A stretch of 64,000 nt of DNA, from the NCBI GenBank assembly GCA_048634245.1, contig JAIWAR010000002.1:5418-69417 (forward strand). The letters are read 5' to 3'. The first letter of the stretch is position 1. Each line of letters opens with the position of its first letter. The notes below the pieces were generated by a model that worked only from the letters and a program-made list of their open reading frames with translations, was not told the DNA's origin and did not search any database. The position numbers were made by a program, and so were the translations under genes. The DNA comes from Methanosarcinales archaeon (lineage in GTDB: Bacteria; Omnitrophota; Gorgyraeia; Duberdicusellales; 4484-171). Shown in pieces: positions 1 to 64,000 of the stretch.

Positions 1-2412
1 CTATAAAACACTATCGAATTCAGCAATTACCATAAATTCACCCTCTTCTGAATTTGGAATACTAATGGGATCGTAATCGGGATTTAAAGACAAAAGAGTT
101 ATTTCTTCATGTTTCCACGATCCATCGTCAAATACCTTTTTTTTGCTTGTATATTTTTTTACAGTATATTTTCCACCTGTTTCGGGATCAGAGATACCAT
201 TATGCTGCACTAAAACAATTTTGTTTTGCCTAGTTCCTTCTACCCCCCATCGAAAAATGCAAAAACTATCATTGGGTATTAGTGGTTCCATAGAATGACC
301 GATCACCTTTGCCACAAACATTCGTCGGTTTAGTTTTTTGCCAATATTTGCCTTAGCCCATCCTTCTTCGTGACTACTCATACCTCGCCCAAAATTACCA
401 GCAGCTGCTTCTAGTGAATAGACTGGTAAATACTCAGTATATTTAAGATGCTCTTCAATATCTTGCTCGATCTTGTAAATTAATTGATCTTCTGCTGCGA
501 CTAAATCAGAAAGTTTAAGGGCTTTTCCTTCATCTATCGGCGTTCCTTCAATACGTGACTTAAAAAACCTCTCTATATCTTTATTCATAAAATAGACATA
601 ACATCCTTTCATCCCGCGGCTAAGTAACACTCTATAAGTATTTTTTATGAGATCAATAAAACCTTCTTTTGAACGCTTTACCACATTGTCAGATGATTTA
701 TGGGGGTTACCCACCCATTCTTGATTATCAAAATCATAAACTAAATCTTCGCCAAAAATAACTCCGACATAATCAAATTCAAATCCTTGCGCAGTATAAA
801 TACACCCCACCTGATTTATTCCATTTGGGTCATATGCCCATAATGAAGCCTTGGGAATTCCCGGAGCTAACCTTCGCGCTTCTGGCTTTGCATCCCAGGG
901 GCGTTTATAATCGCCGATAACAACATCATCTTTTAAAGTTCCATCTTCATTCGGCATAGACCAATCCCAACAAAATCCAGCAGTCACGCGTCCCGTGAAC
1001 CCACTTTTTACTTTTTCCCTTATTGCAGCTTCTAATTCAAAAGGAGATGGGAATATTCTAAAATCAAACTCTTCATGCTGGTCCCAAATAACATTGGCTG
1101 TTCGCTGTATACCGAGTGTATTATTTATCCAATTAACAAAAGCATCTGACCCATTACATCGAAATTGTGCTGCTAATTCATATTCGAACATCTTACAACC
1201 TTCATCATTAGCCCATTTTTTAATGTAGCTTACAGAACCTATTTCGTTAGGCCTTACAACCTGTTTATCATCTATAAGAAATACCGCTACTTTAGATGTA
1301 TGCAATAACTCTTCTATCTGAGAGAATTCTGATCTTTGTGCACGAGGGGTAAAACGGCTGTTGCTTGTTTTACGTATTCTATGTGCCTCATCGGCTATCA
1401 AAACATCTATGATGTTAGGTTCAGCTTGTGCGTAGCTATTAAAATATTTAAATTGCACAGATCCACGCGAGCCAATAATCTTACGGAGCGTTTCCGTAAA
1501 TGCTCTAGACCCTGTTGCATAATGTGCATTAAATCCTTTGAGCGATAAGTCCGCCATAAGATTAATAGCTATTACTGATTTCCCCGTACCTGGGCCACCC
1601 TTAATTATTAAAACTGTTTTTTGTTTGTCTCGAAATCCTCTTTTTGCGCAAGAAAGCACTTTATCGTAAACGATTAGCTGTTCATCAAGCAAGATATATT
1701 CACTTTTTCCTTTTATTATATTACCTACGTGACCCATTAATTTTTTACTTGGCCGGTATTTGCTTTCTTCAACTCTTTTAAGAACGCTTAGCCCCTCACC
1801 TCTTGACATTTTACTAGCTAAATAATCTGCTAACTTATCTACATCATCAGCCGTAAATAAAGGGTACTTAGATAATACGGCAGAAAATTTATCTGAAAAT
1901 ATAACATCTTGATTATAGTAATTATAATTATGAAGATAAGCGCAGGCCCTTAATTTTACAGGATTGTAATCAGTATTAAAGGTGGTATGGGTATCTTGCA
2001 GATACATTTGATATTGACCAACTTGCACTGCTGGATGAAGCACCTCTCTTTTAGCTCCTCCAACCCATGTCAAAACTTCATTATCTCCGGCTGCTTCCTC
2101 ACATTTATCCCATTGTTTAAGCTCTACTATAACAGCATTATCTTCCTTGGAGTCATCTTTGCCACAAATCATACAATCTAATCTTTTTGAAGTTAACGGT
2201 AATTGATACTCTAAAATAACACCATGATCGAATAAGTTTGCATATTGAAAAACTTGAGAAATTGATCTTAGTGAATTACGCCAAGAATTGACTTCTGCCG
2301 GGGCCGGGTTGTAGCGGAAATAATTGAAAAATGCAAGTTTTAGCTTTTCGGCAATTTGATTCTGAATGGTATCATCTATAAACTGCTGAGAGCTTCCTGA
2401 ATAAAGTCTCAT
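1..2412 (-). CDS. Three-module protein: N-terminal PD-(D/E)xK-like nuclease domain, DUF2075 / Schlafen-like SF1-type P-loop ATPase (Nhi-like nuclease-helicase architecture), and C-terminal LexA/UmuD-type S24 serine peptidase domain
   Basis: Walker A GGPGTGKSV and Walker B-like VLIADEAHR. N-terminal D..ExK (RLDCMICGKDD...VIVELKQW). The C-terminal 106 aa align to LexA: GHSMEP (Ser), GGKYTVKKY (Lys), LNPDYDPISI. An AAG candidate cleavage site lies 35 residues before the Ser. The stop codon is at positions 1-3, so the gene is complete. Confidence 0.75.
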   Translation of the reverse strand: MRLYSGSSQQFIDDTIQNQIAEKLKLAFFNYFRYNPAPAEVNSWRNSLRSISQVFQYANLFDHGVILEYQLPLTSKRLDCMICGKDDSKEDNAVIVELKQWDKCEEAAGDNEVLTWVGGAKREVLHPAVQVGQYQMYLQDTHTTFNTDYNPVKLRACAYLHNYNYYNQDVIFSDKFSAVLSKYPLFTADDVDKLADYLASKMSRGEGLSVLKRVEESKYRPSKKLMGHVGNIIKGKSEYILLDEQLIVYDKVLSCAKRGFRDKQKTVLIIKGGPGTGKSVIAINLMADLSLKGFNAHYATGSRAFTETLRKIIGSRGSVQFKYFNSYAQAEPNIIDVLIADEAHRIRKTSNSRFTPRAQRSEFSQIEELLHTSKVAVFLIDDKQVVRPNEIGSVSYIKKWANDEGCKMFEYELAAQFRCNGSDAFVNWINNTLGIQRTANVIWDQHEEFDFRIFPSPFELEAAIREKVKSGFTGRVTAGFCWDWSMPNEDGTLKDDVVIGDYKRPWDAKPEARRLAPGIPKASLWAYDPNGINQVGCIYTAQGFEFDYVGVIFGEDLVYDFDNQEWVGNPHKSSDNVVKRSKEGFIDLIKNTYRVLLSRGMKGCYVYFMNKDIERFFKSRIEGTPIDEGKALKLSDLVAAEDQLIYKIEQDIEEHLKYTEYLPVYSLEAAAGNFGRGMSSHEEGWAKANIGKKLNRRMFVAKVIGHSMEPLIPNDSFCIFRWGVEGTRQNKIVLVQHNGISDPETGGKYTVKKYTSKKKVFDDGSWKHEEITLLSLNPDYDPISIPNSEEGEFMVIAEFDSVL

Positions 2413-2756
2413 AATTTATTATACTTAGTATGCTTTCCTCTAGCCTTTTCTACAGGATATTTCTTTTCATTTTTTGCTAATTTTTTTTCCATAGCACTAA
2501 TTAAATCTATACTTAGATTATCAGCTAGCTCAAAAAGATATAAAGCAATATCAGCTATCTCATCTTTAATTTCATCATGATTCTGCCTTGCGTATTCCTC
2601 CACCTCTTCAATAGTTTTCCACTGAAAATGCTCTAACAACTCAGAAGCTTCAAGAATGATTGAGACAGCCATATTTTTAGGATCATGGAATTGCATCCAG
2701 TCCCGGTCATCTCGAAATTTTTTAATTCTTTCAGTTATATTTTCTACGTCACTCAT
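2409..2756 (-). CDS. MazG-like all-alpha nucleoside triphosphate pyrophosphohydrolase (COG1694 type)
   Basis: FRDDRDWMQFHDPKN...EASELLEHFQW...EIADIALYLFELADNLSIDL...KNEKKYPV matches the MazG/YpjD EExxE and DxxLY motifs. It overlaps the downstream gene by 4 bp (ATGA). Confidence 0.8.
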   Translation of the reverse strand: MSDVENITERIKKFRDDRDWMQFHDPKNMAVSIILEASELLEHFQWKTIEEVEEYARQNHDEIKDEIADIALYLFELADNLSIDLISAMEKKLAKNEKKYPVEKARGKHTKYNKL

Positions 2757-2868
2757 AAAAAACCCCCATTTTAATTAGAGTAGCACTATAGAAATTCCGA
2801 AGACGGTTCACTTAATTACCGAAAAAGAAATTACCCTCTTTATGTTAATAATATATTTAACTTCCCCC

Positions 2869-3069
2869 TTATAATTTTCTCCCCACTAACTTATCCAAAC
2901 TAACCCCAAACACATCTGAAAGTTTAATCAATGTCTTCAAGGTGGGATGTTTCGCTAACCCTTGTTCTATCTTGGTAATCGCATTAAAAGAAAGGCCTGC
3001 TTTCTCAGCAAGTTTTTGCTGAGACCATTCTTTTTGTTTGCGAAATTTCTTTACTCTTCCTGCTAACAT
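2869..3069 (-). CDS. XRE-family (Cro/CI-type) HTH transcriptional regulator
   Basis: QQKLAEKAGLSFNAITKIEQG is the typical XRE HTH; 66 aa. Confidence 0.8.
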   Translation of the reverse strand: MLAGRVKKFRKQKEWSQQKLAEKAGLSFNAITKIEQGLAKHPTLKTLIKLSDVFGVSLDKLVGRKL

Positions 3070-3192
3070 CTTACTTGACCTATTACTACTTTTGTGGTAT
3101 TACTTCTATAGCACTACTTTTGCCATATTTTAGTTAGGCTATTCTACCACTTTGATAGACTTTGAAAAAGAAAAATTTCGGAGATAAAACCT

Positions 3193-3390
3193 ATGCTCTG
3201 GTTCCTAAGCAATTTCCTCCACCCCTACCTCAAACCTAAATACATCTGGGTTAAGGTGCGGATACGGTATGAGACTGAAAAGGCTATTCTTGTATTATGT
3301 AAAGGAGCGAAAGTTTGGCTTCCTAAATCGCGGATAGACAAGATAAAGTTTAAGAGAGGAGTGTTTTGGATTTATGTGCAGATGTTTTGA
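3193..3390 (+). CDS. Small basic hypothetical protein (65 aa), divergent from the XRE gene
   Basis: ORF with GGAG about 10 nt upstream of the ATG. No recognisable domain. Confidence 0.25.
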   Translation: MLWFLSNFLHPYLKPKYIWVKVRIRYETEKAILVLCKGAKVWLPKSRIDKIKFKRGVFWIYVQMF

Positions 3391-3542
3391 TGTTGGGTGG
3401 GCACGGTTTGGGCACAACCCAAAAAGCTTAATTTCCCTTTTTTAGAAATCATTTTTTAATTATTTTTAGTTTCTTTAGAAAAAAATACGTAACCAATTGA
3501 TTTTCAATAGGTTAAAGATTTGAAAAAAACACACCTCCCCCT

Positions 3543-3571
3543 TGACACCGAGACTCGATATGTTATATTTA
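3543..3571 (+). promoter_or_regulatory. Near-consensus sigma70 promoter, TTGACA-N16-TGtTATATT (extended -10), reading into the 3' end of the minus-strand NYN gene
   Basis: ttgacaccgagactcgatatgttatatt read directly. Confidence 0.35.
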
Positions 3572-3595
3572 CTACGCAGGCTAGAAATAGACCTG

Positions 3596-4300
3596 CTAAC
3601 TCACGCGGTCCCGTTCGAAAGAGCGGGATTTTCGCATTTTAGGGCCTTGATACCAGTGCCCAAAATTTACAAATTTAGTTAAAACCCCCCACAGTTCTTT
3701 TGCGACTTGGCCTCTCACTCCAAAAACATAAATATTTTTACCTTTTAGTTTTAACCGATTGAGGGGTTCCTTGAAGTCTGAATCACCAGAAAAAAGTAAA
3801 ACACCAGACACCCTATCCACCACATCTAACATATCGAGTGCGATTTCTACATCAAAATTACACTTTGGTTCTTCTATCACAACCTTTTGGCTTTGAAGAT
3901 ATTCAATTAGCTCGTCCAACTTAGAATGTGCATTGCCATCAAAGAGTTCAAGAGTCCCGGATTTAACGAATAATTTTCTAGTTATTTTTTTCTTAATCCA
4001 TTTCACAGGCTTATTAATTACAATTGCTCCTTTACTTCTTAATACTTTATGGAAATTTTCAGATTTTTTGAAATCGCGATAGTTTACCCCGTAATATATA
4101 CGGATTTCCTTTAATGCAGTTATTTTAAATAACTGCTTAATAACAAAATAGATTGAAAATTTCCATTTTAAGCTATCTTGCCAACCAAACATATTGCTTA
4201 AATCGAGATATGCAATAAGGCTGGTTTCCCTAAAAAACTCATAAGTCTTATTTCTTTCCATTATATATGTTTTTGAAATTCCGAAATTCCGGTGACACAA
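3596..4300 (-). CDS. NYN-domain (LabA-like) putative RNase
   Basis: VLLFSGDSDF motif and conserved upstream D residues of NYN/LabA. The start may be the internal MERNKTY at about 4261. Confidence 0.7.
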   Translation of the reverse strand: MCHRNFGISKTYIMERNKTYEFFRETSLIAYLDLSNMFGWQDSLKWKFSIYFVIKQLFKITALKEIRIYYGVNYRDFKKSENFHKVLRSKGAIVINKPVKWIKKKITRKLFVKSGTLELFDGNAHSKLDELIEYLQSQKVVIEEPKCNFDVEIALDMLDVVDRVSGVLLFSGDSDFKEPLNRLKLKGKNIYVFGVRGQVAKELWGVLTKFVNFGHWYQGPKMRKSRSFERDRVS

Positions 4301-4368
4301 TACTTAATTGTACAAATTCCGTGGAATTCAGTGAAAAACTACCGTCAGATATAATAAACTCCTTATTC

Positions 4369-5349
4369 CTATGAATTTAGTTCTTTCTCTAATCCCTCTA
4401 TCACACCCAAAAGCTCATCAAAATTCGGGTATTCACCAAATATCATCTGCTCCATGTCAGCGTAATCTTTCCTTAATGCACCTGTTAAAGATTCATTTGG
4501 CATTAAAGCAAAAGTGCCTGGTCTCGCAAGATCATCTCTTGCCCAAGAACTTGGAAAGAATTGCTTCTTAAATGTTACTACCTGTTCACAAAGAACCAAA
4601 TCAATAATAGCCGAATCTTTAATACCTTTTTTACACATCATCACAACATCATAGTAATGACGCGAATACCTATCTCTTGATTGTTTACCCGCTGAACGAT
4701 GATGTTCTTGATGCAATATCAGCACTTTTTCCCAAAATGTTCTCTCAGCCTTTATTGCATGTACACTTACCATAGGATCAGAAAACACACCTGGAAATTC
4801 TTCTGCCGCATACGGCTTTATATTATAGAAAGCATTTGGCTTCCATGCTGATCTAGGGCCTATTTCCAAAAAAATACGGTCCTGAATATATTTATCTGTA
4901 AAACTAGACGGATACTTAATAAATATTTTTGCGGTATCACCAGAGGTATTGATATCCAAGACACACAGGTCGCCAACAAGATCCTTAACTATCTGATAAA
5001 TCGTATCTTCAACAAATTTACACGACTTTTGTTTAAGTTCGGCATGCCAAGATTTCTTAGCTTTACCAGAAGTCCCTTCAGGAAGCTGACTCATCTGCAA
5101 AAGATTCCAATTCAGTACAAGATCAATGTCTTCTGAGAATCGCTCTATTACATTAAATACCTTTGAAAGGCTTGTCCCTCCCTTAAACATGATATTCTTA
5201 GAAAACATAGAATGTCTATACAGCTTCTGAAGGACCCAACATGCCCAGAAGTCCTTTTCTATAATTATTTCTCTTACCCCACGCTTTGCAGCACACTCGT
5301 GAAATATATCCGCACGCTGTTTAGGTGGCATCCTTGCAACTTTATTCAA
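4369..5349 (-). CDS. abiEii: AbiEii/AbiGii-family nucleotidyltransferase toxin (DUF1814)
   Basis: N-terminal IEKDFWACWVL signature; length about 320 aa. It overlaps the upstream AbiEi-like gene by 8 bp. Confidence 0.75.
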   Translation of the reverse strand: MNKVARMPPKQRADIFHECAAKRGVREIIIEKDFWACWVLQKLYRHSMFSKNIMFKGGTSLSKVFNVIERFSEDIDLVLNWNLLQMSQLPEGTSGKAKKSWHAELKQKSCKFVEDTIYQIVKDLVGDLCVLDINTSGDTAKIFIKYPSSFTDKYIQDRIFLEIGPRSAWKPNAFYNIKPYAAEEFPGVFSDPMVSVHAIKAERTFWEKVLILHQEHHRSAGKQSRDRYSRHYYDVVMMCKKGIKDSAIIDLVLCEQVVTFKKQFFPSSWARDDLARPGTFALMPNESLTGALRKDYADMEQMIFGEYPNFDELLGVIEGLEKELNS

Positions 5350-5953
5350 TCTTATCTCCTAGTATATACTTGATATTATCATATACACTTCCTGACATAC
5401 CCTTAAAGTCTTTAGATATATTGTTTAGCTCATCATCACTAAAATATGATTTCATTTTAAGCAAATCATCATTACTAATATCCCCCGGCAAGAGCCCCTT
5501 AATAGCCTGCACAAGCAGAGCTGTCTCAGGATACTTAACCGCCATATCTCTTTTAAGTTGATGCTTGAACACAAGTTTTGTTTTACCTATCTTATACTTG
5601 CGATGCGGACCATCTGAATAATAAATAACTCTGCTGGGGACCTGAGCAGAAATACCAAGTATATTTAAAGCAGTATCACTTGAAGGATGTATATTCCAGC
5701 CGCATTTACGCGCAATAGCATCAGCGACCTTTGATATAGCCGGACTAATATATTGTTTAAGGATATCGCTATAAGAAGGATAATCATAGATTCCTGTCAT
5801 AACCCTTCTGATATTACCCTTCTTGTAAAGACGCACTAAAGCCTGACGCACAGCATCTCGTGATGCGATATCCCTGAAATCCACTGCAGAGAAAGCCCAA
5901 GACTTCTTTTTTGAACAAATTTTCCTAAATATTTTATCTTCAATACTATACAT
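5342..5953 (-). CDS. abiEi: AbiEi-family type IV antitoxin / transcriptional autoregulator
   Basis: About 200 aa, immediately upstream of and overlapping AbiEii. Direct-repeat operator-like sites lie just upstream. Confidence 0.6.
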   Translation of the reverse strand: MYSIEDKIFRKICSKKKSWAFSAVDFRDIASRDAVRQALVRLYKKGNIRRVMTGIYDYPSYSDILKQYISPAISKVADAIARKCGWNIHPSSDTALNILGISAQVPSRVIYYSDGPHRKYKIGKTKLVFKHQLKRDMAVKYPETALLVQAIKGLLPGDISNDDLLKMKSYFSDDELNNISKDFKGMSGSVYDNIKYILGDKIE

Positions 5954-5969
5954 ATGCCATATTATACAC

Positions 5970-6016
5970 TTTTGTCACAGAAATTTCAACTTTTTTGTGA
6001 CATTTTGTCACAGAAA
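5970..6016. promoter_or_regulatory. Candidate AbiEi operator: TTTTGTCACAGAAA twice (5970-5983 and 6003-6016), plus a TTTTGTGACA variant between them
   Basis: Repeats read directly, 17-63 bp upstream of the abiEi start codon (5953). Confidence 0.45.
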
Positions 6017-6104
6017 GCAATAGACCTCCATGGATATTACCAAAGCTCAATTCACTGTAATATATAACAAAAACCTTTGTACAATCATGGATTTACGGTT
6101 GACA

Positions 6105-6194
6105 ATTCACAGGAAAAGTGGTATATTTTTTGCAAAAACCATAAAAACATTCAAAATTAACTAAAACAAAAAATATACCACTTTTCCTGTGAAT
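6105..6194. repeat. Perfect 27-bp inverted repeat (attcacaggaaaagtggtatatttttt / aaaaaatataccacttttcctgtgaat) around a 36-nt AT-rich loop
   Basis: Arms at 6105-6131 and 6168-6194 are exact reverse complements. It lies between the PLD-family gene stop (6239) and the abiEi upstream region. Confidence 0.9.
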
Positions 6195-6238
6195 ACAATT
6201 CTTTTTTAAATTTCTACCTATTATCAAATCTTCTCTAC

Positions 6239-7411
6239 TCAATCACCATACTCGCGTAAATCATTAAATGCAGCTTTGATAGTTGATACATTGACATTAA
6301 AACGTTTAGCAAGGGCAGATTTTGATATGGAATATAAGTCTTTTCCTTCATCTTTAAGCAGTGCCTCGATTATACGAAGAAATTTTAAGCGCATAGTCAA
6401 CGCGCTTTTGTTTGTTCTAATAATAGACCTGGTGGGTATACTGAATTGAGATTGCTTCGCTTCGCTCGCAATGACGATAGGCTTCAGTGCTACAACAGCA
6501 TCTCTTCCAAAAACAAACTTTACGTTAATAAGATGATAGCGATTTTGTAGTTTTTTTAAGGTTTTAATTACTTGCCGCCTCAAAGCGCTATATGTCCATG
6601 AATCAGGCATGCCTAAACTTAAAGCCATAGCTTCTAAACTTATTAAAAATTCCTGTTTGCCGGTAGTCTGACTATGAGCTAAAAGTAATAGATAAAGATC
6701 CATAGCGCGTTCACCAGAGCTGGTAACCATACGAGAAAGATATTTTTTATTCAAAAGAAACTCTTTGGGAACAGATAAGCTTTTAGGCAGATTTTCCATA
6801 TAGGCCGGAATATAATGTCTTTTATCACGCGGCGCAGAAGATATAAGAAGGTTTTTAAGGCGTGATAGTTTTACTTGGGCTAAGTCCGGAGAATCGATCA
6901 GCGTAGAAGATTCAAAATTATTCTTCAGCGCTGAAATAGACCAATTAGCGCTGCCTTCAACTACATATCGACTATCAACCACTATAAGTTTATCATGAAG
7001 CCTGCGATTAGAGGGTATAAAATGAATGACAACTCCGGTATTTTCTAATTTCTTAAAAATAGAGCTCTTGATAAAAGGGTTCTCGCCTTTGTCAGAATCT
7101 CTGAAGCGGGTATTAAGATATAGTGTAACTTTAACGCCTCTTTCTCTTGCTTCCAACAAATCGTTAAGCAAAAGCCTTATCGGATTCCTAGTCTTTGTTC
7201 CCAGACTTATACTATATATAGAAATAACTATGGAATTTTGCGCATTATCTAAAAGCTGAATTACAGCTTCTTCGTAACTACGATCAGATATATCTTTTAC
7301 TTTGGCAGAATGAAATGTTTCTTCAAAATCACTGGAGTAAACAGAAGCAGCTAGAATAAAAGTAAAAAAGCCGAGGCTAACCCATGATGAAAGGAATTTT
7401 CGTCTACACAT
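6239..7411 (-). CDS. Secreted phospholipase-D (HKD) family nuclease-like protein with a roughly 190-aa C-terminal HTH-like extension
   Basis: Signal peptide MCRRKFLSSWVSLGFFTFILAASVYS. A single HKD motif HDKLIVVDSRYVVEGSANWS. The C-terminal region has HTH-like segments (ISKSALAKRFNVNVSTIKAAFNDL). Confidence 0.7.
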   Translation of the reverse strand: MCRRKFLSSWVSLGFFTFILAASVYSSDFEETFHSAKVKDISDRSYEEAVIQLLDNAQNSIVISIYSISLGTKTRNPIRLLLNDLLEARERGVKVTLYLNTRFRDSDKGENPFIKSSIFKKLENTGVVIHFIPSNRRLHDKLIVVDSRYVVEGSANWSISALKNNFESSTLIDSPDLAQVKLSRLKNLLISSAPRDKRHYIPAYMENLPKSLSVPKEFLLNKKYLSRMVTSSGERAMDLYLLLLAHSQTTGKQEFLISLEAMALSLGMPDSWTYSALRRQVIKTLKKLQNRYHLINVKFVFGRDAVVALKPIVIASEAKQSQFSIPTRSIIRTNKSALTMRLKFLRIIEALLKDEGKDLYSISKSALAKRFNVNVSTIKAAFNDLREYGD

Positions 7412-7414
7412 CAG

Positions 7415-7512
7415 TAAATATTATAGCAGGAAGGTGAAACTTGGAAAGAAACTTAGTCAACAGGAATATTTAAAACAATTTTCAATAATTAAGTGCGTGT
7501 CTCCAGAACCCC
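7415..7512. repeat. Copy A of a roughly 98-bp promoter/5'-leader cassette, upstream of the PLD-family gene
   Basis: About 93% identical to 8469-8566. On the minus strand it ends in TATAAT plus 8 nt plus ATG. Confidence 0.85.
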
Positions 7513-8013
7513 TTATTCCAACTTTGTCCGCTTTGGTATATTACCATTTTTGAAATGCTTATCGAGCCAGCCATTTTTCACATTTTCTCTTGAATCAAAA
7601 TGCGAAACATAGGGTTTAATATCTAACAAAGGTGTACCATCTAATATATCAACCTCTGAAAACGTAATAATATTACTCTCTACTTTTTCCAATTTCACAA
7701 TAGAAAACCCAATATGATTCGGCCTCATCGGACTCCTAATTGCAAATATCCCGTGTGATTCATCTTCAAGGAAGGGTCTGCCGATAAGCTTCTCATCTTT
7801 AGATCTATCAAAATAATAGATTAAAATAATATGAGAAAATCCTTCTATATCTTTAAGGCCCTGCCGATACTCTGAAAATAGCTCAGCCTGGCCAGTAACG
7901 CCTTTTTCAAATCTACCTTGGATAGGTATACCCTTTGGTTCTTTATATGGCGTATGAATTATGCCTATTGGTTTCAATTTTATCTCTTTTTCCATATTAC
8001 ATCCAACATCCAA
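7513..8013 (-). CDS. tsaA: tRNA (adenine37-N6)-methyltransferase TsaA (YaeB/UPF0066 family)
   Basis: IGIIHTPYKEPKGIPIQG...AIRSPMRPNHIGFS...LDGTPLLDIKPY are conserved TsaA motifs. The start is probably MEKEIKL at 7995. Confidence 0.75.
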   Translation of the reverse strand: MDVGCNMEKEIKLKPIGIIHTPYKEPKGIPIQGRFEKGVTGQAELFSEYRQGLKDIEGFSHIILIYYFDRSKDEKLIGRPFLEDESHGIFAIRSPMRPNHIGFSIVKLEKVESNIITFSEVDILDGTPLLDIKPYVSHFDSRENVKNGWLDKHFKNGNIPKRTKLE

Positions 8014-8162
8014 ACGTCTTTACGAAAATCTTCATAGAATATCTCCTGACGTTTGGGTGTCACATCCGAGCCGCTTCGGGTTAAAAGTTACGCAGCGGAG
8101 CGGAGTAAGATTTAACCCGATATATAGGCGGCCGGATGAAATCAGTTTGCTTCTATTATCTC

Positions 8163-8465
8163 TCATACTTTTCTTGCCAACACCTTATCTAATCTCATGC
8201 CGCCAACTAACAATTCTTTCTGCCCGCGATTCAACTGCTTAATCTTATATTCCGCCCTCATCGCATAGCACAAATGACAATACTCCTTTGTCCAAGCCAC
8301 CTTAACCGGCCTTTTGTATCGTGTATATTTAGCTCCCCGCTCACTTTCATTATGTTCTTTGATACGTTTTTCCAAATCATTAGTATATCCGGTATAGTAT
8401 GTTCTGTCAGAACACTCAAGAATATACACAAAAAATCTACCAGAATGCTTAAAATTAGACTTCAC
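8163..8465 (-). CDS. GIY-YIG nuclease family protein (YhbQ/UPF0213-like)
   Basis: FFVYILECSDRTYYTGYTNDLEKRIKEHN; 100 aa; GTG start. Confidence 0.75.
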   Translation of the reverse strand: MKSNFKHSGRFFVYILECSDRTYYTGYTNDLEKRIKEHNESERGAKYTRYKRPVKVAWTKEYCHLCYAMRAEYKIKQLNRGQKELLVGGMRLDKVLARKV

Positions 8466-8468
8466 GTT

Positions 8469-8566
8469 TAAATATTATAACAGGAAGGTGAAACTTAGAA
8501 AGAAATTTAGTCAACAGGAATATTTAAGACAATTTTCAACAATTAAGTGTGTGTCCCCGGAACTCC
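8469..8566. repeat. Copy B of the roughly 98-bp promoter/5'-leader cassette, upstream of the GIY-YIG gene
   Basis: About 93% identical to 7415-7512. TATAAT plus 8 nt plus GTG on the minus strand. Confidence 0.85.
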
Positions 8567-8625
8567 AAGTGAGCTGTCCCCGGAATTCTCCCGGAATTCC
8601 CCGGAATTCACACCCGAATTCATAT
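8548..8625. repeat. Degenerate tandem array (about 5 units) of a CCCCGGAAYTC motif
   Basis: gtccccggaactcc / gtccccggaattct / cccggaattcc / ccggaattcac / acccgaattcat read directly. Related single copies lie at 7500-7512, 8951-8967 and 10003-10020. Confidence 0.7.
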
Positions 8626-8910
8626 TATGTCACCAGTTTTAATGCGTACAGCAGCAAACCAGAAAGTCCGGTCATTCTTTAATAGGCTTTTTATGAGATT
8701 GTTATAATCAGCTCCGTTTATCTTAACTCTCTCTTCTTTCCAAAGCTCAATAAGTATATTTCTGATTTCAATTATAGAAGGCATTGATATTGCTAAAGCA
8801 ATGCATATTATAGGCACACCTTGAAAAAATTTTAATATTTCTTTGTAAGAGCTGTCTGATTCCATCTTATTTAAAAAAGATAATATTTCGTTATTTTTTG
8901 TTTCACACAT
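8620..8910 (-). CDS. Hypothetical protein (96 aa)
   Basis: Strong SD (aggaggagggg) before the ATG. No recognised domain. Confidence 0.4.
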   Translation of the reverse strand: MCETKNNEILSFLNKMESDSSYKEILKFFQGVPIICIALAISMPSIIEIRNILIELWKEERVKINGADYNNLIKSLLKNDRTFWFAAVRIKTGDII

Positions 8911-8969
8911 TACCCCTCCTCCTAATTACAATCACTAAATTTAATTTTAGTGTGCCCCCGGAATTACTC

Positions 8970-9932
8970 TTATTTCAATTTATCTGTTATCTGATAGATT
9001 ATTCCAGAGGCAATCTCAAGCTTAGGAAACCCTAATTTGCGCGCGGAAACTGTAATTTCTGTGGTTGTATTATTAAGTTTCTTAAGCTTAAAGGTTACAT
9101 TTACACCATTAACTACAGCACTTATGATGCCATCGGATTTATTCTCCCTTTTAACTACTCCCACCTGTTTAAGCACCTGTAATCCTGTGTCATAGGCCTT
9201 ATCCATTGTTACGTTAAAAGAAGCTTGGGCGTGGTCTTTTCCGGCAAAAAACAATACAGCAGCAACCGGTAAAGCCGCTATACCAGTTAACATTGAAGCA
9301 CCGTACACCTTAAGACCCTTGATCCCCGCTACCTTTAATGGTTCAGAAATAATCAAGGCAGCAAGCTGCCCAACGCTGGTAATATTCTTGTAACTCTTCT
9401 TGAGATTTACATCATACACCTTGATAACCGCCGGGCCCTCAACGCTATAATCCTTACTCACTATTCTGCCTATAGCTAAATTCGCAAGGTCAATTTGTAT
9501 CGCCATCTTTTTCGCGGGTTTTTTTACTCTTTTCTTTGGAGCTTTTGCCTTTTGCTCCTCAATTATCTTAAGAGAATCTACATTAAGTTTTCCTTCTTTA
9601 TTCTTAATCATACACACTTCTTTAAGCTCGAAGTCTATCTGCTTAAGATGAATCTTGCCTCTTATAAGTGCTCCTAAGTTATAGGCAACATATATCTTTG
9701 GAATATCGACAAGAATATCCTTTGGAAACCCCTTAGGATTATACATCCTGAAATTGGATATTTTGATCGATTGTCTTATTACGCTTAAGGACAGTCCGCC
9801 TACGTGAGTAGGGGCGCCTGTAACACTACCTGCGACAGTGCCGATGAGTGACTTGATAAGAAAATCCCTGACCAAACAAACTCCAAAAATAAGGACGATT
9901 ACCAGAATTATAATCTTGATTTTCTTCTGCAT
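8970..9932 (-). CDS. Membrane-anchored/exported hypothetical protein with a DUF3568-like C-terminal domain
   Basis: N-terminal hydrophobic segment IKIIILVIVLIFGVCLV. GAAGGAGG SD before the internal MQKK start; the ORF could extend to 9956. Confidence 0.5.
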   Translation of the reverse strand: MQKKIKIIILVIVLIFGVCLVRDFLIKSLIGTVAGSVTGAPTHVGGLSLSVIRQSIKISNFRMYNPKGFPKDILVDIPKIYVAYNLGALIRGKIHLKQIDFELKEVCMIKNKEGKLNVDSLKIIEEQKAKAPKKRVKKPAKKMAIQIDLANLAIGRIVSKDYSVEGPAVIKVYDVNLKKSYKNITSVGQLAALIISEPLKVAGIKGLKVYGASMLTGIAALPVAAVLFFAGKDHAQASFNVTMDKAYDTGLQVLKQVGVVKRENKSDGIISAVVNGVNVTFKLKKLNNTTTEITVSARKLGFPKLEIASGIIYQITDKLK

Positions 9933-10061
9933 TAGTACCTCCTTCAAGCACACCAATATGGCGGCTTAATTTTCCTTAAATCTATGTGAATAGTTATGGT
10001 AGCTGCCCCCGGAACTCCAGAACTCTTTAAATGTCTAATGTCAAGGTTTGACCCGTTATTA

Positions 10062-10610
10062 TTAGAAATAATATTTTATTCCTCCGCTGTATTGCCAGCT
10101 ATATACATCGAGGTTGGTCTTTTCCCCCGGATCAGTATAAAAATGAACTGCTTCAAGATTTACCGCCCAATTCTTTGTTAAAAAATATTCAGCCCCCACA
10201 CCCGCTTTATAGGCAAAAGCAACGACTTTATCCTTTTTCTCTGTAGAATGTAAATCGTCATAACTGAAAAATGCTAACCCCATACCAACCACAACATAGG
10301 GAACAATCTTATCAGACGTAGCTCGTAACTCTAGATTTGTGAAAAGCGTATAAATCCTTGTTTTTGAATCCCATTTCGATTTTAATCTAAAACTTCCAGC
10401 TTCTAACTCCCCAACTAAATTATTGTTAATGCCATAACTAAGGTTTATTCTGCTTAAGCCATTAAAGGTATCCTTATATTCCGCATCCTCGGGGAGAATA
10501 TAGCTTGCATCTAAGCCCAATGCCCATCTATTTTCTATCTTCTGGCAAAAACCAGGCCTACAAAAAACAGTAAATATAATTAGAGCCGTTAAAACAATTA
10601 CTCGCCTCAT
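10062..10610 (-). CDS. Outer-membrane beta-barrel protein (OmpA/OmpW-like porin family)
   Basis: Signal peptide, alternating amphipathic strands, C-terminal ...GGIKYYF aromatic terminus. SD gaaggggg before the MRRVIV start. Confidence 0.6.
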   Translation of the reverse strand: MRRVIVLTALIIFTVFCRPGFCQKIENRWALGLDASYILPEDAEYKDTFNGLSRINLSYGINNNLVGELEAGSFRLKSKWDSKTRIYTLFTNLELRATSDKIVPYVVVGMGLAFFSYDDLHSTEKKDKVVAFAYKAGVGAEYFLTKNWAVNLEAVHFYTDPGEKTNLDVYSWQYSGGIKYYF

Positions 10611-10655
10611 AAATACACCCCCTTCGTTAGAGAAAAACTTCATTGCTCCCTCTAT

Positions 10656-11423
10656 TTATTGCTTTTTCACCCCTTCCCTGATCATCGGCACAAATCTAAC
10701 CGGAATAATGCTGGTAGTTTTTATCCGGCCATTTAGTTTTTCTAATAATTTCAGCTCCTGCCAATGAACCCCTACCGGAATAACCATTCTTCCGCCTTCA
10801 GCTAACTGTCCAACCAATACTTGCGGAATTTCGGGCGGGGCACAGGTGACGATGATAGCATCAAAAGGCGCATATTCTGCCCAGCCAAGATACCCATCAC
10901 CGCTTTTGACAGTAATATTTTCATATCCTAAATCCTCTAAGGTTTTTTCTGCCTGTCTGGCTAAAAGCTCCAATATCTCAATAGTATAAACTTCTTTAGC
11001 CAATTCAGCTAAAATGGCGGCCTGATAGCCTGAACCGGTTCCAATCTCTAAAACTCTATCATCACTATCCAGATTTAATAATTCGGTCATCAAGGCAACA
11101 ATATAAGGTTGAGAAATCGTCTGCTCTTCTCCGATAGGCAAAGGACAATCGCTATAAGCCAATTTCTGAATACGAGCCGGGACAAAAAGATGTCTTTTTA
11201 CCTTAAACATCGCCTTTAACAATCGTTCATCCCTAATACCTCGCGCCTTTATCTGCGTTTCTATCATATCTCTTCTTGCTTGAACAAACCCTATTTCCTC
11301 CTCAGAAAATTTATGTTCGGCGCCGGCTGAATCAACGCCACCAACCATACAAAACAAACTAATTACCAGAACCAAGATTCCCTTTCCCTGATTAAAAATA
11401 CTTCTGCGTAAACTAAGCATCAT
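10656..11423 (-). CDS. pcm: Protein-L-isoaspartate O-methyltransferase (with N-terminal signal peptide)
   Basis: ISQPYIVALMTELL...VLEIGTGSGYQAAILAELA SAM-binding motifs. Confidence 0.85.
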   Translation of the reverse strand: MMLSLRRSIFNQGKGILVLVISLFCMVGGVDSAGAEHKFSEEEIGFVQARRDMIETQIKARGIRDERLLKAMFKVKRHLFVPARIQKLAYSDCPLPIGEEQTISQPYIVALMTELLNLDSDDRVLEIGTGSGYQAAILAELAKEVYTIEILELLARQAEKTLEDLGYENITVKSGDGYLGWAEYAPFDAIIVTCAPPEIPQVLVGQLAEGGRMVIPVGVHWQELKLLEKLNGRIKTTSIIPVRFVPMIREGVKKQ

Positions 11424-11460
11424 GAATAGTGATATCTTTTAAAAACTCTGTTCATAAAGT

Positions 11461-11949
11461 TTAATTATGTCTACCCAGGGATTCTTTTAACATAACGAGA
11501 TCAGCCAGATGCTTCTTCTCCTCATCAATAACTTTCTCTATTATTGATTGCTTTGCTGTTAATACGTATTTTCTTAAAGCAGAGTAAGTAAGAATTGACT
11601 CTTTCTCTATATATATCCCAAAGTCAACAGCCTCCAAATCAGAGCTAAATCCTTCTTTAGTCTTCTTCTCTATTAACTCCTGAGTAAAAATATATTCAGA
11701 GGCAATCGCCCTCAAATATGCCGCGTATTCACCGGGACTAAACTCATAAACAATATAATCTTTCACGTTATCAAGCATTGTCTGAAAAGTCTGACCATGA
11801 ACTTCCTCCTGCTCCTTCATATATTTCCAGGTTGCCTTTAGTGACTCGCTTTTCGCTTTACTCTCTAAGGTTTCATATAGATTTTTACCGTTCTTCTCAA
11901 CATTAACAGCAATTCTTAATATTTCCTGAGGACTAAAAATATTTTCCAT
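11461..11949 (-). CDS. Ferritin-like/rubrerythrin-type four-helix-bundle protein (putative)
   Basis: ExxH-like motifs (EQEEVHGQTF, EEKKHLADL). Adjacent to superoxide reductase. Confidence 0.4.
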   Translation of the reverse strand: MENIFSPQEILRIAVNVEKNGKNLYETLESKAKSESLKATWKYMKEQEEVHGQTFQTMLDNVKDYIVYEFSPGEYAAYLRAIASEYIFTQELIEKKTKEGFSSDLEAVDFGIYIEKESILTYSALRKYVLTAKQSIIEKVIDEEKKHLADLVMLKESLGRHN

Positions 11950-11969
11950 TATGCACCCCCATATTTTAA

Positions 11970-12404
11970 TTACAGATTCATTTCCTTAATCCAAGCGCCA
12001 TGAAGATTACAAAACTCAACAACCGAAAGCTTGCCGCTATGAGTTTTAAAGTGAAGGCTGGCGGCCGGATTAAGTTTTTCAGGAGTCAATATTACCCTTG
12101 AGATAAATTCATTATCTATATAAAAATCAATGTGAGTAATATAGTGCTCCGGCTTCATTGGGTGCTCAATCTCGCCAATCTTCACATGCACGTCCTGACA
12201 ACCTTCCAGAATTAGCCCGCATTTCTTTGCCGCTGTGATAACCGGAGTATGCTTTTCGCTCAAACTTACTTCATCCTTAGATGTTTTTATAGCATCCTGC
12301 TTCTCTTGAAAGGATATTTTTGGCGCGCCGCATACAGGACATTTTTCCGGAGCACTGCCATTTATCGATATAAACCCGCAGACTTTACAAACATACCCCT
12401 TCAT
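11970..12404 (-). CDS. Superoxide reductase (desulfoferrodoxin-like) with an N-terminal rubredoxin-type Cys4 domain
   Basis: CKVCG...CPVCG N-terminal. SEKHTPVI, H...H...C..H SOR centre II motifs. Confidence 0.75.
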
Positions 12405-12511
12405 TATCTACCCCCTTTTGTTGCGCGCGAAAAAAACGATGTTTATGAATTTACAGTATTCATCTGCGCTAAAAAGTTACCTAATTACTGAGCACATATA
12501 TCTGTCCCCTT

Positions 12512-13909
12512 TTATCTTTGCTTAATAGGAAGATATTGTTTATCAAAAGGCCCGGTATACATTGCCCTGGGGCGAAAAATGCGGTTATTCTCAAGATATT
12601 CCATCACCCGCGCAGTCCATCCTGCTACCCGGCTCACTGTAAACATAGGGGTAAAAAACTCAGTGGGGATACCAAGAGCATGGTAGGCAATACCTGAATA
12701 AAAATCAACATTAGGAAATATTTTCTTCTTTACGCCCAAGGTTGAGATAACCACCTCCTCCAAGCTCCGGGCAACCCTAAACAACGACAAAGATTCTTTA
12801 TTGTTTTCAACAAGATATTCAGCTAAAGGCGATAAAATGCGGGCCCGCGGATCATAGGCCTTATATACCCTATGCCCAAAACCCATAATTTTATCCTTCT
12901 TTTTTCGGGAGTTTTCATACCAGGATTTCACGTTTTTAATACTGCCTATTTCTTTTAGCATATGAATAACCCGTTCGTTAGCTCCGCCGTGAAGAGGCCC
13001 ATTAAGAGCGGCAATGCCTGAGCCCACAGAAAAATAAATATCGGATAAAGTAGAAGCAACCACCATTGCCGCAAAAGTACTTGCATTCATGCCATGGTCC
13101 GCATGCAAAATAAGCATTATATCCATAATGCGTTCTTCTTCCGGAGAAGGTTTTTTACCTGTTATCATATAAAGTAAATTAGCCGCATGGCCTAAAGCCG
13201 GATCAGGCTCAACAGGAGAATGCCCTTGATGGATTCGGGCAATAATTGCCGCGATTGAGGCGACACCGGCTATTAAGTGGTAGCAGGACATGTAACCCGC
13301 TGCTGTTCCTAAGCCTGCGGGTGATTTTGAACTTTTAATACCCCTCTTCCCCTTAAATTCATAAATAGCGCGCTCTTCTCCCCGGGGCGGTGTTTCCATA
13401 GGAATGGAATCTTCATCGGTACCGATTATATTTGCTTCGCTAAACCTGCTGTCATCTTTATCTGCATGGGTGAATTCCTGACGCATAAGATTTACGCCAA
13501 GCCTTAATGCTGCCATAGGGCTCATCTTTTCAACAGAAAAATTCTGCAGCAGCCCTAAGGTGCCGGAAACATCGCGACATTTTATAAGTTTACGATTAAA
13601 TGCCTTCAGCTGTGATGCCGTAGGAAGATTACCATGCAAAAGCAAATAACTAACTTCTTCATATGTAGAATTTGCGCATAAATCGAATATATCGTATCCG
13701 CGATAGATAAGCCATCCCTTAGCTCCATTCACATAGCCGATTTTACTCTCGCAGGCAATCGCACCTTCAAGCCCCGGGCCTACAATACATTCTACGGGCC
13801 AGTTAATAGGTTTGGTAAGAGCCGGCTCGGGTTCGGTGTTAGTTTCTCTCCGGGCTTTTTTTGCGGCATTAAGCACCAATTTTGTAATTTTTTTTGTATT
13901 TTCATTCAT
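12512..13909 (-). CDS. gltA: Citrate synthase
   Basis: GFGHRVYKAYDPRA and conserved His/Asp active-site context. Confidence 0.85.
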   Translation of the reverse strand: MNENTKKITKLVLNAAKKARRETNTEPEPALTKPINWPVECIVGPGLEGAIACESKIGYVNGAKGWLIYRGYDIFDLCANSTYEEVSYLLLHGNLPTASQLKAFNRKLIKCRDVSGTLGLLQNFSVEKMSPMAALRLGVNLMRQEFTHADKDDSRFSEANIIGTDEDSIPMETPPRGEERAIYEFKGKRGIKSSKSPAGLGTAAGYMSCYHLIAGVASIAAIIARIHQGHSPVEPDPALGHAANLLYMITGKKPSPEEERIMDIMLILHADHGMNASTFAAMVVASTLSDIYFSVGSGIAALNGPLHGGANERVIHMLKEIGSIKNVKSWYENSRKKKDKIMGFGHRVYKAYDPRARILSPLAEYLVENNKESLSLFRVARSLEEVVISTLGVKKKIFPNVDFYSGIAYHALGIPTEFFTPMFTVSRVAGWTARVMEYLENNRIFRPRAMYTGPFDKQYLPIKQR

Positions 13910-13920
13910 ATATTTCCCTC

Positions 13921-14847
13921 TTATAGATGTAGCTTATTAATATTTTTTCTCACTGCCTCACTGGATTTCTTGAGGGCTTCTTTTTCTTGAGCAGTTATTT
14001 CGATTTCAATAATCTCCTCAACACCTTTGCTGGAAAGCCTTACCGGCACCCCGCAGTAAACATCCTTGATTCCATACTCTCCGTTTAAATAAGCACTGCA
14101 GGGCAAAACTTTTTTCTCATCAAGAAGAATGCTTTTTGCCATCTCAACCGCTGCGGCAGAAGGCGCGTAATAAGCAGAACCTTTCTTAAGCAAATTAACG
14201 ATTTCTACTCCGCCGCTTCTGGTTCTGTTATTAATTTGCTCTATTTTTTCCTTTAAGAGAAGCCCTTCAATAGGCTTTTCCTTAAACCTGGAGTAACGAA
14301 GTAGTGGAATCATTAAATCACCGTGCCCCCCAAGGATAACAGCTTCTATCTCATGAGGAAAAACTCCTAAAGCCTCCGCGACAAAATATCTGTAACGAGC
14401 TGAATCAAGTATACCGGCCATACCTATTACCCGGGCAGCCAAAAATCCCGAAACCTTATAAGACAGATAAGCCATGACATCAAGCGGATTTGTAACAATA
14501 ATCAATATTGCATTCGGGCTAAGAGCAGAAGTTTTCTCGACAATTTGCCGCACAATTTCAGCATTAGCTTTCAGGAGATCATCCCGGCTCATTCCGGGCT
14601 TTCGGGGTAATCCGGCAGTAATAATAACAATATCGCTTTCTTTTGTATCACAATAATCATTTGTCCCGATTATCTTTGCTTTAAAGCCCTCTATGGGAGC
14701 CGATTCCATCAAATCCAATGCTATACCCTGAGGAAGCCCCTCTACTATATCTACAAGCACAACATCAGCAAGATCCTTTTCGACAATCCGCCGGGCAGTA
14801 GTTGACCCAACAAATCCTGCACCTACAACTGTAACTTTCTTATCCAT
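13921..14847 (-). CDS. mdh: Malate dehydrogenase (LDH-like MDH family)
   Basis: KVTVVGAGFVGS Rossmann motif, IVTNPLD, GGHGD. Confidence 0.85.
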   Translation of the reverse strand: MDKKVTVVGAGFVGSTTARRIVEKDLADVVLVDIVEGLPQGIALDLMESAPIEGFKAKIIGTNDYCDTKESDIVIITAGLPRKPGMSRDDLLKANAEIVRQIVEKTSALSPNAILIIVTNPLDVMAYLSYKVSGFLAARVIGMAGILDSARYRYFVAEALGVFPHEIEAVILGGHGDLMIPLLRYSRFKEKPIEGLLLKEKIEQINNRTRSGGVEIVNLLKKGSAYYAPSAAAVEMAKSILLDEKKVLPCSAYLNGEYGIKDVYCGVPVRLSSKGVEEIIEIEITAQEKEALKKSSEAVRKNINKLHL

Positions 14848-14898
14848 AAATTCTGCTATTTAGAAAACCTCAATTATTACCGGGGCATTATAACACAG

Positions 14899-15405
14899 CT
14901 AAATCTGATTGGTATTTTTAATTTGTGCGCCTCGTAGGTGGGCAAATTTTAGGTGAGTTGGAGTCAAATCAACTATATCTTCCACCACCATTCTAATAAG
15001 ATACTGCGGCTGAGGAAAGAGCGCTTCGGGATGGTAGGAACTCTTTTTTTCTTTTTTTATATCATCAATCACCCTCTTAGATACTCTTTGAATAACCTTA
15101 TTTTCCCAGTTCAGACTGATATCGTTCTTTATTTTTTTTCTGTCGACAATCTCTGCTTTACCCTTTAGAGTATATCCGGTAAACTTACTCTCATCAATTG
15201 CCGTAATACTTACAACAGGATTTCTCTTGAGATTATCAAAGGTTTTTCCCTGGTAAAGGTCTATTAGATATATCTCTCCCTTTTTCTTTATCCCCGCGAT
15301 GCCCTTTGCGGAACAATGAATCTTCCCATCCGCATCCAACGTAGATACGATAACAAACCCCTGCCCATGGAATAAATGAATTATTTTCAAAGTCAATTTC
15401 TTCAT
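14899..15405 (-). CDS. Pyridoxamine 5'-phosphate oxidase-like FMN-binding split-barrel protein
   Basis: Size and general PNPOx-like pattern; weak. Confidence 0.45.
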   Translation of the reverse strand: MKKLTLKIIHLFHGQGFVIVSTLDADGKIHCSAKGIAGIKKKGEIYLIDLYQGKTFDNLKRNPVVSITAIDESKFTGYTLKGKAEIVDRKKIKNDISLNWENKVIQRVSKRVIDDIKKEKKSSYHPEALFPQPQYLIRMVVEDIVDLTPTHLKFAHLRGAQIKNTNQI

Positions 15406-15458
15406 ATTAATTTATCCTCCTTCAATTGGCCTAAAACCCGCAAATAGATAGATACCTT

Positions 15459-16496
15459 TTAAAATAGTTTATTAGCGACAATACCTAAAATAATCACCTG
15501 GGGAACGGTTATAATCGGCAGCCAAATCGCTACCCGCTTACCAACATTATGCCACAGGAGGCCGATTTCAGTATAATCGGTAACTACCCCGGCCATAAGA
15601 AAAACAAAACTATTTCCAAAAGCCCCGGTCTGCCTAAATAATTCAAAAGCCATGGGAGCTGAGCCTTCAGAACATACTTCAATTACCGTAGCCACTAAAA
15701 GAGTAACCAAAAGGCCGAAAATAGTCGGACCCATATAATTAGTAAAAATATTAGCCGGCACATAAGCTCCGGCTAAACCGGCCAAGCCCATACCGATTAA
15801 AATCCACCAAAGCACCATATTGCTTAATGATACCGCTCCTTTAATAATACCTTTAATATCCGACTTAAAAATTTCAAAAGACCAGCAATGCTCTTTAAAT
15901 CTCTTTTTAACGTCCTTAAGAATAGAAAAATCTTCTTCGATCTCTATAATGTTATGGTTTTTTTCAATAAGATTTCTTCTTTCCAGAAATTGAAAAATGA
16001 ATCCGGTTATTATCGCAATCACCACGGCCGAAATTATTATAAACAAAGCTTTTAGGCCGAAAAATCCAATAAGTATTATCGTAAGGACTAAATTCGCCCA
16101 GGGGCTAGCGAGCAAAAACGACACCACCGCCGGATTCGACGCGCCTTTTTTATGCAGCTCTATAGAAAGTGCCAGAATCCCGTGAGAACAAACACTCATA
16201 AAAAAACCTAAAATCACCGAATAAAGAATAGTTCTCTTCTTCGGTTTAGACAAAACATGAGTAACATATTCTTTAGGTATATAATAATCAATTACTCCTC
16301 CCAAAACTAAACCCAAAATAATAGCCCACCAGATAGCCTTAAAATACATTGATAATGAATTTCTAAAAGGCACCAAAAAGGGCACCGCGTATGACAGCAA
16401 AACCAAACCCAGTAAAATTGAAGCGATAATAAGAGTTTTATTTTTGTAAATAGAAGCTTTTGGGCAGTTTAAGCAGATTGGGATATCTTTAGCCAT
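15459..16496 (-). CDS. Predicted permease (COG0701/DUF318-like polytopic membrane protein)
   Basis: Multiple TM segments and an internal duplication pattern. Confidence 0.5.
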   Translation of the reverse strand: MAKDIPICLNCPKASIYKNKTLIIASILLGLVLLSYAVPFLVPFRNSLSMYFKAIWWAIILGLVLGGVIDYYIPKEYVTHVLSKPKKRTILYSVILGFFMSVCSHGILALSIELHKKGASNPAVVSFLLASPWANLVLTIILIGFFGLKALFIIISAVVIAIITGFIFQFLERRNLIEKNHNIIEIEEDFSILKDVKKRFKEHCWSFEIFKSDIKGIIKGAVSLSNMVLWWILIGMGLAGLAGAYVPANIFTNYMGPTIFGLLVTLLVATVIEVCSEGSAPMAFELFRQTGAFGNSFVFLMAGVVTDYTEIGLLWHNVGKRVAIWLPIITVPQVIILGIVANKLF

Positions 16497-16577
16497 AATG
16501 AATAGGCCTTAAAGGTTTAATCATCTTGCGATAATTTTTTATTTGCCGCTCCTCTTATTCTATGTTAGCATAAATCA

Positions 16578-17609
16578 ATGCTTTCCCAAATAAAAAAGAA
16601 AATTAACCACGAGCTTTGTCTTTTCCTCCAAAATGCTGATAGACTCTACTCCTTAAGAGCAATATCGCCCTTACTATTTAGAAGTATTAAGGACTTTATT
16701 CAGAGAGACGGCAAACGCATACGCCCTATCCTCTTTATTTTAGGTTACCAGGGTTTTAGCGAAAAAAAAGCGCCTGGCCTTTATCAAAGCGCTCTCTGCG
16801 TAGAACTCCTTCATGATTTTTTTCTCATTCACGACGATATAATCGACAAGTCTGATACCCGCCGGAGTAAACCCTCTTTACATAAGATATTCGATAAATA
16901 CCTAATCAAATATCGGAATCTCAAATTTAACGGCCAGGACTTAGCAATTGTAGCCGCCGATATCATCTACGCCTTAGCGATTAATGCCTTTCTGACAATA
17001 AAAGAAGATCCTCAACGCAAAGAAAAAGCTTTACAAAGGTTCCTTAAAGCTTCAGTCCATACCGCCGGCGGAGAGTTTATTGAACTTTTAGCCGGGGCAA
17101 AAAAAATTAAAAATTTAACTAAGAAGGAAATTTACAAAATTTATGACTATAAAACCGCTCATTACACCTTTGCCTCGCCGCTTGCAATGGGAGCAAGATT
17201 AGCCGGAGCTGCTCAAAATCAAATTGATATACTCACGAGTTACAGCCTCTATCTGGGGAGAGCTTTCCAGATAAAAGATGATATTCTGGGTTTATTTTTT
17301 GACCAGAAAAAAATCGGTAAATCAACACTTTCGGACCTGCAGGAAGCAAAAAAAACCCTGCTTATCTGGTATGCTTATAATCACACCAACCAAAAAAATA
17401 AGTCTTTTATAGAAAAAACTTTCTTAAAAAAGAAAGTGACAAAAAATGACTTATTAGCAGTACGAAAAATAGCAGAAGAATCCGGGGCGCTAAATTACGC
17501 TCAAGGTGAAATCTATAATCTCACCGGGAAAGCAAAAACTATAATCGCATCGGCCAAGATGAAAATCAAGTACAAGAATCTTCTTTCCCGGTACACCGAA
17601 CAATTCTAA
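16578..17609 (+). CDS. Polyprenyl (isoprenyl) diphosphate synthase
   Basis: First and second Asp-rich motifs FLIHDDIIDKSD and FQIKDDILG. Confidence 0.8.
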   Translation: MLSQIKKKINHELCLFLQNADRLYSLRAISPLLFRSIKDFIQRDGKRIRPILFILGYQGFSEKKAPGLYQSALCVELLHDFFLIHDDIIDKSDTRRSKPSLHKIFDKYLIKYRNLKFNGQDLAIVAADIIYALAINAFLTIKEDPQRKEKALQRFLKASVHTAGGEFIELLAGAKKIKNLTKKEIYKIYDYKTAHYTFASPLAMGARLAGAAQNQIDILTSYSLYLGRAFQIKDDILGLFFDQKKIGKSTLSDLQEAKKTLLIWYAYNHTNQKNKSFIEKTFLKKKVTKNDLLAVRKIAEESGALNYAQGEIYNLTGKAKTIIASAKMKIKYKNLLSRYTEQF

Positions 17610-17652
17610 CCATCTGAGTAAAGCCTGGCTTCACTCAGAAAAAGGGAAAAAT

Positions 17653-18507
17653 ATGGGTAAAAAAATAGAGGTTAATCTGGCAAAATCCGCGGGTTTCTGT
17701 TTTGGTGTAAAAAGAGCTCTGGATATCGCTATCCAGACCGCTAAAAAAAATAAGCAAGTCGAAATGCTGGGAGATATTGTCCACAATGAAGATGTGGTCA
17801 AAGAAATTACCTTAGCCGGAATCAAAAAAATTAAACGATTAGGCAAAGGAAAAAACAAAATTCTCTTAGTTCGGGCTCATGGAACATCTTCTAAAATACT
17901 TAAAAAAGCCCGTAAGCACGGCTATAAAATAATCGACGCTACCTGTCCGATGGTAAAAGAAATACATAAAATCGCCAAGGAAAATGAAAAAAAAGGTTAC
18001 CGAATCATCATTATTGGGGATAAAAAACACGATGAAGTCCGGGGCATCCTCGGACAGCTCAAAAAAAGCGCCCTGGTTATCGACGATATCAAAAACATCC
18101 CGGTAAAAAGCCTTACCAACATAAAAAAAGGAGCCGTAATAGTCCAATCAACGCAAAATTTAGATAAAACCCTTAAAGTGGTCCGAACTTTAGAAAGAGT
18201 CATCAAAGAGCTAAAGTTTTTCAACACAATATGCAAACCCACTCAAACCAAACAAGAAGAAATAAAAATACTGCCGCTTAAAAATGATATCATGATTATT
18301 GTCGGCTCAAAAACAAGCGCCAATACTAAGAGGCTTTATGAAATATCAAAGTCGCTCAATAAAAAAAGCTACTGGATTACTTCAAGAAAAGACTTAAATC
18401 AAGCCTGGTTTAGGAGTGTAAAAAAAGTGGGGGTGGCGACCGGAGCGTCAACTCCTGATTACACCACTGAAGACATCCTGGAATGTATAAAGAAATTTGT
18501 TCGATAA
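17653..18507 (+). CDS. ispH: 4-hydroxy-3-methylbut-2-enyl diphosphate reductase
   Basis: GFCFGVKRA, VHN, DATCPMV motifs with conserved Cys ligands. Confidence 0.9.
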   Translation: MGKKIEVNLAKSAGFCFGVKRALDIAIQTAKKNKQVEMLGDIVHNEDVVKEITLAGIKKIKRLGKGKNKILLVRAHGTSSKILKKARKHGYKIIDATCPMVKEIHKIAKENEKKGYRIIIIGDKKHDEVRGILGQLKKSALVIDDIKNIPVKSLTNIKKGAVIVQSTQNLDKTLKVVRTLERVIKELKFFNTICKPTQTKQEEIKILPLKNDIMIIVGSKTSANTKRLYEISKSLNKKSYWITSRKDLNQAWFRSVKKVGVATGASTPDYTTEDILECIKKFVR

Positions 18508-18516
18508 AATCAGGTT

Positions 18517-20613
18517 TTATTTGTTTTCCTTCTGCTTTTTCTCTTCGATAATTTTTTCAGAAATCGTTGACGGTACTTCTATATACTTTTCAAAGTGCAT
18601 AGTATAATTACCCCGGCCGCTGCTTAGAGAACGTAAGGCTGTGGCATACCCAAACATCTCTGATAACGGAACCTCAGCAGAGATTACCTGCTGATTACCT
18701 TTAGACTCAATTCCCAATACTTTGCCCCGGCGGGAGCAGATATTCCCCACAATATTACCTACATATTCTTCAGGAGTTGTAGCTTCTAAAGACATATGGG
18801 GCTCCAGCAATATTGGAATACTTTTCATAAAAGCCCTTTTAAAGCACTCTGCGGCAGCAAGTTTAAAAGCCAATTCTGAGGAATCTACGTCGTGATAAGA
18901 ACCGTCTGTAAGCTCAATTTTCACATCTACAACCGGATATCCGGCATAAATACCTTTCTGCATAGCAGAAATTACTCCTTTTTCTACCGCCGGGATATAT
19001 TCACGGGGAATCTTTCCACCGGTAATGCTATTTTTAAATTCAAATCCCTCACCGGGTTTAGTGGGTGAAATTTCCATAATAACATGAGCATATTGTCCCC
19101 GGCCGCCGGTTTGCTTAACATGTTTATATTCCTGGGCTACTGAACTTAATACCGTTTCCTTATAAGCTACCTTGGGCTGGCCCACGACTGCCTCAACACT
19201 AAATTCATGCTTTAGCCTGTCTACAATAATTTCCAAATGCAGCTCTCCCATACCTGAAATAATTGTCTCATCGGTCTCTTTGTCAGTATGCACAATAAAT
19301 GTGGGATCCTCCTCAGCCAGCTTCAGCAAAGCTTTAGATATTTTATCTTGTCCAGCCCGGTTTTCGGGTTTAACGCTAATGGACATTACCGGTGCCGGAA
19401 ATTCAATAGCTTCTAAGAGCACCGGTTTATCTACGCAAGATAAGGTATCCCCGGTTACAGTATAGTCTAGGCCAATAATTGCTGCGATATCGCCGGCATA
19501 AATAGTCGAACGGCTTTCTCTCTGGTTAGCATGCATCTGTAAAATTCTTCCCACTCTTTCTTTTTTATCTTTGGTAACATTAAGAATATAAGAACCGGCA
19601 TCAAGTTTTCCGGAATAAACCCTAAAATATACCAGCTTACCCATATGAGGGTCAGTCTGGACCTTAAAAGCTAAGGCTGAAAAAGGTTCTTGGTCTGAAG
19701 GAGCCCGCTCAATGACCTTTTCACAATCTTCAGGATCACTTCCTTTTACCGGAGGTTGATCTGAAGGTGCCGGAAGGTATAAAGTTATAGCATCAAGTAA
19801 TCTTTGCACACCTTTATTACGAAAGGCTGAGCCGCAAAGAGCGGGAACAATTTTATTAGCAATGGTACCTTTACGAATTGCCGGAATTAATTCCTGAGAG
19901 GCTATAGTATCCTCAGACTCTAAATACTTCTCCATAAGAGAATCTTCCAACTCTACCGCTTTCTCCACCATGATATGGTGATATTTTTTAGCCACTTCTT
20001 TATATTCATTGGGAATCTCTTCAACATGAAAATTCCTACCCAAGGATTCATCATCATAAATATAAGCCTTCATCTCTATAAGGTCAATGATTCCCCGAAA
20101 ATTATCCTCAGCTCCAATAGGAATCTGTAAAGGGATTATATTGGCCCCTAAATCACCTTCAATACTCTTAAGGACCGCAAAAAAATCAGCACCGACCCGG
20201 TCCATCTTATTTACAAAGGCAATTTTAGGTACCTGGTATTTATCAGACTGGTGCCAAACAGTCTCTGATTGAGGCTCAACTCCTCCAACCGCACAAAAAA
20301 CCGCTATTGCTCCGTCTAAAACTCTTAAGCTTCTTTCCACTTCAACGGTAAAATCAACATGCCCCGGAGTATCAATAATATTAACCTTACAATCCCCCCA
20401 GTAACAAGTAGTTGCGGCTGAGGTGATGGTAATCCCTCTCTCCTGCTCCTGCTTCATCCAATCCATTTGCGCGGCACCGTCATGAACTTCACCGATTTTG
20501 TGAGAACGCCCGGAGTAGAAGAGAATCCTTTCGGTCAAGGTGGTTTTACCGGCATCGATATGGGCCATAATCCCGATATTTCTGACTTTTTTTAGCTCTA
20601 TTTGACGACTCAT
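18517..20613 (-). CDS. fusA: Elongation factor G (stand-alone copy, possibly an EF-G2 paralog)
   Basis: [18 protein letters not shown] GTPase motifs; 698 aa. Confidence 0.9.
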
Positions 20614-20792
20614 AATTTACTCCTATCTTAGGCAAATACTTTTTTATATCGCTTTATACGAAGCATTTTCCGGTTACTGATAATAAGAAGACGCTATTAT
20701 ACTGAATACCGAGGATAAAGCAACATTTTTTTGAAAAAATACTAACCGTAAGATATGCGCTTAAGCGATAGGGAGGAGTAACAGTGGCCGAT

Positions 20793-21341
20793 TTAGCTAA
20801 ACCAAAAGCCGTATTTACGCCCGGTTTGGCCATCAATTACTGCATGTTTATCCGGAGCAAGCCGCAAAGCTTCATGAATTGACTTATCGAAAGTAAAAAG
20901 TTCAACATGCTTTCCGTAACGTTCCTTAATTTCACCGATAACTTCAGCAAAATCAGAGTCTCCGGAAACTAAAGCAACGGTATCGTATTGATTATTAACA
21001 GCCTTAGAAAACATATCCAAAGAAATCTTAATATCCACTCCTTTCTGGACCCAGCCGTCATGGAACCGGACTAATCTTCCCAATTTAATCTCAAGATAAG
21101 GAATGCTTAATTTAAGGCGTCTTAGATAATCCTGTTGTTCCTTGTAAGTTTGAGGATTTTCCTCTTGATTTAATCTTGACGAATAGTAATAAACCCGGAT
21201 TAGTTTTCTCTTGGCGGTTATCCAGCGGACTATATTTTTCCAGTCAATATCTGTCCGCTTAATCGACTTTCCCTTGCCTAATAAGTTGTACATTTTTGAA
21301 ACAACATACTCAGCATCAATAAATATCATTAATCGATCCAT
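20793..21341 (-). CDS. NYN-domain (LabA-like) protein, second paralog
   Basis: IFIDAEY...ALVSGDSDF motifs. Confidence 0.65.
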
Positions 21342-21352
21342 TTTCCTCCTAT

Positions 21353-21904
21353 TTATTTCATATAAGCTTTTATAATCTTCTGCTCTGTAATTGGTTTACT
21401 AGATGAATCCGCAGCCGAATTCTCTATTTTTTCAACAACATTGTATCCGGAAATAACTTCACCAAATATAGTATGACGCATATTAAGCCACGGAGTCTTG
21501 GCTGTCGTGATAAAAAATTGGCTTCCATTGGTATTAGGGCCGGAATTAGCCATAGCCAGAATTCCTTGCTTATCAAACTTTAGTTCGCTGTTGACCTCAT
21601 CCTTAAAAGAAGCTCCCCAAAGTGAACTGCCACCGGTTCCGGTGCCTGTAGGATCCCCTCCCTGAATCATAAAATCTTTTATTACCCGATGAAAAATTAT
21701 TCCATCATAATAACCTTTCTCAATTAAACCGATAAAATTCTCACAAGCCTTAGGGGCTGCCTCGGGAAATAATTTAATTTCGATTAAGCCTTGATTAGTC
21801 TCTAGCACCGCGATTTTATCTTCCATCTTTATCTCCTCTCCGTAAATACTGCTCATAAATACACTTACCACTAATAAAATTAAAAATCTCTTAAACAGCA
21901 TCAT
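21353..21904 (-). CDS. Cyclophilin-type peptidyl-prolyl cis-trans isomerase (exported)
   Basis: [21 protein letters not shown]; N-terminal signal peptide. Confidence 0.85.
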
Positions 21905-21941
21905 ACCTCCCGTTTCCTTGTCTTTTTCTAATTTATACCTG

Positions 21942-22172
21942 TTAAATTTCGGCTTGTTTTATTAATTTGCGGTAATACTCAACGCATTCGGAACAAGTTA
22001 AATCCTCTTGTTTCCATTTGGGGTGGTCTTTTTTGATAAGATTAAGCAGGTACTCTTCAGCCTTAGCATGCTCCAAAGAATGAGCCTCATGAACCATTCT
22101 CCTGCAAATCTGACACCTATATTTCTTACTCTTAGAAAAAGTCCTTGTAACATTATTTAAAAATTTCTTCAC
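21942..22172 (-). CDS. Small zinc-ribbon hypothetical protein
   Basis: CQIC...CSEC pairs. Confidence 0.35.
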   Translation of the reverse strand: MKKFLNNVTRTFSKSKKYRCQICRRMVHEAHSLEHAKAEEYLLNLIKKDHPKWKQEDLTCSECVEYYRKLIKQAEI

Positions 22173-22193
22173 AAAACTCCTTTTGTTTAAAAC

Positions 22194-22523
22194 TTACTGT
22201 TTTATAAAAACTATTTTTAAGGTAGTGCGTACTTTATCCTGCCAGGGCCAAAACATAGCTATCACGGTAATATTTCCAAACCGCTTCCTATATAAAGGCT
22301 GACTACCCCTAACCCCCCCGTATTTTTTAGTTAGCTCGGCGTCCTCTTCAATGGGCTCTTCCCCAACCGGCTTCACTGCTGCGCCTAAGATACCTTCAAA
22401 AAGACGAGTCCACTCCGCAATATCTTTAGTATAAAAAACAATCTCATAATAATCACTAGAACTAACCCTCTCTTCATAAATATCTAAGGTTTTACATTTC
22501 TTAACAATTTCTTTCAAAGTCAT
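22194..22523 (-). CDS. Hypothetical protein (109 aa)
   Basis: ORF only. Confidence 0.3.
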   Translation of the reverse strand: MTLKEIVKKCKTLDIYEERVSSSDYYEIVFYTKDIAEWTRLFEGILGAAVKPVGEEPIEEDAELTKKYGGVRGSQPLYRKRFGNITVIAMFWPWQDKVRTTLKIVFIKQ

Positions 22524-22596
22524 GCCTGTTCCTTGTTTATAATTTTTTAATTTTTATTTTTAATCAATAAACATTATCCGCGAAATTAAGATTTAG

Positions 22597-23736
22597 TCAA
22601 TCAAAATCACTGTATATCCGGCCAAAGTCTATTCCGCCAATAATTTTTGACCGGTATTTTTTTCTAAGATCTCTCATCGCAGTATCTAAGTCCTCACTCT
22701 GCACACCATTCGCTCGGGACAAATAAGCTTCAATAAAAGCGGCTAACTCGTCAATACCCTTAATCAACTCACCATCTCTTTCTACGCGGCCGCCGGAAGT
22801 TAATATATCTGTGAATTCATTCTCGGTAAACATATGCATATCCAAATGCCAGCTTTTCGGAATCAATTTAAATATTTTCCTCTCCATCTCAAACCGTTCG
22901 TACTCTTTGATCAAATCTTTCAATCCTACAACTGCTCTCTTTACCGGATTAATCACATCCCGGGTAAGGACTTCAGGCAAGTCATGGAATAAGCCGGTAA
23001 AGTAATTATTTATACAGCGTTTTTTATCAGCTCCTGTCTCTAAAGAAAAAAAATAAGCCAACATAGCCACGATCAACATATGTCCTAATACCGATGTCTT
23101 CGGAACCCGGTACAAATGGCTCCAGCGTATCTGAAATCTCAGCTGCCCGCAAATATTTACGAAATCGGTTAATTCTTTAGAGTGCAATAGCTCCTGCATG
23201 CTCTTTAAGTCCTGATACTTCTCTTGTTTAGCGCGAATATCTTCTTTTATTTCTTCTATGGCATACCCTTTAGGATTAGCCCGTTCAATTATATCAAACT
23301 CCCATTTGGTAGCATAAAAATGGGCCGCGCTTATGATTCGGCGATTCACATTACGCTCAGCATCATGCAGATACTTCTTAAATCGTAAACAAAAATCTCC
23401 GCCCAAAGGAATTATGACCGGGCTTATCCTTTTATAAACCCACTCGTTTAACCTCTTATATTGCCCGGCATTTTCTTTTATTCTGTGGAATAAAGTCGGT
23501 TTTAGATCGGTGAGGATAATACGCTGCAAGAATTCGAATAATCCGGCTTCTATTACTTCTATCCAGTCAAAGTCTTTATTATTCAAATCCTCTTCACGCT
23601 TACCCAGGCAGTAAGCAATAACCATCTTATGCGCCTGCTTATCCAGCTCTGTCAGCTCAACAGTACGGATTTGATCATTCCACCGCTGCATCTGAGCAGC
23701 TTCATAAAGTTTCAGAAGAAATGGCTTGGTTATCAT
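22597..23736 (-). CDS. HD-domain phosphohydrolase, YfbR-like 5'-deoxynucleotidase fold, apparently a tandem duplication with a degenerate first copy
   Basis: C-terminal half RVPKTSVLGHMLIVAML...GLFHDLPEVLTRDVINPVK matches YfbR (H..HD..E..D..P.K). The N-terminal half has an RWNDQIRTVELTELDKQAHKM echo without the H/HD. Confidence 0.55.
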   Translation of the reverse strand: MITKPFLLKLYEAAQMQRWNDQIRTVELTELDKQAHKMVIAYCLGKREEDLNNKDFDWIEVIEAGLFEFLQRIILTDLKPTLFHRIKENAGQYKRLNEWVYKRISPVIIPLGGDFCLRFKKYLHDAERNVNRRIISAAHFYATKWEFDIIERANPKGYAIEEIKEDIRAKQEKYQDLKSMQELLHSKELTDFVNICGQLRFQIRWSHLYRVPKTSVLGHMLIVAMLAYFFSLETGADKKRCINNYFTGLFHDLPEVLTRDVINPVKRAVVGLKDLIKEYERFEMERKIFKLIPKSWHLDMHMFTENEFTDILTSGGRVERDGELIKGIDELAAFIEAYLSRANGVQSEDLDTAMRDLRKKYRSKIIGGIDFGRIYSDFD

Positions 23737-23748
23737 ATTTTAATTATA

Positions 23749-26700
23749 TCACTGATTCTCTTCTTTCTGCTCAGATTTTTTCACAGTTGCGTGCCCGGTA
23801 AGTTTAAAATCAATATCATCAATAATAGCATAGATACAGGGTAAAACGATTAAAGTTAAAGCGGTCGCGCAAATAATACCCCAAACAATAGTAAGAGCCA
23901 TAGGCCGCAGGAAAGGGTCGCCTCCCCAAATACCATAGGCTGTGGGGGTTAAACCCAAAGCAGTAGTAATTGTAGTAAGTAATACCGGCCTTAAACGCAG
24001 CTGGCCGGCACGAACAATAGATTCTCTTCTTTTAACTCCTTTGCGCCGCAGATTATTGACAAATTCAACTAAAACAATAGAGTCATTAACCACAATTCCC
24101 ATCAATCCTACAATACCCATCAACATAAAAAAACTTAAGACTAAGCCATGAAAGAAAAAAGCCCAAATAACCCCGATAAGGCCAAAAGGAATCGCCATCA
24201 TTACCACTGCCGGTTGAATTAAAGAATTAAAATTAGCCGCTAATATAAGAAAAATCAAAAAGATTGCCAACCCGAAAGCTCTTATAAAATCTTTTCCCGA
24301 TCTAATATTCTCCTGCTGTTCTCCACCATATTCTATACGGTAACCGGGATATTCTCGAGATACATCCTTAAACTCTCTCTCCAGAAGATTGTTAACCCTA
24401 AGCGAAGTAATAGCCTTAACGTCAACATCAGCCCGGATAGTAATTACTCTTTTTCCGCCTAAGTGCCGAATACGGGTTAAAGCTTCTTTATCCTCTAGGC
24501 GAGCAACTTTATTCAGAGGGATAAGATTGCCAAATTCATTAGAAATAAAAATCTTATCAAAAGTTTCCTTCTTGTCCCGATACTCTTCGGGAAAACGCAC
24601 TAAAACATCAATTTCCTCCTCAGCCTTTACCGGCTTAATTGAGGTAGCTACCCCTCCATGGAAAACATTACGAATAGAAGAAGCGATATCCGCAACCGAC
24701 AGGTATGCTCTTGCCGCCTCTTCCTGATTAACAACTACCCGGATTTCACTTCTTCCAACCTCATAATCAGAGGTAATATCCAAAACCCCTTTAGTGCTTT
24801 TCAAGAACCCGATTATCTCATCGGAAATTTCCTTTAAGACTGAAAATTTCTCTCCCCTAATTTTAACCGCTACAGCTTTTCCTATTGGCGGGCCGCCTTC
24901 CTGTTTTTCGAAGTAAATCTTATCAAAACCCTCTATGCCTTTGATCTTCTCCTTTAACCCCCTAATAATTTGAGAAACGGTTTGCTTACGTTCAGTGTAA
25001 GGAGTAAGGTGTACTGCGATTTGAGCGGTGTGGCTTCCGGATTTACCGTAAGGGTCAAACATCCAGGTTTCACCGATTGAACCAACTTGGGTGGTATAAG
25101 TATCTAATTGATTTTGAGGCAGCTCTTTGACCTTATCCTCTACCTGCTCTATTAATTCATTGGTCGTATAAAGACTTGTTCCCACCGGAGCCTCAACTCT
25201 AATCCAAAACTGTTCAATTCCTTCCTCTGTGCTAAAAAGAACAAAAGGCATATTTATAGCCAGGATAATTGTAAACAAAAACAAGATAATTATCCCTAAA
25301 ACAACCCAATAGCGCCGGTTTAGGGCTTTATTCACAATATTGGTATAAAATTTAAGAAGCTGCTTAAACCAGGGTAATTCCTTTCTCGACTTAAAATTCT
25401 TTTTACCAAAATGAACAAAATCCGCGAAGTGAGAAGGCAAAATCACTAAAGCTTCAAATAATGAGGCTGATAAAGCAATAATCACAACCAAGGGTATTCC
25501 CCAGATAAATTTGCCCAGCATCCCTCCCATAAACATAAGCGGGGAAAAAGCCGCAATTGTAGTAATGATGGTAACAGTAACCGGCTTAGCTACTTCCCGG
25601 GTTCCCAAAATTGCAGCTTCTCCGGGGTTAAATCCTTTCTCCAGATAGCGAGAACAATTTTCAGCTATAATAATTCCGTCATCCACTAACATACCTAAGA
25701 CTATAATTAAACCGAACATAGTAATAAGATTAATACTTAAACCAAATAAACCCATTAAAGCTATGGTGGCTGCGAAGGCAATAGGCAGGCCTAAGGCGGT
25801 TATTAAAGCAACCCGGAAATTCAAAAAGAGCATAAGAACACAACAAATCAGAAATATACCGATAATTCCATTATTCTTTAAAACCCCTAATCTTCTTGTA
25901 ATATAATAAGATATGTCGTTTATGTAGGCGGTTTTCAATTTAGGGGCACTTTGAGCAAAAAAGTTTTCAGTCTCCTTTTTCACCTCCTCAACAATCTTGA
26001 TAGTATCGCCGGATGCTCTCTTAATGACAGTAAGACTAATGGCCCTCATTCCATAACTCTTATTTATTATATCCTCATCTTCAAAAGAAAACCGCACAGC
26101 CGCCACATCTTTTACGCGCAGCCAATTACCGGATTCATTAGCCCTAATAACCACATTCTCAATTTCTTCTTTAGTATAAAATTCACCGGTGGTACGAATG
26201 CTAAATTCCTCCTTACCTCGTACTTTTCCTCCGGGAATACTCATATTTCGCTTTTTTAAAGCTTGCATTATCTCTTCTAAGCTCACATAGGCATCACGCA
26301 TTTTGTCGGGATTAACCTCAACCCAGACTTCCGTATCCCGATAACCTTTTCGGGAAATTGAAGACACTCCGGGAATATCTTCGAGTATATCCCCCAAATT
26401 CTCAGCATATTCCTGAAGCTCTGCTTCCGACAACTCCCCGCTTAATGCCACCTGAATTATAGGAATTTCACCGGAAGTAATTTCAGTTACTACAGGGTCA
26501 TCTTTAACGCCCTGGGGAAGATCCCGGACACGGTCAACAGCCTTTTGGATATTATCAACAACCTTATCTTTATCCTTTATATCCTGGCTAATTTTTATCA
26601 AAATGTTAGACATATTTTCAATGGAGGTAGACTGCATTTCTTCAATCCCGTCAACGCCTTTCAGCTCTTTCTCAATGGGTATAGTAACCAGCCTCTCTAT

Positions 26701-26880
26701 TTCCTGAGATGGAGCTCCGGGGTAAGCAGCAGCAATGACCACAATATCGTATGAGACCTCTGGAAAGGCCTCCCTCCTGATCTTATAGACAAAAAGAGTG
26801 TAAAAACCGGCGATAAGGATAAAAAGAGAGATAAGATTTATTAAAAGTGAGTTTTTTACTGAAAATTCTGAAATCTTCAT
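23749..26880 (-). CDS. RND-family efflux transporter permease (AcrB/CzcA-like, 12 TM)
   Basis: 1043 aa with a typical RND TM/periplasmic loop organisation. Confidence 0.85.
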   Translation of the reverse strand: MKISEFSVKNSLLINLISLFILIAGFYTLFVYKIRREAFPEVSYDIVVIAAAYPGAPSQEIERLVTIPIEKELKGVDGIEEMQSTSIENMSNILIKISQDIKDKDKVVDNIQKAVDRVRDLPQGVKDDPVVTEITSGEIPIIQVALSGELSEAELQEYAENLGDILEDIPGVSSISRKGYRDTEVWVEVNPDKMRDAYVSLEEIMQALKKRNMSIPGGKVRGKEEFSIRTTGEFYTKEEIENVVIRANESGNWLRVKDVAAVRFSFEDEDIINKSYGMRAISLTVIKRASGDTIKIVEEVKKETENFFAQSAPKLKTAYINDISYYITRRLGVLKNNGIIGIFLICCVLMLFLNFRVALITALGLPIAFAATIALMGLFGLSINLITMFGLIIVLGMLVDDGIIIAENCSRYLEKGFNPGEAAILGTREVAKPVTVTIITTIAAFSPLMFMGGMLGKFIWGIPLVVIIALSASLFEALVILPSHFADFVHFGKKNFKSRKELPWFKQLLKFYTNIVNKALNRRYWVVLGIIILFLFTIILAINMPFVLFSTEEGIEQFWIRVEAPVGTSLYTTNELIEQVEDKVKELPQNQLDTYTTQVGSIGETWMFDPYGKSGSHTAQIAVHLTPYTERKQTVSQIIRGLKEKIKGIEGFDKIYFEKQEGGPPIGKAVAVKIRGEKFSVLKEISDEIIGFLKSTKGVLDITSDYEVGRSEIRVVVNQEEAARAYLSVADIASSIRNVFHGGVATSIKPVKAEEEIDVLVRFPEEYRDKKETFDKIFISNEFGNLIPLNKVARLEDKEALTRIRHLGGKRVITIRADVDVKAITSLRVNNLLEREFKDVSREYPGYRIEYGGEQQENIRSGKDFIRAFGLAIFLIFLILAANFNSLIQPAVVMMAIPFGLIGVIWAFFFHGLVLSFFMLMGIVGLMGIVVNDSIVLVEFVNNLRRKGVKRRESIVRAGQLRLRPVLLTTITTALGLTPTAYGIWGGDPFLRPMALTIVWGIICATALTLIVLPCIYAIIDDIDFKLTGHATVKKSEQKEENQ

Positions 26881-26890
26881 AACAAAACCT

Positions 26891-28369
26891 CTACAAGGGC
26901 TCCTTCCAATACTTATCTAATAAAACATTCTTTGCCAAATCCAGTTCAATAAGCTTTACCCGGTAAGTATAAAAATTAGATGCTAAATTCAACCTTGCCT
27001 TCAGAAGATCCTCTTCGTACTGAATAAGAGTATCGGCATTTGACCGGCCGTAACCTATGCGTTTTATCTGGCTATCAAGCTTTTTCTGATGCAGCTTGAT
27101 TATAGACTCATATAACCTAACCTGATTATCAGCTGTATTAACCTGGTTTACCTTATCATTGATCTCCTGCAGAATAAGGCGCTCAACCCGCTTTAAGCGA
27201 AGCAAGAACTGCCTTTTTTCCAAATTTACTTTCTCTAATTCAGCCTTTGCCTTACGGTTCTCTAAGGATACTTTAAAAATTAGTTTAAAAGATACTTCAT
27301 CATTGCTATTATCTGCAATACCTTCCCAAGCCTTACTTCTTTGCGAATTAATATTGTTGCGGCTAAGAGTAGCTTCCAAATCTATTTCCGGCCAGAGCGC
27401 ATTTTTCTTAATCACAATATCAATTTTATTTTTCTTAAGCTCATTTCTTAAACGTTTATAGTCACGCCGCCAAAAAGTAGACTCTTTAAGGGCCTCATAT
27501 AAATTGACTACGGCAGTACTACAAACTAAATCATCTTTAGGCCTAACTTTTTCTTCAAAATCTCCTCTATTTATTAAGAAGAGTAGTTCATTCTTTGCTG
27601 TTTTCTGCGCTAGATAAGCTACTGCGAGATCGCTTTCTCTAGTGCGAACAAGAGCCTCTAAACTTAAAAGTTCACTCTCTTCAACTAAACCTAAAGAATG
27701 TTTATCATGATAAATCCTATAAAGCCTTTCTGCGCTCTTAAACATATCCTCGCTTATCAAGCGCTCCTCATTCTTCAAAACAAGATTCCAGTAAGACTTC
27801 TGGGCTTTATATATCGTCTCCTCAATATCATCTAAAGAGGTAAATTCTGAATTTTCAATATCAATTTTGGTAATTTTAATCTCGGAGCGATCGGCCAAAC
27901 CGAAGAAGTTCTTGCCTAACTCCTGGGTTAAAGAAAGTCCGACCAAAGCCTCATTGTAAGGATTTAAGACGCTGGCGGTGCCATCAGTTCGCTTCTTGCT
28001 TGCCGCAGTATCTAAAGATAGAGTTGTCCCTGTGGGAAACTTTTTCTCTAGCCCTAAAGAAAAAACATATTCTGTAGCCTCTGAACCGGCAGAAATGCTA
28101 TTTTGAGCTTTTTTATTCCGGTTATAGCCGGCCTCGGCACTAAAAATAGCGTCAAATATTGACTGAGCATCACCCAGAGAAGTCCGGCTTATATAAGCGT
28201 CGTATTGGGCAATCTGAATATCTAAAGAGTTCGCCAGAGCCAGCTCAGTTACATCTTCTAAGGATAACTCGATTACTTCCGAGGATGTCTCCTGAGAGTA
28301 TACCTTAGCGGTTAAACCCAATACCAGAAAAAAGAATATTATATACTTATTTCTTCTTATCCTTTCCAT
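26891..28369 (-). CDS. TolC-family outer-membrane efflux protein
   Basis: Signal peptide and duplicated OEP coiled-coil/beta repeats. Confidence 0.75.
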   Translation of the reverse strand: MERIRRNKYIIFFFLVLGLTAKVYSQETSSEVIELSLEDVTELALANSLDIQIAQYDAYISRTSLGDAQSIFDAIFSAEAGYNRNKKAQNSISAGSEATEYVFSLGLEKKFPTGTTLSLDTAASKKRTDGTASVLNPYNEALVGLSLTQELGKNFFGLADRSEIKITKIDIENSEFTSLDDIEETIYKAQKSYWNLVLKNEERLISEDMFKSAERLYRIYHDKHSLGLVEESELLSLEALVRTRESDLAVAYLAQKTAKNELLFLINRGDFEEKVRPKDDLVCSTAVVNLYEALKESTFWRRDYKRLRNELKKNKIDIVIKKNALWPEIDLEATLSRNNINSQRSKAWEGIADNSNDEVSFKLIFKVSLENRKAKAELEKVNLEKRQFLLRLKRVERLILQEINDKVNQVNTADNQVRLYESIIKLHQKKLDSQIKRIGYGRSNADTLIQYEEDLLKARLNLASNFYTYRVKLIELDLAKNVLLDKYWKEPL

Positions 28370-28814
28370 AAAAAGCCCTTTTTATTTTGTGTAGAATCGC
28401 TAAATAAGCCTGACGTTCTTTTTCGGTAAGAACACCGAAAATTTCAGCGATAATTTTCTTGCGGGCTACCCTTGTCTTCTCGGTAATTTTCTTACCTTCT
28501 TCAGTCAAGGTAATAAATATAACTCTCCTGTCTTCTTCATCATATACACGCTTTGCCAGCTTCATTGACACCAGCCGATTAATTAAACCAGTGGCAGCCG
28601 GAAGGCTTATCCGCAAAGCCTTAGCAATGCTCTTCATCTTCAAAGACTCATCCGTATGAAGCACCTCTAATGCAATGTATTGAGGGAAAGTAATTTTACC
28701 CCGGATTAAAGCATCAGCCCGGTTCTTCAGCATAGAACTCGCTAAACGCTGTATATAGGTTAGGGTTTGAGCAAAGTCTCCGGAAAATTCTAAAAGTTGT
28801 GTTTTTTTAGACAT
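28347..28814 (-). CDS. MarR-family transcriptional regulator
   Basis: wHTH region LKMKSIAKALRISLPAATGLINRLVSMKLAKRVYDEEDRR. Confidence 0.8.
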   Translation of the reverse strand: MSKKTQLLEFSGDFAQTLTYIQRLASSMLKNRADALIRGKITFPQYIALEVLHTDESLKMKSIAKALRISLPAATGLINRLVSMKLAKRVYDEEDRRVIFITLTEEGKKITEKTRVARKKIIAEIFGVLTEKERQAYLAILHKIKRAFYGKDKKK

Positions 28815-28832
28815 ATTTAGCCTCCTTAATGA

Positions 28833-28845
28833 TTAACTAAGTTAA
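28833..28845. promoter_or_regulatory. Perfect 13-bp palindrome TTAACTaAGTTAA, candidate MarR operator
   Basis: Read directly, about 19 bp upstream of the marR start and followed by a related TTAACTA half-site. Confidence 0.4.
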
Positions 28846-28938
28846 CTATTAATCAACTAAAGTATATAGCATATTTCCTCTTTTGTCAAGGCTAATCAAA
28901 GCTCTTGATAATTACTCCTTTACAGATAGAATATAAAG

Positions 28939-30021
28939 ATGAGAAGATATCTTAAATTCTTAGTCATAGCCAGCTTGCTTCTGGGCTTCCGGGCCGAAGC
29001 CGATCCCTTACCCCTAAAAGAAGCTCTATACTGGACGGATTTAGGTGAAAACAAAGTCCAATGCCAACTTTGTCCATGGAGATGCATTTTATCCCCCAAT
29101 CAAAAAGGATTCTGCCGGGGAAGAAAAAACATCAAAGGGAAACTCTATACCCTGAATTATGCTCAACCAATAGCTATCCATGTTGACCCTATCGAGAAAA
29201 AACCTTTAAACCATGTATACCCGGGCACAAAATCTTTTTCTATAGCTACTGCCGGCTGTAATTTGCGCTGTAAATTCTGCCAGAATTGGGAAATCGCTCA
29301 ACTGGACCCTGAGAGTGTAAGCATTGCGCCGGTATCTGCGCAAGAAATAGTCGCGCAAGCTAAAAAAACAAACTCTAAAACCATTGCTTTTACTTACACT
29401 GAACCGATGATATTCTACGAATATATGTTAGATATTGCAAAAATAGCTAAACAGGAAGGCATCAAGTGTGTAATGCATTCGGCCGGCTACGTCAATGAAA
29501 AGCCCTTAAGGGAAATAGCTAAATATCTCACAGCGGCTAATATTGACTTAAAAGGTTTTAGTGATAAATTCTACGCTTCATTTTGCGAAGGAAGCCTTGA
29601 TCCTGTGCTCAACACCTTAAAAATATTAAAAGAAGAAGGCGTTTGGTTAGAAGTAACAAATCTGCTCATCCCCGGTGCAAATGACAGTGATGAAGACATT
29701 ACCCAGCTTTGCAAATGGATTAAAGAAAATTTAGGCCCGGAAACCCCCGTTCACTTCTCAAGATTCTTTCCTCTTTATAAACTCACCAACCTCTCCCCTA
29801 CCCCTTTAAAAACCTTGCTCCGGGCTCAGAAGATTGCTGAAGGAGAAGGAATAAAATTTATCTATATCGGTAATGTCCCCCAGCAGGTAGGTGAAGATAC
29901 TGTTTGTCCCAAATGCGGTAAAATACTTATTAAACGTATTGGCTATAACGTTCTTGAAAATCTGCTAAAAGCCGGCAAATGTCCCTTCTGCGGATATAAA
30001 ATCCCCGGGGTCTGGGACTAA
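28939..30021 (+). CDS. AmmeMemoRadiSam-system radical SAM enzyme with an N-terminal RR-containing signal-peptide-like extension
   Basis: CNLRCKFCQNW radical-SAM CxxxCxxC and the family-specific upstream CQLCPWRC. N-terminus MRRYLKFLVIASLLLGFRAEA-DP. Confidence 0.75.
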   Translation: MRRYLKFLVIASLLLGFRAEADPLPLKEALYWTDLGENKVQCQLCPWRCILSPNQKGFCRGRKNIKGKLYTLNYAQPIAIHVDPIEKKPLNHVYPGTKSFSIATAGCNLRCKFCQNWEIAQLDPESVSIAPVSAQEIVAQAKKTNSKTIAFTYTEPMIFYEYMLDIAKIAKQEGIKCVMHSAGYVNEKPLREIAKYLTAANIDLKGFSDKFYASFCEGSLDPVLNTLKILKEEGVWLEVTNLLIPGANDSDEDITQLCKWIKENLGPETPVHFSRFFPLYKLTNLSPTPLKTLLRAQKIAEGEGIKFIYIGNVPQQVGEDTVCPKCGKILIKRIGYNVLENLLKAGKCPFCGYKIPGVWD

Positions 30022-30101
30022 CCCTGAGCGTCAATTAATATCCAATGTCGAAGGCTGACCCCGTTGTTTGACAATTCCTCATCCAGCCCCAAGAGTGTTT
30101 C

Positions 30102-30971
30102 CTATCTATTTTTTGCTAATGGAAAGGCTTTAATTTGCTTGTATATTTTCTCCTTACGCATTTCTGATAATTTTTTGTCTAACTCAAGAAAGAATACATA
30201 CTTTTCTCCTTTAGCAAAAAAGTGCTTGTCAGAAAAGCTTGTCTTATCCGGAATTCTTACAAACATACGGAAACCGCTTCCTTCGTTTCTTAGGCCTTTA
30301 AGGATACGCTTCCATGGCCAAACCTCAATAACAGGCCAATTTCTAGGATTCATCAATGAGTCTACATTACCGACTCTTGCAAAGACTACAAGAGGAGCAT
30401 GTGTTAATGCTTCTTTTAATTCATTTCTTGTAGCGATATCACCCTTGGCAACTTTAACCTCTTTTAGAATCTTATCGAATACTTCGTCAAATTGAAAATT
30501 AGAACCATATGTAACAAAATCATTAAGTTCTTTTCCAATAATATTTAGAATACTTCGTTCTCTCAAAAGAAAAAATGGTAAATCAAATCTGGAAGGAAGG
30601 CCTTTGTAATCTACAGTCATTTTAGCTTGCTTCTCATTCAGTTTCTTGATAACGAAAATGTTCTCTTCACCACCTATCTGATAAAACCATGCTTTAAACT
30701 TTAATTCTCTTTCAGGAATATACAATTCTGTTTCAATAGCATAAATGGTAGATTCATCAAGAAAATTCGGGCCCCAGACTCCTGGATGGTATTCTGCTTC
30801 ACCTCCACAGGCCGTAACATCAAGGGTAAATTTCGTTGAGAGATAATTAACGATATCTGAAAAAGAATGTTCGTATATTCGAGATTGTGATTTCCATATC
30901 ACGCCAGTAACAAAAATTATTGCAATAACAACAATAAATAAAAACTTTCGCTTATATTTGGCTAGATTCAT
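30102..30971 (-). CDS. Hypothetical N-terminally membrane-anchored protein in an AT-rich segment
   Basis: N-terminal TM FLFIVVIAIIFVTGVIW. No recognised domain. Confidence 0.4.
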   Translation of the reverse strand: MNLAKYKRKFLFIVVIAIIFVTGVIWKSQSRIYEHSFSDIVNYLSTKFTLDVTACGGEAEYHPGVWGPNFLDESTIYAIETELYIPERELKFKAWFYQIGGEENIFVIKKLNEKQAKMTVDYKGLPSRFDLPFFLLRERSILNIIGKELNDFVTYGSNFQFDEVFDKILKEVKVAKGDIATRNELKEALTHAPLVVFARVGNVDSLMNPRNWPVIEVWPWKRILKGLRNEGSGFRMFVRIPDKTSFSDKHFFAKGEKYVFFLELDKKLSEMRKEKIYKQIKAFPLAKNR

Positions 30972-31190
30972 GTTCCTCTACCTCCTTCCCTCCCAATTAT
31001 ATCACCGCAATCTTAAGATTGTAAACAAGTTAGCGACTGGATTTATATGTATAGACAAGGGAAATTATCGGTCTTTTTATATTCTGCAGCTAATTTTCCT
31101 ATTTCGCAAGGATTATTTTGTTTTATGTTATTTAAGAATTAAAAGTGGGCTCCTTAAAATGGTATATTTTAAGAAAAAGGAGGTTCCAAG

Positions 31191-31367
31191 ATGGCTCAAA
31201 TCCACAAAAATTTCACTGATTCTCAGATCAAAGATCTTTTTAACCGCTATATCCGCAAGGAAATACCTAGAAAATATATTCTTGAGGTTCTTGGTATAAA
31301 GAAGAGCCGTTTGGCTGTTCTTCTTAAGCAATATAAAAAGAATCCTCAAGAATTCTCTATCCGTTAA
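31191..31367 (+). CDS. 58-aa HTH-like protein, possibly an N-terminal remnant of a transposase-type DNA-binding domain
   Basis: Not in the ORF track (<60 aa). Strong AAGGAGG SD 7 nt before the ATG. The sequence MAQIHKNFTDSQIKDLFNRYIRKEIPRKYILEVLGIKKSRLAVLLKQYKKNPQEFSIR has an HTH pattern. Confidence 0.4.
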   Translation: MAQIHKNFTDSQIKDLFNRYIRKEIPRKYILEVLGIKKSRLAVLLKQYKKNPQEFSIR

Positions 31368-31374
31368 ATTGATT

Positions 31375-31414
31375 AAAGCCAGGCTTTAATCCGTAAAAAA
31401 GCCTGGCTTTGGTT
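31375..31414 (+). terminator. Candidate intrinsic terminator hairpin (aaagccaggcttt ... aaagcctggcttt) after the small HTH gene
   Basis: Exact 13-nt inverted arms, a 10-nt loop, then a weak U-rich run. Confidence 0.4.
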
Positions 31415-31502
31415 AATACGATTCTCTAATATTCTATTCATAGCTTAAAAGAATATTTCAGACGTATTTCAAACCCTTTTATTAAATTCTCGGGGGGTGG
31501 GA

Positions 31503-33623
31503 TTAATTAAAACATTCTTTTAGGCCCCAGACGAAAATTAGGAAGATGATCATTAGTAGGCTGAGTTGTACTCCCAGGAAGGGGATGAAAAAAATGGAAA
31601 AGATAAAAGTGCCCAGAGCTGCTCCGGCTAAATCGGCAGTATAGATAGATGCTGCTAAATTTTTGGGATTGGCTTGATTAGCTAACATAAGTTTACTGAG
31701 GATAGGGTATAGGGAGCCGGTAAGTACGCCTGAAATAAACGAATAACCATAGAAGATAAATTCAGCATAAGGGTGTTGCCCCAAAAACCTTATTCCGGCC
31801 ACAAAGAAAATCAGGAATAAAAACCAGAGAAAATAAAAAACCGGCAGCGGCCGCTTGATTTTAAATATCTTCTCAAGGTTTAAATTTATTAAAAATGCGC
31901 CCACACTTAAGCCGGCCATAAATATCCCGGTTAAAATACCCAACTTCCAGAAAAGAGCACCGGAATAAAGCTGAAACAGCACAAAAATTACTGCGCTCAA
32001 ACCGATAGATGAAAAGCCTACTATTGAAGCATTAGGCAGGAGCAAAACTTTTTTGCTTGATGCGCCGAAGCCACTAATAAAAAGAGCCAAAATTACAAAA
32101 ATAATCGCTATAAGATTTCTTACTTTAGGAATATTTATTAAAAGGCGCGGGTAAAATTTTGCCTGCTCGATTAAAGAATAATAGAGAAATCCTTGAGGAT
32201 TAAAATCGCTGTTTATATCAACTCCCTTCTCCAGCTTACTTTTAAGATAATTCATGCGCTCCTCATCAAGAGAATATTTAAGATGATGGATAGTAAAATA
32301 ATCCGTAAGGATATTGTGAGCTTGGAAATTTTTTATTAAATCACCGGGGCTGATATTCTTATTTAAACTAGCAATAATAATCATTGAATCTGAGGGAATA
32401 AGCAGCCAATTACCAAAGGCGAGATCTAACGTATTTATAATACAAGAGTTAAACTGGGCAATTCGCGGACTCAAAATATCAGCCCTGGAAGGTATCCTGA
32501 AGGAAAAAATGCCACGGCCGGTTAAATGCTCTCCAATAAGCTTAAAAAACTCCAAAGAAAAGTAGCGGTTAAGGGCTATGTTTGAGGGGGCGGGCATATT
32601 CATAATTATACAATCATACTTCTTTTCAGTTTCACTAAGGTAAAGACGAGGGTCATCAACAATAAAGTTAACTTTCTCTTTTTCTTTAAGTTTAACTCTA
32701 CCCCTGCTTAAAGCGGAAAGAACAGGATTTATATCTAAACAATCCAGAGTGTTTATCTTATATTTTAATATCTCTTGAACCTGGCCGGAAAAATAAGAAC
32801 CGATAAAAAGAACATCTTTGATTCCGGAGCGGGCAGAAAAAACACTATGAATAAACTCTTCATCCCCTGCTTTATCCTCACTGGTTGCAACCTGCGAACC
32901 ATTAACATATAAAGATTCTACGCCGAACTTTTTTGCTAAAATAACCGGGCCGTAATTCGAGCCTTTAGAGATAAGAATATCAGCTCCTTTAAGTTCCGCT
33001 TTTAGAATCGGATTAAAACTAAGTGAAAAAACAATACTTAAAAAAATTATTATTAGCGAAGAGATTAACTTTATTTTAGGCTTGATATCCGGAATCAACA
33101 GGAACACAAAACTTAAAAAACTAAAAATAAAGGGGTTGGAATAAGAAGAAAGAAAAAAGGTAAAAATAAGCCCGCCGATAAAAAACCCCAAGGCTTCATA
33201 GGCAAAGAATTTCCCAAAAGTCTTCTCCCCAAAGGCTTGCTTATTTAAATAATGACGGCTGAAAATACAGAATGAATAGCCAATTAAGAAACTAACCGGG
33301 CTAATAAGAAAAAAAGCGGCGATAAAAACAAAACCTAAACTTGCCGCCTCATAGTAGGCTAAGCCAACTAAAGTTTTAACCAGATGAATAGAGCCAATCA
33401 CCAGCGAGAAAACCAAGGCAAAAAGAGGCGCCAGGCTCACCAGAGACAAAGTCTTCTTATTCTTAGCTATTCGGCTTCCTAAGGAACAGAAAATAAGCCA
33501 TATCCCTACTCCCAGGATGAAGCTAAATTCATTCTTAGCTAAGGAATAAGTAAACTCCCTGAAAATTGTTAGCTGAAATATTGAGCTGACTATCCCTAAA
33601 AATACAAAAATTAACATGGACAA
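31503..33623 (-). CDS. Polytopic membrane protein with an embedded spermidine-synthase-like (aminopropyltransferase fold) domain
   Basis: TM-rich N- and C-terminal regions flank a central LFIGSYFSGQVQE...DCIIMNMPAPS...LTGRGIF segment typical of the spermidine synthase/methyltransferase fold. Confidence 0.55.
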   Translation of the reverse strand: MSMLIFVFLGIVSSIFQLTIFREFTYSLAKNEFSFILGVGIWLIFCSLGSRIAKNKKTLSLVSLAPLFALVFSLVIGSIHLVKTLVGLAYYEAASLGFVFIAAFFLISPVSFLIGYSFCIFSRHYLNKQAFGEKTFGKFFAYEALGFFIGGLIFTFFLSSYSNPFIFSFLSFVFLLIPDIKPKIKLISSLIIIFLSIVFSLSFNPILKAELKGADILISKGSNYGPVILAKKFGVESLYVNGSQVATSEDKAGDEEFIHSVFSARSGIKDVLFIGSYFSGQVQEILKYKINTLDCLDINPVLSALSRGRVKLKEKEKVNFIVDDPRLYLSETEKKYDCIIMNMPAPSNIALNRYFSLEFFKLIGEHLTGRGIFSFRIPSRADILSPRIAQFNSCIINTLDLAFGNWLLIPSDSMIIIASLNKNISPGDLIKNFQAHNILTDYFTIHHLKYSLDEERMNYLKSKLEKGVDINSDFNPQGFLYYSLIEQAKFYPRLLINIPKVRNLIAIIFVILALFISGFGASSKKVLLLPNASIVGFSSIGLSAVIFVLFQLYSGALFWKLGILTGIFMAGLSVGAFLINLNLEKIFKIKRPLPVFYFLWFLFLIFFVAGIRFLGQHPYAEFIFYGYSFISGVLTGSLYPILSKLMLANQANPKNLAASIYTADLAGAALGTFIFSIFFIPFLGVQLSLLMIIFLIFVWGLKECFN

Positions 33624-34308
33624 CTCCCCCCTTAACTCTTATATTAAGAGTATAACAGAGATGAAAGAAAATCTATATTATTTATTTCTTAGTGGATTAA
33701 TTTTAGGCTCAGGGCCCTGTTTGGCCTTCTGCGCACCGATATTAGTCAGCTACACAGCTATCCATAAAAAAACCTTTAAAGATTCATTTTTTTCCTATCT
33801 GGTATTTTCCTTATGCAAACTCCTAAGTTACGCCGTCTTAGGACTCCTCTGTGCTCTGGGGGTCAAAATAATAAACACCCCCTTAGGAGCAAAATATTTA
33901 GATTCTATTTACTTAGGTTTAGGGTATTTTATTGTTCTAATCGGGGTAGCGACTATCTTTCACAAAGGGAAAAAGCTTACTTCAATCTGCAGCTGGTTAA
34001 ATAAAGGGAATATTAAAAATGTAGGCATCCTGGGACTATTAATCGGATTTACGCCCTGTCTTCCCCTTTTGGGAATATTAAACTATATTATAATCATCTC
34101 CAAAAATATTCCCCAATCAATCATCTTTTCGCTAGTATTTGGCCTGGGAACGGTTATTTCTCCTCTATTCATTTTAGTTCTAATTTCGGGTAAATTAGTT
34201 GATCAATTCTCGAAAAATAATATATTTAAAGCGGTTATTAGAATTGTCTGCGGGCTGATTCTCTTACTCTTGGGAGGAAGAATTATTCTTCAAATACTTC
34301 TGCGCTAA
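33616..34308 (+). CDS. CcdA/DsbD-like transmembrane thiol-disulfide electron transporter family protein (putative)
   Basis: Two TM Cys motifs, GSGPCLAFCAP and GFTPCLPLLG, resembling the CcdA SPC/TPC pair; 6 predicted TM segments. Confidence 0.45.
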   Translation: MDNSPLNSYIKSITEMKENLYYLFLSGLILGSGPCLAFCAPILVSYTAIHKKTFKDSFFSYLVFSLCKLLSYAVLGLLCALGVKIINTPLGAKYLDSIYLGLGYFIVLIGVATIFHKGKKLTSICSWLNKGNIKNVGILGLLIGFTPCLPLLGILNYIIIISKNIPQSIIFSLVFGLGTVISPLFILVLISGKLVDQFSKNNIFKAVIRIVCGLILLLLGGRIILQILLR

Positions 34309-35743
34309 ATATATAGATATCGCACTCACCTTTTTTCCAGGCATCCGGCGCCATTTGAGCCTTATGTCCGCAGAGGCTATTCATAAACTCTTCTTTATTC
34401 CAGCCGGTCTCAGTTGCTACTTGAGGCAGGTATACTCCACTGCGAAAGTTATCTCTTACCAGAACTCCATGTTTACCCAAAATTATTTCCTCTGGGCCGG
34501 TAATTTTTTTTAAAGGAGAAAGAACCGATATCTCGATATGAATATCCTTTAACTCTTCTTTAGTTACGGGCGGAAACCGGGAATCCCGGGTTGATGCGGC
34601 AATAGCCATATCCCTTGCCCCCAGATAAAGAGGCTCAGTACCGACAATATTTCCAATACAGCCCCGAAGCTGATGGTTACGGCGTAAAGTAACGAAAATA
34701 CCCATTACCGTTTTAAAAACTTCATCCTCAGGCTCCCTTTCCAATATCTTTCCCTCATTTAAATAAAGAGTAATGGTATCACGGACTAATTTAAGTAATT
34801 CTTCTTTTTGCCGTTTATTTAAAAGTTCTGCCATCTCTTCACTCTCCTTTATTCTATCAGGCTCTTTTCTTATCATTATTGCCGATAGATAGCCTACCAC
34901 TCTTTCTTTGTCCTGACCGGCTTTAGACGAATTTGACCTTTTTAATACTTTTAACTTATTTGCGCCTAATTTTTTTGCGGCAATCATTACTGAGACAACC
35001 GGCCCTAAACCACACATACGGTTTTGTCCGTAGGCTGCGAAAAATAAAGCTTTGGGGTCCATTTCGCTTATTAAGCCTATAGTTTCAATGTCGGTTTTTT
35101 CAGCTTGAGGAAGAGAAAGATAATGACTCATATCGGTGCTGGCGATAATTAAAAAATTATCCCTTCCCGCTAAAAGCTCTCCCAGGGCATCCCCTAATAT
35201 CCTGCAATTTTCCCAACTCTGGCGGCCGAGAGCTAAAAGCAAAACTTTCGGTTCATTAAAAGCTGTTTGGATAAATGGCAGAATAAGTTCTATTGAATTC
35301 TCATCTTTAAATGCTTTGGGATAGGTAAAAAATTTCTCATGAGCTAAAGATATCTTTTCTGTCAGTTCCGTATCAGCGGTTAGAATTCCCAGCGGCGTTT
35401 TAAACCCTTCATCAGAAAAAACCGCTATACCGTCAAAATCAATCCTATGACTAAAGCCTACCAAAATTACAGTATCGACTTTTTTATTCTTTAATGCCTT
35501 AAACCCATAGGCAGCCGCGTCTCCGGAATAAATCAACCCGGCATGGGGGCAGATTAAAGCAATATTCTTATCTTCCGAAGGTTCAACTTTAGCATTTTTC
35601 AAATAATTATTTATATCTTTTTTAAGTATCTGAGGATCGTCAGGATACCAGGAACCGGCAAGATCAGCCTCTTTGATACTTTGGGCAAAAACACCGCTAA
35701 AAATAATAAGAAAACATAAACTTAAAAAGATAAACTTAGCCAT
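34283..35743 (-). CDS. Fused AmmeMemoRadiSam protein B (Memo-like) and protein A (AMMECR1 domain), with a Sec-type signal peptide
   Basis: N-terminus MAKFIFLSLCFLIIFSGVFA-QS. Memo motifs WYPDD...CPHAGLIYSG. C-terminal AMMECR1 LRGCIGNIVGTEPL. Confidence 0.75.
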   Translation of the reverse strand: MAKFIFLSLCFLIIFSGVFAQSIKEADLAGSWYPDDPQILKKDINNYLKNAKVEPSEDKNIALICPHAGLIYSGDAAAYGFKALKNKKVDTVILVGFSHRIDFDGIAVFSDEGFKTPLGILTADTELTEKISLAHEKFFTYPKAFKDENSIELILPFIQTAFNEPKVLLLALGRQSWENCRILGDALGELLAGRDNFLIIASTDMSHYLSLPQAEKTDIETIGLISEMDPKALFFAAYGQNRMCGLGPVVSVMIAAKKLGANKLKVLKRSNSSKAGQDKERVVGYLSAIMIRKEPDRIKESEEMAELLNKRQKEELLKLVRDTITLYLNEGKILEREPEDEVFKTVMGIFVTLRRNHQLRGCIGNIVGTEPLYLGARDMAIAASTRDSRFPPVTKEELKDIHIEISVLSPLKKITGPEEIILGKHGVLVRDNFRSGVYLPQVATETGWNKEEFMNSLCGHKAQMAPDAWKKGECDIYIFSAEVFEE

Positions 35744-35768
35744 TTAATAACCTCCGGCAATAAATGAA

Positions 35769-36023
35769 TTAGAAATAAAGAGTATCTTTACTTCTTAAAT
35801 CAGACCGGTTAAGATGCTTAACTGAAAGATTGACCTTTTCTTTTTCTTTAGCCCGGGGAATCTGATAGCCGTCTTTTTCAATTTTTACTACTGTAAACTT
35901 TTTACCCATAGAAGTCACGCCAATAGAGCCCTCAACAACCTCACCGGACTCTACGGACCCGGTAATAATACAGCTTATACCGCTTATGCTATGGTAATCC
36001 TTTACGGAAAATTCTGCCCCCAT
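35769..36023 (-). CDS. Small hypothetical beta-rich protein
   Basis: ORF only. Confidence 0.3.
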   Translation of the reverse strand: MGAEFSVKDYHSISGISCIITGSVESGEVVEGSIGVTSMGKKFTVVKIEKDGYQIPRAKEKEKVNLSVKHLNRSDLRSKDTLYF

Positions 36024-36030
36024 ACCCCTC

Positions 36031-37047
36031 CTATTCGTTTGCTCTCTCTAAACCGAGAGCTAATATTTTTTGAATCAGCTTATTATAAAGAATGCCGGCT
36101 TTAGCTGCTGATTGCCCTAATTCATCATACTCGTCTAAACAAGGATTAGCATTAGCTTCAATAATGTATATTTTAGAATCTGAGGTTATTCTTATGTCAA
36201 AACGAGCATAGCACTGCATATTTAATGCCTTATACGTACGCTTACAAACCTCTTCTATCTTTTCAGTTAATCCGTTAGGCAGCCTTCCGGCAAAAACATT
36301 TTTTATCCCCCACTTCTGACGATAATCATAATCCCACTTCGCCTTATAAGTAGCAATTCTTGGTTCGTCTCCGCCAACTTCTCCAAATTTCATCTCCCGT
36401 AAAGGCAAAACTTTAATCCTCTTATTACCTAATACGCCAACATAAAATTCCCTCCCCTCTATGTACTCCTCGACTATAGCATCATCCTTTACACTTTCAT
36501 GAATAAACTTAACCCTCTCAAACAGGGAATCCTCACTATCAACGACTGAAGCCTGAGATATGCCTCGAGAGGCTTCCTCACGAAGAGGCTTTACGATAAG
36601 CGGCAGCTTAAGCCGCTTAGGCAGCCATACTTTATGTTTCTTGTAAAAAGTATAAAAATGCGGAGTTTTTATCCTATGAAAGCTTAAAATTTTCTTGCTT
36701 AAAGCTTTATTACCGCAAATAAGCAGGCTGGCCGGCGAAGCCCCGGTATAAGGAATCCCCAACATCTCTAATACCGCGGCAACATTTTTATCAAGATAGG
36801 ACTTCTGATTAAATACTTCGGCCCCATTAAATATAATATCAGGCCTATTCTCCTTAACCTCTTCCAGTAAAATATTAATATCGTTATACAACCCCAAAAA
36901 AGTTACCGTGTGGCCGGAAGCTAAAAGAGCCTTATAGATATCAGCCTCAGCACCCCAGTCAAGCTCCTTAAATTCCTTAACAAAATCATAGCCTCTGGGG
37001 GTAAAATAAGGGCTGTCAAAAAGCTGAAGAACCTTTAGTTTTTTCAT
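36031..37047 (-). CDS. ATP-grasp family ligase (D-Ala-D-Ala ligase/RimK-like fold)
   Basis: ATP-grasp pattern (ICGNKALSKKIL..., EEYIEGREFYVGVLGN..., IIEANANP). Confidence 0.65.
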   Translation of the reverse strand: MKKLKVLQLFDSPYFTPRGYDFVKEFKELDWGAEADIYKALLASGHTVTFLGLYNDINILLEEVKENRPDIIFNGAEVFNQKSYLDKNVAAVLEMLGIPYTGASPASLLICGNKALSKKILSFHRIKTPHFYTFYKKHKVWLPKRLKLPLIVKPLREEASRGISQASVVDSEDSLFERVKFIHESVKDDAIVEEYIEGREFYVGVLGNKRIKVLPLREMKFGEVGGDEPRIATYKAKWDYDYRQKWGIKNVFAGRLPNGLTEKIEEVCKRTYKALNMQCYARFDIRITSDSKIYIIEANANPCLDEYDELGQSAAKAGILYNKLIQKILALGLERANE

Positions 37048-38087
37048 CCTTCCCGGCGAAAGCCTCCCGTATACAGGTAATTCATAACTAAAGCAGTAAT
37101 ATAAGTAGAGATTTTCAACACGGCCAATGATTCAGACTCACTCGAATAAAGTCCTAAAGCCTTACAGCGCTGAATTATAATATCCAAAAGGCTGTTTATA
37201 ATATATTTTTTTTCACCGGTCCACTTAGCCGTATTATTTAAAATGTCTTTTTTATACCTTCTTATAGTATTAGCGGCGGAGGATTCTTTATTCTTCTTAC
37301 AAAGATTGCTCTCTGATGATTCTGAAAACAGAAATATCTTTTTTAAATTAGAATCATGAAAGTCCGGAAAATCTTCCATATAAAAACGGCGTTTTTTCTT
37401 ATAAAAATTCCTTAAGGTTATACGCATCCGGGAAGACTCCCAATACTTCCGGCCCCCCTTAACTAAAGGCTCCTTACCTTTAACTTCCCCCATTAATTCA
37501 TCCACATAGCTGAGTTTTCGCATTGCTTTCCATCCTTTATATTGAGCCGGCCAGTTCAAATCAGGAGTAAGCCAAACAGCAAATGTTTCAGCAAAATCTT
37601 CGTCAGGATGATACTGAGCGTAGTAGTCCTCCAGGTGCCTTACAAAATTCTTGCTATAAGGCCTAAAACGGTAGGTATCATCATACTGTTGAGAAAATTG
37701 GCCAAAAACTTTCTGCCATTTTTTCCTTCGGTATAGCTTGTATGCATAATTTAGAGCATGTCCGGTTTCATGGCGCAACAGTTTTAGGCACCAGGAGCGG
37801 GTGCCTCCCTCAGCATCTAGCACCATTTTCTTTTCTAACTTGATTAAGGCCGGGTGGGCTAAAAAGAAAGGGATACCAACTACCGGCTCTTTATCCGGAG
37901 CAAGCCACTCATCAGCTAAATAGCACAGGGGTTTAAAGTTAAACCCTTTACCCTCTAACTCCCGATAGAGCTCTTTTACGCATTCTTCCAGCCAGGTTCC
38001 TTCCAGATGTAAAGGCAGCTCGCAAACTCTTAAATCAAGGAGTTCCTCTTCTGTGAGTTTTGATAGATTGACATTCTTCTTGGGCAT
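37044..38087 (-). CDS. Putative zinc metallopeptidase-like protein (HExxH), translationally coupled to the ATP-grasp gene
   Basis: LRHETGHAL HExxH motif. A 4-bp overlap with the downstream ATP-grasp gene. Confidence 0.45.
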   Translation of the reverse strand: MPKKNVNLSKLTEEELLDLRVCELPLHLEGTWLEECVKELYRELEGKGFNFKPLCYLADEWLAPDKEPVVGIPFFLAHPALIKLEKKMVLDAEGGTRSWCLKLLRHETGHALNYAYKLYRRKKWQKVFGQFSQQYDDTYRFRPYSKNFVRHLEDYYAQYHPDEDFAETFAVWLTPDLNWPAQYKGWKAMRKLSYVDELMGEVKGKEPLVKGGRKYWESSRMRITLRNFYKKKRRFYMEDFPDFHDSNLKKIFLFSESSESNLCKKNKESSAANTIRRYKKDILNNTAKWTGEKKYIINSLLDIIIQRCKALGLYSSESESLAVLKISTYITALVMNYLYTGGFRREG

Positions 38088-38090
38088 CTA

Positions 38091-38696
38091 TTATTTTATT
38101 AATTTCACGCAATCAAAGTGATAAACCCCTTTACCCATTATGCGAGGCTCAAATTGAAAGCTTACAATAGGAAAATTTAAAACTTCGTTTCTGTCAGCAT
38201 CTTCGGGCTGCCAATCTCCCCGGGGAAAGAATTCCGCCAAAGGACAAATAACTTTTTTCCAGCCTGATGTATCATCATCAAGGAAAAACCGCCAAAGCTC
38301 TCCACCGGAATCTTTTATGTCAAAAGCAATAATTCCACCGGAATTACGGCCGTGCATATATAAACTGAAAGCATTATACTCTGCCCACTTAATATCCTCG
38401 GGTGGAGCTTCCCACCTGGCCGCTCCTTTGGTATCCAGGCCATACCCCCTCGCTACCCACATATAACCGGAAGGATTTAATTCAAAATCCAGCTTTAAAG
38501 ACTGCTCTCCGCAAATCTTTATTTTTTTATCGCAAACTACCGTCAAGGAAGAATTTTCTGAAGAACCGAAATCAACGGTTCCACTGTTTATCTCACCCTC
38601 AAAACTATCAAGCAAAAACTCCGGCGGCGCTTTAGTACAGCCAACGGAAAGAACAAGAAAACAACCTACGAATAAAATGTAGATATTCTTCATCAT
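38091..38696 (-). CDS. Putative lipoprotein (lipobox LSVGC), beta-sandwich-like
   Basis: Signal peptide plus Cys lipobox. A 3-bp gap to the upstream gene. Confidence 0.45.
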   Translation of the reverse strand: MMKNIYILFVGCFLVLSVGCTKAPPEFLLDSFEGEINSGTVDFGSSENSSLTVVCDKKIKICGEQSLKLDFELNPSGYMWVARGYGLDTKGAARWEAPPEDIKWAEYNAFSLYMHGRNSGGIIAFDIKDSGGELWRFFLDDDTSGWKKVICPLAEFFPRGDWQPEDADRNEVLNFPIVSFQFEPRIMGKGVYHFDCVKLIK

Positions 38697-38754
38697 TTAC
38701 CCCTTATTTTTAATTAGTATAGCACAGATTTAGAAAAAAGTTAATGGCCTAAGA

Positions 38755-39801
38755 TCAATCTTTCTCAATGATTCCACCTCCCAACAATAAGTCCTTGTAA
38801 TAAAATGCGGCTATTTGCCCCGGAGCTATGGCCTCAATTTTTTTAGTTAATCTAACCTCCGCTCTTGAACCTACAATATTTAAAGTACAGGGGTAAGTCA
38901 AAGAATTATAACGCACTTTTACTTCGATACTCTTAAACTTCCCTAAAGGATAAAACCAATTAAGAGAGTTTACCAAAAAAGTATCCTTGGATAAAAATCT
39001 CCGCTCAGCCACAATGACCTGATTATTCTTATTATCAATCCCAGTCACATAAAGAGGCTCTTTCCAGCCTATTTTCAGCCCTCCCCTCTGGCCATAGGTA
39101 TAATAATAAATACCTTTATGCCGGCCTAAAAAATCTCCTTTTATATGTCTTATCCGGCCGGAATATTTATAATAATCAGCCGTATTCTCTTCAATAAATT
39201 CCGGATATTCCTTGTCATTAATAAAACAAACATCCTGACTTTCTTTTCTTTCTTTATGAATAATCTTCCTGGATTTCGCAATCCGCTTGACCTCTTCTTT
39301 TGTATAATTGCCTAAAGGAAAAACTAAATGTTTTAAGGCTGCCGGCGCAAGCATTGCCAGGAAGTACTCCTGGGATTTCTTGCTGTCTTTGCCCTTCTTA
39401 AGAAGGTACTTTCCGTCTTTTTTTACCAAACGAGCATAGTGGCCTGTAGCTAAATAGTTAATACCTAAAGATCTTACCTTTTGCAGAAAAGCTCCAAACT
39501 TAATTAAACGATTGCAATAAACGCAAGGATTAGGAGTCAAACCCTGAAGATAACTGTTTATAAAATAATCAATAACCTTTTTCTTAAATAAAACACCTAC
39601 ATCCAGCACATAATGAGGAATGTCCAGCTTATAGCATAGCTTTCTGGCCTGGTCTAAGCTATCTAAATCGCAGCAACGATTCTCCCGGGGATAAAATTTT
39701 AGGGTAAAACCGACTACATCCCAGCCGCTTTTTTTTAAAAGGTAAGCGGCCAGAGAAGAATCAACTCCTCCGCTTAAACCCACAGCGATTCTTTTTTTCA
39801 T
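38755..39801 (-). CDS. mnmA: tRNA-specific 2-thiouridylase
   Basis: IAVGLSGGVDSS PP-loop and CVYCN motifs. Confidence 0.85.
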   Translation of the reverse strand: MKKRIAVGLSGGVDSSLAAYLLKKSGWDVVGFTLKFYPRENRCCDLDSLDQARKLCYKLDIPHYVLDVGVLFKKKVIDYFINSYLQGLTPNPCVYCNRLIKFGAFLQKVRSLGINYLATGHYARLVKKDGKYLLKKGKDSKKSQEYFLAMLAPAALKHLVFPLGNYTKEEVKRIAKSRKIIHKERKESQDVCFINDKEYPEFIEENTADYYKYSGRIRHIKGDFLGRHKGIYYYTYGQRGGLKIGWKEPLYVTGIDNKNNQVIVAERRFLSKDTFLVNSLNWFYPLGKFKSIEVKVRYNSLTYPCTLNIVGSRAEVRLTKKIEAIAPGQIAAFYYKDLLLGGGIIEKD

Positions 39802-40193
39802 TTTTTCTTATCTTGTGAGGTTTTTTTGCGGTAATCGTCAACGGCCGAATGTAAACCCTCTTCAGCCAGAAGAGAACAGTGCATCTTAATTGCCGGTAAT
39901 CCGCCTAATTCTTCGGCTACATCTTTATTGGTAATCTTTAAGGCACGATCAAGCGTTTTACCCTTGGCAAGCTCGGTTAAGACTGAAGAGGTGGCAATAG
40001 CCGCTACACAGCCAAAAGTTTCGAATCTACAATCTACGATTACATCATTTTCAACTTTAATATATATCCACATCACGTCTCCGCAGACTGGATTGCCAAC
40101 CTTACCGATACCGTCAGGGTTTTCAATCTTACCCATATTACGGGGGTTACGAAAATAATCCAAAACTCGCTCAGTATAATCAAGATTAGACAT
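39798..40193 (-). CDS. iscU: Fe-S cluster assembly scaffold IscU/NifU-like
   Basis: GNPVCGD...ETFGCVAAIATSS...HCS, three conserved Cys. Confidence 0.85.
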   Translation of the reverse strand: MSNLDYTERVLDYFRNPRNMGKIENPDGIGKVGNPVCGDVMWIYIKVENDVIVDCRFETFGCVAAIATSSVLTELAKGKTLDRALKITNKDVAEELGGLPAIKMHCSLLAEEGLHSAVDDYRKKTSQDKKK

Positions 40194-41109
40194 AATTGAC
40201 CATCCTTTCTAATGCTACAAGGGCTTTGTTTATTATTTCCGGGCCTAACTCTATCTTATGCTCGTTTTTGCTTAGAGCCCGGTATATATCTTCAAGAGTT
40301 GTCATTTTCATGCTTGTACAAATCTTTGCCGTGCCTAATGAGTAAAATTTCTTACCCGGGTTCTCTTTACTCAAACGATAAATTAATCCCTCTTCCGTAC
40401 CGATAATAAATTTCTCCGCTTTAGATTCTTTTGCCCGCCGTAACATCCCGACGGTTGAAACAACAAAATCAGCCTCCTCTAAAATTTCCTTAACACACTC
40501 CGGATGAGCCATGACTTCTGCGTCAGGATGAATTTTTTTTGCCGCTCGGAGATCTTTTAAAGAAAAATACTCGTGCACAAAACAATAACCGGGCCAAATA
40601 ATTATTTCTTTTTGAGGAACATTTTTCTTCACCCACCAGCCTAGATTTTTATCAGGAACAAAAATTACTTTCTTTACCGGAACATTTTTTACTACAGTAA
40701 CCGCGTTGGCTGAAGTGCAGCAAACATCGCTTAAGGCCTTTATCTGGGCGGAAGTATTTACATAACTTACCACCCAAGCATCAGGATGCTCTTTTTTCAA
40801 CTCAACAAGCTGCTGAGTATCAATCATATCCGCTAGCGGACAACCGGCTTCTTGAACCGGCAAGAGGACAGTTTTTAAAGAAGACAAAATCTTAGCGGTC
40901 TCGGCCATAAATCTTACCCCGGCAAAAACAATAATCTCTTTTTCAACGTCCCGGGACTTCTTGGACAATTCCAAAGAATCACCTAAAAAATCAGCTATAT
41001 CCTGAATCTCGGGAGCTTGATAATTATGAACGAGTAAAACCGCATTCTTTTCTTCTTTCAATCTCAGGATTTCTTCTCTTAAAGCCGGCTTATCCAAATC
41101 TAAAGTCAT
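40186..41109 (-). CDS. nadA: Quinolinate synthase A
   Basis: LVHNYQ...FMAETAKIL...YVNTSA...CCTSANA motifs. Confidence 0.8.
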   Translation of the reverse strand: MTLDLDKPALREEILRLKEEKNAVLLVHNYQAPEIQDIADFLGDSLELSKKSRDVEKEIIVFAGVRFMAETAKILSSLKTVLLPVQEAGCPLADMIDTQQLVELKKEHPDAWVVSYVNTSAQIKALSDVCCTSANAVTVVKNVPVKKVIFVPDKNLGWWVKKNVPQKEIIIWPGYCFVHEYFSLKDLRAAKKIHPDAEVMAHPECVKEILEEADFVVSTVGMLRRAKESKAEKFIIGTEEGLIYRLSKENPGKKFYSLGTAKICTSMKMTTLEDIYRALSKNEHKIELGPEIINKALVALERMVNYV

Positions 41110-41142
41110 TACAAACTCCTTACCGAAAGATTCTCTAACGGA

Positions 41143-42300
41143 TTAATTCTGCCAAAACGGTGAAATTTTCCGTAATTTTTCCACTATCGGCGGTAAAACC
41201 GTTAAAACCTTATTGATATCCTCATCACAAGTGTATTTTCCTAAACTCATCCTCAATGAACCGTGAGCAACGTCAGCCGGTAGCCCCATGGCTAAAAGAA
41301 CATGAGAAGGCTCCAGGGAACCGGAAGTGCAGGCCGAACCGCTGGAAGCGCATACCCCTTCAAAATCTAAATTTATTAAGATACTCTCTCCTTCAATATG
41401 CCGTATACAGATATTCAGGGTATTATATATCCGCTTCCGGAGATGTCCGTTAATTTTTATTTCGGGAATTTTTTCTTTTATCCCCGCTTCCAGCTTATCC
41501 CGAAGAACCCTTATTCTTTTTTCATCATCCTTCATCTCTATCATAGCTAACCGGGCTGCCTCACCTAAACCCACTATACCGGCAACATTTTCAGTGCCTG
41601 AGCGTCTTCCTCGCTCATGCCCTCCGCCGTGAAGAAGAGAAAAGAATTTTACTCCCTTTTTTATATATAAAGCGCCCACGCCTTTAGGCCCATAAAACTT
41701 ATGGCCGGAGAGTGAAAGCAAATCCACCCCTAAAGCCTCTACATCAATGCCTACTTTACCTACAGCCTGAACAGCGTCACTATGAAAATAAACCTCTCTT
41801 TTTCTGCAAATATCGGCAATTTTTTTTATCGGCTGAATCATCCCCACTTCATTATTGGTATGCATAATTGAAACTAAAGCAGTCGTATCCTTAATGCTGC
41901 TCTCTAATTCTTCCAAATCTATTAGGCCCTGTTTATTGACCCCTAAATAAGTTACTTCAAACCCGAGTTTTTCCATTGCCTGACAGGAACGCAGCACAGC
42001 ATGATGCTCTATCTTACTGGTAATAATATGCCTTCGGTTATTCCGGCAAGCAAAAACAACACCCTTTATAGCCGTATTATCAGACTCGGTTCCTCCGGAA
42101 GTAAATATAATTTCACCGGGCTGAGCCCCCAATAACCGGGCTAGAAAACTTCGGGCCTCTTCTACCGCCCGCTTAGATTCTTGAGCAAAACGGTAGACTG
42201 AAGAAGGATTGCTGTAAATATCCTTAAAATAAGGCATCATCTTTTCCAGTACTCTTTTATCCAAAGGGGTAGTAGCATTATAATCTAAGTAAGTCATCAC
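41143..42300 (-). CDS. iscS: Cysteine desulfurase (IscS/NifS family)
   Basis: SGHKFYGPKG PLP-Lys motif, SSGSACTS active-site Cys loop. Confidence 0.85.
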   Translation of the reverse strand: MMTYLDYNATTPLDKRVLEKMMPYFKDIYSNPSSVYRFAQESKRAVEEARSFLARLLGAQPGEIIFTSGGTESDNTAIKGVVFACRNNRRHIITSKIEHHAVLRSCQAMEKLGFEVTYLGVNKQGLIDLEELESSIKDTTALVSIMHTNNEVGMIQPIKKIADICRKREVYFHSDAVQAVGKVGIDVEALGVDLLSLSGHKFYGPKGVGALYIKKGVKFFSLLHGGGHERGRRSGTENVAGIVGLGEAARLAMIEMKDDEKRIRVLRDKLEAGIKEKIPEIKINGHLRKRIYNTLNICIRHIEGESILINLDFEGVCASSGSACTSGSLEPSHVLLAMGLPADVAHGSLRMSLGKYTCDEDINKVLTVLPPIVEKLRKISPFWQN

Positions 42301-42340
42301 TTTTCTCTTTTTGCTATCGTATACTATATAATAATGGGTG

Positions 42341-43579
42341 TCAAATATTTTCTTGAATTGACCGCTTTTGCCAGATAAAAACCTTATCCTTGCGTTTTAC
42401 GGTAAAGGGGAGTTTAACTCCTCCGACTTGCCCCTTTTCTATGCGCTCTACGAACTTATGGTTTATTTGAATGTCTTTAACCCTGGCAAAGGATGCCGGG
42501 GTATTCTTGCCGACACAGAGAATCTGAACGCCTTTTTTTAAACTTCCGTTTCTCAGGCAGATTTCGGCTACACTGATTTTTTTATAGAATTTTATTACTT
42601 CACCGAGATAAATCTTCTCATAACTATTTTCTAAAATCCGGCTGGGAAAGCCCCCTGGTTCACCCCAATAAAAACCATTAGAAAATCCCCGATTATAAAC
42701 AGTATACAACTCTTTCTTTAACTTCTCTTTTAAAGCCTTGGTCAGCTTACCCTTAAAATAAGCATCGATTGCCTTCCGATACACAGAAGTTACTACTCGA
42801 ATATATTCCGGAGAACGATTTCTACCCTCTATCTTAAAAGCATTAATCCCGGCCTCTATCAAGCTATCGATAAAATCAATAGTGCATAAGTCTTTAGGAC
42901 TTAAGATATAGTCACAACCGGCTACGTACTGAGTTTCGCCTTGGGTATCAACGATTAAATACTCTCTTCGACAAGGCTGAATACACTCCCCCCGGTTAGC
43001 TGATTTGGAAAATGAATATTGGGATAAAAAACACCTCCCCGAAAGGCTCAAACACATCGCACCATGGATAAAAGCCTCCACCTCACAATCTAAATTCTGT
43101 TTCTTAGCTCGGGAAATTATATTTTTGATATCCAAAAGACTGCACTCCCGGGCTAAAACCACTCTTTTTACGCCCCTTAAAGCGTAATTTTTTAGGGCGG
43201 GAAAATTAGCTACGCTAGCCTGGGTAGATAAGTGAATCTTTAAGCCCAGCTCCTGAGCAATAGAAAAAACCGCCATATCCCAAAGAATAACTCCGTCTAC
43301 TCCGGATTGTTTAGCCTCTTTTAGAATCTTCTTGACTTTATTAATCTCTTTATCATAGATAATAACATTTAAAGCTAAGTACCCTTGACGTTTTCTCTTA
43401 TGCAGCAATTTCATTATCTTTTTTATCTCTAAAATATCAAAGTTAGCGGCCAGATTGCGCATATTAAGGCCTTTTATGCCAAAATAAACACTGTCAGCGC
43501 CAGAATCTAAGGCGCTATAAAAAGAGCTCCAATCTCTAGCCGGCGCAATTAATTCCGGCTTTTTAATTTTTTTCTTCAT
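42341..43579 (-). CDS. Peptidase U32 family protein (RlhA/TrhP/UbiU-like Fe-S hydroxylase family)
   Basis: U32 conserved Cys pattern (GAMCLSLSGRC..., ECIQPC). Confidence 0.75.
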   Translation of the reverse strand: MKKKIKKPELIAPARDWSSFYSALDSGADSVYFGIKGLNMRNLAANFDILEIKKIMKLLHKRKRQGYLALNVIIYDKEINKVKKILKEAKQSGVDGVILWDMAVFSIAQELGLKIHLSTQASVANFPALKNYALRGVKRVVLARECSLLDIKNIISRAKKQNLDCEVEAFIHGAMCLSLSGRCFLSQYSFSKSANRGECIQPCRREYLIVDTQGETQYVAGCDYILSPKDLCTIDFIDSLIEAGINAFKIEGRNRSPEYIRVVTSVYRKAIDAYFKGKLTKALKEKLKKELYTVYNRGFSNGFYWGEPGGFPSRILENSYEKIYLGEVIKFYKKISVAEICLRNGSLKKGVQILCVGKNTPASFARVKDIQINHKFVERIEKGQVGGVKLPFTVKRKDKVFIWQKRSIQENI

Positions 43580-43610
43580 GTTAAAAAAAGGAAGGAAACA
43601 ATCTTAACGG

Positions 43611-44081
43611 TTATCTTGATATTTTAATTATTTTGTATTCTAAAGTTCCGGCTGGAACATCTATCTTTACAATGTCATTTTCCTTATGGCCTAACAAAAC
43701 TTTACCTACCGGAGAAGTCACTGAAATCAGGCCCTTTAAAGCATCAGCCTCATCTTGGCCTACCAGAGTATACTCAAGCTCTTCATCAGTATCTAAATCG
43801 AGAAGGGTTACTTTAGCACTGATATAGATTTTATCCGTAACTATCTTGTCCTCATCAATAATCTCAACCCGGCTTAACTTATCTTCTAACTCCGACACTC
43901 TCATTTCATTCTTAGCCATTGCGTCTTTAGCCGAATGATATTCGGCGTTCTCTTTTAAATCGCCCAAGGAACGAGCGTGCTCTATGGCCAGAGAAATCTC
44001 CCTTCTCTTAACTACCTTTAGATGTTCCAGCTCTTCAGTTAACTTTTCATACCCGGCTCTGGTTAAATATACCCTTTCCAT
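43611..44081 (-). CDS. greA: Transcription elongation factor GreA
   Basis: N-terminal coiled coil plus FKBP-like C-terminus; 156 aa. Confidence 0.85.
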   Translation of the reverse strand: MERVYLTRAGYEKLTEELEHLKVVKRREISLAIEHARSLGDLKENAEYHSAKDAMAKNEMRVSELEDKLSRVEIIDEDKIVTDKIYISAKVTLLDLDTDEELEYTLVGQDEADALKGLISVTSPVGKVLLGHKENDIVKIDVPAGTLEYKIIKISR

Positions 44082-44117
44082 AATAATCCTTCTTTTGTTT
44101 AAGGTGTTCTTTTCATA

Positions 44118-44975
44118 TTAAATAGCCCTTAATATTGCCTTAATTATATCGGGTTTATTAAGAGTAAAAAAATGGAGCTTTTTAACCCCGTTTCTCACCA
44201 AATCCCGGCACTGTTTTATAGTAAAGTCGATCCCGGCCTTTTCCTGCTCCTGAGGATTATTGATAAGGCTGGCCATAGTTTCCTCGATATTTTTGGGAAT
44301 GGTTACCCGGCAAATAGACGCGAATTGCTTGACCTTAGTTATATCCGTTATGGGTAAAATCCCCGGTAGAATTGGAATATTAATTCCTTTTTTCTCCATT
44401 CTATCAAGCAATCTATAATAATAGGTATTATCAAAAAACATTTGAGTTACCGCAAAATCAACACCGGCGTCAATTTTTTGCCGGGCATAATCTAAATCTT
44501 CCTCGAGAGAAGAAGTTTCAATATGCCCTTCCGGATACACAGCAACCCCGATACAAAAGCGGCCGTATTTTTTTATAGCTTTAACTAAATCCCGGGCGCA
44601 AAAAAAGTTCTGGCCTAAAAAATCAAAATTGCCGACTCCTTGTGGGGGATCACCACGTAAGACCATGATATTCCCAATGCCTTTTTTCGTACAATCATCT
44701 AAAAAGTCTTGGAGTATTTCCTCGTTTAAATCAAGACAGGTTAAGTGCGGCATAACCTCTAAACCCTTTTGCTCTAAAAGCAAAGCGACTGCCGCCTTAG
44801 TCGCTGCCCTAGTCGTTCCTCCTGCCCCGCAAGTCATAGAAGCATATAATGGTTTGCACTCTCCCAAAGCTTTGATTGTGTTTATCAGGGCGGATTTACT
44901 CCGTTCACTTCTTGGCGGGAAAAACTCAAAAGCCACTCCCCGATCATTTTGTTTAAGAATTTCGCTTATTTTCAT
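44118..44975 (-). CDS. metF: Methylenetetrahydrofolate reductase
   Basis: FEFFPPRS..., MTCGAGG, HLTC motifs. Confidence 0.8.
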   Translation of the reverse strand: MKISEILKQNDRGVAFEFFPPRSERSKSALINTIKALGECKPLYASMTCGAGGTTRAATKAAVALLLEQKGLEVMPHLTCLDLNEEILQDFLDDCTKKGIGNIMVLRGDPPQGVGNFDFLGQNFFCARDLVKAIKKYGRFCIGVAVYPEGHIETSSLEEDLDYARQKIDAGVDFAVTQMFFDNTYYYRLLDRMEKKGINIPILPGILPITDITKVKQFASICRVTIPKNIEETMASLINNPQEQEKAGIDFTIKQCRDLVRNGVKKLHFFTLNKPDIIKAILRAI

Positions 44976-45063
44976 ATTCGTCTACCGGATTCAAATTTAG
45001 CCTGAATCAGCATTGTTGTATTTTATCATGGACAAGAAAGCATATCAATGCAATTTCCCAAAC

Positions 45064-45918
45064 CTAAAGCAAAGTATGAGCCAGATAAGAAGAACGAACA
45101 TAAGGCGCGCTCTTTACTCCTCGAAATCCCAGATTTTGAGCGTATTCTTTAAAATAGCTGAATTTATCGGGATGGACGTATTCTTTTAAAGGGTAGTGCT
45201 TTAATGAAGGGGATAAATATTGGCCCAGAGTCAAGAAATCACAATTAACTCTTCTCAAATCCATCAAAGCCTGAATAACCTCACCCTCCTCTTCGCCTAA
45301 ACCTAAGATAAGGCCGGATTTAGTAAGAACTTTTTTGTTTGCCTCCTTAATCAACCGTAAAACATCCAATGACCTCTCATAATCGGCGCCCTTTCTTACC
45401 TTTGCATATAACGAAGCCGGGGTCTCTAAATTATGAACGATCACCTCGGCTTTAGAACTTACAACTTTTTTAATCAACCTTTTCTCTCCCTTAAAATCAG
45501 GGATCAAAATTTCTACTTTCATCCCGGAACTTATACTCATTACCTCCTCTACGGTTTGACAAAAAAGATCTGCCCCTTTACAATCAAGGTCATCCCGGGT
45601 TGGAGAGGTAATAACCACATAATTCAAGCTTAATCGTTTAACTGCCTCTTTTACGCGCTTAGGTTCGCTAAAATCAACCGGGGAGGGCTGCCCTTTATTA
45701 ATCCCGCAAAAAGCGCAAGCTCTGGTACAGGTATCTCCAAGAATCATAAAAGTAGCAACCCCGCTGCGAAAACACTCTGAAATATTGGGACAGGAAGATT
45801 CCTCGCAAACACTATGCAGATTTAGCCCTCTTAAAATGTTCTTTATCCTGCGACAAGAGCCAAGATCTATCTTTTTGTTTAACCATAAAGGTTTCGGGGA
45901 TATTTTAGGCATTTCCAA
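45064..45918 (-). CDS. lipA: Lipoyl synthase
   Basis: CEESSCPN and CTRACAFC Cys clusters. Confidence 0.9.
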   Translation of the reverse strand: MEMPKISPKPLWLNKKIDLGSCRRIKNILRGLNLHSVCEESSCPNISECFRSGVATFMILGDTCTRACAFCGINKGQPSPVDFSEPKRVKEAVKRLSLNYVVITSPTRDDLDCKGADLFCQTVEEVMSISSGMKVEILIPDFKGEKRLIKKVVSSKAEVIVHNLETPASLYAKVRKGADYERSLDVLRLIKEANKKVLTKSGLILGLGEEEGEVIQALMDLRRVNCDFLTLGQYLSPSLKHYPLKEYVHPDKFSYFKEYAQNLGFRGVKSAPYVRSSYLAHTLL

Positions 45919-46717
45919 ATATTTTATAATTATTCCATGCTTTTGTCTTATACTTTTCCTTCAGAAAAAAAGCTACCTTTTCACTCTCTGAGAGTGAGAG
46001 CCCCCCCTGATTAAACTCTACCTTAAAGATAAATTCAAAACTTCGGGACAAAAGAGAACGCAAAAAGCAAAAGTCTAGAGTTTTACCCAAAGCCTCATTT
46101 AAAGATATTGCCCTCTCCTTAAGGCCATTTGACCCTTTTATAATCTTCCCAACATAGGTTGAGTCAATCTCCTGGGGAATGCTGCCATGCTGAAAAATAA
46201 TGTTTTTTTTACGCCGCTGGGCATTGCCGCCGATTTTTCTTCTGCCAATTAAAAGATCGAAATGCTGCCAGGTTGAAAAACAGGAACTTTTATATTTGCC
46301 CAGATTCTTTGAAACCTCCTGCATAGCCGGAAGTAAATCCTTAGCAAAATAAGCTTCCAACCCTAATTGATGATAAAAGTGCTTAAGAAAAGAACAAATT
46401 ATCCGGTAAGACTCTTTAACTCCCCCGGATAGATTTAAATCTTCTAAGGAACAAACTAAACTATAAGTAAGTTCTTTATGATGAAGAATAGCCGAGCCGC
46501 CGGTTATCCTTCTTACAAAAGAAATTTCCTCGCAAAGGTTTAAAACCTCCCGAGGATCTTGGTTATATCCCAGAGAAACAAAAGGTTCTTTCCATCCATA
46601 TACTCTTAAGGTAGGAGTTTTATGAGAACGGTAATTGGATAATATAGCCTCATCAACAGCCATATTATAGTAACCGTCACCTTTTTGATCTACAATCAGG
46701 CGCCAGGTTTTTCCCAT
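45905..46717 (-). CDS. Lipoate-protein ligase / octanoyltransferase family protein (BPL/LPL catalytic domain)
   Basis: RRITGGSAILH and KIGGNAQRR motifs. Confidence 0.65.
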   Translation of the reverse strand: MGKTWRLIVDQKGDGYYNMAVDEAILSNYRSHKTPTLRVYGWKEPFVSLGYNQDPREVLNLCEEISFVRRITGGSAILHHKELTYSLVCSLEDLNLSGGVKESYRIICSFLKHFYHQLGLEAYFAKDLLPAMQEVSKNLGKYKSSCFSTWQHFDLLIGRRKIGGNAQRRKKNIIFQHGSIPQEIDSTYVGKIIKGSNGLKERAISLNEALGKTLDFCFLRSLLSRSFEFIFKVEFNQGGLSLSESEKVAFFLKEKYKTKAWNNYKIFGNA

Positions 46718-48147
46718 TTTAAATCCGGAAATCTGGCTGCCCTTACTTCATCAACCCTTTTAACCGGCGCCAGGCGGGGGCAAGCCTTGACCTTTTCACA
46801 ATCGGTATCGATCTCCCTGTCAATATCAATCATGGTTTGAATAAAATAATCTAAGGTTTGCTTGCTTTCGGTTTCAGTAGGTTCTACCATCAAAGCTTCT
46901 TTTACAATTAAGGGGAAGTATATTGTGGGAGGATGAATGCCTGAGTCAATTAATCTTTTGGCAATATCCAGAACGGAAGCTCCTCTTTGTTTTTGCTTTT
47001 CACAGGTAAAAACAACTTCATGCATACATCTCTTAGGAAAAGCTACCTGGTAATGCTTCTTTAGCTTTTCTTTTATATAATTAGCGCAAAGAGTGGAATT
47101 TTGGGCTACCCGCAAAAGTCCATCCCCTCCTAAACGCAAAAGATAAGCATAAGCTCTTACTAAAACTCCAAAGTTACCGTAAAAGCTTCTCACTCTTCCG
47201 ATAGAATGCTTTATCGCATAGTCAAAATAAAACTTATTATTTTTTTTACCTATCAAGGGTGAAGGAAAAAAATCGCACAACTCCTCAATAGCCCCTACCG
47301 CGCCGGAACCAGGGCCGCCACAGCCATGAGGAGTAGAAAAGGTTTTATGCAAATTAAGATGAACTATATCAAAGCCCATAAGTGAAGGTTTTGTTATACC
47401 TAAAAGGGGGTTAAAGTTTGCCCCGTCATAATAAAGAAACCCCCCATTTCTGTGTATAATATCGCTTATAGCCAGAATATTGGTTTCAAATAATCCTAAA
47501 GTATTAGGATTAGTAAGCATAATAGCGGCTACATTCCCATCAACCAGCCTTTCCAACTTGCTAATATCTACCAACCCTTGAGAATCACTCTCAACCACTT
47601 GGACCTGATACCCGCACATTGCAGCAGTAGCCGGGTTTGTCCCATGAGCTGAATCAGGAATAATTACTTTGGTCTTTTTATTACCTTTAATCTCATGGTA
47701 CTTACGAATCATCAGAATTCCCGTTAACTCTCCCTGAGCACCGCTGGAAGGCTGAAAAGTAAACCTCTTCATTCCCGTAATCTCACAGAGTAACTCTTCC
47801 AGATTATAGATCAACTCTAAGGCACCGCTTAGAGCTTGCGGCTCTTGATAAGGGTGAATATCATTAAATCCCTCCAGCCCGGCCAATTCTTCGTTAATCT
47901 TGGGATTGTATTTCATGGTACAGGAACCCAGAGGATAAAAATTAGTATCGATGCAAAAATTTAATTCTGCTAAGTGTAAATAGTGACGGATAACATCCAG
48001 CTCTCCGAAACTAGGCAAAGGCAGCTCATCCCGGAGTATTTTTTTAGGAAAAATGTCCTCCAAATCCTGCAAAGGAATTTTAGGCGCGGCTAAATAAGTG
48101 GTTTTACCAAAACCTTTATCTTTATCAAATATAACCCCTTTATCCAT
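46696..48147 (-). CDS. gcvPB: Glycine dehydrogenase (decarboxylating) subunit 2
   Basis: PLP-Lys context LHKTFSTPHGCGGPG. Confidence 0.9.
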   Translation of the reverse strand: MDKGVIFDKDKGFGKTTYLAAPKIPLQDLEDIFPKKILRDELPLPSFGELDVIRHYLHLAELNFCIDTNFYPLGSCTMKYNPKINEELAGLEGFNDIHPYQEPQALSGALELIYNLEELLCEITGMKRFTFQPSSGAQGELTGILMIRKYHEIKGNKKTKVIIPDSAHGTNPATAAMCGYQVQVVESDSQGLVDISKLERLVDGNVAAIMLTNPNTLGLFETNILAISDIIHRNGGFLYYDGANFNPLLGITKPSLMGFDIVHLNLHKTFSTPHGCGGPGSGAVGAIEELCDFFPSPLIGKKNNKFYFDYAIKHSIGRVRSFYGNFGVLVRAYAYLLRLGGDGLLRVAQNSTLCANYIKEKLKKHYQVAFPKRCMHEVVFTCEKQKQRGASVLDIAKRLIDSGIHPPTIYFPLIVKEALMVEPTETESKQTLDYFIQTMIDIDREIDTDCEKVKACPRLAPVKRVDEVRAARFPDLKWEKPGA

Positions 48148-49486
48148 GAAGCACCTCGGCTAAAGTATTAACAAAATTATCGATATCTTCCTTACTTTTT
48201 TTCTCGGTGCAACAGCTTAAAATACCGTTTTTATGCTGAGAGAACTTATCCCCCAGATAGTAACCGATAATAATATTCCGCTTGTAAAGTTCATCCTTTA
48301 CCCTCCAGGCATCTTCAGTCTCCCAGACAAATTCATTAAAGACTTGAGGCAGGTAGGGAATTTTCACCCCTCTTACTTGCTTTAGGCGCCGGTAAAGGTA
48401 TTGAGTATTATTTAAGGAATATAAAGCCGCCTCTTTTAACCCCTCTCTCCCCACCAGAGAAAGATAGATTGCCGCCGTTATCGCACATAAAGATTGATTG
48501 GAGCAAATATTGCTGGTGGCTTTTTCTCTTCTTATATGCTGCTCGCGAGTCTGAAGGGTAAGACAAAAGGCATCTTTCCCTTCTGAATCCTTAGTCTTAC
48601 CTACAATCCTTCCCGGCATCTGCCGTAAGTAATCTTTGCGGGCGGTTAAAAAACCAAAGGATGATCCGCCAAGGCCTAAACTCCCCCCTAAAGGCTGCCC
48701 GTCGCCACAAACAATATCCATACCTAAGGAGCCCGGCTCTTTAAAAAGTGCTAACGATAAAGGATTGGTAATCATAACGGTTAAAGCACCCTTAGCGCTT
48801 GCTATTGCCGCTAAATCTTCGGCATTTTCAATAAGGCCAAAAAAATTAGGGCTTGAAAACGCGCAAACCGCTGTATCCTCATTTAAGGTTCGCTCTAAAG
48901 CCTCCCTATTCACTAAGCCATTATCTCTTAAGCTTACCTCTTCAATAATAAAATCAAATCCGGCTAAGTAAGTGTAGAGTGTTTTTCTGTATTCGGGATG
49001 AATCACGCCGGCAAGAATAATCTTTCGGCGTTTAGTTATCCGCAAACTCATAAGCACAGCTTCAGCAAAAGAAGACGCGCCGTCAAGCATGGAGGCATTA
49101 GAAACATCCATACCGGTCAAAAGACACAAAAAACTTTGATACTCGTATATAGTCTGCAGTATCCCCTGAGAACACTCCGCTTGATAAGGAGTGTAAGCAG
49201 TTACAAACTGGGAACGGGAAAGGATAAACGACAGGGCTGCCGGGATATAATGGTCATAGCACCCGGCCCCTAAAAAGGAGTTAAGCTTATTTACTGTAGT
49301 ATTCTGCTCAGAAAGCCCTTTTACCGCCTTCCTTACTTCTTGCTCACTACAACCCTTAGGTATATTAAGAGGGTTGCCTAATCTTATCCTTGAAGGAATC
49401 GAAGAATAAAGCTTATCTATAGAGCTTACCCCTACAACTTTAAGCATCTTCCTGAGGTCTTCGTCAGTATTTAAAATATATGGCAT
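48140..49486 (-). CDS. gcvPA: Glycine dehydrogenase (decarboxylating) subunit 1
   Basis: Conserved P-protein N-terminal subunit pattern; overlaps gcvPB by 8 bp. Confidence 0.9.
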   Translation of the reverse strand: MPYILNTDEDLRKMLKVVGVSSIDKLYSSIPSRIRLGNPLNIPKGCSEQEVRKAVKGLSEQNTTVNKLNSFLGAGCYDHYIPAALSFILSRSQFVTAYTPYQAECSQGILQTIYEYQSFLCLLTGMDVSNASMLDGASSFAEAVLMSLRITKRRKIILAGVIHPEYRKTLYTYLAGFDFIIEEVSLRDNGLVNREALERTLNEDTAVCAFSSPNFFGLIENAEDLAAIASAKGALTVMITNPLSLALFKEPGSLGMDIVCGDGQPLGGSLGLGGSSFGFLTARKDYLRQMPGRIVGKTKDSEGKDAFCLTLQTREQHIRREKATSNICSNQSLCAITAAIYLSLVGREGLKEAALYSLNNTQYLYRRLKQVRGVKIPYLPQVFNEFVWETEDAWRVKDELYKRNIIIGYYLGDKFSQHKNGILSCCTEKKSKEDIDNFVNTLAEVLHG

Positions 49487-49505
49487 TGTTTTAACACTTA
49501 TTTAA

Positions 49506-49886
49506 TTATTTTTTCTCTTTCCCGATAAACTCTTCGTAAGCAGCTTCATCCATAAGATTATCTAACTCTACTTGATTCTCAATTTTAATTTTTGCTATCC
49601 AGCCTTGATCCAACGGAGACTCATTTATCCATTGAGGATTATTGCCTAGCTCATCGTTTGCTTGAATCACCTCGCCGCTTATAGGAGCATATAATTCACT
49701 TGCCGCTTTTGTAGACTCAATAGTTCCCAGCTGAGATAATTGTTTTATTCTTTCCCCAACTTTAGGCAGTTCAATGAAAACTATATCTCCTAACTGTCCC
49801 TGGGCATAATCAGTTATTCCTGTAGTGACTACATCGCCTTCAATCCTTATCCATTCATGAGATTTGGTAAATTTTAAGTCTGCCAT
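49506..49886 (-). CDS. gcvH: Glycine cleavage system H protein
   Basis: Lipoyl-lysine motif ESTKAAS. Confidence 0.9.
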   Translation of the reverse strand: MADLKFTKSHEWIRIEGDVVTTGITDYAQGQLGDIVFIELPKVGERIKQLSQLGTIESTKAASELYAPISGEVIQANDELGNNPQWINESPLDQGWIAKIKIENQVELDNLMDEAAYEEFIGKEKK

Positions 49887-50987
49887 TTAAACCCTCCGCC
49901 CCTTTGTTCTAATATCTACAAAGGAAAATTTAGTCACCTCTGCTCTATATAATTTACTTCTTACCTCTAAGCTAACTTCTAAACCATATTTAGCATATTC
50001 TTTTTCAACATAAGCCATGCCGATGAATTTATCTATATTCGGTGAATATGTCCCGCTGGATACTTTGCCAATCACACTCCCCTCTGAACATAAAAGATAC
50101 CCTTGCCGGGGAACAGCGCGTTCCCGCATAATAAGCCCTATTCTCTTCTTTTTCAAACCTTCATCTTTTACTTTAAGAAGCTCTTTTTTACCGATAAAAT
50201 CTTTATTTAGCTTAACCGCCCAATCTAAACAAGCCTCATAGGGGTTAATGGTATCATCTATCTCGTGGCCGTATAAAGGATAACCGGCCTCGATTCGCAA
50301 GATATCCCGAGAGCCTAAACCGCAAGGCTTAAGCCCAAACTCCTTTCCCGATTCAGTTAGCCTATCCCACCACTGGATACCGCCTTCCCAGGGAAGATAT
50401 ATTTCAAATCCGTCTTCTCCGGTATAACCGCTACGGGAGATAATAATTTCCTGATCTCCTGCTTTCACCTTCTTAAAAGACAGGTATTTGAGCTTGGATT
50501 CTTCAAGCCCAAAAACCCTCTTTATGACTTCAGCAGAATAAGGCCCTTGAATAGATATAAGAGCTAAATTCCTGCTTCGATCAATTATCTCTACTTCAGG
50601 TTGAATATTCTCCTCAAACCACTTAAGCACCTTATCCTTGTTAGAAGCATTTACCACGCATAGAAAAGCTTCCTCTTGACGATAAACCATTAAATCATCG
50701 ATAATACCCCCGGATTCATTTAGAAAAAGATTATACTGCATCCGTCCAATATCAATCGTTGAGATATCATTAGAGGCAAGCTTTTGCAAAAAAGAAAAAG
50801 CCCTTTTTCCTTTTACTTCTATCTCCCCCATATGAGAAGCATCAAAAATACCACAGGCTAAACGAACAGCTTTAGCTTCGGCCAGCATACTCTTATATTC
50901 AGAAGGAAGGGCCCAGCCGGAAAAATCAACGATTCGTCCCTTATCTTGAAGATGCTTTTGATAAAAAGGGGTTTTTTTTAACTCCAT
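49887..50987 (-). CDS. gcvT: Aminomethyltransferase (glycine cleavage T protein)
   Basis: Typical GcvT length and motifs. Confidence 0.9.
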   Translation of the reverse strand: MELKKTPFYQKHLQDKGRIVDFSGWALPSEYKSMLAEAKAVRLACGIFDASHMGEIEVKGKRAFSFLQKLASNDISTIDIGRMQYNLFLNESGGIIDDLMVYRQEEAFLCVVNASNKDKVLKWFEENIQPEVEIIDRSRNLALISIQGPYSAEVIKRVFGLEESKLKYLSFKKVKAGDQEIIISRSGYTGEDGFEIYLPWEGGIQWWDRLTESGKEFGLKPCGLGSRDILRIEAGYPLYGHEIDDTINPYEACLDWAVKLNKDFIGKKELLKVKDEGLKKKRIGLIMRERAVPRQGYLLCSEGSVIGKVSSGTYSPNIDKFIGMAYVEKEYAKYGLEVSLEVRSKLYRAEVTKFSFVDIRTKGRRV

Positions 50988-50988
50988 C

Positions 50989-51228
50989 TTAAGCGCACTT
51001 TGCTATCTGAATTACCTTATTTCTCTGCTTATCACCTTTAACAATAGTAATATTATATTTCTTGGTTTTGTAATAGCCCGCAAGCACTTTTATTAATTCT
51101 TTATTTGCTCTGCCTTGGGCCGCCGGTGAATTAAGGTACACCTTTAAACCTTGGAGAGAGGCTTCGATTTTTACTTTCTTAGCCCGGGTAACCACCCTCA
51201 CTTCAACTTTCACTATCTTTAACTTCAA
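50989..51228 (-). CDS. DUF167 (YggU/UPF0235) family protein
   Basis: GRANKELIKVLAGYY...VKGDKQRNK pattern. Confidence 0.55.
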   Translation of the reverse strand: MKLKIVKVEVRVVTRAKKVKIEASLQGLKVYLNSPAAQGRANKELIKVLAGYYKTKKYNITIVKGDKQRNKVIQIAKCA

Positions 51229-52069
51229 TGGTATGCAGTTTAGAAGAAATCTTCTCTATCTTTCCGGTTAAATCATCGTACCTTGAACTTGCACTTCTTA
51301 TATGGGTACCTAAAATCGTGTAATCGCGCGTAAAAACAGCTACATCCTTTTCCAGCCGCTTTAAGTTATCGTAAATCTGCCGGGCTTTCTTCTCTACTTT
51401 TATTGCCTGAAAACCGATAAGAATAGTCTTTAGATACGCGTATAGGGTATTCGGCCCGACGATAAATACTTTTTTCTGATGAGCAAATTCTAAAAGTTGA
51501 GTCTCAGTAATGATAAAATAGTAAACTGCCTCTGAAGGAACATACATCAAGGCAAAATCACTTGTCCCTTCATCAGGATAAATATAAGCGGCTGCCTCAG
51601 CGATTCTCTTCTTCATGCTCTCCAGACAAAGCCGATATTGAGCCTTTTTCTCCGGTTGTGCGGCGTCAAGGTAATTCTTAAAAGCTTCCACAGAAAACTT
51701 CGCATCAATAGGTACAATTACCTCAGGAAGCTTAATAACAAAATCTACCCGCTTACCGTCCTTAAACCCATATTGAGATACAACCACCTCTTTCGGTAAA
51801 ATATCTTTAAGCAAGTTCTCTAAAATACTTTCTCCAAAAATACCTCTGGCTTTGGTAGGTTTTAAGATATCGTGGAAAGATTTAGTGAGCTGTAAAATTT
51901 CCTGGCTCCCCCGGTCTAAGCCACCTATTCTCTCGCAAATTTTAGAAAGCCCTTCAGCTACCGTTCTCTGAGAATTAAGAAAATTACTCTCTTTTCCTGA
52001 TTTAAAAATAAGGATAAAAAGGATAATAAGAATTACTGCCAGTATTATAAAAAGAAGATAGGTTATCAT
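51203..52069 (-). CDS. rmuC: DNA recombination protein RmuC family
   Basis: N-terminal TM plus coiled-coil, then a C-terminal ...ALMYVPSEAVYY RmuC motif. Confidence 0.7.
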   Translation of the reverse strand: MITYLLFIILAVILIILFILIFKSGKESNFLNSQRTVAEGLSKICERIGGLDRGSQEILQLTKSFHDILKPTKARGIFGESILENLLKDILPKEVVVSQYGFKDGKRVDFVIKLPEVIVPIDAKFSVEAFKNYLDAAQPEKKAQYRLCLESMKKRIAEAAAYIYPDEGTSDFALMYVPSEAVYYFIITETQLLEFAHQKKVFIVGPNTLYAYLKTILIGFQAIKVEKKARQIYDNLKRLEKDVAVFTRDYTILGTHIRSASSRYDDLTGKIEKISSKLHTIEVKDSES

Positions 52070-52166
52070 ATGTGTAGGGAGCAGGCATTGCTTGTGCCCG
52101 TCAGGGTATGCCGTCTGTTATTTAATATTTTTATTAACGGGCCGGTCATAACCGGCCCCTACTATA

Positions 52167-52751
52167 TCATCTAAATTGATAATTTATCAATTTATAGATG
52201 TCTTTAGCCTCGGGCATCCTCCCCTCTCCATGAACACCACAGGCTAGCTCGCCCTTCCGGGGAAGCATGATAAGATATTTTTTTATTCCTCTCAACTTCT
52301 TTACATTCTCGTGAATTAGGGGATTCCGCCACATATTCTCGTTCATAGCCGGAGCTAACAGAACTTTTGTATCCGCGTTTAATGCTGATACAACTGTGGT
52401 AAGAAGATTGTCGCAAATACCAGCTGCAATCTTGGAAAGAGTATTAGCCGAAAGAGGAGCAATTACGCAAAGATGAGCCCATTGAGAGAGGCTTATATGT
52501 TGAATATTCTCCTCTTTTATTAACCTAAACATATCTACATATACCGGATTCTGCGAAAGCTCTTGAAAAGCCAGGGGGGAAATGAACTTTGTTGCAGCTT
52601 CAGTCATCATTACTTTGACCAAGTACCCATTTTTAATAAGCAAACGAACTAATTCGCAAGTTTTGTAGCAGGCGATTCCTCCGGTTACTCCCAGCAAAAT
52701 ATTCTTGCCCCCTGACGGGCACAGGTTCTCTCTATATTTTTTCTTTTCCAT
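52167..52751 (-). CDS. coaC: Phosphopantothenoylcysteine decarboxylase flavoprotein (stand-alone CoaC)
   Basis: ILLGVTGGIACYK flavoprotein motif. Confidence 0.75.
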   Translation of the reverse strand: MEKKKYRENLCPSGGKNILLGVTGGIACYKTCELVRLLIKNGYLVKVMMTEAATKFISPLAFQELSQNPVYVDMFRLIKEENIQHISLSQWAHLCVIAPLSANTLSKIAAGICDNLLTTVVSALNADTKVLLAPAMNENMWRNPLIHENVKKLRGIKKYLIMLPRKGELACGVHGEGRMPEAKDIYKLINYQFR

Positions 52752-52818
52752 AGATAGGCTCTATTGTAATCTAAGTCTCCTTAATTGTAAACCCCAAAAG
52801 TTACGATTAAAGGCCTTT

Positions 52819-53445
52819 TTATTGTGATTTAGCTCTAAAACGAACAATCTTGCTTAAAGCCCCAAGAAGCATGTTTTTAGATTCTAAGGGAATAATCTCT
52901 TTGTCTCTATTGATTATAAATCCTTTATATCCGGTTTTCATATCGCTAAGAGCATTGGCAACCACGAAATCACTCTTATTCGCCTTTAGGCTCTTATAGG
53001 CTTTTTTTATAATTCCCTGCTGTTTTGGTTCTAACTTAAATTGGATAAGCAAAGAATTCGGAGCTTTGGCCCGTATCTGTTTTATAATTTTCTCGGTAGG
53101 GACTAATTTTAAGGCCATGGGCTTACCTGAGGAAATCTTCCCTTTTTGAGGAGACTTTATCTTATAATCACTAATTGCGGCACTATGAATAATTACATCA
53201 TAGCGTTGCTTTTTCATTACTCTGGTAAGTTCTTTCTTAAACTCTTCAAAATACCGGTAAAAAATGACCTTTAAACCCCTTATCTTGCCTAAACAATGGG
53301 GGTTTATAAGAAGAGTAACTGAATGGCCTTTTCTCTTTAGCCCTTTAGCCAGATACAGGCCGGTCTTACCGGTAAAACGGTTGGTAAGTATGCGAACATC
53401 ATCAATTTTAGCCCAGGTGGAACCCGCGGTAATTAGTATTTTCAC
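52819..53445 (-). CDS. coaB: Phosphopantothenate--cysteine ligase (stand-alone CoaB)
   Basis: ITAGSTWAKIDDVRILTNRFTGKTG motif. Confidence 0.75.
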   Translation of the reverse strand: MKILITAGSTWAKIDDVRILTNRFTGKTGLYLAKGLKRKGHSVTLLINPHCLGKIRGLKVIFYRYFEEFKKELTRVMKKQRYDVIIHSAAISDYKIKSPQKGKISSGKPMALKLVPTEKIIKQIRAKAPNSLLIQFKLEPKQQGIIKKAYKSLKANKSDFVVANALSDMKTGYKGFIINRDKEIIPLESKNMLLGALSKIVRFRAKSQ

Positions 53446-55305
53446 TCAAAGCTCTCTTTTTCTTGTCGAAGATAGAATCAGCATCTTTAAAGCTTTTTTA
53501 TCCTTCATCCGCATCCAATTTTTATAAAAACTGTTCTCACGCACAATCTGGGCAATTGCCATTAATACTCTTAAATGAAAATTCCGCTCATCTATGGAAC
53601 CGGCGAGGACAAAAATAATCTGTACCGGATCTTCCCGGGGTGAGAATACTATTCCCTTGCGGGCCCGCACAAGCATAATTTCAAACTTATTTCTACCGGG
53701 AACAATAATATGAGGAATAGCCAAGCCCTTCTCAATCACCGTATCGGACTCCTCCTCTCTCCTAATTAACAACCCCTTAACCTGCTCGGGGCTAATTCCC
53801 AAACGCGAAGAAAGCATCTCAGATATAAGCGTAAAAAAATCATCCCGATTCATCTCTTCTCCTAAGTCTAAAACAGGAGAATTCTCTACCAGACGATCAA
53901 ATCTATCTTTTACTATTTTATCCCGTTCATGAAGGATTTCTTTTAATTCATCTTCTAAGGAAGTATCTACAAATTCTTTTGCCGTAACCCTTTCTACCAG
54001 GTGCATAAGCGCGGAATACCTCTTTATCTTGCTAACACTTAATCTAAAACAGATAAAACTAGCTCCGATAAAAAAGATACTTATAAATAGCGGTATCTTA
54101 CCCATCTTGAAAATTAAAACACTATAAATAATAACTGCAAAAATCTGAACCCAGGGATAAAACGGAGATTTAAAAGTGGGACGGTAATTTATAACCTTGC
54201 TTTCCCTCATTATAATAACTGAGAGGTTAACAAATATAAAAAGAAGAATCATAAGCGTCGAGGCTGTCTTTACCAAATCCTCGAGATCTAAAAAAAGTAT
54301 TAATACCAGCATAAACAAACCGGTAAAGATTATAGAAAAATAGGGAGTCCGGGACTTCTTGGAAACAAATGAAAATCGGGAAGGAAGTAAATCATCCTTA
54401 GCCATAGCCAGGGGTATGCGGGAAGAAGAAAGTATACCGGCATTAGCTGTGCTAATAAAAGCGGTTAAGGCGGCTAAAGAAATAATAATACCAAAACCTA
54501 TACCGCCCAATTTTAAGGCACCTTGAGTTAAGGGGGTAAAGGTAGAAGTTATTGCCTCAGACGGTAAAATACCAATAGTAACCCCGACACAAAGACAGTA
54601 AAGCACCTGAACAACAAAAAAAGATAAAAACATCCCCAGAGGAATAGTCAGAGAAGGGTTTTCGGTGTCTTCGGCAATAGAAGCAACTTTGGTAAGCCCG
54701 CCATAGGAGATAAAGACCATTCCTATTACTGACAATAAAGAACCTGTTCCTTTAGAAAAAAAAGGCTGAAAATTTTGCCAGGATATCTCCCTTATTCCCA
54801 GAATAATGTAGGTAATACAAGATAAAACAAGAAAGGTAACCATCAGGTTTTGAATACGAGCTGTAAGTTTAACGCTGAAAATATTTATTAATACAAAAAC
54901 TATACAAAATAATGACGCAATAAGTTTTACAAGAAAATACAACTGAGGGCCGCTTACAGAAGGAAGAAAATACTCCAAGAACACCCCTATACCTATCAAA
55001 GCAAAAGCGCTCTTTAGGCTAAGAGAAAACCAGCCGGCTAACCCCCCAAATATTCCCAGCAAAGGCCCAAAGCTTCGTTCAATGAAAAAATAGGTTCCCC
55101 CAGCCTTAGGCATCGCGCTTAAAAGTTCTGATTTGCTGAAAATAGAGGGAATCATCAAGATCCCGGCTAAAAAGTAAGCTAGGATAATCGAAGGCCCGCT
55201 ATATTTATATACGACAGCCGGAAGGATAAACAAACCCGAGGAAATCATAGTCCCGCTGGCCAAACAGAAAATATCCCAAAGATTAAGCTTTTGTACCGGC
55301 TTCAT
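53446..55305 (-). CDS. APC-superfamily amino-acid permease fused to a C-terminal PTS EIIA(Ntr)/fructose-type regulatory domain
   Basis: 12-TM APC core. The C-terminal 150 aa, ...IEKGLAIPHIIVPG...IIFVLAGS, are an EIIA type 2 pattern with a conserved His. Confidence 0.65.
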   Translation of the reverse strand: MKPVQKLNLWDIFCLASGTMISSGLFILPAVVYKYSGPSIILAYFLAGILMIPSIFSKSELLSAMPKAGGTYFFIERSFGPLLGIFGGLAGWFSLSLKSAFALIGIGVFLEYFLPSVSGPQLYFLVKLIASLFCIVFVLINIFSVKLTARIQNLMVTFLVLSCITYIILGIREISWQNFQPFFSKGTGSLLSVIGMVFISYGGLTKVASIAEDTENPSLTIPLGMFLSFFVVQVLYCLCVGVTIGILPSEAITSTFTPLTQGALKLGGIGFGIIISLAALTAFISTANAGILSSSRIPLAMAKDDLLPSRFSFVSKKSRTPYFSIIFTGLFMLVLILFLDLEDLVKTASTLMILLFIFVNLSVIIMRESKVINYRPTFKSPFYPWVQIFAVIIYSVLIFKMGKIPLFISIFFIGASFICFRLSVSKIKRYSALMHLVERVTAKEFVDTSLEDELKEILHERDKIVKDRFDRLVENSPVLDLGEEMNRDDFFTLISEMLSSRLGISPEQVKGLLIRREEESDTVIEKGLAIPHIIVPGRNKFEIMLVRARKGIVFSPREDPVQIIFVLAGSIDERNFHLRVLMAIAQIVRENSFYKNWMRMKDKKALKMLILSSTRKREL

Positions 55306-55353
55306 ACTTAAAAATCATACCATAGCCGAGGATAAACCTCAACCAAAAGGACT

Positions 55354-57354
55354 TCACTCGGTGAGTTTTTGGAAATCCTTTTCATGAATAATAGTCACTC
55401 CTAATTTTTTAGCCTTGCTGTATTTTGAACCGGGATTCTTCCCCGCTACCAAAAAATCTGTGTTTTTACTAACTGCCGCCATGGGCCTGCCGCCTAAGGC
55501 CTCTACAATACTTTTAGCCTGAAAACGAGAAAAAGAAGCCAACTCACCGGTAAAGACAAAACTTTTTCCCGCTATCTTGCTCTTTTTGACTACCCTTTTA
55601 TTCTGCCTTAAATTAACCCCTATTTTTTTGAAACTCTTAATCATCTTCCTGGTGCTTTTGGATGAAAAAAACTTCACGATTGATAAAGCCATAACCGGGC
55701 CTATTTCAGGAATCTCCTCCAAATCAGTTTTTTTTAACCTAAGAAGATGATCAATACTGCCAAAATGCTCAGCCAATAACATAGCCGCTTTCTCACCCAC
55801 ATGTTTTATCCCCAATCCAAAGAGAAAACGTGAAAAAGGCCGCTTTTTACTCTCTTCGATTGCGCTCACTAAATTGCTTGCCCGTTTCTCCTTAAAAAGA
55901 GGGAGCTTAAGAAAATCATCTTTTTTCAAATGATACACATCGACCAGGCTTATAACCAACTTACGATTAGCCAGCTCCTCCACCAAACTTTCGCCCATTC
56001 CTTCAATATCCATTGCCCCACGATGAGCAAAATGAATAAGTGAACGTTTAAGTTGAGCCGGACAATCAAGGTTAAGGCAATACCAATAAACCTCCCCGGC
56101 CTCTTTAGCCACATTACCGCCGCACTCCGGACAATGCTTAGGCACCTTGGCCTCTTTTTCTTTACCGCAGCGTTTAGATGTTATTACTTTTACTACTTTG
56201 GGAATTACCTCACCAGCCCTCTCAATTAAAACCGTATCCCCCTCTCTTACATCAAGCCGCTTTAATTCATCAAAATTATGCAGCGTGGTTCGGGATATTG
56301 TAACTCCCCCGCACACGACCGGCTCTAATACCGCTACTGGAGTAATAATCCCTGTCCGGCCTACCCCAAACTCAATCTTTTTTATCTTAGTCGTTGCCTG
56401 ATGAGCCGGAAATTTATAAGCAACGGCCCAACGCGGACTCTTACGGGTCGCTCCCAGCTCTTTCTGCAAACTAAAAGAGTTAACTTTTACCACTACGCCA
56501 TCAACTTCATAATCTAGGGTTTCGCGCCTCTGTTCCCAGTAAAGACAATAATCAATAACTTCTTTTAAGTTTTTACAATATTTATTATACGGATTAAGGC
56601 AAAACCCCCAACCACCCGCCTTAGTTAAAAATTCCTTCTGAGAAGAAAAGCTATAAGCAGGGATACTTCCGAAGGAATGAACAAAACATTTTAAATTCCG
56701 CCTAGCCGTTAAAGAAGGGTCAAGCAACTTCAAAGAACCGCTAGCGGCATTCCGGGGATTAGCAAAAGGGGCCTCTCCCGTATTAAGCCTTTTTTTGTTT
56801 ATTTTCCCAAAATCCTTCTTACCTAAATATATCTCTCCTCTGACCTCGATTAATTTAGGTATTTCCTTACTCATTAGCTTAAGCGGTATCGTCTTAATAG
56901 TTTTTAAGTTAGCAGTAACATCTTCGCCTCTCTCCCCGTCCCCCCGGGTAGCACCTACCAAAAACCTTCCATCCTCATAGGTTAAGGCTGCACTCACTCC
57001 GTCCATCTTTAATTCCACAACATAAGTCAGCCTAACATCATTCTTTAATGTCCGCTTAATCTTTTTCTCCCAGCTTTTTAGCTCCTCAACAGAATAAGTA
57101 TTATCTAAAGACAACATCCTTTTTTTATGTTCTATAGTGGGAAAACTCTCCAAGAGCCCACCCCAAACCCGCTGGGTAGGAGACTCAGGATTAATAAACT
57201 GAGGATGCTTCTTCTCCAAGTCCTTTAAACTCTTAAAAAGAACATCATACTCTTTATCGGAGATTTCCGGCTCACTTAATGCATAGTAACAGTAATCAGC
57301 ATGACGAATCTTTTCTTTTAATTCTTCTATCTCTTTTTTTGCTTTTTCCTTCAT
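55354..57354 (-). CDS. ligA: NAD-dependent DNA ligase
   Basis: KMDGVS adenylation Lys motif, Zn-finger CPECGG, HhH and BRCT regions. Confidence 0.9.
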   Translation of the reverse strand: MKEKAKKEIEELKEKIRHADYCYYALSEPEISDKEYDVLFKSLKDLEKKHPQFINPESPTQRVWGGLLESFPTIEHKKRMLSLDNTYSVEELKSWEKKIKRTLKNDVRLTYVVELKMDGVSAALTYEDGRFLVGATRGDGERGEDVTANLKTIKTIPLKLMSKEIPKLIEVRGEIYLGKKDFGKINKKRLNTGEAPFANPRNAASGSLKLLDPSLTARRNLKCFVHSFGSIPAYSFSSQKEFLTKAGGWGFCLNPYNKYCKNLKEVIDYCLYWEQRRETLDYEVDGVVVKVNSFSLQKELGATRKSPRWAVAYKFPAHQATTKIKKIEFGVGRTGIITPVAVLEPVVCGGVTISRTTLHNFDELKRLDVREGDTVLIERAGEVIPKVVKVITSKRCGKEKEAKVPKHCPECGGNVAKEAGEVYWYCLNLDCPAQLKRSLIHFAHRGAMDIEGMGESLVEELANRKLVISLVDVYHLKKDDFLKLPLFKEKRASNLVSAIEESKKRPFSRFLFGLGIKHVGEKAAMLLAEHFGSIDHLLRLKKTDLEEIPEIGPVMALSIVKFFSSKSTRKMIKSFKKIGVNLRQNKRVVKKSKIAGKSFVFTGELASFSRFQAKSIVEALGGRPMAAVSKNTDFLVAGKNPGSKYSKAKKLGVTIIHEKDFQKLTE

Positions 57355-57387
57355 CTTTTTCCCAAATCATTACCCTTCATAAAACGC

Positions 57388-57669
57388 TTAATAAGAGTCA
57401 AATTTTATCTGAAAACTATTGCAATCTTCCGATGGCTCTTTCTCCTGAAGCTGAAAATCAGCAATGTACTTCTTAAAACTCTTCCTCAAGTCATAAAGGA
57501 ACCTATCTAAATCTTTTTGTGAACCTTGAGCTACCAGTTTAACTCTACCATCGGAAAGATTCATTACCCAGCCTTTTATTCTATGCTTATCAGCTAAGTA
57601 TCTGGCGGTAAATCGGAACCCTACTCCCTGGACCATCCCTGAAAAAAAAGCTTCAATACCCTTATCCAT
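57388..57669 (-). CDS. acyP: Acylphosphatase
   Basis: SGMVQGVGFRFTA and GWVMNLSDGRV motifs. Confidence 0.8.
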   Translation of the reverse strand: MDKGIEAFFSGMVQGVGFRFTARYLADKHRIKGWVMNLSDGRVKLVAQGSQKDLDRFLYDLRKSFKKYIADFQLQEKEPSEDCNSFQIKFDSY

Positions 57670-57686
57670 CTTTAGAAAAACAGGCT

Positions 57687-58625
57687 TTATTTATCGGAAG
57701 AAAAAAGTTCCCCGGCCTTAACCCGGTATCCACAGACAAAAGACCAGGCAGACATCTCACTCTTGCCTTGAGGTTTTAGCTTCTTAATTTTGAGAGCTCC
57801 TTTACCTGCGGCAACCTGAATCCCCTCTTTATCAATATCTATAATTGTCCCCGGAAGAAAAGAAGCTTCTCTATCCACTATATCAGCAACCAGTATTTTA
57901 ACTGTTGCTCCCCGATAATAAGTGTAAGCGGAAGGCCAATCTACTGTTGCCCGAATTAAATTTCTTATATCCTGCGCCTTGTTACTCCAAAGTATTCTAC
58001 CACTCTCCTTATTAAGTTTATAAGTCAAAGTCGCTAAATTTTCATCTTGAGGAGCTAGAAAATAATCTTTCGCTTTTATCTTATCAACAGTTTCAATTAA
58101 TAATAAAGCTCCTTTCCTGGCTAATCTTTGGCTAAGAGAAAAAAAATCATCTTCATAGCCGACTGTTAACTCTTTTTGCGAAATTATATCTCCGGCATCG
58201 ACTTTTTGATTCATCTTAAAAACAGTAACTCCACTTTTCTTTTCACCGTTCATCAAAACCGCTTCTATAGGTGCCGGACCCCGATAACGGGGAAGCAGCG
58301 AAGGATGAAAACAAAGAGGAAAAATCTTAGGTATGACTAAAAGATTTTTGGGAATTATTTCCCCGTAATCAGCAACAATAAAAAAATCGGCCCTCTCTTT
58401 ACTTAAAGTCCTTCCAACATCGCTACCATTTAACGATACCGGTTTTATAAGATGAATATTTTTATCTTGGGCAAATTGGCTCACTTCAGTCGGTAAAAGC
58501 TTTAACCCTCTTCCCTTAGGCTTATCAGGTTTACTGACTATAAGAGCCGGTACATACCCTTGAGCGTAAAGCTCTCTTAGAATGATTTGAGAGAACCAAG
58601 AACTGCCAAAATAAATAAACTTCAT
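57687..58625 (-). CDS. fmt: Methionyl-tRNA formyltransferase
   Basis: HPSLLPRYRG and formyltransferase N/C domains. Confidence 0.85.
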   Translation of the reverse strand: MKFIYFGSSWFSQIILRELYAQGYVPALIVSKPDKPKGRGLKLLPTEVSQFAQDKNIHLIKPVSLNGSDVGRTLSKERADFFIVADYGEIIPKNLLVIPKIFPLCFHPSLLPRYRGPAPIEAVLMNGEKKSGVTVFKMNQKVDAGDIISQKELTVGYEDDFFSLSQRLARKGALLLIETVDKIKAKDYFLAPQDENLATLTYKLNKESGRILWSNKAQDIRNLIRATVDWPSAYTYYRGATVKILVADIVDREASFLPGTIIDIDKEGIQVAAGKGALKIKKLKPQGKSEMSAWSFVCGYRVKAGELFSSDK

Positions 58626-60409
58626 CGTAAACTCACCGCTAATTGAACAGAAGAACTACGAAAACCTTTGATTCCTTCTCTGATCAATTCTCTTGATAAA
58701 AAATCCTTCTTGATTTTAAGTATAATTGAATAACGGAATTTGTTCCGCAACTTGAAAGGTTTTTCTTCAAAGGGGCCATAGACCTCTTTAAACTTTTGCT
58801 CTAACTTATTATATAAACCCTTTGTTCTTTTTAAAAGAACTTTTTCATTCTTCGCGCGCAAGGTGATCTTAGCAATAAGCCCAAAAGGCGGAAAGTGTGA
58901 CTTTTCCCTGAATTGAAGTTCTGATTCATAAAAATCCTTCCAATTCTCGTTCAAATGCTTAAAAAGATAGTAGTCTTTATGACGGGTAAATACATAAAGA
59001 GACTCCTTAAACAGAGTAAGAAGTTTCTTCAGGTATAAAAAGGTTTTGAAGGTCGCCTCGTAGTCTGTACGATTTAAGAAAAGATCGACATCAAGAACAA
59101 ACCCTTTATCAAACTTTTGAGGTTCAAAAAGATAGCTTAAAACCTTAGAGGTGGAGAGTGTAATTTGGGCATCGCCGGAAGAATCTAGAGAATTATTGAT
59201 TTTAACTTCGGGAAATATCTTTTTTAGAATACTGCCCAACCTCTGGACACCATAACCTTTACTTTTCAAATAACCGCTATTGCAATGGTTACACACCCGG
59301 GGTAAAGACACTCTTCTTTGACAATAAGGACATACCCCTTCATCTTTTTTTAGAGACGAGACCAAAAGGCTCGAACAATGTTCACACTTAAACACATGCC
59401 CACAACTAGAACAAGCTATGCGCGCAAATCCTTTTCGGTTCCACAAAATAAGAGCCTTTTTATTATCTTGGATAGCCTTTCTTAAAAGCTCGGTTAGGAT
59501 TGGGCCAATAATCTTATTTTTGCTAAACTCAAGCGTACTAATCACCTCTATGCCCCTGACGCCGGCGTCTTTATCAAGCAATTTTACTCTCTCTTCTTTT
59601 ATGCGCTGATAAATATCTAAGGATGGGTAATCCCCGCTTAGAACCAAATCAACACCCTTAACCTGAGATAAAATATCAGCTACATCCGGAAGGTTATAAT
59701 ACGGTTTTTCTTCTTGAAAGTAGTACGGGCTATTTTCCTCCTCGACTACAATCAGCCTTAGATCAGAGGGATAATAAAAAATAGCCACCCGGGTTCCTAA
59801 AATCAATGATTTTTTTCTTGTTTCCCTCCAGTTAGAAAAAAGCTCTTTTTCCTTTTTCTGACTATGAATCACTTTAACTTGAGCTGGAAAATCTTTCTCG
59901 ATAATTTTTCTTGCAAATTCGAGGTAGGTTAGCTGGGGAAAGCAGATAAGAACAGAACCCTCCTTTAATTTCTTCTTAACTATATCTTTCCATAACCGGT
60001 ACCGCTCTAAAAAAATATCGGCCTTAATGAAACTAACCTCAGGAGTGTCTTTTATTTCGTTTTTATTCTTATTAATTTCCAGATCCGATTTATTTATTTT
60101 CCTCAAGTAAGGTGGTATCATCATAAACAAAAACTCACCCCTTGCATAAGGGTAAAATCTGCTTAATGTTTTTGCAAGCCGCAAGTGTTCCGCATCTAAT
60201 AGGGTTTGTGAATCAAGGACATCGATTATTGGCTTTATTTTCTGTAGATGCGATTTACTCGCAACACCAACAACAATACCCATTCGCTTCTTACGGTTAA
60301 AATCCACCAAAACCCTCATCCCGCATTTTACGGCTAACTGCGTTGGATAAGAATAGTCAAATTCCTTATCCAAAGACATCTGCACTACGACCTTTGCTAT
60401 TTTAAGCAT
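58622..60409 (-). CDS. priA: Primosomal protein N' (PriA) with degenerate ATPase motifs
   Basis: N-terminal 3'-DNA-binding domain and the Cys-rich region CSSCG...CEHC...CPYC...CNHC are present. Walker A is absent and Walker B DEEH reads VVEEEN. Confidence 0.75.
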   Translation of the reverse strand: MLKIAKVVVQMSLDKEFDYSYPTQLAVKCGMRVLVDFNRKKRMGIVVGVASKSHLQKIKPIIDVLDSQTLLDAEHLRLAKTLSRFYPYARGEFLFMMIPPYLRKINKSDLEINKNKNEIKDTPEVSFIKADIFLERYRLWKDIVKKKLKEGSVLICFPQLTYLEFARKIIEKDFPAQVKVIHSQKKEKELFSNWRETRKKSLILGTRVAIFYYPSDLRLIVVEEENSPYYFQEEKPYYNLPDVADILSQVKGVDLVLSGDYPSLDIYQRIKEERVKLLDKDAGVRGIEVISTLEFSKNKIIGPILTELLRKAIQDNKKALILWNRKGFARIACSSCGHVFKCEHCSSLLVSSLKKDEGVCPYCQRRVSLPRVCNHCNSGYLKSKGYGVQRLGSILKKIFPEVKINNSLDSSGDAQITLSTSKVLSYLFEPQKFDKGFVLDVDLFLNRTDYEATFKTFLYLKKLLTLFKESLYVFTRHKDYYLFKHLNENWKDFYESELQFREKSHFPPFGLIAKITLRAKNEKVLLKRTKGLYNKLEQKFKEVYGPFEEKPFKLRNKFRYSIILKIKKDFLSRELIREGIKGFRSSSVQLAVSLR

Positions 60410-61586
60410 TGCTCCATTTCTCGATTAAATCCGACAAAGGCTTACCTATGTCTTTAACTCTTAAAGGGTAATTATCTCTTAACCAATTGACTTTCGAGCT
60501 GTAATAATAGACCGCTTCTATCAGCTCTTTCTGCCCCCGGACTAATTTAGCTATATCATGCTTAATTAATACCTCCATATTTTCCTCTTCCTGACCAGGA
60601 ATGTAGTGAGTAAAAATAAAAGGTTTCCTCATGTAAAGGCCTTCAAAAACAGTCATCCCTCCGGGTTTAGCAATAATAATAGAGCTTGCCAGAAAAAGCT
60701 CCCAAATCTCATCATAAAAAGAAAAAAAACGGATATAAGAAGAGTTTAGGCCTCCTAAATACCTCTTTAGCCGCTTATTCTTGCCGTAGATAAGAAAAAT
60801 GTTAAAATCCTTCGAAAGAATCCGGATCGACTTTTTTAAATAAGAAAACTTTCCCCTTAACGATGAAACAAAAATTAATGCCGGCCTTAAATCCAAGGCA
60901 AACTTTTTACGTACTGACTCCGGAGAAATACCCTTTAAAAACCCCTCCCTTAAAGGAACATAGCCAGCAGTAATCTTGTCGCTCACGACCCCTAAGTTAA
61001 TCAAATCCTTTTTCGTTACCTCAAGGGCGGCAAAATAGTGATCAATGCAATCTGAAACCCATAAAGAATGAACTCTCAAATCAGTAATAACAGAAATTAC
61101 TTTAAAATTTAATTCGCCTTTTATATCCGCAATCAGGCTGGAGGGAAAAAAGTGAGTGACGATTATTATTTCGGGACGGGTATCTTTCAAGTATTTTAAA
61201 AATGAGGCGAATATCTTCCGGTTGATTTTATCTACCCAAGAAGAAAAAAAATTTTTCTTGGTATAAAAAAATAGCCCCTTCCAAATCCCGGGAAAATACT
61301 GCGCTACGGCTAAATAACCTGAAGAATAAATCTTTCTTAGTATGGGGTGAGTAAAATTTAGAAGGTCGCAAAAACAAGCTCCCGGTAAATATTTTAGAGC
61401 CTGAGCCCCTCTTTTGTGCCCTTCCCCAAAACTGGCGTAGACGATTAAAATCTTAGCCATAATGAATACATAGATACTCCGCCGCTGCCTGTAAATTATC
61501 AAATATATAATCCGGCTCAAATTCCCATTGACTACGGTTAGATATTTTTTCCTTGCCTGTGAGAACAAGTATTGACTTTGCCCCAA
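60402..61586 (-). CDS. Glycosyltransferase, MGDG-synthase/UgtP-like (GT28-type) family
   Basis: MAKILIVYASFGEGHKRGAQAL N-terminal motif. The true start is probably at 61460; the upstream extension is likely spurious. Confidence 0.6.
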   Translation of the reverse strand: MGQSQYLFSQARKKYLTVVNGNLSRIIYLIIYRQRRSIYVFIMAKILIVYASFGEGHKRGAQALKYLPGACFCDLLNFTHPILRKIYSSGYLAVAQYFPGIWKGLFFYTKKNFFSSWVDKINRKIFASFLKYLKDTRPEIIIVTHFFPSSLIADIKGELNFKVISVITDLRVHSLWVSDCIDHYFAALEVTKKDLINLGVVSDKITAGYVPLREGFLKGISPESVRKKFALDLRPALIFVSSLRGKFSYLKKSIRILSKDFNIFLIYGKNKRLKRYLGGLNSSYIRFFSFYDEIWELFLASSIIIAKPGGMTVFEGLYMRKPFIFTHYIPGQEEENMEVLIKHDIAKLVRGQKELIEAVYYYSSKVNWLRDNYPLRVKDIGKPLSDLIEKWSNA

Positions 61587-62001
61587 AGCAACTTGCGGCT
61601 TTCATATCCAAAAAAGAGTCACCGATAAAAAAAGACATCCGGGGAGTAACACCTAAAGCTGAAACTGCCCGCCTTAAGAGCCCTGTTTTGGGTTTCCGGC
61701 AATCACAATTATCGGTAGCAAGATGAGTACAATAATAAATACCTTCAACTTGAGCCCCTTGCTTCTCAAACCCCTTTAACATCCCCTCATCTATCCGGTC
61801 TAAATCCGCTTGAGTATACTGCCCCTTAGCCACACCGGCCTGATTAGAGATAATACATAGCTTAAATCCATAAGCATTAAGCTTTTTTATCCCTTCAACG
61901 CTTCCGGGAATAAAGCTAAATTCACTCCAATTATTAACATAATTGGTATCCCCGGGATATTCATTGATTACACCATCTCGATCAAGAAAAACTACCTGCA
62001 T
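61453..62001 (-). CDS. gmhB: D-glycero-beta-D-manno-heptose-1,7-bisphosphate 7-phosphatase (HAD-IIIA)
   Basis: VFLDRDGVIN motif I and GDS...D motifs. Confidence 0.7.
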   Translation of the reverse strand: MQVVFLDRDGVINEYPGDTNYVNNWSEFSFIPGSVEGIKKLNAYGFKLCIISNQAGVAKGQYTQADLDRIDEGMLKGFEKQGAQVEGIYYCTHLATDNCDCRKPKTGLLRRAVSALGVTPRMSFFIGDSFLDMKAASCFGAKSILVLTGKEKISNRSQWEFEPDYIFDNLQAAAEYLCIHYG

Positions 62002-62035
62002 TACTCATCCTTTTACCTATGCTAACATCAAATCC

Positions 62036-62767
62036 TTAGTTTTTAAAGAAGGAATATATTTTATTTCTCTCTATCAGTTTATACCTACCCGGGGGCAAAT
62101 TCCCCAAAATTAATCGTCCTACCCTGATTCTTTTTATTTCCCGTACCGGAAAACCCAACTCCCCAAATAACCTTCTTAAATGCCTATTCTTACCCTCGGT
62201 TACCACCACCCTGCACAAAGTCACATTCTCTTTTTCCTTTAATACTTTAATACTCTTTACTTTTAGATATTCACCCTTTATCCTACAACCTTTTTTAGCC
62301 CTCTGGCAATCCCGCAAACTTAACCCTCCTTTAAGTTCAACCAAATACTCTTTTTCCACCGAAAATTTAGGGTGAGTCAGCCGATAACAAAAATCTCCGT
62401 CATTAGTGAGGATAAGCAACCCGCAAGACTGTTTATCCAGCCTTCCTACAGGATAAATTCCCATTCCGCCAGAGGCGGATTCGCTTCGGGCGAAAAATCT
62501 TTTAGGAAAAAAATCGATTACCTTCTTAAGAGCAAACTTATCACTAAGGGTGGTAGTTACCCCCTTAGGTTTATTAAATAGAATATAGGTGTGTTTTTTT
62601 AAATTTAAAAATTCCCCGTCAGCTTTGACCTCGTCTTTATCCGTAACTTTTAAAAATGGCTCAAAAACTTTTTGGCCGTTTACCTCTATCTTACCCTTTT
62701 CAATAAGACAATCAGCTCCTCTTCTTGAGGCATAACCGCTCTTAGCAATAAAAAGATTGAGACGCAT
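62036..62767 (-). CDS. Pseudouridine synthase, RsuA/RluB family (S4 domain plus catalytic domain)
   Basis: RLNLFIAKSGYASRR S4 domain and VGRLDKQSCGLLILTNDG catalytic Asp motif. Confidence 0.8.
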   Translation of the reverse strand: MRLNLFIAKSGYASRRGADCLIEKGKIEVNGQKVFEPFLKVTDKDEVKADGEFLNLKKHTYILFNKPKGVTTTLSDKFALKKVIDFFPKRFFARSESASGGMGIYPVGRLDKQSCGLLILTNDGDFCYRLTHPKFSVEKEYLVELKGGLSLRDCQRAKKGCRIKGEYLKVKSIKVLKEKENVTLCRVVVTEGKNRHLRRLFGELGFPVREIKRIRVGRLILGNLPPGRYKLIERNKIYSFFKN

Positions 62768-62782
62768 GGCTTTTTTTGTTAT

Positions 62783-64000
62783 TCACCTAGTAATAGAGGC
62801 GAAAACTTTATCTCCCTTTATACCCTCTATTGTCACTGAACTGATTTGGCCCAAGGGAATTTTCTCATTTACCCAAACCTTGATGTAATTTTCAGTGTAG
62901 CCGGATACAAAACCATTGTTTTCAACTTCTGCTACCATATTAAGAGTTTTTCCTAAAAATTTATTTTTATAGCTATCTGAAAACTCATCCGCTAACTTTT
63001 TTAAAAAATCATACCTTTGGCGAATTAGCTTAGGGTTCTTTGGGCTCGCTTTTGAAAGTTGAGTCTTCTCCCGGGGAGAAAAAGTAAAAATATGCATCCT
63101 CATCGGCTTGATTGCCCTTAAAAAATTTACGGTATTCTGAAAACTTTCTTCACTCTCTGTGGGAAAACCAACCATAATATCGCAGCTTATAGCAACATCC
63201 GGACTAACCCTTCTTGCTTGAGAAACCTTATCCAGGTATAAAGCAACCGTCTCTTTTTTGTTCATCTCGCCCAGTATACGATCGTCTCCATACTGAAAAG
63301 GAAAGTGAAAGTGCGGACATAGTTTATTGTGCGTAAGAAGAGAAATTAATCCTTCATCCACAAAAAACGGCTCTAGAGAACTCAGCCTCAGCCTTCCTAA
63401 AGATGGCATAGCCAAAAGATCCCTTATCAAGCCCTCTAAAGTAAACTTGGGAGTTAAGTCCTTCCCCCAAAGGCTTAGATTTACTCCACAAAGCACAATT
63501 TCTCTGTGCCAAAGGCAAACTTTTCTAACCTCATCTATTGCCTCTTCTTTAGCCTTACTGCGAGATGGCCCCCTAAGATAAGGAATTTTGCAAAAAGAGC
63601 AAAAATTATCACACCCGTCCTGAACTTTAACAAAAGCCCGGCGATTAGAGAAGCGGGTTATTTTGAAAGCTTTCTTTTCTTCATGATCCTCTATTGTTTC
63701 CGCCTTAGGCGACGGGCCGAGAACGATATCAGGTAAAAGATGTTTTTGATCCTGGGAAATAATATAATCGGCCCCGATTTGAGCAATAAAATCTTTATTT
63801 AGCTGCGCAAGGCACCCACACACTGCGATTTTAGCCCGGGGGCTCTCCTTCTTTGCCCGCAGGATCGCGTCTTTAGACTTGCTATCAGCCCGAGAAGTGA
63901 CTGTGCAGGTATTAATTACATAAAGGTCAGCCTTTTTGTCGGTTACTCTGTGCCCTAAAGCGGAAAATTTTTCTTTAAGGCTTTGTGTTTCGTATTGATT
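62783..64000 (-). CDS. Radical-SAM methylthiotransferase (MiaB/MtaB/RimO family), 5' end beyond the window
   Basis: VQDGCDNFCSFCKIP radical-SAM motif and a C-terminal TRAM domain. The same frame continues upstream to the window edge (…YVINTCTVTSRAD…AVCGCL MTTase N-terminal domain). Confidence 0.75.
   Translation of the reverse strand, partial: NQYETQSLKEKFSALGHRVTDKKADLYVINTCTVTSRADSKSKDAILRAKKESPRAKIAVCGCLAQLNKDFIAQIGADYIISQDQKHLLPDIVLGPSPKAETIEDHEEKKAFKITRFSNRRAFVKVQDGCDNFCSFCKIPYLRGPSRSKAKEEAIDEVRKVCLWHREIVLCGVNLSLWGKDLTPKFTLEGLIRDLLAMPSLGRLRLSSLEPFFVDEGLISLLTHNKLCPHFHFPFQYGDDRILGEMNKKETVALYLDKVSQARRVSPDVAISCDIMVGFPTESEESFQNTVNFLRAIKPMRMHIFTFSPREKTQLSKASPKNPKLIRQRYDFLKKLADEFSDSYKNKFLGKTLNMVAEVENNGFVSGYTENYIKVWVNEKIPLGQISSVTIEGIKGDKVFASITR

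Follow-up and report, generated by a model that had tools for sequence, protein, structure and literature searches.

The DUF2075 nuclease-helicases of bacteria are related to the human Schlafen helicase domain. Proteins with DUF2075 (PF09848) include the validated defence genes Nhi, Nhi-like and AbiO, and are tallied as Abi in defence surveys. Phages escape the validated Nhi-like protein through loss of a DNA methylase (10.1101/2022.08.27.505566), and expression of at least one Nhi homolog has proved toxic (10.1101/776245). Such nuclease-helicases are already accepted as anti-phage proteins; the new features of the family described here are the pairing with a MazG-like gene and the fusion to a LexA-type S24 domain. 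A full-text search of the literature returned no paper joining DUF2075 with MazG, nor, among the hits for the Pfam accessions, any with both PF12643 and PF09848.

The first-pass annotation did not recognize this locus as a named system, and PADLOC-DB 2023 agrees, with weak partial matches only (45-55 bits). The PADLOC model for Nhi matches only residues 236-426, the P-loop region, with 44.6 bits, and pairwise alignment with the validated Nhi-like protein gives 21% identity over 228 aa (E 9e-6), so a full-length match to the Nhi or Nhi-like family was rejected. Two other candidate identities were discarded: AbiO, with a model score of 47.5 bits confined to residues 236-422, and PDC-S41 (PDLC05014), which reaches 54.5 bits in two partial stretches, compared with E 3e-288 for true PDC-S41 neighbours of the module. 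Both are assigned to clades different from that of the nuclease-helicase analysed here.

Gene organization and genomic setting

ORF calling and Pfam searches confirmed all three genes and their domains, co-oriented on the minus strand as first described, in the 64-kb window (the whole stretch of DNA that was analysed). The nuclease-helicase-S24 gene (803 aa) spans 1..2412, its stop codon being window bases 1-3, and is preceded by the MazG-like gene (115 aa, 2409..2756) and the XRE/HTH_3 regulator gene (66 aa, 2869..3069). The 4-bp overlap noted between two of the genes is an ATGA at 2409..2412, where the stop codon of the MazG-like gene meets the start codon of the 803-aa gene. The same 4-bp overlap occurs in the called genes of two related loci (L081 and L082), and tblastn coordinates at four more (L001, L002, L009 and L011) are compatible with it. 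The 803-aa reading frame is not a chance one, since more than 100 homolog clusters share its architecture at 62-81% identity. Pfam and PADLOC also recovered the proposed defence-island neighbours, namely NYN (3596-4300), AbiEii (4369-5349; PADLOC E 2e-101), AbiEi (5342-5953; E 2e-52), a DrmC-like PLD+HTH protein (6239-7411) and GIY-YIG (8163-8465), with TrmO at 7513-8013. All coordinates within the three genes below refer to the minus strand.

The nuclease-helicase core

The N-terminal domain of the 803-aa protein (aa 1-235, 1708..2412) is of the PD-(D/E)xK nuclease type with a D...(D/E)xK arrangement, as in Nhi and Nhi-like, and its candidate catalytic residues are E68 (2209-2211), D79 (2176-2178), E97 (2122-2124) and K99 (2116-2118). 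It is followed by a DUF2075, or Schlafen-group-3-type, SF1 helicase-ATPase (aa 236-622, 547..1707), identified from Pfam, motifs and Foldseek. As predicted in the first-pass annotation, a profile search detects DUF2075 (SLFN-g3_helicase, PF09848) at residues 265-608 with E 2.8e-88. The Walker A motif GGPGTGKS (1576-1599) and the DEAH motif (1381-1392) provide the Walker A/B pair that is also found in Nhi and Nhi-like; G272, G273, P274, T276, G277, K278, S279, D341, E342 and H344 are invariant among homologs, and G275 is kept in at least 90% of the sequences. Foldseek matches for the helicase include SLFN11 (7zel, E 3e-9), RecD2 (3gpl), Dda (9kwf) and Dna2 (5eaw), and the full-length AF2 model (pLDDT 72.9) resembles the same four proteins. 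The core is joined to the S24 domain by a poorly conserved linker (aa 623-660, 433..546), delimited by column conservation and length classes, with a mean column conservation of 0.33 versus ~0.8 in the core and predicted disorder at residues 624-645 (pLDDT <50 in the AF2 model).

The LexA-type S24 domain

The C-terminal residues 661-803 (4..432) form a predicted LexA-type S24 self-cleaving peptidase domain, detected by Pfam as Peptidase_S24 (PF00717) at residues 664-796 with E 9.9e-9 and by Foldseek as a match to the lambda CI hyper-cleavable fragment 2ho0 (target TM 0.67, probability 1.0), that is, the LexA/CI C-terminal domain fold. A profile of S24 tails compared with the PDB matched LexA chains only, weakly (E 0.003-0.1). 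The Ser-Lys dyad of S24 self-cleaving peptidases is present as Ser707 in GHSMEP (292-294) and Lys752 in TVKKY (157-159), neither of which varies in 31 tails; across 108 full-length homologs each is at least 98% conserved. Alignment of the tails places the predicted scissile bond at Ala671-Gly672 (397-402) within LEAAAG, with the characteristic spacing of 35 aa from Gly to Ser707, and this is kept in at least 80% of homologs. Most of the 31 tails have AAAG or AACG at the cleavage site, and a Bacillota clade has AVAT, with Thr in place of the cleavage-site Gly. The Pfam search found no HTH fused to the S24 domain of the kind seen in LexA/CI repressors; the HTH is encoded by the separate 66-aa gene. 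The domain is probably a functional self-cleaving switch.

The domain is best described as an optional C-terminal add-on. It is present in 147 of 200 sequences of the clade, with S24 bearers interleaved on the tree, and among the surveyed loci it is confined to bacteria, none of the archaeal copies having it. The proteins fall into two length classes (~622-647 aa and ~790-825 aa), and orthologs without S24 stop at about aa 622, are 77-82% identical and keep all motifs. The same S24 subtype terminates type I HsdR, Type ISP, TnsA-like and RE_endonuc proteins and also occurs within RM loci. Several of these fusions are fragments on short contigs, and one HsdR (L097) is broken into several ORFs.

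The MazG-like pyrophosphohydrolase

The 115-aa protein belongs to MazG-like PF12643 (E 1.9e-19; 70.2 bits versus a gathering score of 27), bearing out the original call, and to the class of all-alpha NTP pyrophosphohydrolases of the DCTPP1/RS21-C6 type; its PDB matches include 4qgp (E 5.5e-24) and DCTPP1 (E 2.8e-18). The acidic metal site consists of E36, E39, E66 and D69, which together with R18, W20 and H24 are at least 97% conserved among 67 module-linked copies. PADLOC-DB 2023 has no match for this gene. The first-pass annotation had offered depletion or sanitizing of the nucleotide pool as its function. Because the protein is homologous to the house-cleaning enzymes DCTPP1 and RS21-C6, the second of these is better supported, and a role as sanitizer of non-canonical dNTPs is plausible, if slightly short of an even chance. 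Pfam finds no modified-base reader (SRA, PUA/EVE, DUF3427, McrB-N or SBD) in any of the three proteins, and a connection to modified nucleotides is therefore drawn from neighbours at other loci and from the DCTPP1 homology. Type IV modification-dependent restriction was rejected as an identity for the same reason, readers being found only among the neighbours of other loci.

The XRE regulator and candidate operators

The XRE call was also upheld (HTH_3, E 1.2e-17), and the gene is taken to be lineage-specific, outside the conserved core. It accompanies the pair in only three of 83 loci, all closest relatives: homologs adjoin the pair in L004 and L007 alone (75% identity), and that of L001 lies 2 kb away (40% identity). 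A TAGTGCTA motif at 2781..2788, 25-32 nt upstream of the MazG start, is a weak candidate for an XRE operator. The window contains three copies of this 8-mer, all minus-strand (2492, 2781 and 3109), and none was found in L004 or L007. The last copy is part of an imperfect palindrome (3101..3116) about 40 nt upstream of the XRE start, a weak candidate for an autoregulatory operator. A promoter-like site was seen at 3168-3141, of a kind that shuffled sequence yields at least as often.

The conserved unit and its spread

We surveyed 83 related loci, 80 of which have enough upstream sequence to assess the MazG-like gene. It lies directly upstream of the nuclease-helicase gene in 62 of the 83, across many bacterial phyla and archaea, and is lacking in 18 of the 80, where a replacement is not evident. 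The reading of all three genes as one unit did not hold up, with XRE rare and S24 optional; judged by conservation, the unit is a pair, MazG-like plus nuclease-helicase, and no further gene is conserved around it across the loci surveyed. The pairing is kept at ~35% identity in Priestia, Halalkalicoccus and Halomonas plasmids; the Halomonas genes stand in a different order, with S24 and MazG both still attached. Distances of MazG and core co-vary (Mantel r 0.29, p 0.001). The patchy occurrence of the family and the 60-80% identity between bacterial and archaeal copies indicate horizontal transfer. Plasmid-borne copies exist, and phage genomes are nearly without the family (4 of 50,697 records). 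Conservation of the core is unusually high for a defence gene, which counts against a defence reading.

The flanks are variable and often carry defence genes, type IV-like restriction especially. These include AbiE, type I RM, mREase_IV, SoFic, PbeA, AAA_21/RloB, several PDC candidates, PLD-helicase-DUF3427 enzymes (DUF3427 in L028, L032, L033 and L079), a MrcB_N protein (L085) and HNH_2 proteins with weak resemblance to phosphorothioate-DNA restriction endonucleases. An E2/E1/JAB/MBL system lies directly beside the nuclease-helicase gene itself, and PDC-S41 paralogs stand in tandem with the module at four loci; one copy (L082) is placed amid housekeeping genes. Relatives of the core are fused to TIR, N6_Mtase, Type_ISP_C and PIF1. 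The TIR, N6_Mtase and Type_ISP_C fusions, the variable defence-bearing flanks and the plasmid carriage give good support to a defence role for the cassette, which we consider likely.

Proposed mechanism and alternative explanations

The best overall explanation, in which we place as much belief as doubt, is a mobile, restriction-like anti-phage cassette that combines a nucleotide-pool sanitizer with an SOS/RecA-responsive proteolytic switch. Its conserved core is the two translationally coupled genes. Modelled on Nhi, Nhi-like and AbiO-type proteins, the 803-aa effector would be an SF1 motor that translocates on foreign DNA and cuts it with its PD-(D/E)xK nuclease. The DCTPP1-like MazG would hydrolyse non-canonical dNTPs, probably base-modified ones from phage synthesis or the breakdown of modified DNA, which would keep host DNA clean or deprive the phage. 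In this bacterial subclade, a LexA-type S24 domain has been grafted onto the C-terminus of the effector and would self-cleave at Ala671-Gly672, most likely on meeting RecA-ssDNA filaments, tying the enzyme to the SOS signal. The small XRE protein may be a local transcriptional regulator in this lineage only.

That S24 gates the activity, as first suggested, is a reasonable proposal, and the evidence is no less compatible with an SOS-triggered off-switch than with an on-switch. We lean tentatively towards off, with a little under half of our confidence, as a built-in form of restriction alleviation: cleavage would part the motor-nuclease from the dimerizing S24 domain, so that its new C-terminus reads ...LEAAA, and the chromosome would thereby be spared during breaks and gaps. 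This C-terminus may be likened to that of LexA, whose cleavage reportedly exposes a ClpX degron, as Neher and colleagues are said to have found in 2003. It is possible, though rather unlikely, that in the same cassette S24 is instead a safety catch, and that RecA filaments from phage replication intermediates or prophage induction trigger cleavage to yield an active enzyme like the natural 622-aa forms. As S24-less orthologs keep all catalytic motifs, residues 1-671 should be competent and the cleaved product might be active; the linker ahead of the site is variable and predicted to be disordered, and the toxicity of a Nhi homolog would argue for a latch. Among S24 proteins, UmuD is activated by cleavage. 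Against a safety catch, LexA and CI are inactivated by cleavage, their functional domain being split from the dimerization domain. The same S24 subtype is moreover carried by type I HsdR and Type ISP-type enzymes, constitutively active classes that would need alleviation and not activation during damage, and it would be hazardous to free a nuclease at the very time of breaks in host DNA.

Two explanations depart further from the restriction-like cassette with an off-switch. A non-immune, accessory SOS-linked repair or tolerance module, in which MazG clears damaged dNTPs, the nuclease-helicase processes damaged ends or forks (cf. Dna2, RecD2) and S24 activates it after damage as in UmuD, is improbable given the patchy, horizontally transferred distribution among unrelated flanks, the recurrent defence and RM neighbours, the TIR, methyltransferase and Type ISP modules of relatives and the validated defence genes among PF09848 proteins. 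It would account for the Dna2- and RecD2-like fold, the house-cleaning nature of MazG/DCTPP1 enzymes, the strong conservation of the core across domains of life, S24 as a classic SOS sensor, and some neighbours: ERCC4+HhH at four archaeal loci, a HhH-GPD glycosylase, NUDIX in 3 of 150 flanking ORFs and an annotated MutT on the Priestia plasmid. The loci showed no conserved association with recA, lexA or polymerase genes. Still less probable is that MazG is itself an effector, starving phage replication by depleting the canonical dNTP pool beside the nuclease-helicase. Its catalytic residues are intact, its gene is translationally coupled to the effector, and the defence enzymes dCTP deaminase and dGTPase deplete dNTPs. 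The nearest solved relatives, DCTPP1 and RS21-C6, are however low-capacity house-cleaning enzymes, MazG has no PADLOC match and is dispensed with at the 18 loci noted above, and constitutive depletion by a 115-aa protein with no sensor or regulatory domain would be toxic.

Implications

The obligate-looking MazG/DCTPP1 partner suggests that nucleotide-pool control is built into a DNA-targeting defence, and the LexA-type self-cleaving domain that restriction-type enzymes can read SOS directly, at the protein level. Protection of the chromosome from its own restriction enzymes during damage is understood for only a few type I systems, and a built-in autoprotease, if true, would be a simple answer. 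More speculatively, and with well under an even chance, the S24 autoprotease could be a modular, horizontally shuffled sensor grafted onto restriction-type motor-nucleases (DUF2075, HsdR, Type ISP and TnsA-like), answering RecA filaments directly at the protein level through self-contained restriction alleviation or activation, with the DCTPP1-like enzyme of the same cassette as the dedicated modified-dNTP sanitizer of the restriction system. The literature searched gave no prior description of such an S24 sensor on restriction enzymes. With its small size (~2.8 kb), high conservation and occurrence in both bacteria and archaea, the cassette should be easy to clone and test.

Comparison with known systems

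Nhi (Staphylococcus epidermidis SERP2475; Bari et al. 2022) and Nhi-like (Bacillus cereus FSL H8-0482; Millman et al. 2022) share with the protein described here an N-terminal PD-(D/E)xK domain followed by DUF2075/SF1, colinear in pairwise alignment, as well as defence-island or plasmid settings and, probably, phage DNA as the target. They act as single genes, whereas the present family has a MazG-like partner and, in many bacteria, S24. PDC-S41, a PADLOC candidate single-gene system, and AbiO are likewise DUF2075 proteins of similar length and layout. The S24 domain has the Ser-Lys dyad, the Ala-Gly ~35 residues before Ser and the fold of LexA, lambda CI and UmuD; its cargo is a 620-aa nuclease-helicase, in contrast to an HTH (LexA, CI) or a short arm (UmuD). 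The MazG-like protein belongs to the same all-alpha fold family as DCTPP1/RS21-C6 and the archaeal pyrophosphatase 4qgp, with the same acidic metal site and RDW..FH..FQW motifs, and differs in that a mobile cassette encodes it as the seemingly obligate companion of a nuclease-helicase. ClpXP-dependent restriction alleviation acts on type I enzymes, as in EcoKI HsdR, and the proposed logic would be the same, a translocating restriction motor being removed when the chromosome is damaged; here, we infer, the trigger would be the built-in S24 autoprotease and not recognition of a stalled HsdR.

Genes and domains in the window

The gene for the 803-aa nuclease-helicase occupies positions 1–2412 of the minus strand, its stop codon being window bases 1–3, and is preceded on the same strand by the 115-aa MazG-like gene (2409–2756) and the 66-aa XRE/HTH_3 gene (2869–3069). 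The MazG stop overlaps the start of the 803-aa gene in the ATGA at 2409–2412. The first-pass annotation had proposed these three minus-strand genes and their domains, and Pfam bears out the calls. SLFN-g3_helicase (PF09848, formerly DUF2075) covers residues 265–608 of the 803-aa protein (E 2.8e-88) and Peptidase_S24 covers residues 664–796 (E 9.9e-9); the 115-aa protein matches MazG-like PF12643 (E 1.9e-19) and the 66-aa protein HTH_3 (E 1.2e-17). NCBIfam returned no meaningful match for the 803-aa or MazG proteins, and PHROGs returned generic repressor and pyrophosphatase families only. Searching PDB sequences by phmmer gave no useful match for the whole 803-aa protein or for the S24 tail alone, which required profile or fold comparison. 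The full-length model of the 803-aa protein (pLDDT 72.9) has structural matches to SLFN11, RecD2, Dda and Dna2, and its C-terminal domain resembles the hyper-cleavable fragment of lambda repressor.

All 2-kb bins across the window (1–64000) have a negative GC skew (cumulative −5.4), G+C is about 35–42%, and nearly all long ORFs in the first 12 kb examined lie on the minus strand. The skew and ORF orientation are consistent with one replichore and a strong gene-strand bias.

The MazG-like gene and the nuclease-helicase form the conserved unit

More than 100 homolog clusters of the 803-aa protein share 62–81% identity and an unchanged architecture, and forms of ~622 aa that have no S24 domain are 77–82% identical to it. 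At E ≤1e-30, the family comprises 966 clusters in a library clustered at 50% identity. A one-genome-per-species scan yielded 168 relatives, and 80 loci were analysed. Bacterial loci come from Omnitrophota, Nitrospirota, Bacillota, Desulfobacterota, Elusimicrobia, Chloroflexota, Bacteroidota, Acidobacteriota and Patescibacteria, and the many archaeal loci from Bathyarchaeia, Methanosarcina, Thermoplasmatota, Nitrososphaerota and Woesearchaeota. With tblastn-anchored calling, 62 of 83 loci have a MazG-like gene as the immediate upstream neighbour in the same orientation, the exceptions being mostly archaeal; greedy ORF calling gave 46 of 81, antisense ORFs having displaced MazG. Distances of MazG and of the nuclease-helicase core show a modest correlation (Mantel r 0.29, p 0.001). 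The three-gene module originally proposed is therefore conserved as a pair, with the XRE gene confined to the closest relatives. All-against-all ORF clustering of the loci revealed no conserved third gene, the commonest neighbour families occurring in at most 11 loci.

The pair is kept in more distant relatives on plasmids. A Priestia aryabhattai plasmid (~35% identity) encodes an MrcB_N protein, a ‘nucleotide pyrophosphohydrolase’ and DUF2075 in succession, with a restriction endonuclease on one side and a type I RM system on the other. The pair is also present on Halalkalicoccus jeotgali plasmid 1 (~35% identity), and B. thuringiensis plasmids carry an NTP pyrophosphohydrolase, HNH and DUF2075 (25% identity). 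On a Halomonas sp. PA16-9 plasmid (L088, 3920–6853; 35% identity), DUF2075, S24 and MazG are followed by AbiEi/AbiEii, which is also a neighbour system of the window. MazG is here downstream rather than upstream, and the S24 part lies in another reading frame, in an ORF (5911–6390) that overlaps the end of the DUF2075 ORF; because the record is essentially unannotated, this frameshift may be an assembly error.

In about 10 loci, a family of ~270-aa proteins, sometimes with N-terminal TPR repeats, is encoded directly upstream of MazG, or, in loci lacking MazG, upstream of the helicase gene (L024, 271–2262; L025, 5698–7647; L043, 3035–5023; L034, 6828–7631; L077, 5232–6266; L080, 1486–2625; L044, 2164–3030; L049, 7072–7872). 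Pfam, NCBIfam and PADLOC give no match to this family, which may represent a third component in a subclade. A regular-expression search of neighbouring ORFs found no NUDIX protein replacing MazG.

In four MazG-less archaeal loci, an XPF/Hef-like nuclease (ERCC4 + HhH) is encoded close to DUF2075. The two genes adjoin in L026 (529–1209) and L031 (3240–3923); the nuclease gene lies ~2.6 kb downstream in L065 (8201–8878) and, in L020 (9926–10600), a short way downstream of the match. This proximity could reflect shared synteny or a repair link.

A lineage-specific regulator

The XRE gene encodes a regulator restricted to this lineage: L004 and L007 are the only relatives in which it adjoins the pair, and in L001 the distance is 2 kb. 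The 8-mer TAGTGCTA has just three copies in the 64-kb window, all on the minus strand and within a 620-bp stretch of the module (2492–2499, 2781–2788 and 3109–3116). Two of them precede the start codons of MazG and XRE by 25–40 nt, and an imperfect palindrome (3101–3116) includes one copy. We consider TAGTGCTA a weak candidate for the XRE operator because it is local to the window's contig and absent from the XRE-bearing closest relatives L004 and L007. Promoter and terminator scans performed no better than on shuffled sequence. The 520-bp gap between XRE and NYN also contains a 65-aa ORF (3193–3390, plus strand) divergent from XRE.

Evidence on a defence role

Nuclease-helicases of PF09848 include the validated Nhi, Nhi-like and AbiO, and defence surveys treat PF09848 as an Abi family. 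Core relatives at 31–41% identity are fused to TIR, N6 DNA methyltransferase, the Type ISP specificity domain or PIF1 helicase. The defence neighbours named in the first-pass annotation are all present: NYN, AbiEii/AbiEi (strong PADLOC matches), the PLD gene, which encodes a DrmC-like PLD-HTH protein, and the gene for a small GIY-YIG protein; TrmO lies among them. Between AbiE and TrmO, this PLD gene (6239–7411, minus strand) encodes a 390-aa protein with a hydrophobic N-terminus, a single DrmC-like PLD (HKD) domain and a C-terminal HTH_36-like region, an unusual combination.

The public contig containing the window extends beyond window base 1, and there (L087, 6636–10913) the nuclease-helicase gene is directly followed by a 57-aa ORF and two E2-CBASS-like genes. 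Next come genes for an E1 of the ThiF type, a protein that matches the JAB-like cap2_3 C-terminus and a protein of the MBL fold. Their similarity to the ‘6A-MBL’ anti-phage system of NCBIfam is weak, with scores below cut-off. With these E2, E1, JAB-like and MBL genes on its other side, the module lies between AbiE and a ubiquitin-like conjugation system, and the defence island therefore continues past the window edge.

Different loci have unrelated flanking genes, which are often defensive. In the set of 150 ORFs closest to the module in L001–L083, PADLOC detected HNH (7), mREase_IV, AbiEii, SoFic, type I RM, PbeA and several PDC candidates, and Pfam detected HNH_2 (7), ERCC4 (4) and NUDIX (3). 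Four of these ORFs are paralogous second DUF2075 genes in tandem with the module, assigned to the PADLOC candidate single-gene system PDC-S41 (best E 3e-288). A Hymenobacter plasmid (L084, 2904–4760) has two tandem DUF2075 genes, beside a DNA methyltransferase, and the upstream copy matches PDC-S41 weakly (69.5 bits). Evidence counting against defence comes from some loci in housekeeping surroundings (L082) and from others beside repair genes. The family is carried on plasmids and is rare in phages; with matches in only 4 of 50 697 phage records, we rejected a phage replication gene as the explanation.

The S24 domain is an optional module

The family falls into two length classes, of ~622–647 aa and ~790–825 aa, and all archaeal loci have the short form. 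On a rough neighbour-joining tree of the core, presence of S24 is interleaved, the 200 sequences requiring ~20 parsimony changes; some of the short S24-less forms may be truncated. Within the domain, Ser707 and Lys752 are invariant, and the LEAAA|G motif 35 residues N-terminal of the Ser is kept in most homologs (AVAT in a Bacillota clade); the 40-residue linker before S24 is poorly conserved and predicted to be disordered. A profile of 31 S24 tails matched only LexA in the PDB. From these patterns, we regard S24 as an optional, functional-looking module.

When 5.8 billion proteins were searched by profile, 1134 proved related to this S24 subtype, including classical HTH-S24 repressors and stand-alone small proteins. 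In other proteins, it follows the extreme C-terminus of type I HsdR (T1RH-like_C positions 273–328; P0286, P0368), Type_ISP_C (P0381), a TnsA-like nuclease (P0354), RE_endonuc (P0301) or a Ras-like GTPase (P0336). An HsdM-HsdS operon (L097, 3421–6492) includes a fragmented HsdR that terminates in S24; this HsdR is split into five ORFs, possibly through sequencing frameshifts. S24 also occurs with HNH_2 and two methyltransferases (L095), with HNH_2 (L093, 65–727), and with a ResIII/RE_endonuc protein, PemK and PLD (L092, 5217–5936). The contexts of these putative fusions are restriction-like; many of the proteins are fragments, several of them on short contigs.

Direction of the proposed switch

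Because the Ser-Lys dyad and cleavage site are conserved, the 803-aa protein likely cleaves itself, which would release the fragment 1–671 and a free S24 domain. We lean slightly towards cleavage as an off-switch, that is, restriction alleviation. In LexA and CI, cleavage removes the dimerisation domain and disables the cargo, and the N-terminal fragment of LexA exposes a ClpX signal to which the predicted new C-terminus (...LEAAA) is similar; both points favour an off-switch. HsdR and Type ISP classes need alleviation during DNA damage, and we counted the same S24 subtype in proteins of these types towards this reading as well. It is possible instead that S24 cleavage activates the nuclease-helicase, as the S24-less 622-aa orthologs are presumably active and nuclease-helicases of this kind can be toxic (10.1101/776245).

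Likely role of the MazG partner

The closest solved relatives of the MazG-like protein are the archaeal pyrophosphatase 4qgp and DCTPP1/RS21-C6, and the acidic metal site and RDW/FH/FQW motifs are kept in 67 module-linked MazG copies. DCTPP1 is a house-cleaning enzyme that prefers 5-modified dCTP. Components of modification-dependent restriction (HNH_2, PLD-helicase-DUF3427, MrcB_N and mREase_IV) are recurrent minority neighbours, the HNH_2 proteins weakly resembling phosphorothioate-DNA restriction endonucleases. The PLD-helicase-DUF3427 class has been reported beside DUF2075 genes (PMC6765204), and phages escape the validated Nhi-like by loss of a DNA methylase (10.1101/2022.08.27.505566). 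A survey of His-Me finger proteins noted uncharacterised HNH genes beside MazG genes; nothing further on MazG with type IV restriction appeared in the literature searched. The first-pass annotation had allowed for depletion or sanitising of the nucleotide pool. Given the DCTPP1 kinship, the modification-dependent restriction neighbours and the methylase-loss escape, we favour sanitising of non-canonical dNTPs by the MazG partner and disfavour bulk depletion. This role is one we infer, as none of the three proteins of the module has a base-modification-reading domain.

Comparison with known systems

In the literature searched, we found no paper mentioning both DUF2075 and MazG, none on PDC-S41, and nothing relevant on S24 autocleavage in an anti-phage context. 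In line with the earlier view, PADLOC does not capture the locus as a named system: its models give only partial matches of 44–55 bits to the 803-aa protein, in contrast to the genuine PDC-S41 members beside the module (E 3e-288). The 803-aa protein resembles Nhi and Nhi-like in predicted working but is not a member by sequence, with 21% identity to the validated Nhi-like. On its sequence features, we classify the locus as a putative defence system in which a DUF2075 nuclease-helicase has a conserved MazG partner and carries a modular domain that would act as a LexA-type switch.

Follow-up and report, generated by a model that had tools for sequence, protein, structure and literature searches.

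The 803-residue protein encoded by the first 2,412 nucleotides of the window (the whole stretch of 64,000 nucleotides that was analyzed) ends in a genuine S24 domain. Its last ~147 residues are apparently intact, with the cleavage site, Ser, and Lys in LexA positions. The self-cleaving S24 switch is textbook for repressors (LexA and cI) and for UmuD; here, it is built into a putative DNA-cutting enzyme itself, and it recurs in this form across many restriction and defense families. We regard it as close to an even call that the tail is a functional S24 autoprotease, held on a flexible linker, whose self-cleavage would be coupled to RecA* (the RecA-ssDNA filament) and would down-regulate a defense enzyme working with a MazG-like partner.

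Layout of the protein and identity of its S24 domain

The gene and its domains were delimited as follows.

1..2412, minus strand: whole gene, nuclease-like domain plus DUF2075/SLFN-type helicase plus S24, 803 aa (open reading frame list and sequence; stop codon 3..1)
1723..2412, minus strand: N-terminal nuclease-like domain, residues 1-230 (invariant D79, E97-x-K99)
589..1620, minus strand: DUF2075/Schlafen group-3 type SF1 helicase domain, residues 265-608 (Pfam, invariant motifs)
445..546, minus strand: variable linker from core to S24, residues 623-656 (21% mean identity, many gaps)
4..444, minus strand: S24 (LexA/UmuD/cI-type) domain with the cleavage-site region, residues 657-803 (Pfam, profile, model, hhalign)

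Full-length homologues of the protein form more than 100 clusters, with identities of 62-81%. Pfam matched it to SLFN-g3_helicase (DUF2075, PF09848; E 2.8e-88), with Walker A and B intact, and to Peptidase_S24 (PF00717; residues 664-796, E 9.9e-9, 35.4 bits, above the gathering score of 23.3), while NCBIfam gave only sub-threshold P-loop matches. The helicase Walker A motif GGPGTGKS (nt 1576-1599) and the DEAH motif (residues 341-344) are both invariant in homologues. Structural matches of the full-length model were SLFN11, SLFN14, RecD2, Dda, and Dna2, and PADLOC gave weak matches of the helicase part to Nhi, AbiO, and PDC-S41. The N-terminal domain, modeled with pLDDT 80-93, had no match in Pfam, and taken by itself it gave neither a profile nor a structural match. 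D79, E97, and K99 are invariant in sets of 108 and 60 homologues, and this motif, together with the Nhi/Nhi-like layout, leads us to infer a PD-(D/E)xK nuclease. No HTH, the DNA-binding domain of the LexA/cI type, was detected in the N-terminal 620 residues, which are nuclease-like plus SF1 helicase, indicating that the protein is not a LexA/cI-type repressor. The first-pass annotation, made from the letters of the sequence, had described an S24 sensor fused directly to a putative effector, and this description holds, in that the cargo is an enzyme and a DNA-binding domain is absent.

In the full-length model (pTM 0.44), the linker was disordered and inter-domain packing was without confidence. 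Mean identity among the 108 homologues was 57% for the S24 domain versus 21% for the linker, whose residues 623-645 had pLDDT below 50. From this low identity and low pLDDT, the linker is probably a flexible tether between the enzyme core and S24. The protein is a nuclease-like domain and a DUF2075/Schlafen-type helicase in a Nhi-like layout, followed by a variable, low-confidence linker and S24.

A search of PDB sequences with a single sequence, either the C-terminal 174 aa or the whole protein, returned nothing useful, so a profile of the S24 domain and 50 relatives was used instead. The profile matched only LexA, lambda cI, and UmuD. The alignment was colinear, placing AaG on LexA A84-G85, GhSMeP on S119, and TVKkY on K156, and hhalign against E. 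coli LexA (probability 90.8%, E 1.2e-6) gave the same residue equivalences. Both bear out the earlier claim that the last ~146 aa are colinear with the LexA C-terminal domain. Structure prediction of the tail for comparison with that domain had been suggested as a check; AlphaFold2 produced a confident model of the last 179 aa (pLDDT 88.4, pTM 0.81), and its best 20 Foldseek matches in the PDB were all S24 folds, namely the C-terminal domains of LexA, cI, or UmuD′ (E down to 1.9e-5). The TM score on the target was 0.65-0.74 for stand-alone C-terminal-domain chains and 0.39-0.51 for full-length entries.

The closest stand-alone relatives of the tail are HTH_3+S24 repressor-like proteins, with 47-49% identity. 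A phage origin was considered and dropped, as the IMG/VR viral contigs contained no close relative and 50,697 phage records gave no match to this S24 subtype. Given the latter result, the subtype appears to be distinct from classical prophage repressors.

Predicted cleavage site, catalytic dyad, and RecA-contact positions

The catalytic features were placed by alignment to LexA.

397..408, minus strand: predicted cleavage site A669-A670-A671-G672, aligned to LexA V82-A83-A84-G85; scissile bond between codons 400-402 and 397-399
283..300, minus strand: GHSMEP motif with the predicted nucleophile Ser707 (codon 292-294), aligned to LexA S119; invariant
151..168, minus strand: YTVKKY motif with the predicted general base Lys752 (codon 157-159), aligned to LexA K156; invariant

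An intact LexA/UmuD-like module of site and Ser/Lys had been proposed from the outset, and the Pfam match above threshold, the presence of both residues in 108 of 108 full-length homologues, and the LexA-type predicted fold all agree with it. The placement of Ser and Lys as in S24 peptidases was likewise confirmed, because S707 and K752 align with LexA S119 and K156 in both the profile alignment and hhalign. Some positions required correction. The Ala-Ala-Gly motif is present as noted, but it spans nt 397-405 rather than 398-406; the Ser codon at 292-294 was right, but the residue is S707 and not S706; and the scissile Gly is G672 and not G671, the residue numbers having been one too low. The spacing from site to Ser stood, with 35 residues from G672 to S707 compared to 34 in LexA. 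Thus, the A671-G672 bond lies 35-36 residues N-terminal of S707, and the S24 family range is about 34-38. The stretch from S707 to K752, 45 residues versus 37 in LexA, is longer by an insertion of 8 residues, the DPETGG loop.

Ser and Lys were also invariant in all 36 S24+ genome loci and in a diverse set of 79 fusion proteins that carry other N-termini. Among the 108 homologues, the P1 position (A671) was Ala in 89 and Cys in 19, and the P1′ position (G672) was Gly in 94, Thr in 11, and Ser in 3. Ala is the P1 residue of LexA and cI, and Cys is that of UmuD. Across 150 representatives of the S24 subtype, AA[A/C]G predominated (about two thirds), and the remainder had V/S variants, Thr/Ser at P1′, or no site that could be found. 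Judged from these alignments, the conservation of site and dyad is far beyond chance, and the invariant Ser/Lys with P1 Ala/Cys as in LexA/UmuD suggests selection on catalysis beyond the fold alone. Thr or Ser occupies the Gly position in about 10-13% of relatives, and Asn or Asp occupies it in one clade, with Ser and Lys kept; at one locus (L074), the cleavage site is absent altogether and the S24 fold is kept. Since the LexA G85D substitution blocks cleavage (PDB 1jhf title), some of the relatives with altered P1′ may not cut at that bond or may use the domain differently.

In LexA, F111, L113, and V153 form a hydrophobic pocket for RecA F203, with the acidic patch D150-E152 adjacent (PMC9926225). 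At the F111 position, F699 is invariant; at the L113 position, A701 varies among Ala, Ser, and Val; and at the V153 position of this RecA L2-loop pocket, Y749 is Tyr in 95 and Phe in 13 of the 108 homologues, preceded by Lys, Ser, or Arg. D742 was found in 106 of the 108 DUF2075-family homologues and was invariant in the 79 fusion proteins, and position 744 (E744) is always acidic, both lying just before the Lys strand. However, D742 and E744 sit in the 8-residue insertion, out of register with LexA D150-E152, which directly precede V153. By this comparison, the RecA-contact features of LexA/UmuD/cI appear to be matched only in part.

Distribution of the tail and its gene neighborhood

Orthologues that are 77-82% identical in the core end at residue ~622 without an S24 tail, and they are widespread in bacteria and archaea. 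In a neighbor-joining tree of the core, S24+ and S24-less clades interleave. A split S24 gene beside S24-less orthologues was considered, and tblastn detected none in 45 such loci, indicating that these forms are truly without S24. The domain is thus an accessory, modular part of the enzyme, and the high identity of the S24-less orthologues indicates a core that can dispense with S24 as an autoinhibitor. A plasmid collection gave one partial match, a frameshifted or split copy in Halomonas.

The tail was found at 0 of 20 archaeal versus 34 of 59 bacterial orthologue loci (Fisher p = 2e-6, not corrected for phylogeny). Archaea use RadA and lack a LexA system, so the absence of S24 from the 20 archaeal loci fits a link to RecA. 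Alternatively, because S24 domains are rare in archaea generally, this absence may reflect the availability of the domain instead of RecA dependence.

The same S24 subtype also forms the C-terminal tail of Type ISP, Type IIG (Eco57I/MmeI-type), Type III-like, and ResIII/SNF2 enzymes, and it was further observed on Mrr, AlwI, LlaJI, Type I S-subunit-like, and UvrD-like proteins and other helicases. As a generic appendage, it thus recurs in about 20 enzyme families that are unrelated to one another. The search behind this distribution yielded 3108 clusters. The S24-bearing restriction enzymes are constitutively active on unmodified DNA and need no activation. The occurrence of the tail on many unrelated restriction enzymes suggests an undescribed tie from DNA-cutting defense to the DNA-damage signal. 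Nothing in the literature searched, most subscription journals lying outside its coverage, described DUF2075+S24, DUF2075+MazG, or restriction enzymes fused to S24. It is possible, if on balance doubtful, that the subtype serves as a self-cleaving plug-in that senses RecA* on many unrelated restriction and defense enzymes, in bacteria only, which would give a direct post-translational SOS link for general restriction alleviation or, alternatively, activation. If true, enzyme classes with no known mechanism of this kind would gain one, and protein engineering would gain a portable tag for degradation or release in response to damage.

Two genes lie upstream of the 803-aa gene.

2409..2756, minus strand: MazG-like nucleotide pyrophosphohydrolase gene, with a 4-nt overlap with the start of the 803-aa gene (Pfam MazG-like, E 1.9e-19)
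2869..3069, minus strand: small HTH_3 (XRE/controller-protein-like) gene, an occasional accessory (Pfam HTH_3, E 1.2e-17)

A MazG-like gene stands directly upstream on the same strand at 59 of 80 loci, with both S24+ and S24-less forms and in both bacteria and archaea; PADLOC has no model for this partner. The surroundings form a defense island with AbiEi/AbiEii, NYN, PLD, and E1/E2 genes. Neither recA nor lexA was present within the 64,000-nt window, which says nothing on the host genome.

A proposed off-switch, its alternatives, and known systems

In the proposed mechanism, the S24 domain would dock in the groove of RecA*, and the cleavage-site loop would be held in the active site. Ser707, activated by Lys752, would cut Ala671-Gly672 within the same chain. 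The enzyme, now residues 1-671, would thereby lose the S24 domain, probably a dimerization domain as well, and would end in a new C-terminus, ...Ser-Leu-Glu-Ala-Ala-Ala. Through lost dimerization, an exposed Ala-Ala C-terminal degron (as LexA(1-84) offers to ClpXP), or both, the enzyme would be turned down when host DNA is damaged or under repair, that is, by a built-in "restriction alleviation". Neher and colleagues are said to have found in 2003 that ClpXP degrades LexA fragments after self-cleavage. The Ala-Ala-Ala end is not independent evidence for a degron, because the S24 active site itself requires such a sequence. We infer that the tail cuts itself, that RecA* is the trigger, and that the outcome is off rather than on, the last being favored because the same S24 subtype sits on constitutively active enzymes and S24-less orthologues are tolerated.

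The opposite direction, which the first-pass annotation had raised in the form of cleavage activating the effector on phage signals, is less likely. Here, S24 would keep the nuclease-helicase inactive until RecA* or a phage-specific signal caused self-cleavage and unleashed the effector. The same intact self-cleavage module would serve this reading as well, the gene lies in a defense island (AbiE, NYN, PLD, E1/E2), many defense systems sense phage replication or recombination proteins, and escape from staphylococcal Nhi has been traced to replication proteins of the phage. Nevertheless, we consider activation unlikely. The S24-less cores of 77-82% identity, common in bacteria and archaea, show that the core is tolerated without an inhibitor, and the same tail is carried by classical restriction enzymes that need no activation. 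Furthermore, its presence on about 20 unrelated families is hard to square with specific autoinhibitory contacts, and the full-length model gave no confident packing between domains, although S24 may still dock on the core.

Self-cleavage may also be real with a trigger other than RecA*. The cue could be an antirepressor-like factor or a protein of the phage, pH, stress, or the binding of the enzyme to DNA, or cleavage could run as a slow intrinsic timer of how long the enzyme lasts. The out-of-register acidic patch and the lack of a close relative of this subtype in the phage records would agree with such a trigger, and in IrvR the superfamily has a member described as RecA-independent in its cleavage (PMC7101444). 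However, the pocket positions F699 and Y749 are conserved, the tail is missing from all 20 archaeal orthologue loci, and the nearest stand-alone relatives are repressor-like, which together make this distinctly unlikely.

It is very unlikely that S24 is mainly a non-cutting part, either a dimerization module or an adaptor docking the enzyme on RecA filaments at recombination or replication intermediates. The phage P1 Ref nuclease, which acts on RecA-bound DNA, is a parallel for the adaptor. The C-terminal domains of LexA, UmuD, and cI do dimerize and bind the RecA filament groove (PMC9926225), and the fold is kept in the relatives without Gly at the site and in L074. In contrast, every relative examined has Ser707 and Lys752, even where the site is altered, and about 87% of relatives retain the Ala/Cys-Gly site; neither would be needed for binding alone. 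Finally, it is highly improbable that the protease spares its own chain and cuts a different protein in trans, be it the MazG-like partner or one from a phage: UmuD does cleave intermolecularly within its dimer (PMC9926225) and the MazG-like partner is conserved, but the chain has its own conserved LexA-like site at a LexA-like distance from Ser, and the partner is as conserved with S24-less forms and is thus not an S24-specific substrate.

The proposed RecA*-coupled off-switch was then compared with known systems. It shares with LexA, lambda cI, and UmuD (MEROPS S24, PF00717) the fold, the Ser-Lys dyad, the Ala/Cys-Gly site at the same positions and spacing, the order of cargo, site, and C-terminal S24, and, in part, the residues of the RecA L2-loop pocket. 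The cargo differs, being here an enzyme of ~620 aa compared to a DNA-binding domain in LexA and cI and a 24-residue arm in UmuD, and the insertion before the Lys strand with its displaced acidic patch is also a difference. Among phage repressors, this tail has no close relative.

Type I restriction alleviation, in which ClpXP degrades HsdR, is a precedent and follows the logic proposed here, with a protease turning off a DNA-translocating nuclease when host DNA is in danger (PMC4231737, PMC11109961). EcoKI, however, is signaled by prolonged translocation on host DNA and has no known degron, whereas here the proposed signal is RecA*, the first cut would be made by a built-in domain, and the link to ClpXP is conjectural. 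Outside Type I enzymes, where it works via ClpXP, such control is not known, and why alleviation is unseen in other enzyme classes has been asked explicitly (PMC4231737). Were RecA* to drive the cleavage here, this would reveal how restriction-type enzymes are kept off the cell's own DNA during repair.

Nhi of Staphylococcus and Nhi-like single-protein systems similarly have an N-terminal nuclease-like domain followed by a DUF2075/SLFN-type helicase. However, the PADLOC Nhi model matched the 803-aa protein only partially (E 1.8e-12, residues 236-426), and the conserved MazG-like partner differs from the single-gene Nhi organization; neither this partner nor an S24 tail is mentioned in the Nhi and Nhi-like papers examined. 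Human SLFN11 resembles the core, SLFN11 and SLFN14 being its best structural matches in line with the Pfam SLFN-g3_helicase assignment, and it responds to single-stranded DNA (PMC13056530). Unlike in SLFN11, no Schlafen RNase domain was detected here, and the S24 tail is without a eukaryotic counterpart.

The likeness to CapP-type regulators suggested earlier proved loose. In CapH/CapP and ImmA/IrrE-type pairs, a metallopeptidase cleaves a separate repressor, raising transcription. Although a protease step ties DNA damage or infection to defense in these pairs as well, CapP is not an S24 self-cleaver; here, an S24 serine autoprotease would act within the effector polypeptide, and no CapP-like gene is present at the locus. 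The small HTH_3 neighbor does match capH (E 8e-10) in PADLOC, along with HTH_VI and RM control-protein models. Its interpretation as a detached LexA N-domain was dropped as a general feature, since such a gene precedes the pair at just three closely related loci, L007, L010, and L004.

Identity and conservation of the C-terminal domain

The 803-aa protein was analyzed for the LexA-like C-terminal domain claimed by the first-pass annotation, and the following features were located.

1..2412, minus strand: gene of the 803-aa protein, with its stop codon at 3..1; the window start falls inside the 3' end of the gene
Residues 265-608: Schlafen group-3/DUF2075 helicase domain (Pfam E 2.8e-88)
Residues 664-796: Peptidase_S24 (Pfam E 9.9e-9, 35.4 bits vs gathering score 23.3)
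408..397, minus strand: predicted cleavage site A669-A670-A671-G672
294..292, minus strand: Ser S707
159..157, minus strand: Lys K752

Single-sequence searches against PDB sequences gave no match. A profile made by aligning the last 179 aa with 50 relatives matched only LexA, lambda cI and UmuD among PDB sequences, and in the colinear alignments the AAG site corresponded to A84-G85 of LexA, GHSMEP to S119 and TVKK to K156. Identical equivalences were obtained with hhalign against E. coli LexA (probability 90.8%, E 1.2e-6). Structure prediction of the region, as the annotation had proposed, gave a confident AlphaFold2 model of the 179 aa (pLDDT 88.4, pTM 0.81), and in a Foldseek comparison with PDB structures the top 20 matches of this model were all C-terminal domains of LexA, cI or UmuD'; the next matches were signal peptidases, the sister family. 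The above-threshold Pfam match, the profile, hhalign and the modeled fold all agree with the claim, indicating that the domain is a member of the S24 family by profile, catalytic dyad, site and fold. The proposed Gly-to-Ser spacing of 35 residues was also right, whereas the residue numbers S706 and G671 were each off by one (S707 and G672). A LexA/cI-type repressor identity for the whole protein was ruled out, since a DNA-binding domain is absent.

The same architecture was observed in >100 clusters of full-length homologues (62-81% identity), mostly from uncultured Omnitrophota, Thermodesulfobacteriota, Bacillota, Elusimicrobia, Nitrospirota and others. Across 108 full-length sequences, S707 and K752 were invariant; P1 (A671) was Ala in 89 and Cys in 19, exactly the residues of LexA/cI and UmuD, and at P1' (G672) 94 sequences had Gly, 11 Thr and 3 Ser. 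Compared with the window protein, the homologues averaged 74% identity in the nuclease-like region, 79% in the helicase, 57% in S24 and 21% in linker residues 623-656, where pLDDT was <50 in the full-length model. As judged from these identities, the invariant Ser/Lys and the low linker pLDDT, the S24 domain is under purifying selection, catalytic residues included, on a predicted flexible tether to the core.

Roughly a tenth of the relatives carry Thr or Ser at P1' and retain Ser and Lys. Among the related genome loci, the site reads AVAT in L011, L018, L019 and L020, AAAS in L006, AAAN in L041 and L042, and AVAD in L045, and no recognisable site was found in L074. Asn/Asp at P1' was seen in one clade, and the dyad was kept there and in L074. 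Because G85D blocks LexA cleavage, as the title of PDB entry 1jhf states, members with variant sites may, by analogy, not cleave at all or cleave in another way. This leaves two readings: P1' is less constrained than in LexA, or the domain is put to a different use in some members.

The enzyme core and its neighbourhood

Walker A (GGPGTGKS) and DEAH motifs of the core were invariant, and its fold resembled the SLFN11, SLFN14, RecD2, Dda and Dna2 helicases. The N-terminal 230 residues had no match in Pfam; they were confidently folded in the model and contained an invariant D79 ... E97-x-K99 motif. PADLOC gave weak, partial matches of the protein to PDC-S41, AbiO and Nhi. The PD-(D/E)xK + DUF2075 layout of Nhi and 'Nhi-like' proteins fits the core, which by analogy would work like them. 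However, the core lies outside the PADLOC Nhi family by sequence and also has a conserved MazG-like partner.

2409..2756, minus strand: MazG-like pyrophosphohydrolase gene, with a 4-nt overlap with the start codon of the 803-aa gene
L001 7657-8004 and L003 5630-5992: further MazG-like copies
3596..7411, minus strand: NYN-domain protein; AbiEii and DUF6088/AbiEi-like partner; PLDc_2+HTH_36 protein
L002 6636-10913, beyond the window start: two E2-CBASS-like genes, one ThiF/E1 gene and three unknown genes

In 59 of 80 related loci the MazG-like gene immediately preceded the nuclease-helicase gene on the same strand, with S24 present or absent alike, and the two genes were paired in bacteria and archaea and translationally coupled. 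PADLOC contained no model for this partner, and the pair may be an undescribed two-gene defence system. The surrounding ~7 kb form a defence island: besides the NYN, AbiEii/AbiEi-like and PLD-family genes listed above, it holds a small HTH_3 controller-like gene; no cyclase was found among the called genes of the island and the region beyond the window start. Housekeeping genes start at about 7.5 kb. Citrate synthase genes lie near the cassette both here (12512..13909, minus strand) and in a 77%-identical Omnitrophota locus (L001 14275-15570); this shared neighbour suggests a syntenic chromosomal position of the island in related genomes.

Distribution of the S24 tail

Orthologues 77-82% identical in the core stop at residue ~622, without S24, and no separate S24 gene was found near them. 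In the 79 genome loci whose host was named, the tail was present in 0/20 archaeal vs 34/59 bacterial loci (Fisher p = 2e-6, uncorrected for phylogeny), a difference that could arise because S24 domains are generally rare in archaea. When the cores were placed in a neighbour-joining tree, S24-bearing members formed five or more clades with S24-less clades between them, and S24 identity was roughly in step with core identity. From both observations we read the pattern as an old fusion with repeated loss, repeated gain of the tail being a possible alternative.

When 1.84 billion representative proteins were searched with a profile, this S24 subtype turned up in 3108 clusters at 50% identity, of which 682 had E <= 1e-30. 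The top 150 matches were 144 to 1969 aa long, and in 144 of these matches the domain ended <=25 residues from the C-terminus. Most carried an AA[A/C]G site, about three quarters a canonical small-small-Ala/Cys-Gly site, and nearly all the GxSME and [YF][TS][VIL]K motifs. N-terminal Pfam partners of the longer matches (n=79) were mutually unrelated: ResIII/SNF2 (15), SLFN-type helicase (13), Type ISP specificity domain (11), DEAD helicases (7), and further Eco57I/MmeI methyltransferase modules, MrfA Zn-binding domain, AlwI, LlaJI, Mrr, Type I S-subunit domains, HIT, PLD and UvrD. Other tail-bearing architectures were DEAD+MZB+REase, HIT+helicase and GIY-YIG+SLFN-helicase; HTH fusions were a small minority (3/81 in a separate count).

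S24-tailed examples: P0258, P0261, P0284, P0316, P0297, P0211, P0268, P0252 and others

The S24 subtype is thus a widespread module on restriction-type enzymes. The annotation had described a sensor fused directly to an effector; the direct fusion stands, but it is one instance of this module and not peculiar to the present protein. The literature searched contained no account of DUF2075+S24, DUF2075+MazG or S24-fused restriction enzymes, and the Nhi, Nhi-like and bacterial Schlafen papers did not mention S24 or LexA. We rate the finding as a known switch on a new class of cargo, which connects, in a testable way, to the old question of what restrains non-Type I restriction enzymes during DNA repair.

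A family member also occurs in a cultured Halomonas (sp. PA16-9, megaplasmid NZ_CP040452.1; L089 3971-6441), a possible experimental entry point. Its 686-aa nuclease-helicase ORF and 159-aa S24 ORF (IAAG, GESMN, FTVK; region unannotated in the record) occupy separate reading frames and overlap within the linker; a frameshift, an error in sequencing and a real split of the gene would each explain this. In Omnitrophota locus L006, a second partial S24-like stretch (7710-7943) follows ~300 nt downstream of a complete tail; it shares 37% identity with the last 78 residues and may be a remnant of duplication or module exchange. The stand-alone member P0176 (212 aa) comes third, after an HNH_2 nuclease and a 23S_rRNA_IVP-like protein, in a cassette that is conserved between two contigs (L087 3323-5639 and L088 166-2482) and adjoins an SNF2/NOV_C helicase. 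The closest HTH_3+S24 relative, P0165 of Bacteriovoracia (L085 4703-6078; 47% identical in the S24 part), has on one side a small divergent HTH_3 gene, in a cro-like layout, and on the other a MazG-family gene in convergent orientation, so that MazG again stands beside this S24 type.

Favoured direction of the proposed switch and a possible RecA link

Activation of the enzyme by cleavage, one of the outcomes that the annotation had proposed, is less favoured: near-identical cores occur without the tail, which argues that it is not a required inhibitor. Down-regulation is favoured instead, because the S24 partners are enzymes constitutively active on unmodified DNA, because a tail that is generic and joined by a disordered linker fits a mechanism without specific cargo contact, and because ClpXP precedents exist for the LexA fragment and Type I restriction. 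Cleavage might act through loss of S24-mediated dimerisation or by exposing a new ...Ala-Ala-Ala C-terminus. LexA(1-84), ending Val-Ala-Ala, was reportedly degraded by ClpXP after self-cleavage in work by Neher et al. in 2003. ClpXP also alleviates Type I restriction after DNA damage (PMC4231737, PMC11109961). However, the Ala-rich end does not count as independent support for a degron, since the S24 active site itself dictates it.

[quoted passage not shown] RecA-independent cleavage also occurs in the superfamily (PMC7101444). Here, the pocket positions are F699 (invariant; F111), A701 (L113) and Y749 (Tyr/Phe; V153). D742 was conserved in 106/108 DUF2075-family homologues and invariant in 79 fusion proteins with other N-termini, and the E744 position was always acidic; both residues sit in an 8-residue insertion, out of register with the LexA acidic patch. 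With the pocket partly matched and the acidic residues out of register, RecA* dependence is a plausible hypothesis.

Follow-up and report, generated by a model that had tools for sequence, protein, structure and literature searches.

The window, by which we mean the whole 64-kb stretch of DNA that was analysed, carries three consecutive minus-strand genes and two copies of a direct repeat of 98 nt, referred to below as the cassette.

6239..7411, minus strand: PLDc_2 protein with a C-terminal HTH_36 domain, 390 aa (Pfam); hydrophobic N-terminus, start confirmed by comparison with the N-termini of homologues
7415..7512, minus strand: cassette copy 1, with the TrmO stop codon (7513) directly on one side and the PLD start (7411) on the other
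7513..8013, minus strand: TrmO/TsaA-like tRNA methyltransferase (TrmO_N; Pfam), also given with the limits 7513..7995
8163..8465, minus strand: GIY-YIG protein, 100 aa (Pfam), starting at GTG 8465
8469..8566, minus strand: cassette copy 2, upstream of the GIY-YIG gene and 91% identical to copy 1

The duplication is real, and all ingredients of the cassette are of known kinds. In the repeat search 89 of the 98 bases were the same in both copies (91%, and not the ~93% given in the first-pass annotation), and all nine mismatches are transitions; five of them fall in the 27 nt of the box described below and four in the 71 nt of the promoter part. When the copies are aligned together with their flanks, similarity is lost abruptly. 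Read on the minus strand, each copy stops 3 nt short of its start codon, and the other limit of copy 1 is the TrmO stop codon. A 47-nt core pattern of the cassette occurs at these two places only in the 64-kb window (0 of 100 shuffles matched it), and no further copies were found in the rest of the window. As an exact pattern, the core had no match in the genome contig or metagenome contig collections, and the −10-proximal end had none in the viral contig collection. Cassette homologues were likewise absent near PLD orthologues (0 in 54 loci). Searches for exact matches to the PLD, TrmO and GIY-YIG proteins of the window also gave no result.

Since the argument depends on the start codons, their assignment is given here. 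Public annotation places the GIY-YIG start 12 codons later, which yields a protein of 88 aa. However, the homologues begin with MK.NFKRSGRFFVYILEC, which corresponds to the window sequence MKSNFKHSGRFFVYILEC translated from GTG 8465. The gene is thus truncated by 12 residues in the public record, and one orthologue is mis-started as well, likely because gene callers expect a ribosome-binding site. The homologues of the PLD protein share its basic-then-hydrophobic N-terminus, and no other in-frame start is present. The protein is at most a putative secreted PLD nuclease, as described earlier: it has this hydrophobic segment but also a C-terminal DNA-binding HTH. TrmO is probably co-transcribed with the GIY-YIG gene, and this gene pair is also found in the orthologous locus L176. 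In relatives, tRNA-modification genes are found in synteny with the GIY-YIG gene, and the idea that two nucleases are co-induced from the cassettes is conjecture.

The start-proximal part of each cassette copy contains the following elements.

7420..7428, minus strand: copy 1 extended −10 TGCTATAAT (TATAAT 7425-7420, TG 7428-7427), then 8 nt ATTTACTG and ATG 7411-7409
7442..7447, minus strand: copy 1 weak −35-like hexamer TTTCCA, 16-nt spacer
8474..8482, minus strand: copy 2 extended −10 TGTTATAAT (TATAAT 8479-8474, TG 8482-8481), then 8 nt ATTTAAAC and GTG 8465-8463
8496..8501, minus strand: copy 2 weak −35-like hexamer TTTCTA, 16-nt spacer

On the minus strand both copies thus end in TG(C/T)TATAAT, 8 nt and a start codon. 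Each has the sequence of a sigma-70 extended −10 promoter (TGnTATAAT with a −35 element 16-18 nt upstream) and is a predicted promoter, with a weak −35 that matches the consensus at 4/6 (TTTCCA) or 3/6 (TTTCTA) positions. No GGAG, GAGG, AGGA or GGGG is present at −18..−4 before either start, the stretch being CACCTTCCTG, whereas about half of the other window genes have a Shine-Dalgarno-type motif upstream. The coordinates and the motif scan therefore bear out the earlier observation of a TATAAT 8 nt before ATG or GTG with no Shine-Dalgarno sequence. The layout is not confined to the cassettes: at least five other window genes (starts 5953, 23736, 55305, 28939 and 45912) have a −10 close to the start and no Shine-Dalgarno sequence, and in a set of 58 genes the −10-like hexamers are concentrated 6-8 nt from the start.

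With the −10 only 8 nt from the ATG or GTG, RNA polymerase is expected to start at the codon itself or 1-2 (at most 4) nt before it. In start-site choice by sigma-70, a distance of 8 nt between hexamer and start is 2 nt longer than the commonest one, and a leader of 1-2 nt is thus as likely as one of zero nt. Judged from the sequence, the mRNAs of the PLD and GIY-YIG genes should be leaderless or nearly so; the promoters would be active, transcription would start at or next to the codon, and translation would proceed in the leaderless manner. The geometry, the missing Shine-Dalgarno sequence, the start codons and the conservation among orthologues (below) are shown and fit the earlier proposal of a leaderless promoter, while the choice between zero and 1-4 nt of leader is one that we infer. 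The cassette had also been described as carrying a 5'-leader, but there is no leader within it.

The upstream regions of the orthologues were then compared. In front of the GIY-YIG orthologues of L175 and L182 we found TTTCTGCTATAATATCTAAAC-GTG, which is orthologous to the −10 region of copy 2; L176 has the same sequence but ends in TAAGC-ATG, and L180 and L181 read TATATAAT-GTATTAAT-ATG. TATAAT, 8 nt and RTG, with no Shine-Dalgarno sequence, are thus common to the GIY-YIG orthologues in four other genomes, and upstream of about −21 the sequence of those four genomes is unrelated to that of the window. The PLD orthologues have their −10 box 6-9 nt before the start: TGATATAAT, 6 nt and GTG in L001-4 and L007-11, and TTGACA-17-TAAACT, 9 nt and ATG in L006. 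In the L001 clade the core is rather similar to that of the cassette (TTTCTGATATAAT), which leaves the direction of copying uncertain and would also allow for convergence on one promoter consensus.

The ~25 nt at the distal end of the cassette are of a different nature. They are a copy of the 25-nt repeat AATTAAGTAT(G/T)GTGTCCCCGGAATT, of which a pattern scan located at least 145 copies, spread over 120 loci of many phyla, with strong conservation also at positions that the pattern left unconstrained. An nhmmer profile built from the repeat copies recognised the window at 8532-8569 (E=1.9e-6) and at 4278-4317 (E=5e-9). The boxes and the motifs beside them are listed here.

4284..4309, minus strand: best-kept box of the window, AATTAAGTATTGTGTCACCGGAATTT, oriented the other way, with AbiEii and the NYN gene on either side, and followed by CGGAATTTC
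7487..7510, plus strand: degenerate TIR-type box of copy 1, AATTAAGTGCGTGTCTCCAGAACC; E=2.7 on its own, recognised only via homology to copy 2
8541..8564, plus strand: TIR-type box of copy 2, AATTAAGTGTGTGTCCCCGGAACT, with one deletion and one mismatch against the 25-nt consensus; the minus strand contains GGGGACAC
8569..8617, plus strand: repeated (C)CCGGAATTC motifs that adjoin the copy-2 box on its outer side

Motifs of the (C)CCGGAATTC type also stand beside many boxes in other genomes. A reading of the box as a sigma-54 or ECF promoter was rejected by eye, as the spacing is wrong. What the box belongs to emerged when its neighbours were clustered, which brought up a small Y1 (IS200-like) transposase; a plain survey of neighbouring ORFs gave too much noise in genomes rich in GC. 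Of 17 loci, about a dozen have the box on both sides of a Y1_Tnp gene in inverted orientation (L069, L071, L091, L105, L114, L151, L161, L174 and others). Intact elements consist of the inverted TIR, 1-2 nt, TTGACA-17-TATAAT, 6-8 nt and the ATG of the transposase (L174, L097, L151, L071/L091, L105). In the cassette, TTGAAA follows 1 nt after the TIR. The 64-kb window has no Y1 gene, so its boxes are solo repeats; head-to-head doublets, which account for 27 of the 145 boxes elsewhere, are absent from it.

A search by sequence string found no relevant literature for the repeat. GGGGWSAS, the published TIR motif of TIRYT, is present in the consensus and in copy 2 (GGGGACAC), and in degenerate form in copy 1 (GGAGACAC). 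The terminal inverted repeats of TIRtrons/TIRYT (Di Nocera et al. 2013, PMC3733652; subclass 2.1, Quentin et al. 2018, PMC6006769) share this GGGGWSAS with our box, which in other genomes likewise flanks Y1 genes in inverted orientation; single boxes, clusters and head-to-head dimers of it are seen there as well. The window boxes differ in being solo, partly degenerate and without a nearby Y1 gene. The near-identity of the 25-mer across phyla and the compact leaderless-type promoter adjacent to it are observations made here, which were not met with in the passages of the TIRYT literature consulted. REP/REPIN-RAYT systems (Bertels and Rainey 2011, PMC3116915) also tie a short repeat to a Y1 transposase and form inverted doublets with matching arms. 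Their unit, however, is an individually palindromic 20-40 nt sequence with a GTAG tag, whereas a single box is not palindromic, has no GTAG, and has a sequence common across phyla rather than lineage-specific. A REP/REPIN assignment was thus rejected, the box not being self-complementary and the window having no doublet.

Taken together, we consider it fairly probable that the 98-bp repeat is a duplicated composite module which joins a leaderless-type sigma-70 promoter to a solo TIR repeat. Its start-proximal part would be the promoter (extended −10, weak −35, 8 nt to ATG or GTG) and its distal ~25 nt are a decaying solo copy of the 25-nt terminal inverted repeat. The first-pass annotation took all 98 bp for a promoter, which probably holds for the start-proximal part but not for the distal transposon-end repeat; its alternative of a mobile-element remnant is partly true as well, for those ~25 of 98 nt. 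The ~21 nt around the −10 would be native to the GIY-YIG gene, and in the lineage of the window, DNA ending in the repeat may have replaced the sequence further upstream of that gene. A later copying event would have placed the whole 98 bp upstream of the PLD-like gene, which heads the defence-gene island starting right after TrmO, and both mRNAs would be translated without a Shine-Dalgarno sequence. The GIY-YIG core promoter was thus probably the one copied in front of the PLD gene, a direction which, like the mechanism, we infer from the comparison of upstream regions. Spread of the cassette by recombination, as suggested earlier, is reasonable.

A neutral duplication or mobile-element remnant with no promoter role, the genes being transcribed by read-through and translated independently of a Shine-Dalgarno sequence, seems to us unlikely. 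There is indeed no terminator-like site between the upstream genes and either cassette, a quarter of the cassette is decaying repeat, and the 9% divergence consists of transitions only, as under unconstrained drift. However, TATAAT, 8 nt and RTG were kept in the GIY-YIG orthologues of four other genomes despite the turnover of their flanks, and the box has diverged more (5/27) than the promoter part (4/71). Furthermore, the repeat limit at 3 nt from both starts is hard to explain without selection on spacing.

Slightly more doubtful is an explanation in which the cassette is the gene-proximal end of a TIRYT/TIRtron-type element, made up of the TIR and the compact leaderless promoter of the transposase itself; with the transposase gone, host or cargo genes would now be expressed from it. 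The route of spread would then be the Y1 transposase or recombination between TIR copies. The junction speaks for it, as intact elements join the TIR to TTGACA-17-TATAAT near the transposase ATG and in the cassette the TIR is followed by TTGAAA; so does the order reverse-complement box, promoter, genes, forward box and GGAATTTC (7510 to 4284), which resembles a TIRtron. Yet none of the inner flanks of the 145 boxes is homologous to the 68-nt interior of the cassette, TTGA stands beside the TIR in only 9 of the 145, and the genomes whose GIY-YIG promoters are orthologous to the −10-proximal ~21 nt are free of the box. The missing Y1 gene in the window and the missing cassette pattern in the genome, metagenome and viral collections also tell against it. 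In a stronger version, a cargo element (PLD-AbiEi-AbiEii) would be delimited by inverted boxes, at 7510 or 8564 on one side and at 4284 on the other. The statistics of box pairs do not support this: 27 adjacent pairs facing inward are closer than 150 nt, 8 (with Y1) have a distance of 600-1100 nt, and only 1 exceeds 1100 nt, compared to 6 pairs facing the other way. With a single inward pair beyond 1100 nt, large TIR-bounded cargo is no pattern. The broader proposal, that the TIRYT-type repeat and its compact promoter form a portable leaderless module for the Y1 transposase, whose solo or rearranged copies drive host and defence-island genes, appears doubtful to the same degree. The genes driven here would be the PLD-like/HTH gene heading an AbiE-containing island and the GIY-YIG/TrmO operon. 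If true, a transposon end found across phyla would be connected with the spread of promoters and with the boundaries of islands.

Less probable still, although compatible with the composite-module explanation, is a shared operator: the duplication would have been kept for a binding site that co-regulates the PLD-like and the GIY-YIG/TrmO genes. Candidates are the direct repeats TTCCTGTT, spaced at an interval of 34 nt, or the box itself. Such a site would fit the 98 bp shared at 91% by two non-homologous genes, the HTH domain in the PLD protein itself and the direct repeats TTCCTGTT in the sequence. On the other hand, no regulator or operator was identified, the octamer is not conserved upstream of orthologues, and the box turns up in many phyla in contexts unrelated to one another, which speaks against an operator specific to these genes.

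We regard it as very improbable that the cassette is an integron attC-like site or a structured RNA, or that a small plus-strand gene (MKL.KK.SQQEYL.QFS.IKCVSPE) begins in it: small same-direction genes with ~100-bp repeats abutting stop and start codons do resemble a cassette array, and the plus strand has an SD-like AGGAAGG and a GTG, but folding was no better than that of shuffles for either strand as single-stranded DNA (z = +0.7 to +1.9), and no R/L boxes, Rfam family or tRNA was detected. Specifically, an integron attC was rejected for want of a hairpin on either strand in comparison to shuffles and of a RYYYAAC/GTTRRRY pair, and a structured RNA or tRNA remnant for 0 Rfam matches in the whole window, no ARAGORN match and no fit of the box to a tRNA T-arm. 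A plus-strand small ORF or transposase N-terminus was rejected too, as the ORFs differ (39 vs 64 aa), the GTG abuts the SD-like motif and the changes are 5 non-synonymous vs 3 synonymous.

Coming back to the composite module, its promoter part has close parallels. A TANNNT box ~10-12 bp upstream of the start is an accepted bioinformatic mark of bacterial leaderless genes (PMC3160421), and both the PLD and the GIY-YIG gene have one, together with an ATG or GTG at the correct N-terminus and no Shine-Dalgarno sequence. They thus resemble the TA-led genes (Zheng et al. 2011, PMC3160421; Shell et al. 2015, PMC4633059), which likewise have a −10 box ~10 bp upstream, no Shine-Dalgarno sequence and an ATG or GTG start, and which coexist with leadered genes in one genome as in the window. 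The differences are that here we deal with an Omnitrophota MAG and a predicted start site, and that the 8-nt spacing may leave a leader of 1-2 nt. In mycobacteria, an ATG or GTG at the 5' end is enough for a leaderless mRNA to be translated, while in E. coli GTG works poorly as a leaderless start (PMC4633059). We found no report of leaderless genes in Omnitrophota in the literature; the window provides sequence-level evidence suggesting that this uncultured phylum relies on leaderless-type initiation for some of its first-in-operon genes.

As a whole, the cassette is comparable to mobile promoters (Nijveen, Matus-Garcia and van Passel 2012, PMC3575422), which also show a similar upstream region in front of non-homologous genes and an attached repeat; here, by contrast, there are two known copies, 1 kb apart, and none in the other genomes searched. 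It would be a small and clean case of promoter reuse, in which a core promoter and a transposon-end repeat were copied to a precise distance from another start codon. The 25-nt transposon end, which lies beside leaderless-looking transposase genes and hardly varies between Omnitrophota, Planctomycetota, Desulfobacterota and Proteobacteria, may turn out to be of wider use than the duplication itself, as a marker for annotating these repeats.

A repeat search of the window returned 7415-7512 and 8469-8566 as a direct repeat in two copies, 98 nt long and 91% identical, in agreement with the duplication described in the first-pass annotation except for the identity, which had been put at ~93%. The two copies are the only matches in the window to the 47-nt core of this cassette (0/100 shuffles), and they differ at nine positions, transitions in every case. 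When the copies were aligned together with their flanks, the edges were sharp: on the minus (coding) strand the similarity stops 3 nt short of both start codons, and the upstream edge of copy 1 directly abuts the TAA of the TrmO gene (7513). The repeat is a genuine duplicated upstream module. Pfam agrees with the gene identities proposed earlier (PLD, tsaA and GIY-YIG):

6239-7411, PLDc_2 with C-terminal HTH_36 (behind copy 1)
7513-8013, TrmO_N (tsaA)
8163-8465, GIY-YIG (behind copy 2)

Both copies read ...CACCTTCCTG(C/T)TATAAT-ATTTA(CTG/AAC)-ATG/GTG. As had been noticed, TATAAT lies 8 nt from the start codon in each, here as part of an extended -10 (TGnTATAAT), and no Shine-Dalgarno (SD) motif precedes the start codon in either copy; the -35 is weak (TTTCCA or TTTCTA, spacer 16 nt). 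Along the minus strand the cassette divides as follows:

part 1, an inverted ~25-nt repeat of transposon-end (TIR) type, here called the box
part 2, ~45 nt of AT-rich sequence with the -35-like hexamers TTGAAA (1 nt from the box), TTGACT and TTTCYA
part 3, the extended -10 and the 8-nt spacer

Divergence between the copies amounts to 5 differences in 27 nt for the box versus 4 in 71 nt for the promoter part. The duplicated module is most probably a promoter of leaderless type joined to a solo copy of a transposon-end repeat.

The promoter and leaderless reading is backed indirectly, by comparison. In the GIY-YIG orthologues of L175 and L182 (two different assemblies) the gene is preceded by TTTCTGCTATAATATCTAAAC-GTG, in L176 by the same sequence with TAAGC-ATG, and in L180/L181 by TATATAAT-GTATTAAT-ATG; all of these have a perfect TATAAT, exactly 8 nt and then ATG or GTG, and none has an SD before the gene. 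Beyond about -21 their upstream sequence is unrelated to the window, and the operon-internal orthologue (L177-179) carries a GAAGG-type motif instead. Among PLD orthologues, the clade of L001-4 and L007-11 has TGATATAAT, 6 nt and GTG, L006 has TTGACA-17-TAAACT, 9 nt and ATG, and in a third clade the leader is ordinary and contains AAGGAA. The usual distance from the -10 hexamer to the start is slightly below 8 nt, so a leader of 1-2 nt is as plausible as none for the cassette genes. A -10-like box close to a start codon without SD is the accepted mark of bacterial leaderless genes (PMC3160421), and the cassette genes bear this signature. In mycobacteria a 5'-terminal ATG or GTG is enough for translation, and in E. 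coli GTG is a poor leaderless start (PMC4633059).

In five other SD-less genes of the window (5953, 23736, 55305, 28939 (+) and 45912) the start follows a -10-like hexamer by 6-8 nt, and another such gene starts at 16578 (+). The hexamers and spacings before SD-less starts in the window are TATAAT+7, TGATATAAT+6, TGGTATGAT+8, TAGAAT+6, TAAAAT+8 and, at 16578, TGTTAGCAT+6. A clear GGAG-type SD is present in about half of all window genes. Leaderless-type starts appear to be used regularly in this genome, as a minority mode.

The closest GIY-YIG homologues (71-82% identity, 100-101 aa) start MK(T/I/R).F(K/N)R(S/T)GRFFVYILEC, and the window N-terminus translated from GTG 8465, MKSNFKHSGRFFVYILEC, agrees with them. 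The public record of this gene, P0121, has 88 aa and begins at an internal GTG; the 12 additional residues missing from it are conserved in homologues, and the annotated start is probably too short. In L182 (1380-1440) the called GIY-YIG start likewise lies downstream of a likely GTG, itself 8 nt after TATAAT. Together the two look like systematic mis-calling of leaderless starts. PLD orthologues have the same basic-then-hydrophobic N-terminus as the window protein, for which the window sequence offers no alternative in-frame start.

CCCCGGAAY motifs are over-represented in the window, with clusters at 8555-8610, 8956 and 10007. Two sequences resemble the distal ~28 nt of the cassette: one precedes the NYN gene (4309-4284, on the opposite strand) and the other a PLD orthologue in L005. 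A degenerate pattern derived from these sequences, scanned on one genome per species, gave at least 145 instances in at least 120 loci; the instances listed come from Omnitrophota, Planctomycetota, Desulfobacterota, Elusimicrobia, Aminicenantes, Nitrospirota, Proteobacteria and others, and viral contigs contain few boxes (2 matches). Among the matches listed (L055-L174), the 25-nt consensus (G)AATTAAGTAT(G/T)GTGTCCCCGGAATT is nearly identical across phyla. Since positions left free in the pattern are almost invariant, the matches are homologous and not due to chance. A profile of box instances located in the window:

4278-4317, minus strand, box (E=5e-9; box at 4284-4309)
8532-8569, plus strand, box of copy 2 (E=1.9e-6; box at 8541-8564)
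7480-7495, plus strand, box of copy 1 (E=2.7, not significant alone)
8575-8596, 8598-8617, 8949-8969 and 10007-10028, plus strand, partial matches

Box copies in degenerate or partial form occupy successive intergenic regions of the island and of its neighbours to the right, at 2790-2817 (-), 8947-8969 (+) and 10000-10028 (+). Boxes are all on the plus strand right of the PLD gene and all on the minus strand left of it.

Clustering of ORFs neighbouring the box gave one recurrent gene, encoding a ~230-aa Y1_Tnp protein (PF01797) whose best NCBIfam model is the REP-associated tyrosine transposase, below the family cut-off. Among the matches listed, about a dozen of the 17 loci carrying this gene have it flanked on both sides by inverted boxes, in units of ~0.7-0.9 kb (e.g., L174:379-1143, L105:139-899, L071:2535-3286). 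Inward-facing adjacent pairs in the same set form two groups, head-to-head doublets (27, spaced by <150 nt) and transposase-containing units (8, spaced by 600-1100 nt), and iterated GGAAYT motifs often lie outward of the box. According to PMC3733652 and PMC6006769, the TIRs of the TIRtron/TIRYT class share GGGGWSAS; the box, with GGGGACAC, fits this motif, and the inverted boxes around the Y1 gene in other genomes match the class so described. The distal end of the cassette is a transposon-end repeat, in solo form.

Homology to the GIY-YIG promoters of genomes that lack the box runs unbroken through the last ~21 nt of the cassette, copy 2 agreeing with L175 at 19/22 positions, with the same spacing and GTG and similar first codons; this homology places copy 2 in its native context. 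Copy 2 also retains the better box and outer GGAATTC iterations, as seen beside many boxes elsewhere. In the most economical history, DNA ending in a TIR-type repeat would have taken the place of the sequence that lay upstream of the core promoter of GIY-YIG, a copy of the 98 bp would then have been set at the head of the island that PLD leads, immediately behind TrmO, and the box would have diverged more than the promoter part since. We infer that copying went from the GIY-YIG side to the PLD side, perhaps by tandem duplication followed by replacement or by integration via recombination within the cassette. One clade of PLD orthologues shows a core much like it (TTTCTGATATAAT), which makes convergence on a common consensus for promoters possible.

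A shared operator in the cassette would be compatible with a promoter fused to a solo repeat. We find it rather improbable that the cassette is instead a transposon end with its own compact leaderless promoter, as in intact Y1 elements, with the window boxes as element ends. The cassette does mimic the layout of intact elements, where TTGACA-17-TATAAT-like boxes lie 1-2 nt past the inverted TIR and the transposase ATG 6-8 nt further (L174:379-470, L097:4113-4170, L151:6733-6799, L071:2535-2600 (also L091), L105:833-899), so that Y1 transposases look leaderless too; however, among the 145 box inner flanks of the matches listed, none is homologous to the cassette interior and only 9 have TTGA adjoining the TIR. 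Similarly, boxes at 7510 or 8564 and 4284 are placed like element ends around PLD-AbiEi-AbiEii, but large inward-facing pairs are not enriched among the matches listed (1 vs 6 in opposite orientation), the window has no Y1 gene, and the -10-proximal part of the cassette is native to GIY-YIG. An attC site (no hairpin, z = +0.7 to +1.9), a structured RNA or tRNA remnant (no match) and a plus-strand small ORF in the cassette were rejected.

The ingredients are all of known kinds, namely leaderless genes, promoter reuse and TIRYT repeats. By-products are corrected gene starts, evidence pointing to leaderless-type starts in Omnitrophota and, among the matches listed, a 25-nt TIR with compact promoter conserved across phyla.

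The overwhelming majority of PLD and GIY-YIG homologues are from Candidatus Omnitrophota MAGs, and an NCBI contig of 70 kb encodes a PLD protein identical to that of the window. Positions 1-8500 of the window form an island of defence type, with a Schlafen-like helicase and S24 peptidase, a MazG-like protein, a short ORF that by eye looks like an HTH regulator of the XRE type, an NYN protein and AbiEi/AbiEii, after which comes the PLD-like gene; the GIY-YIG/TrmO pair follows, with ordinary housekeeping genes beyond. In Omnitrophota (L175-L182; window 7513-8465) the small GIY-YIG gene lies in synteny with genes for tRNA modification: in L176, as in the window, its partner is TrmO, while L175, L177-180 and L182 have a MiaB/RimO-like radical-SAM enzyme. 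It resembles a core gene more than a nuclease of mobile or defence type. The PLDc_2+HTH protein belongs to a conserved ~380-aa Omnitrophota family, at times with paralogues on one contig, and its gene is repeatedly at the edge of variable defence cargo (L001, L002, L005, L006, L023; window 3596-7411) such as HTH_17 plus type I R-M, AbiEii or DUF4062/HATPase; in L023 it directly follows a tRNA-like sequence (judged by eye). The gene may be a marker of an integration hot spot or part of the islands themselves.

A perfect inverted repeat of 28 bp around a 34-nt loop (6105-6194, ATTCACAGGAAAAGTGGTATATTTTTTG...), located between the stop codon of PLD and the promoter of AbiEi, could be a terminator, MITE or operator. 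Within the PLD gene, the palindrome ATTGCTTCGCTTCGCTCGCAAT (6451-6472) coincides with 6 additional residues (VIASEAKQSQ) that a 73%-identical orthologue lacks, and a small palindromic repeat may have inserted there in frame; similar 'cattgcgag...gaagcaatc' strings adjoin boxes in L128 and L133.
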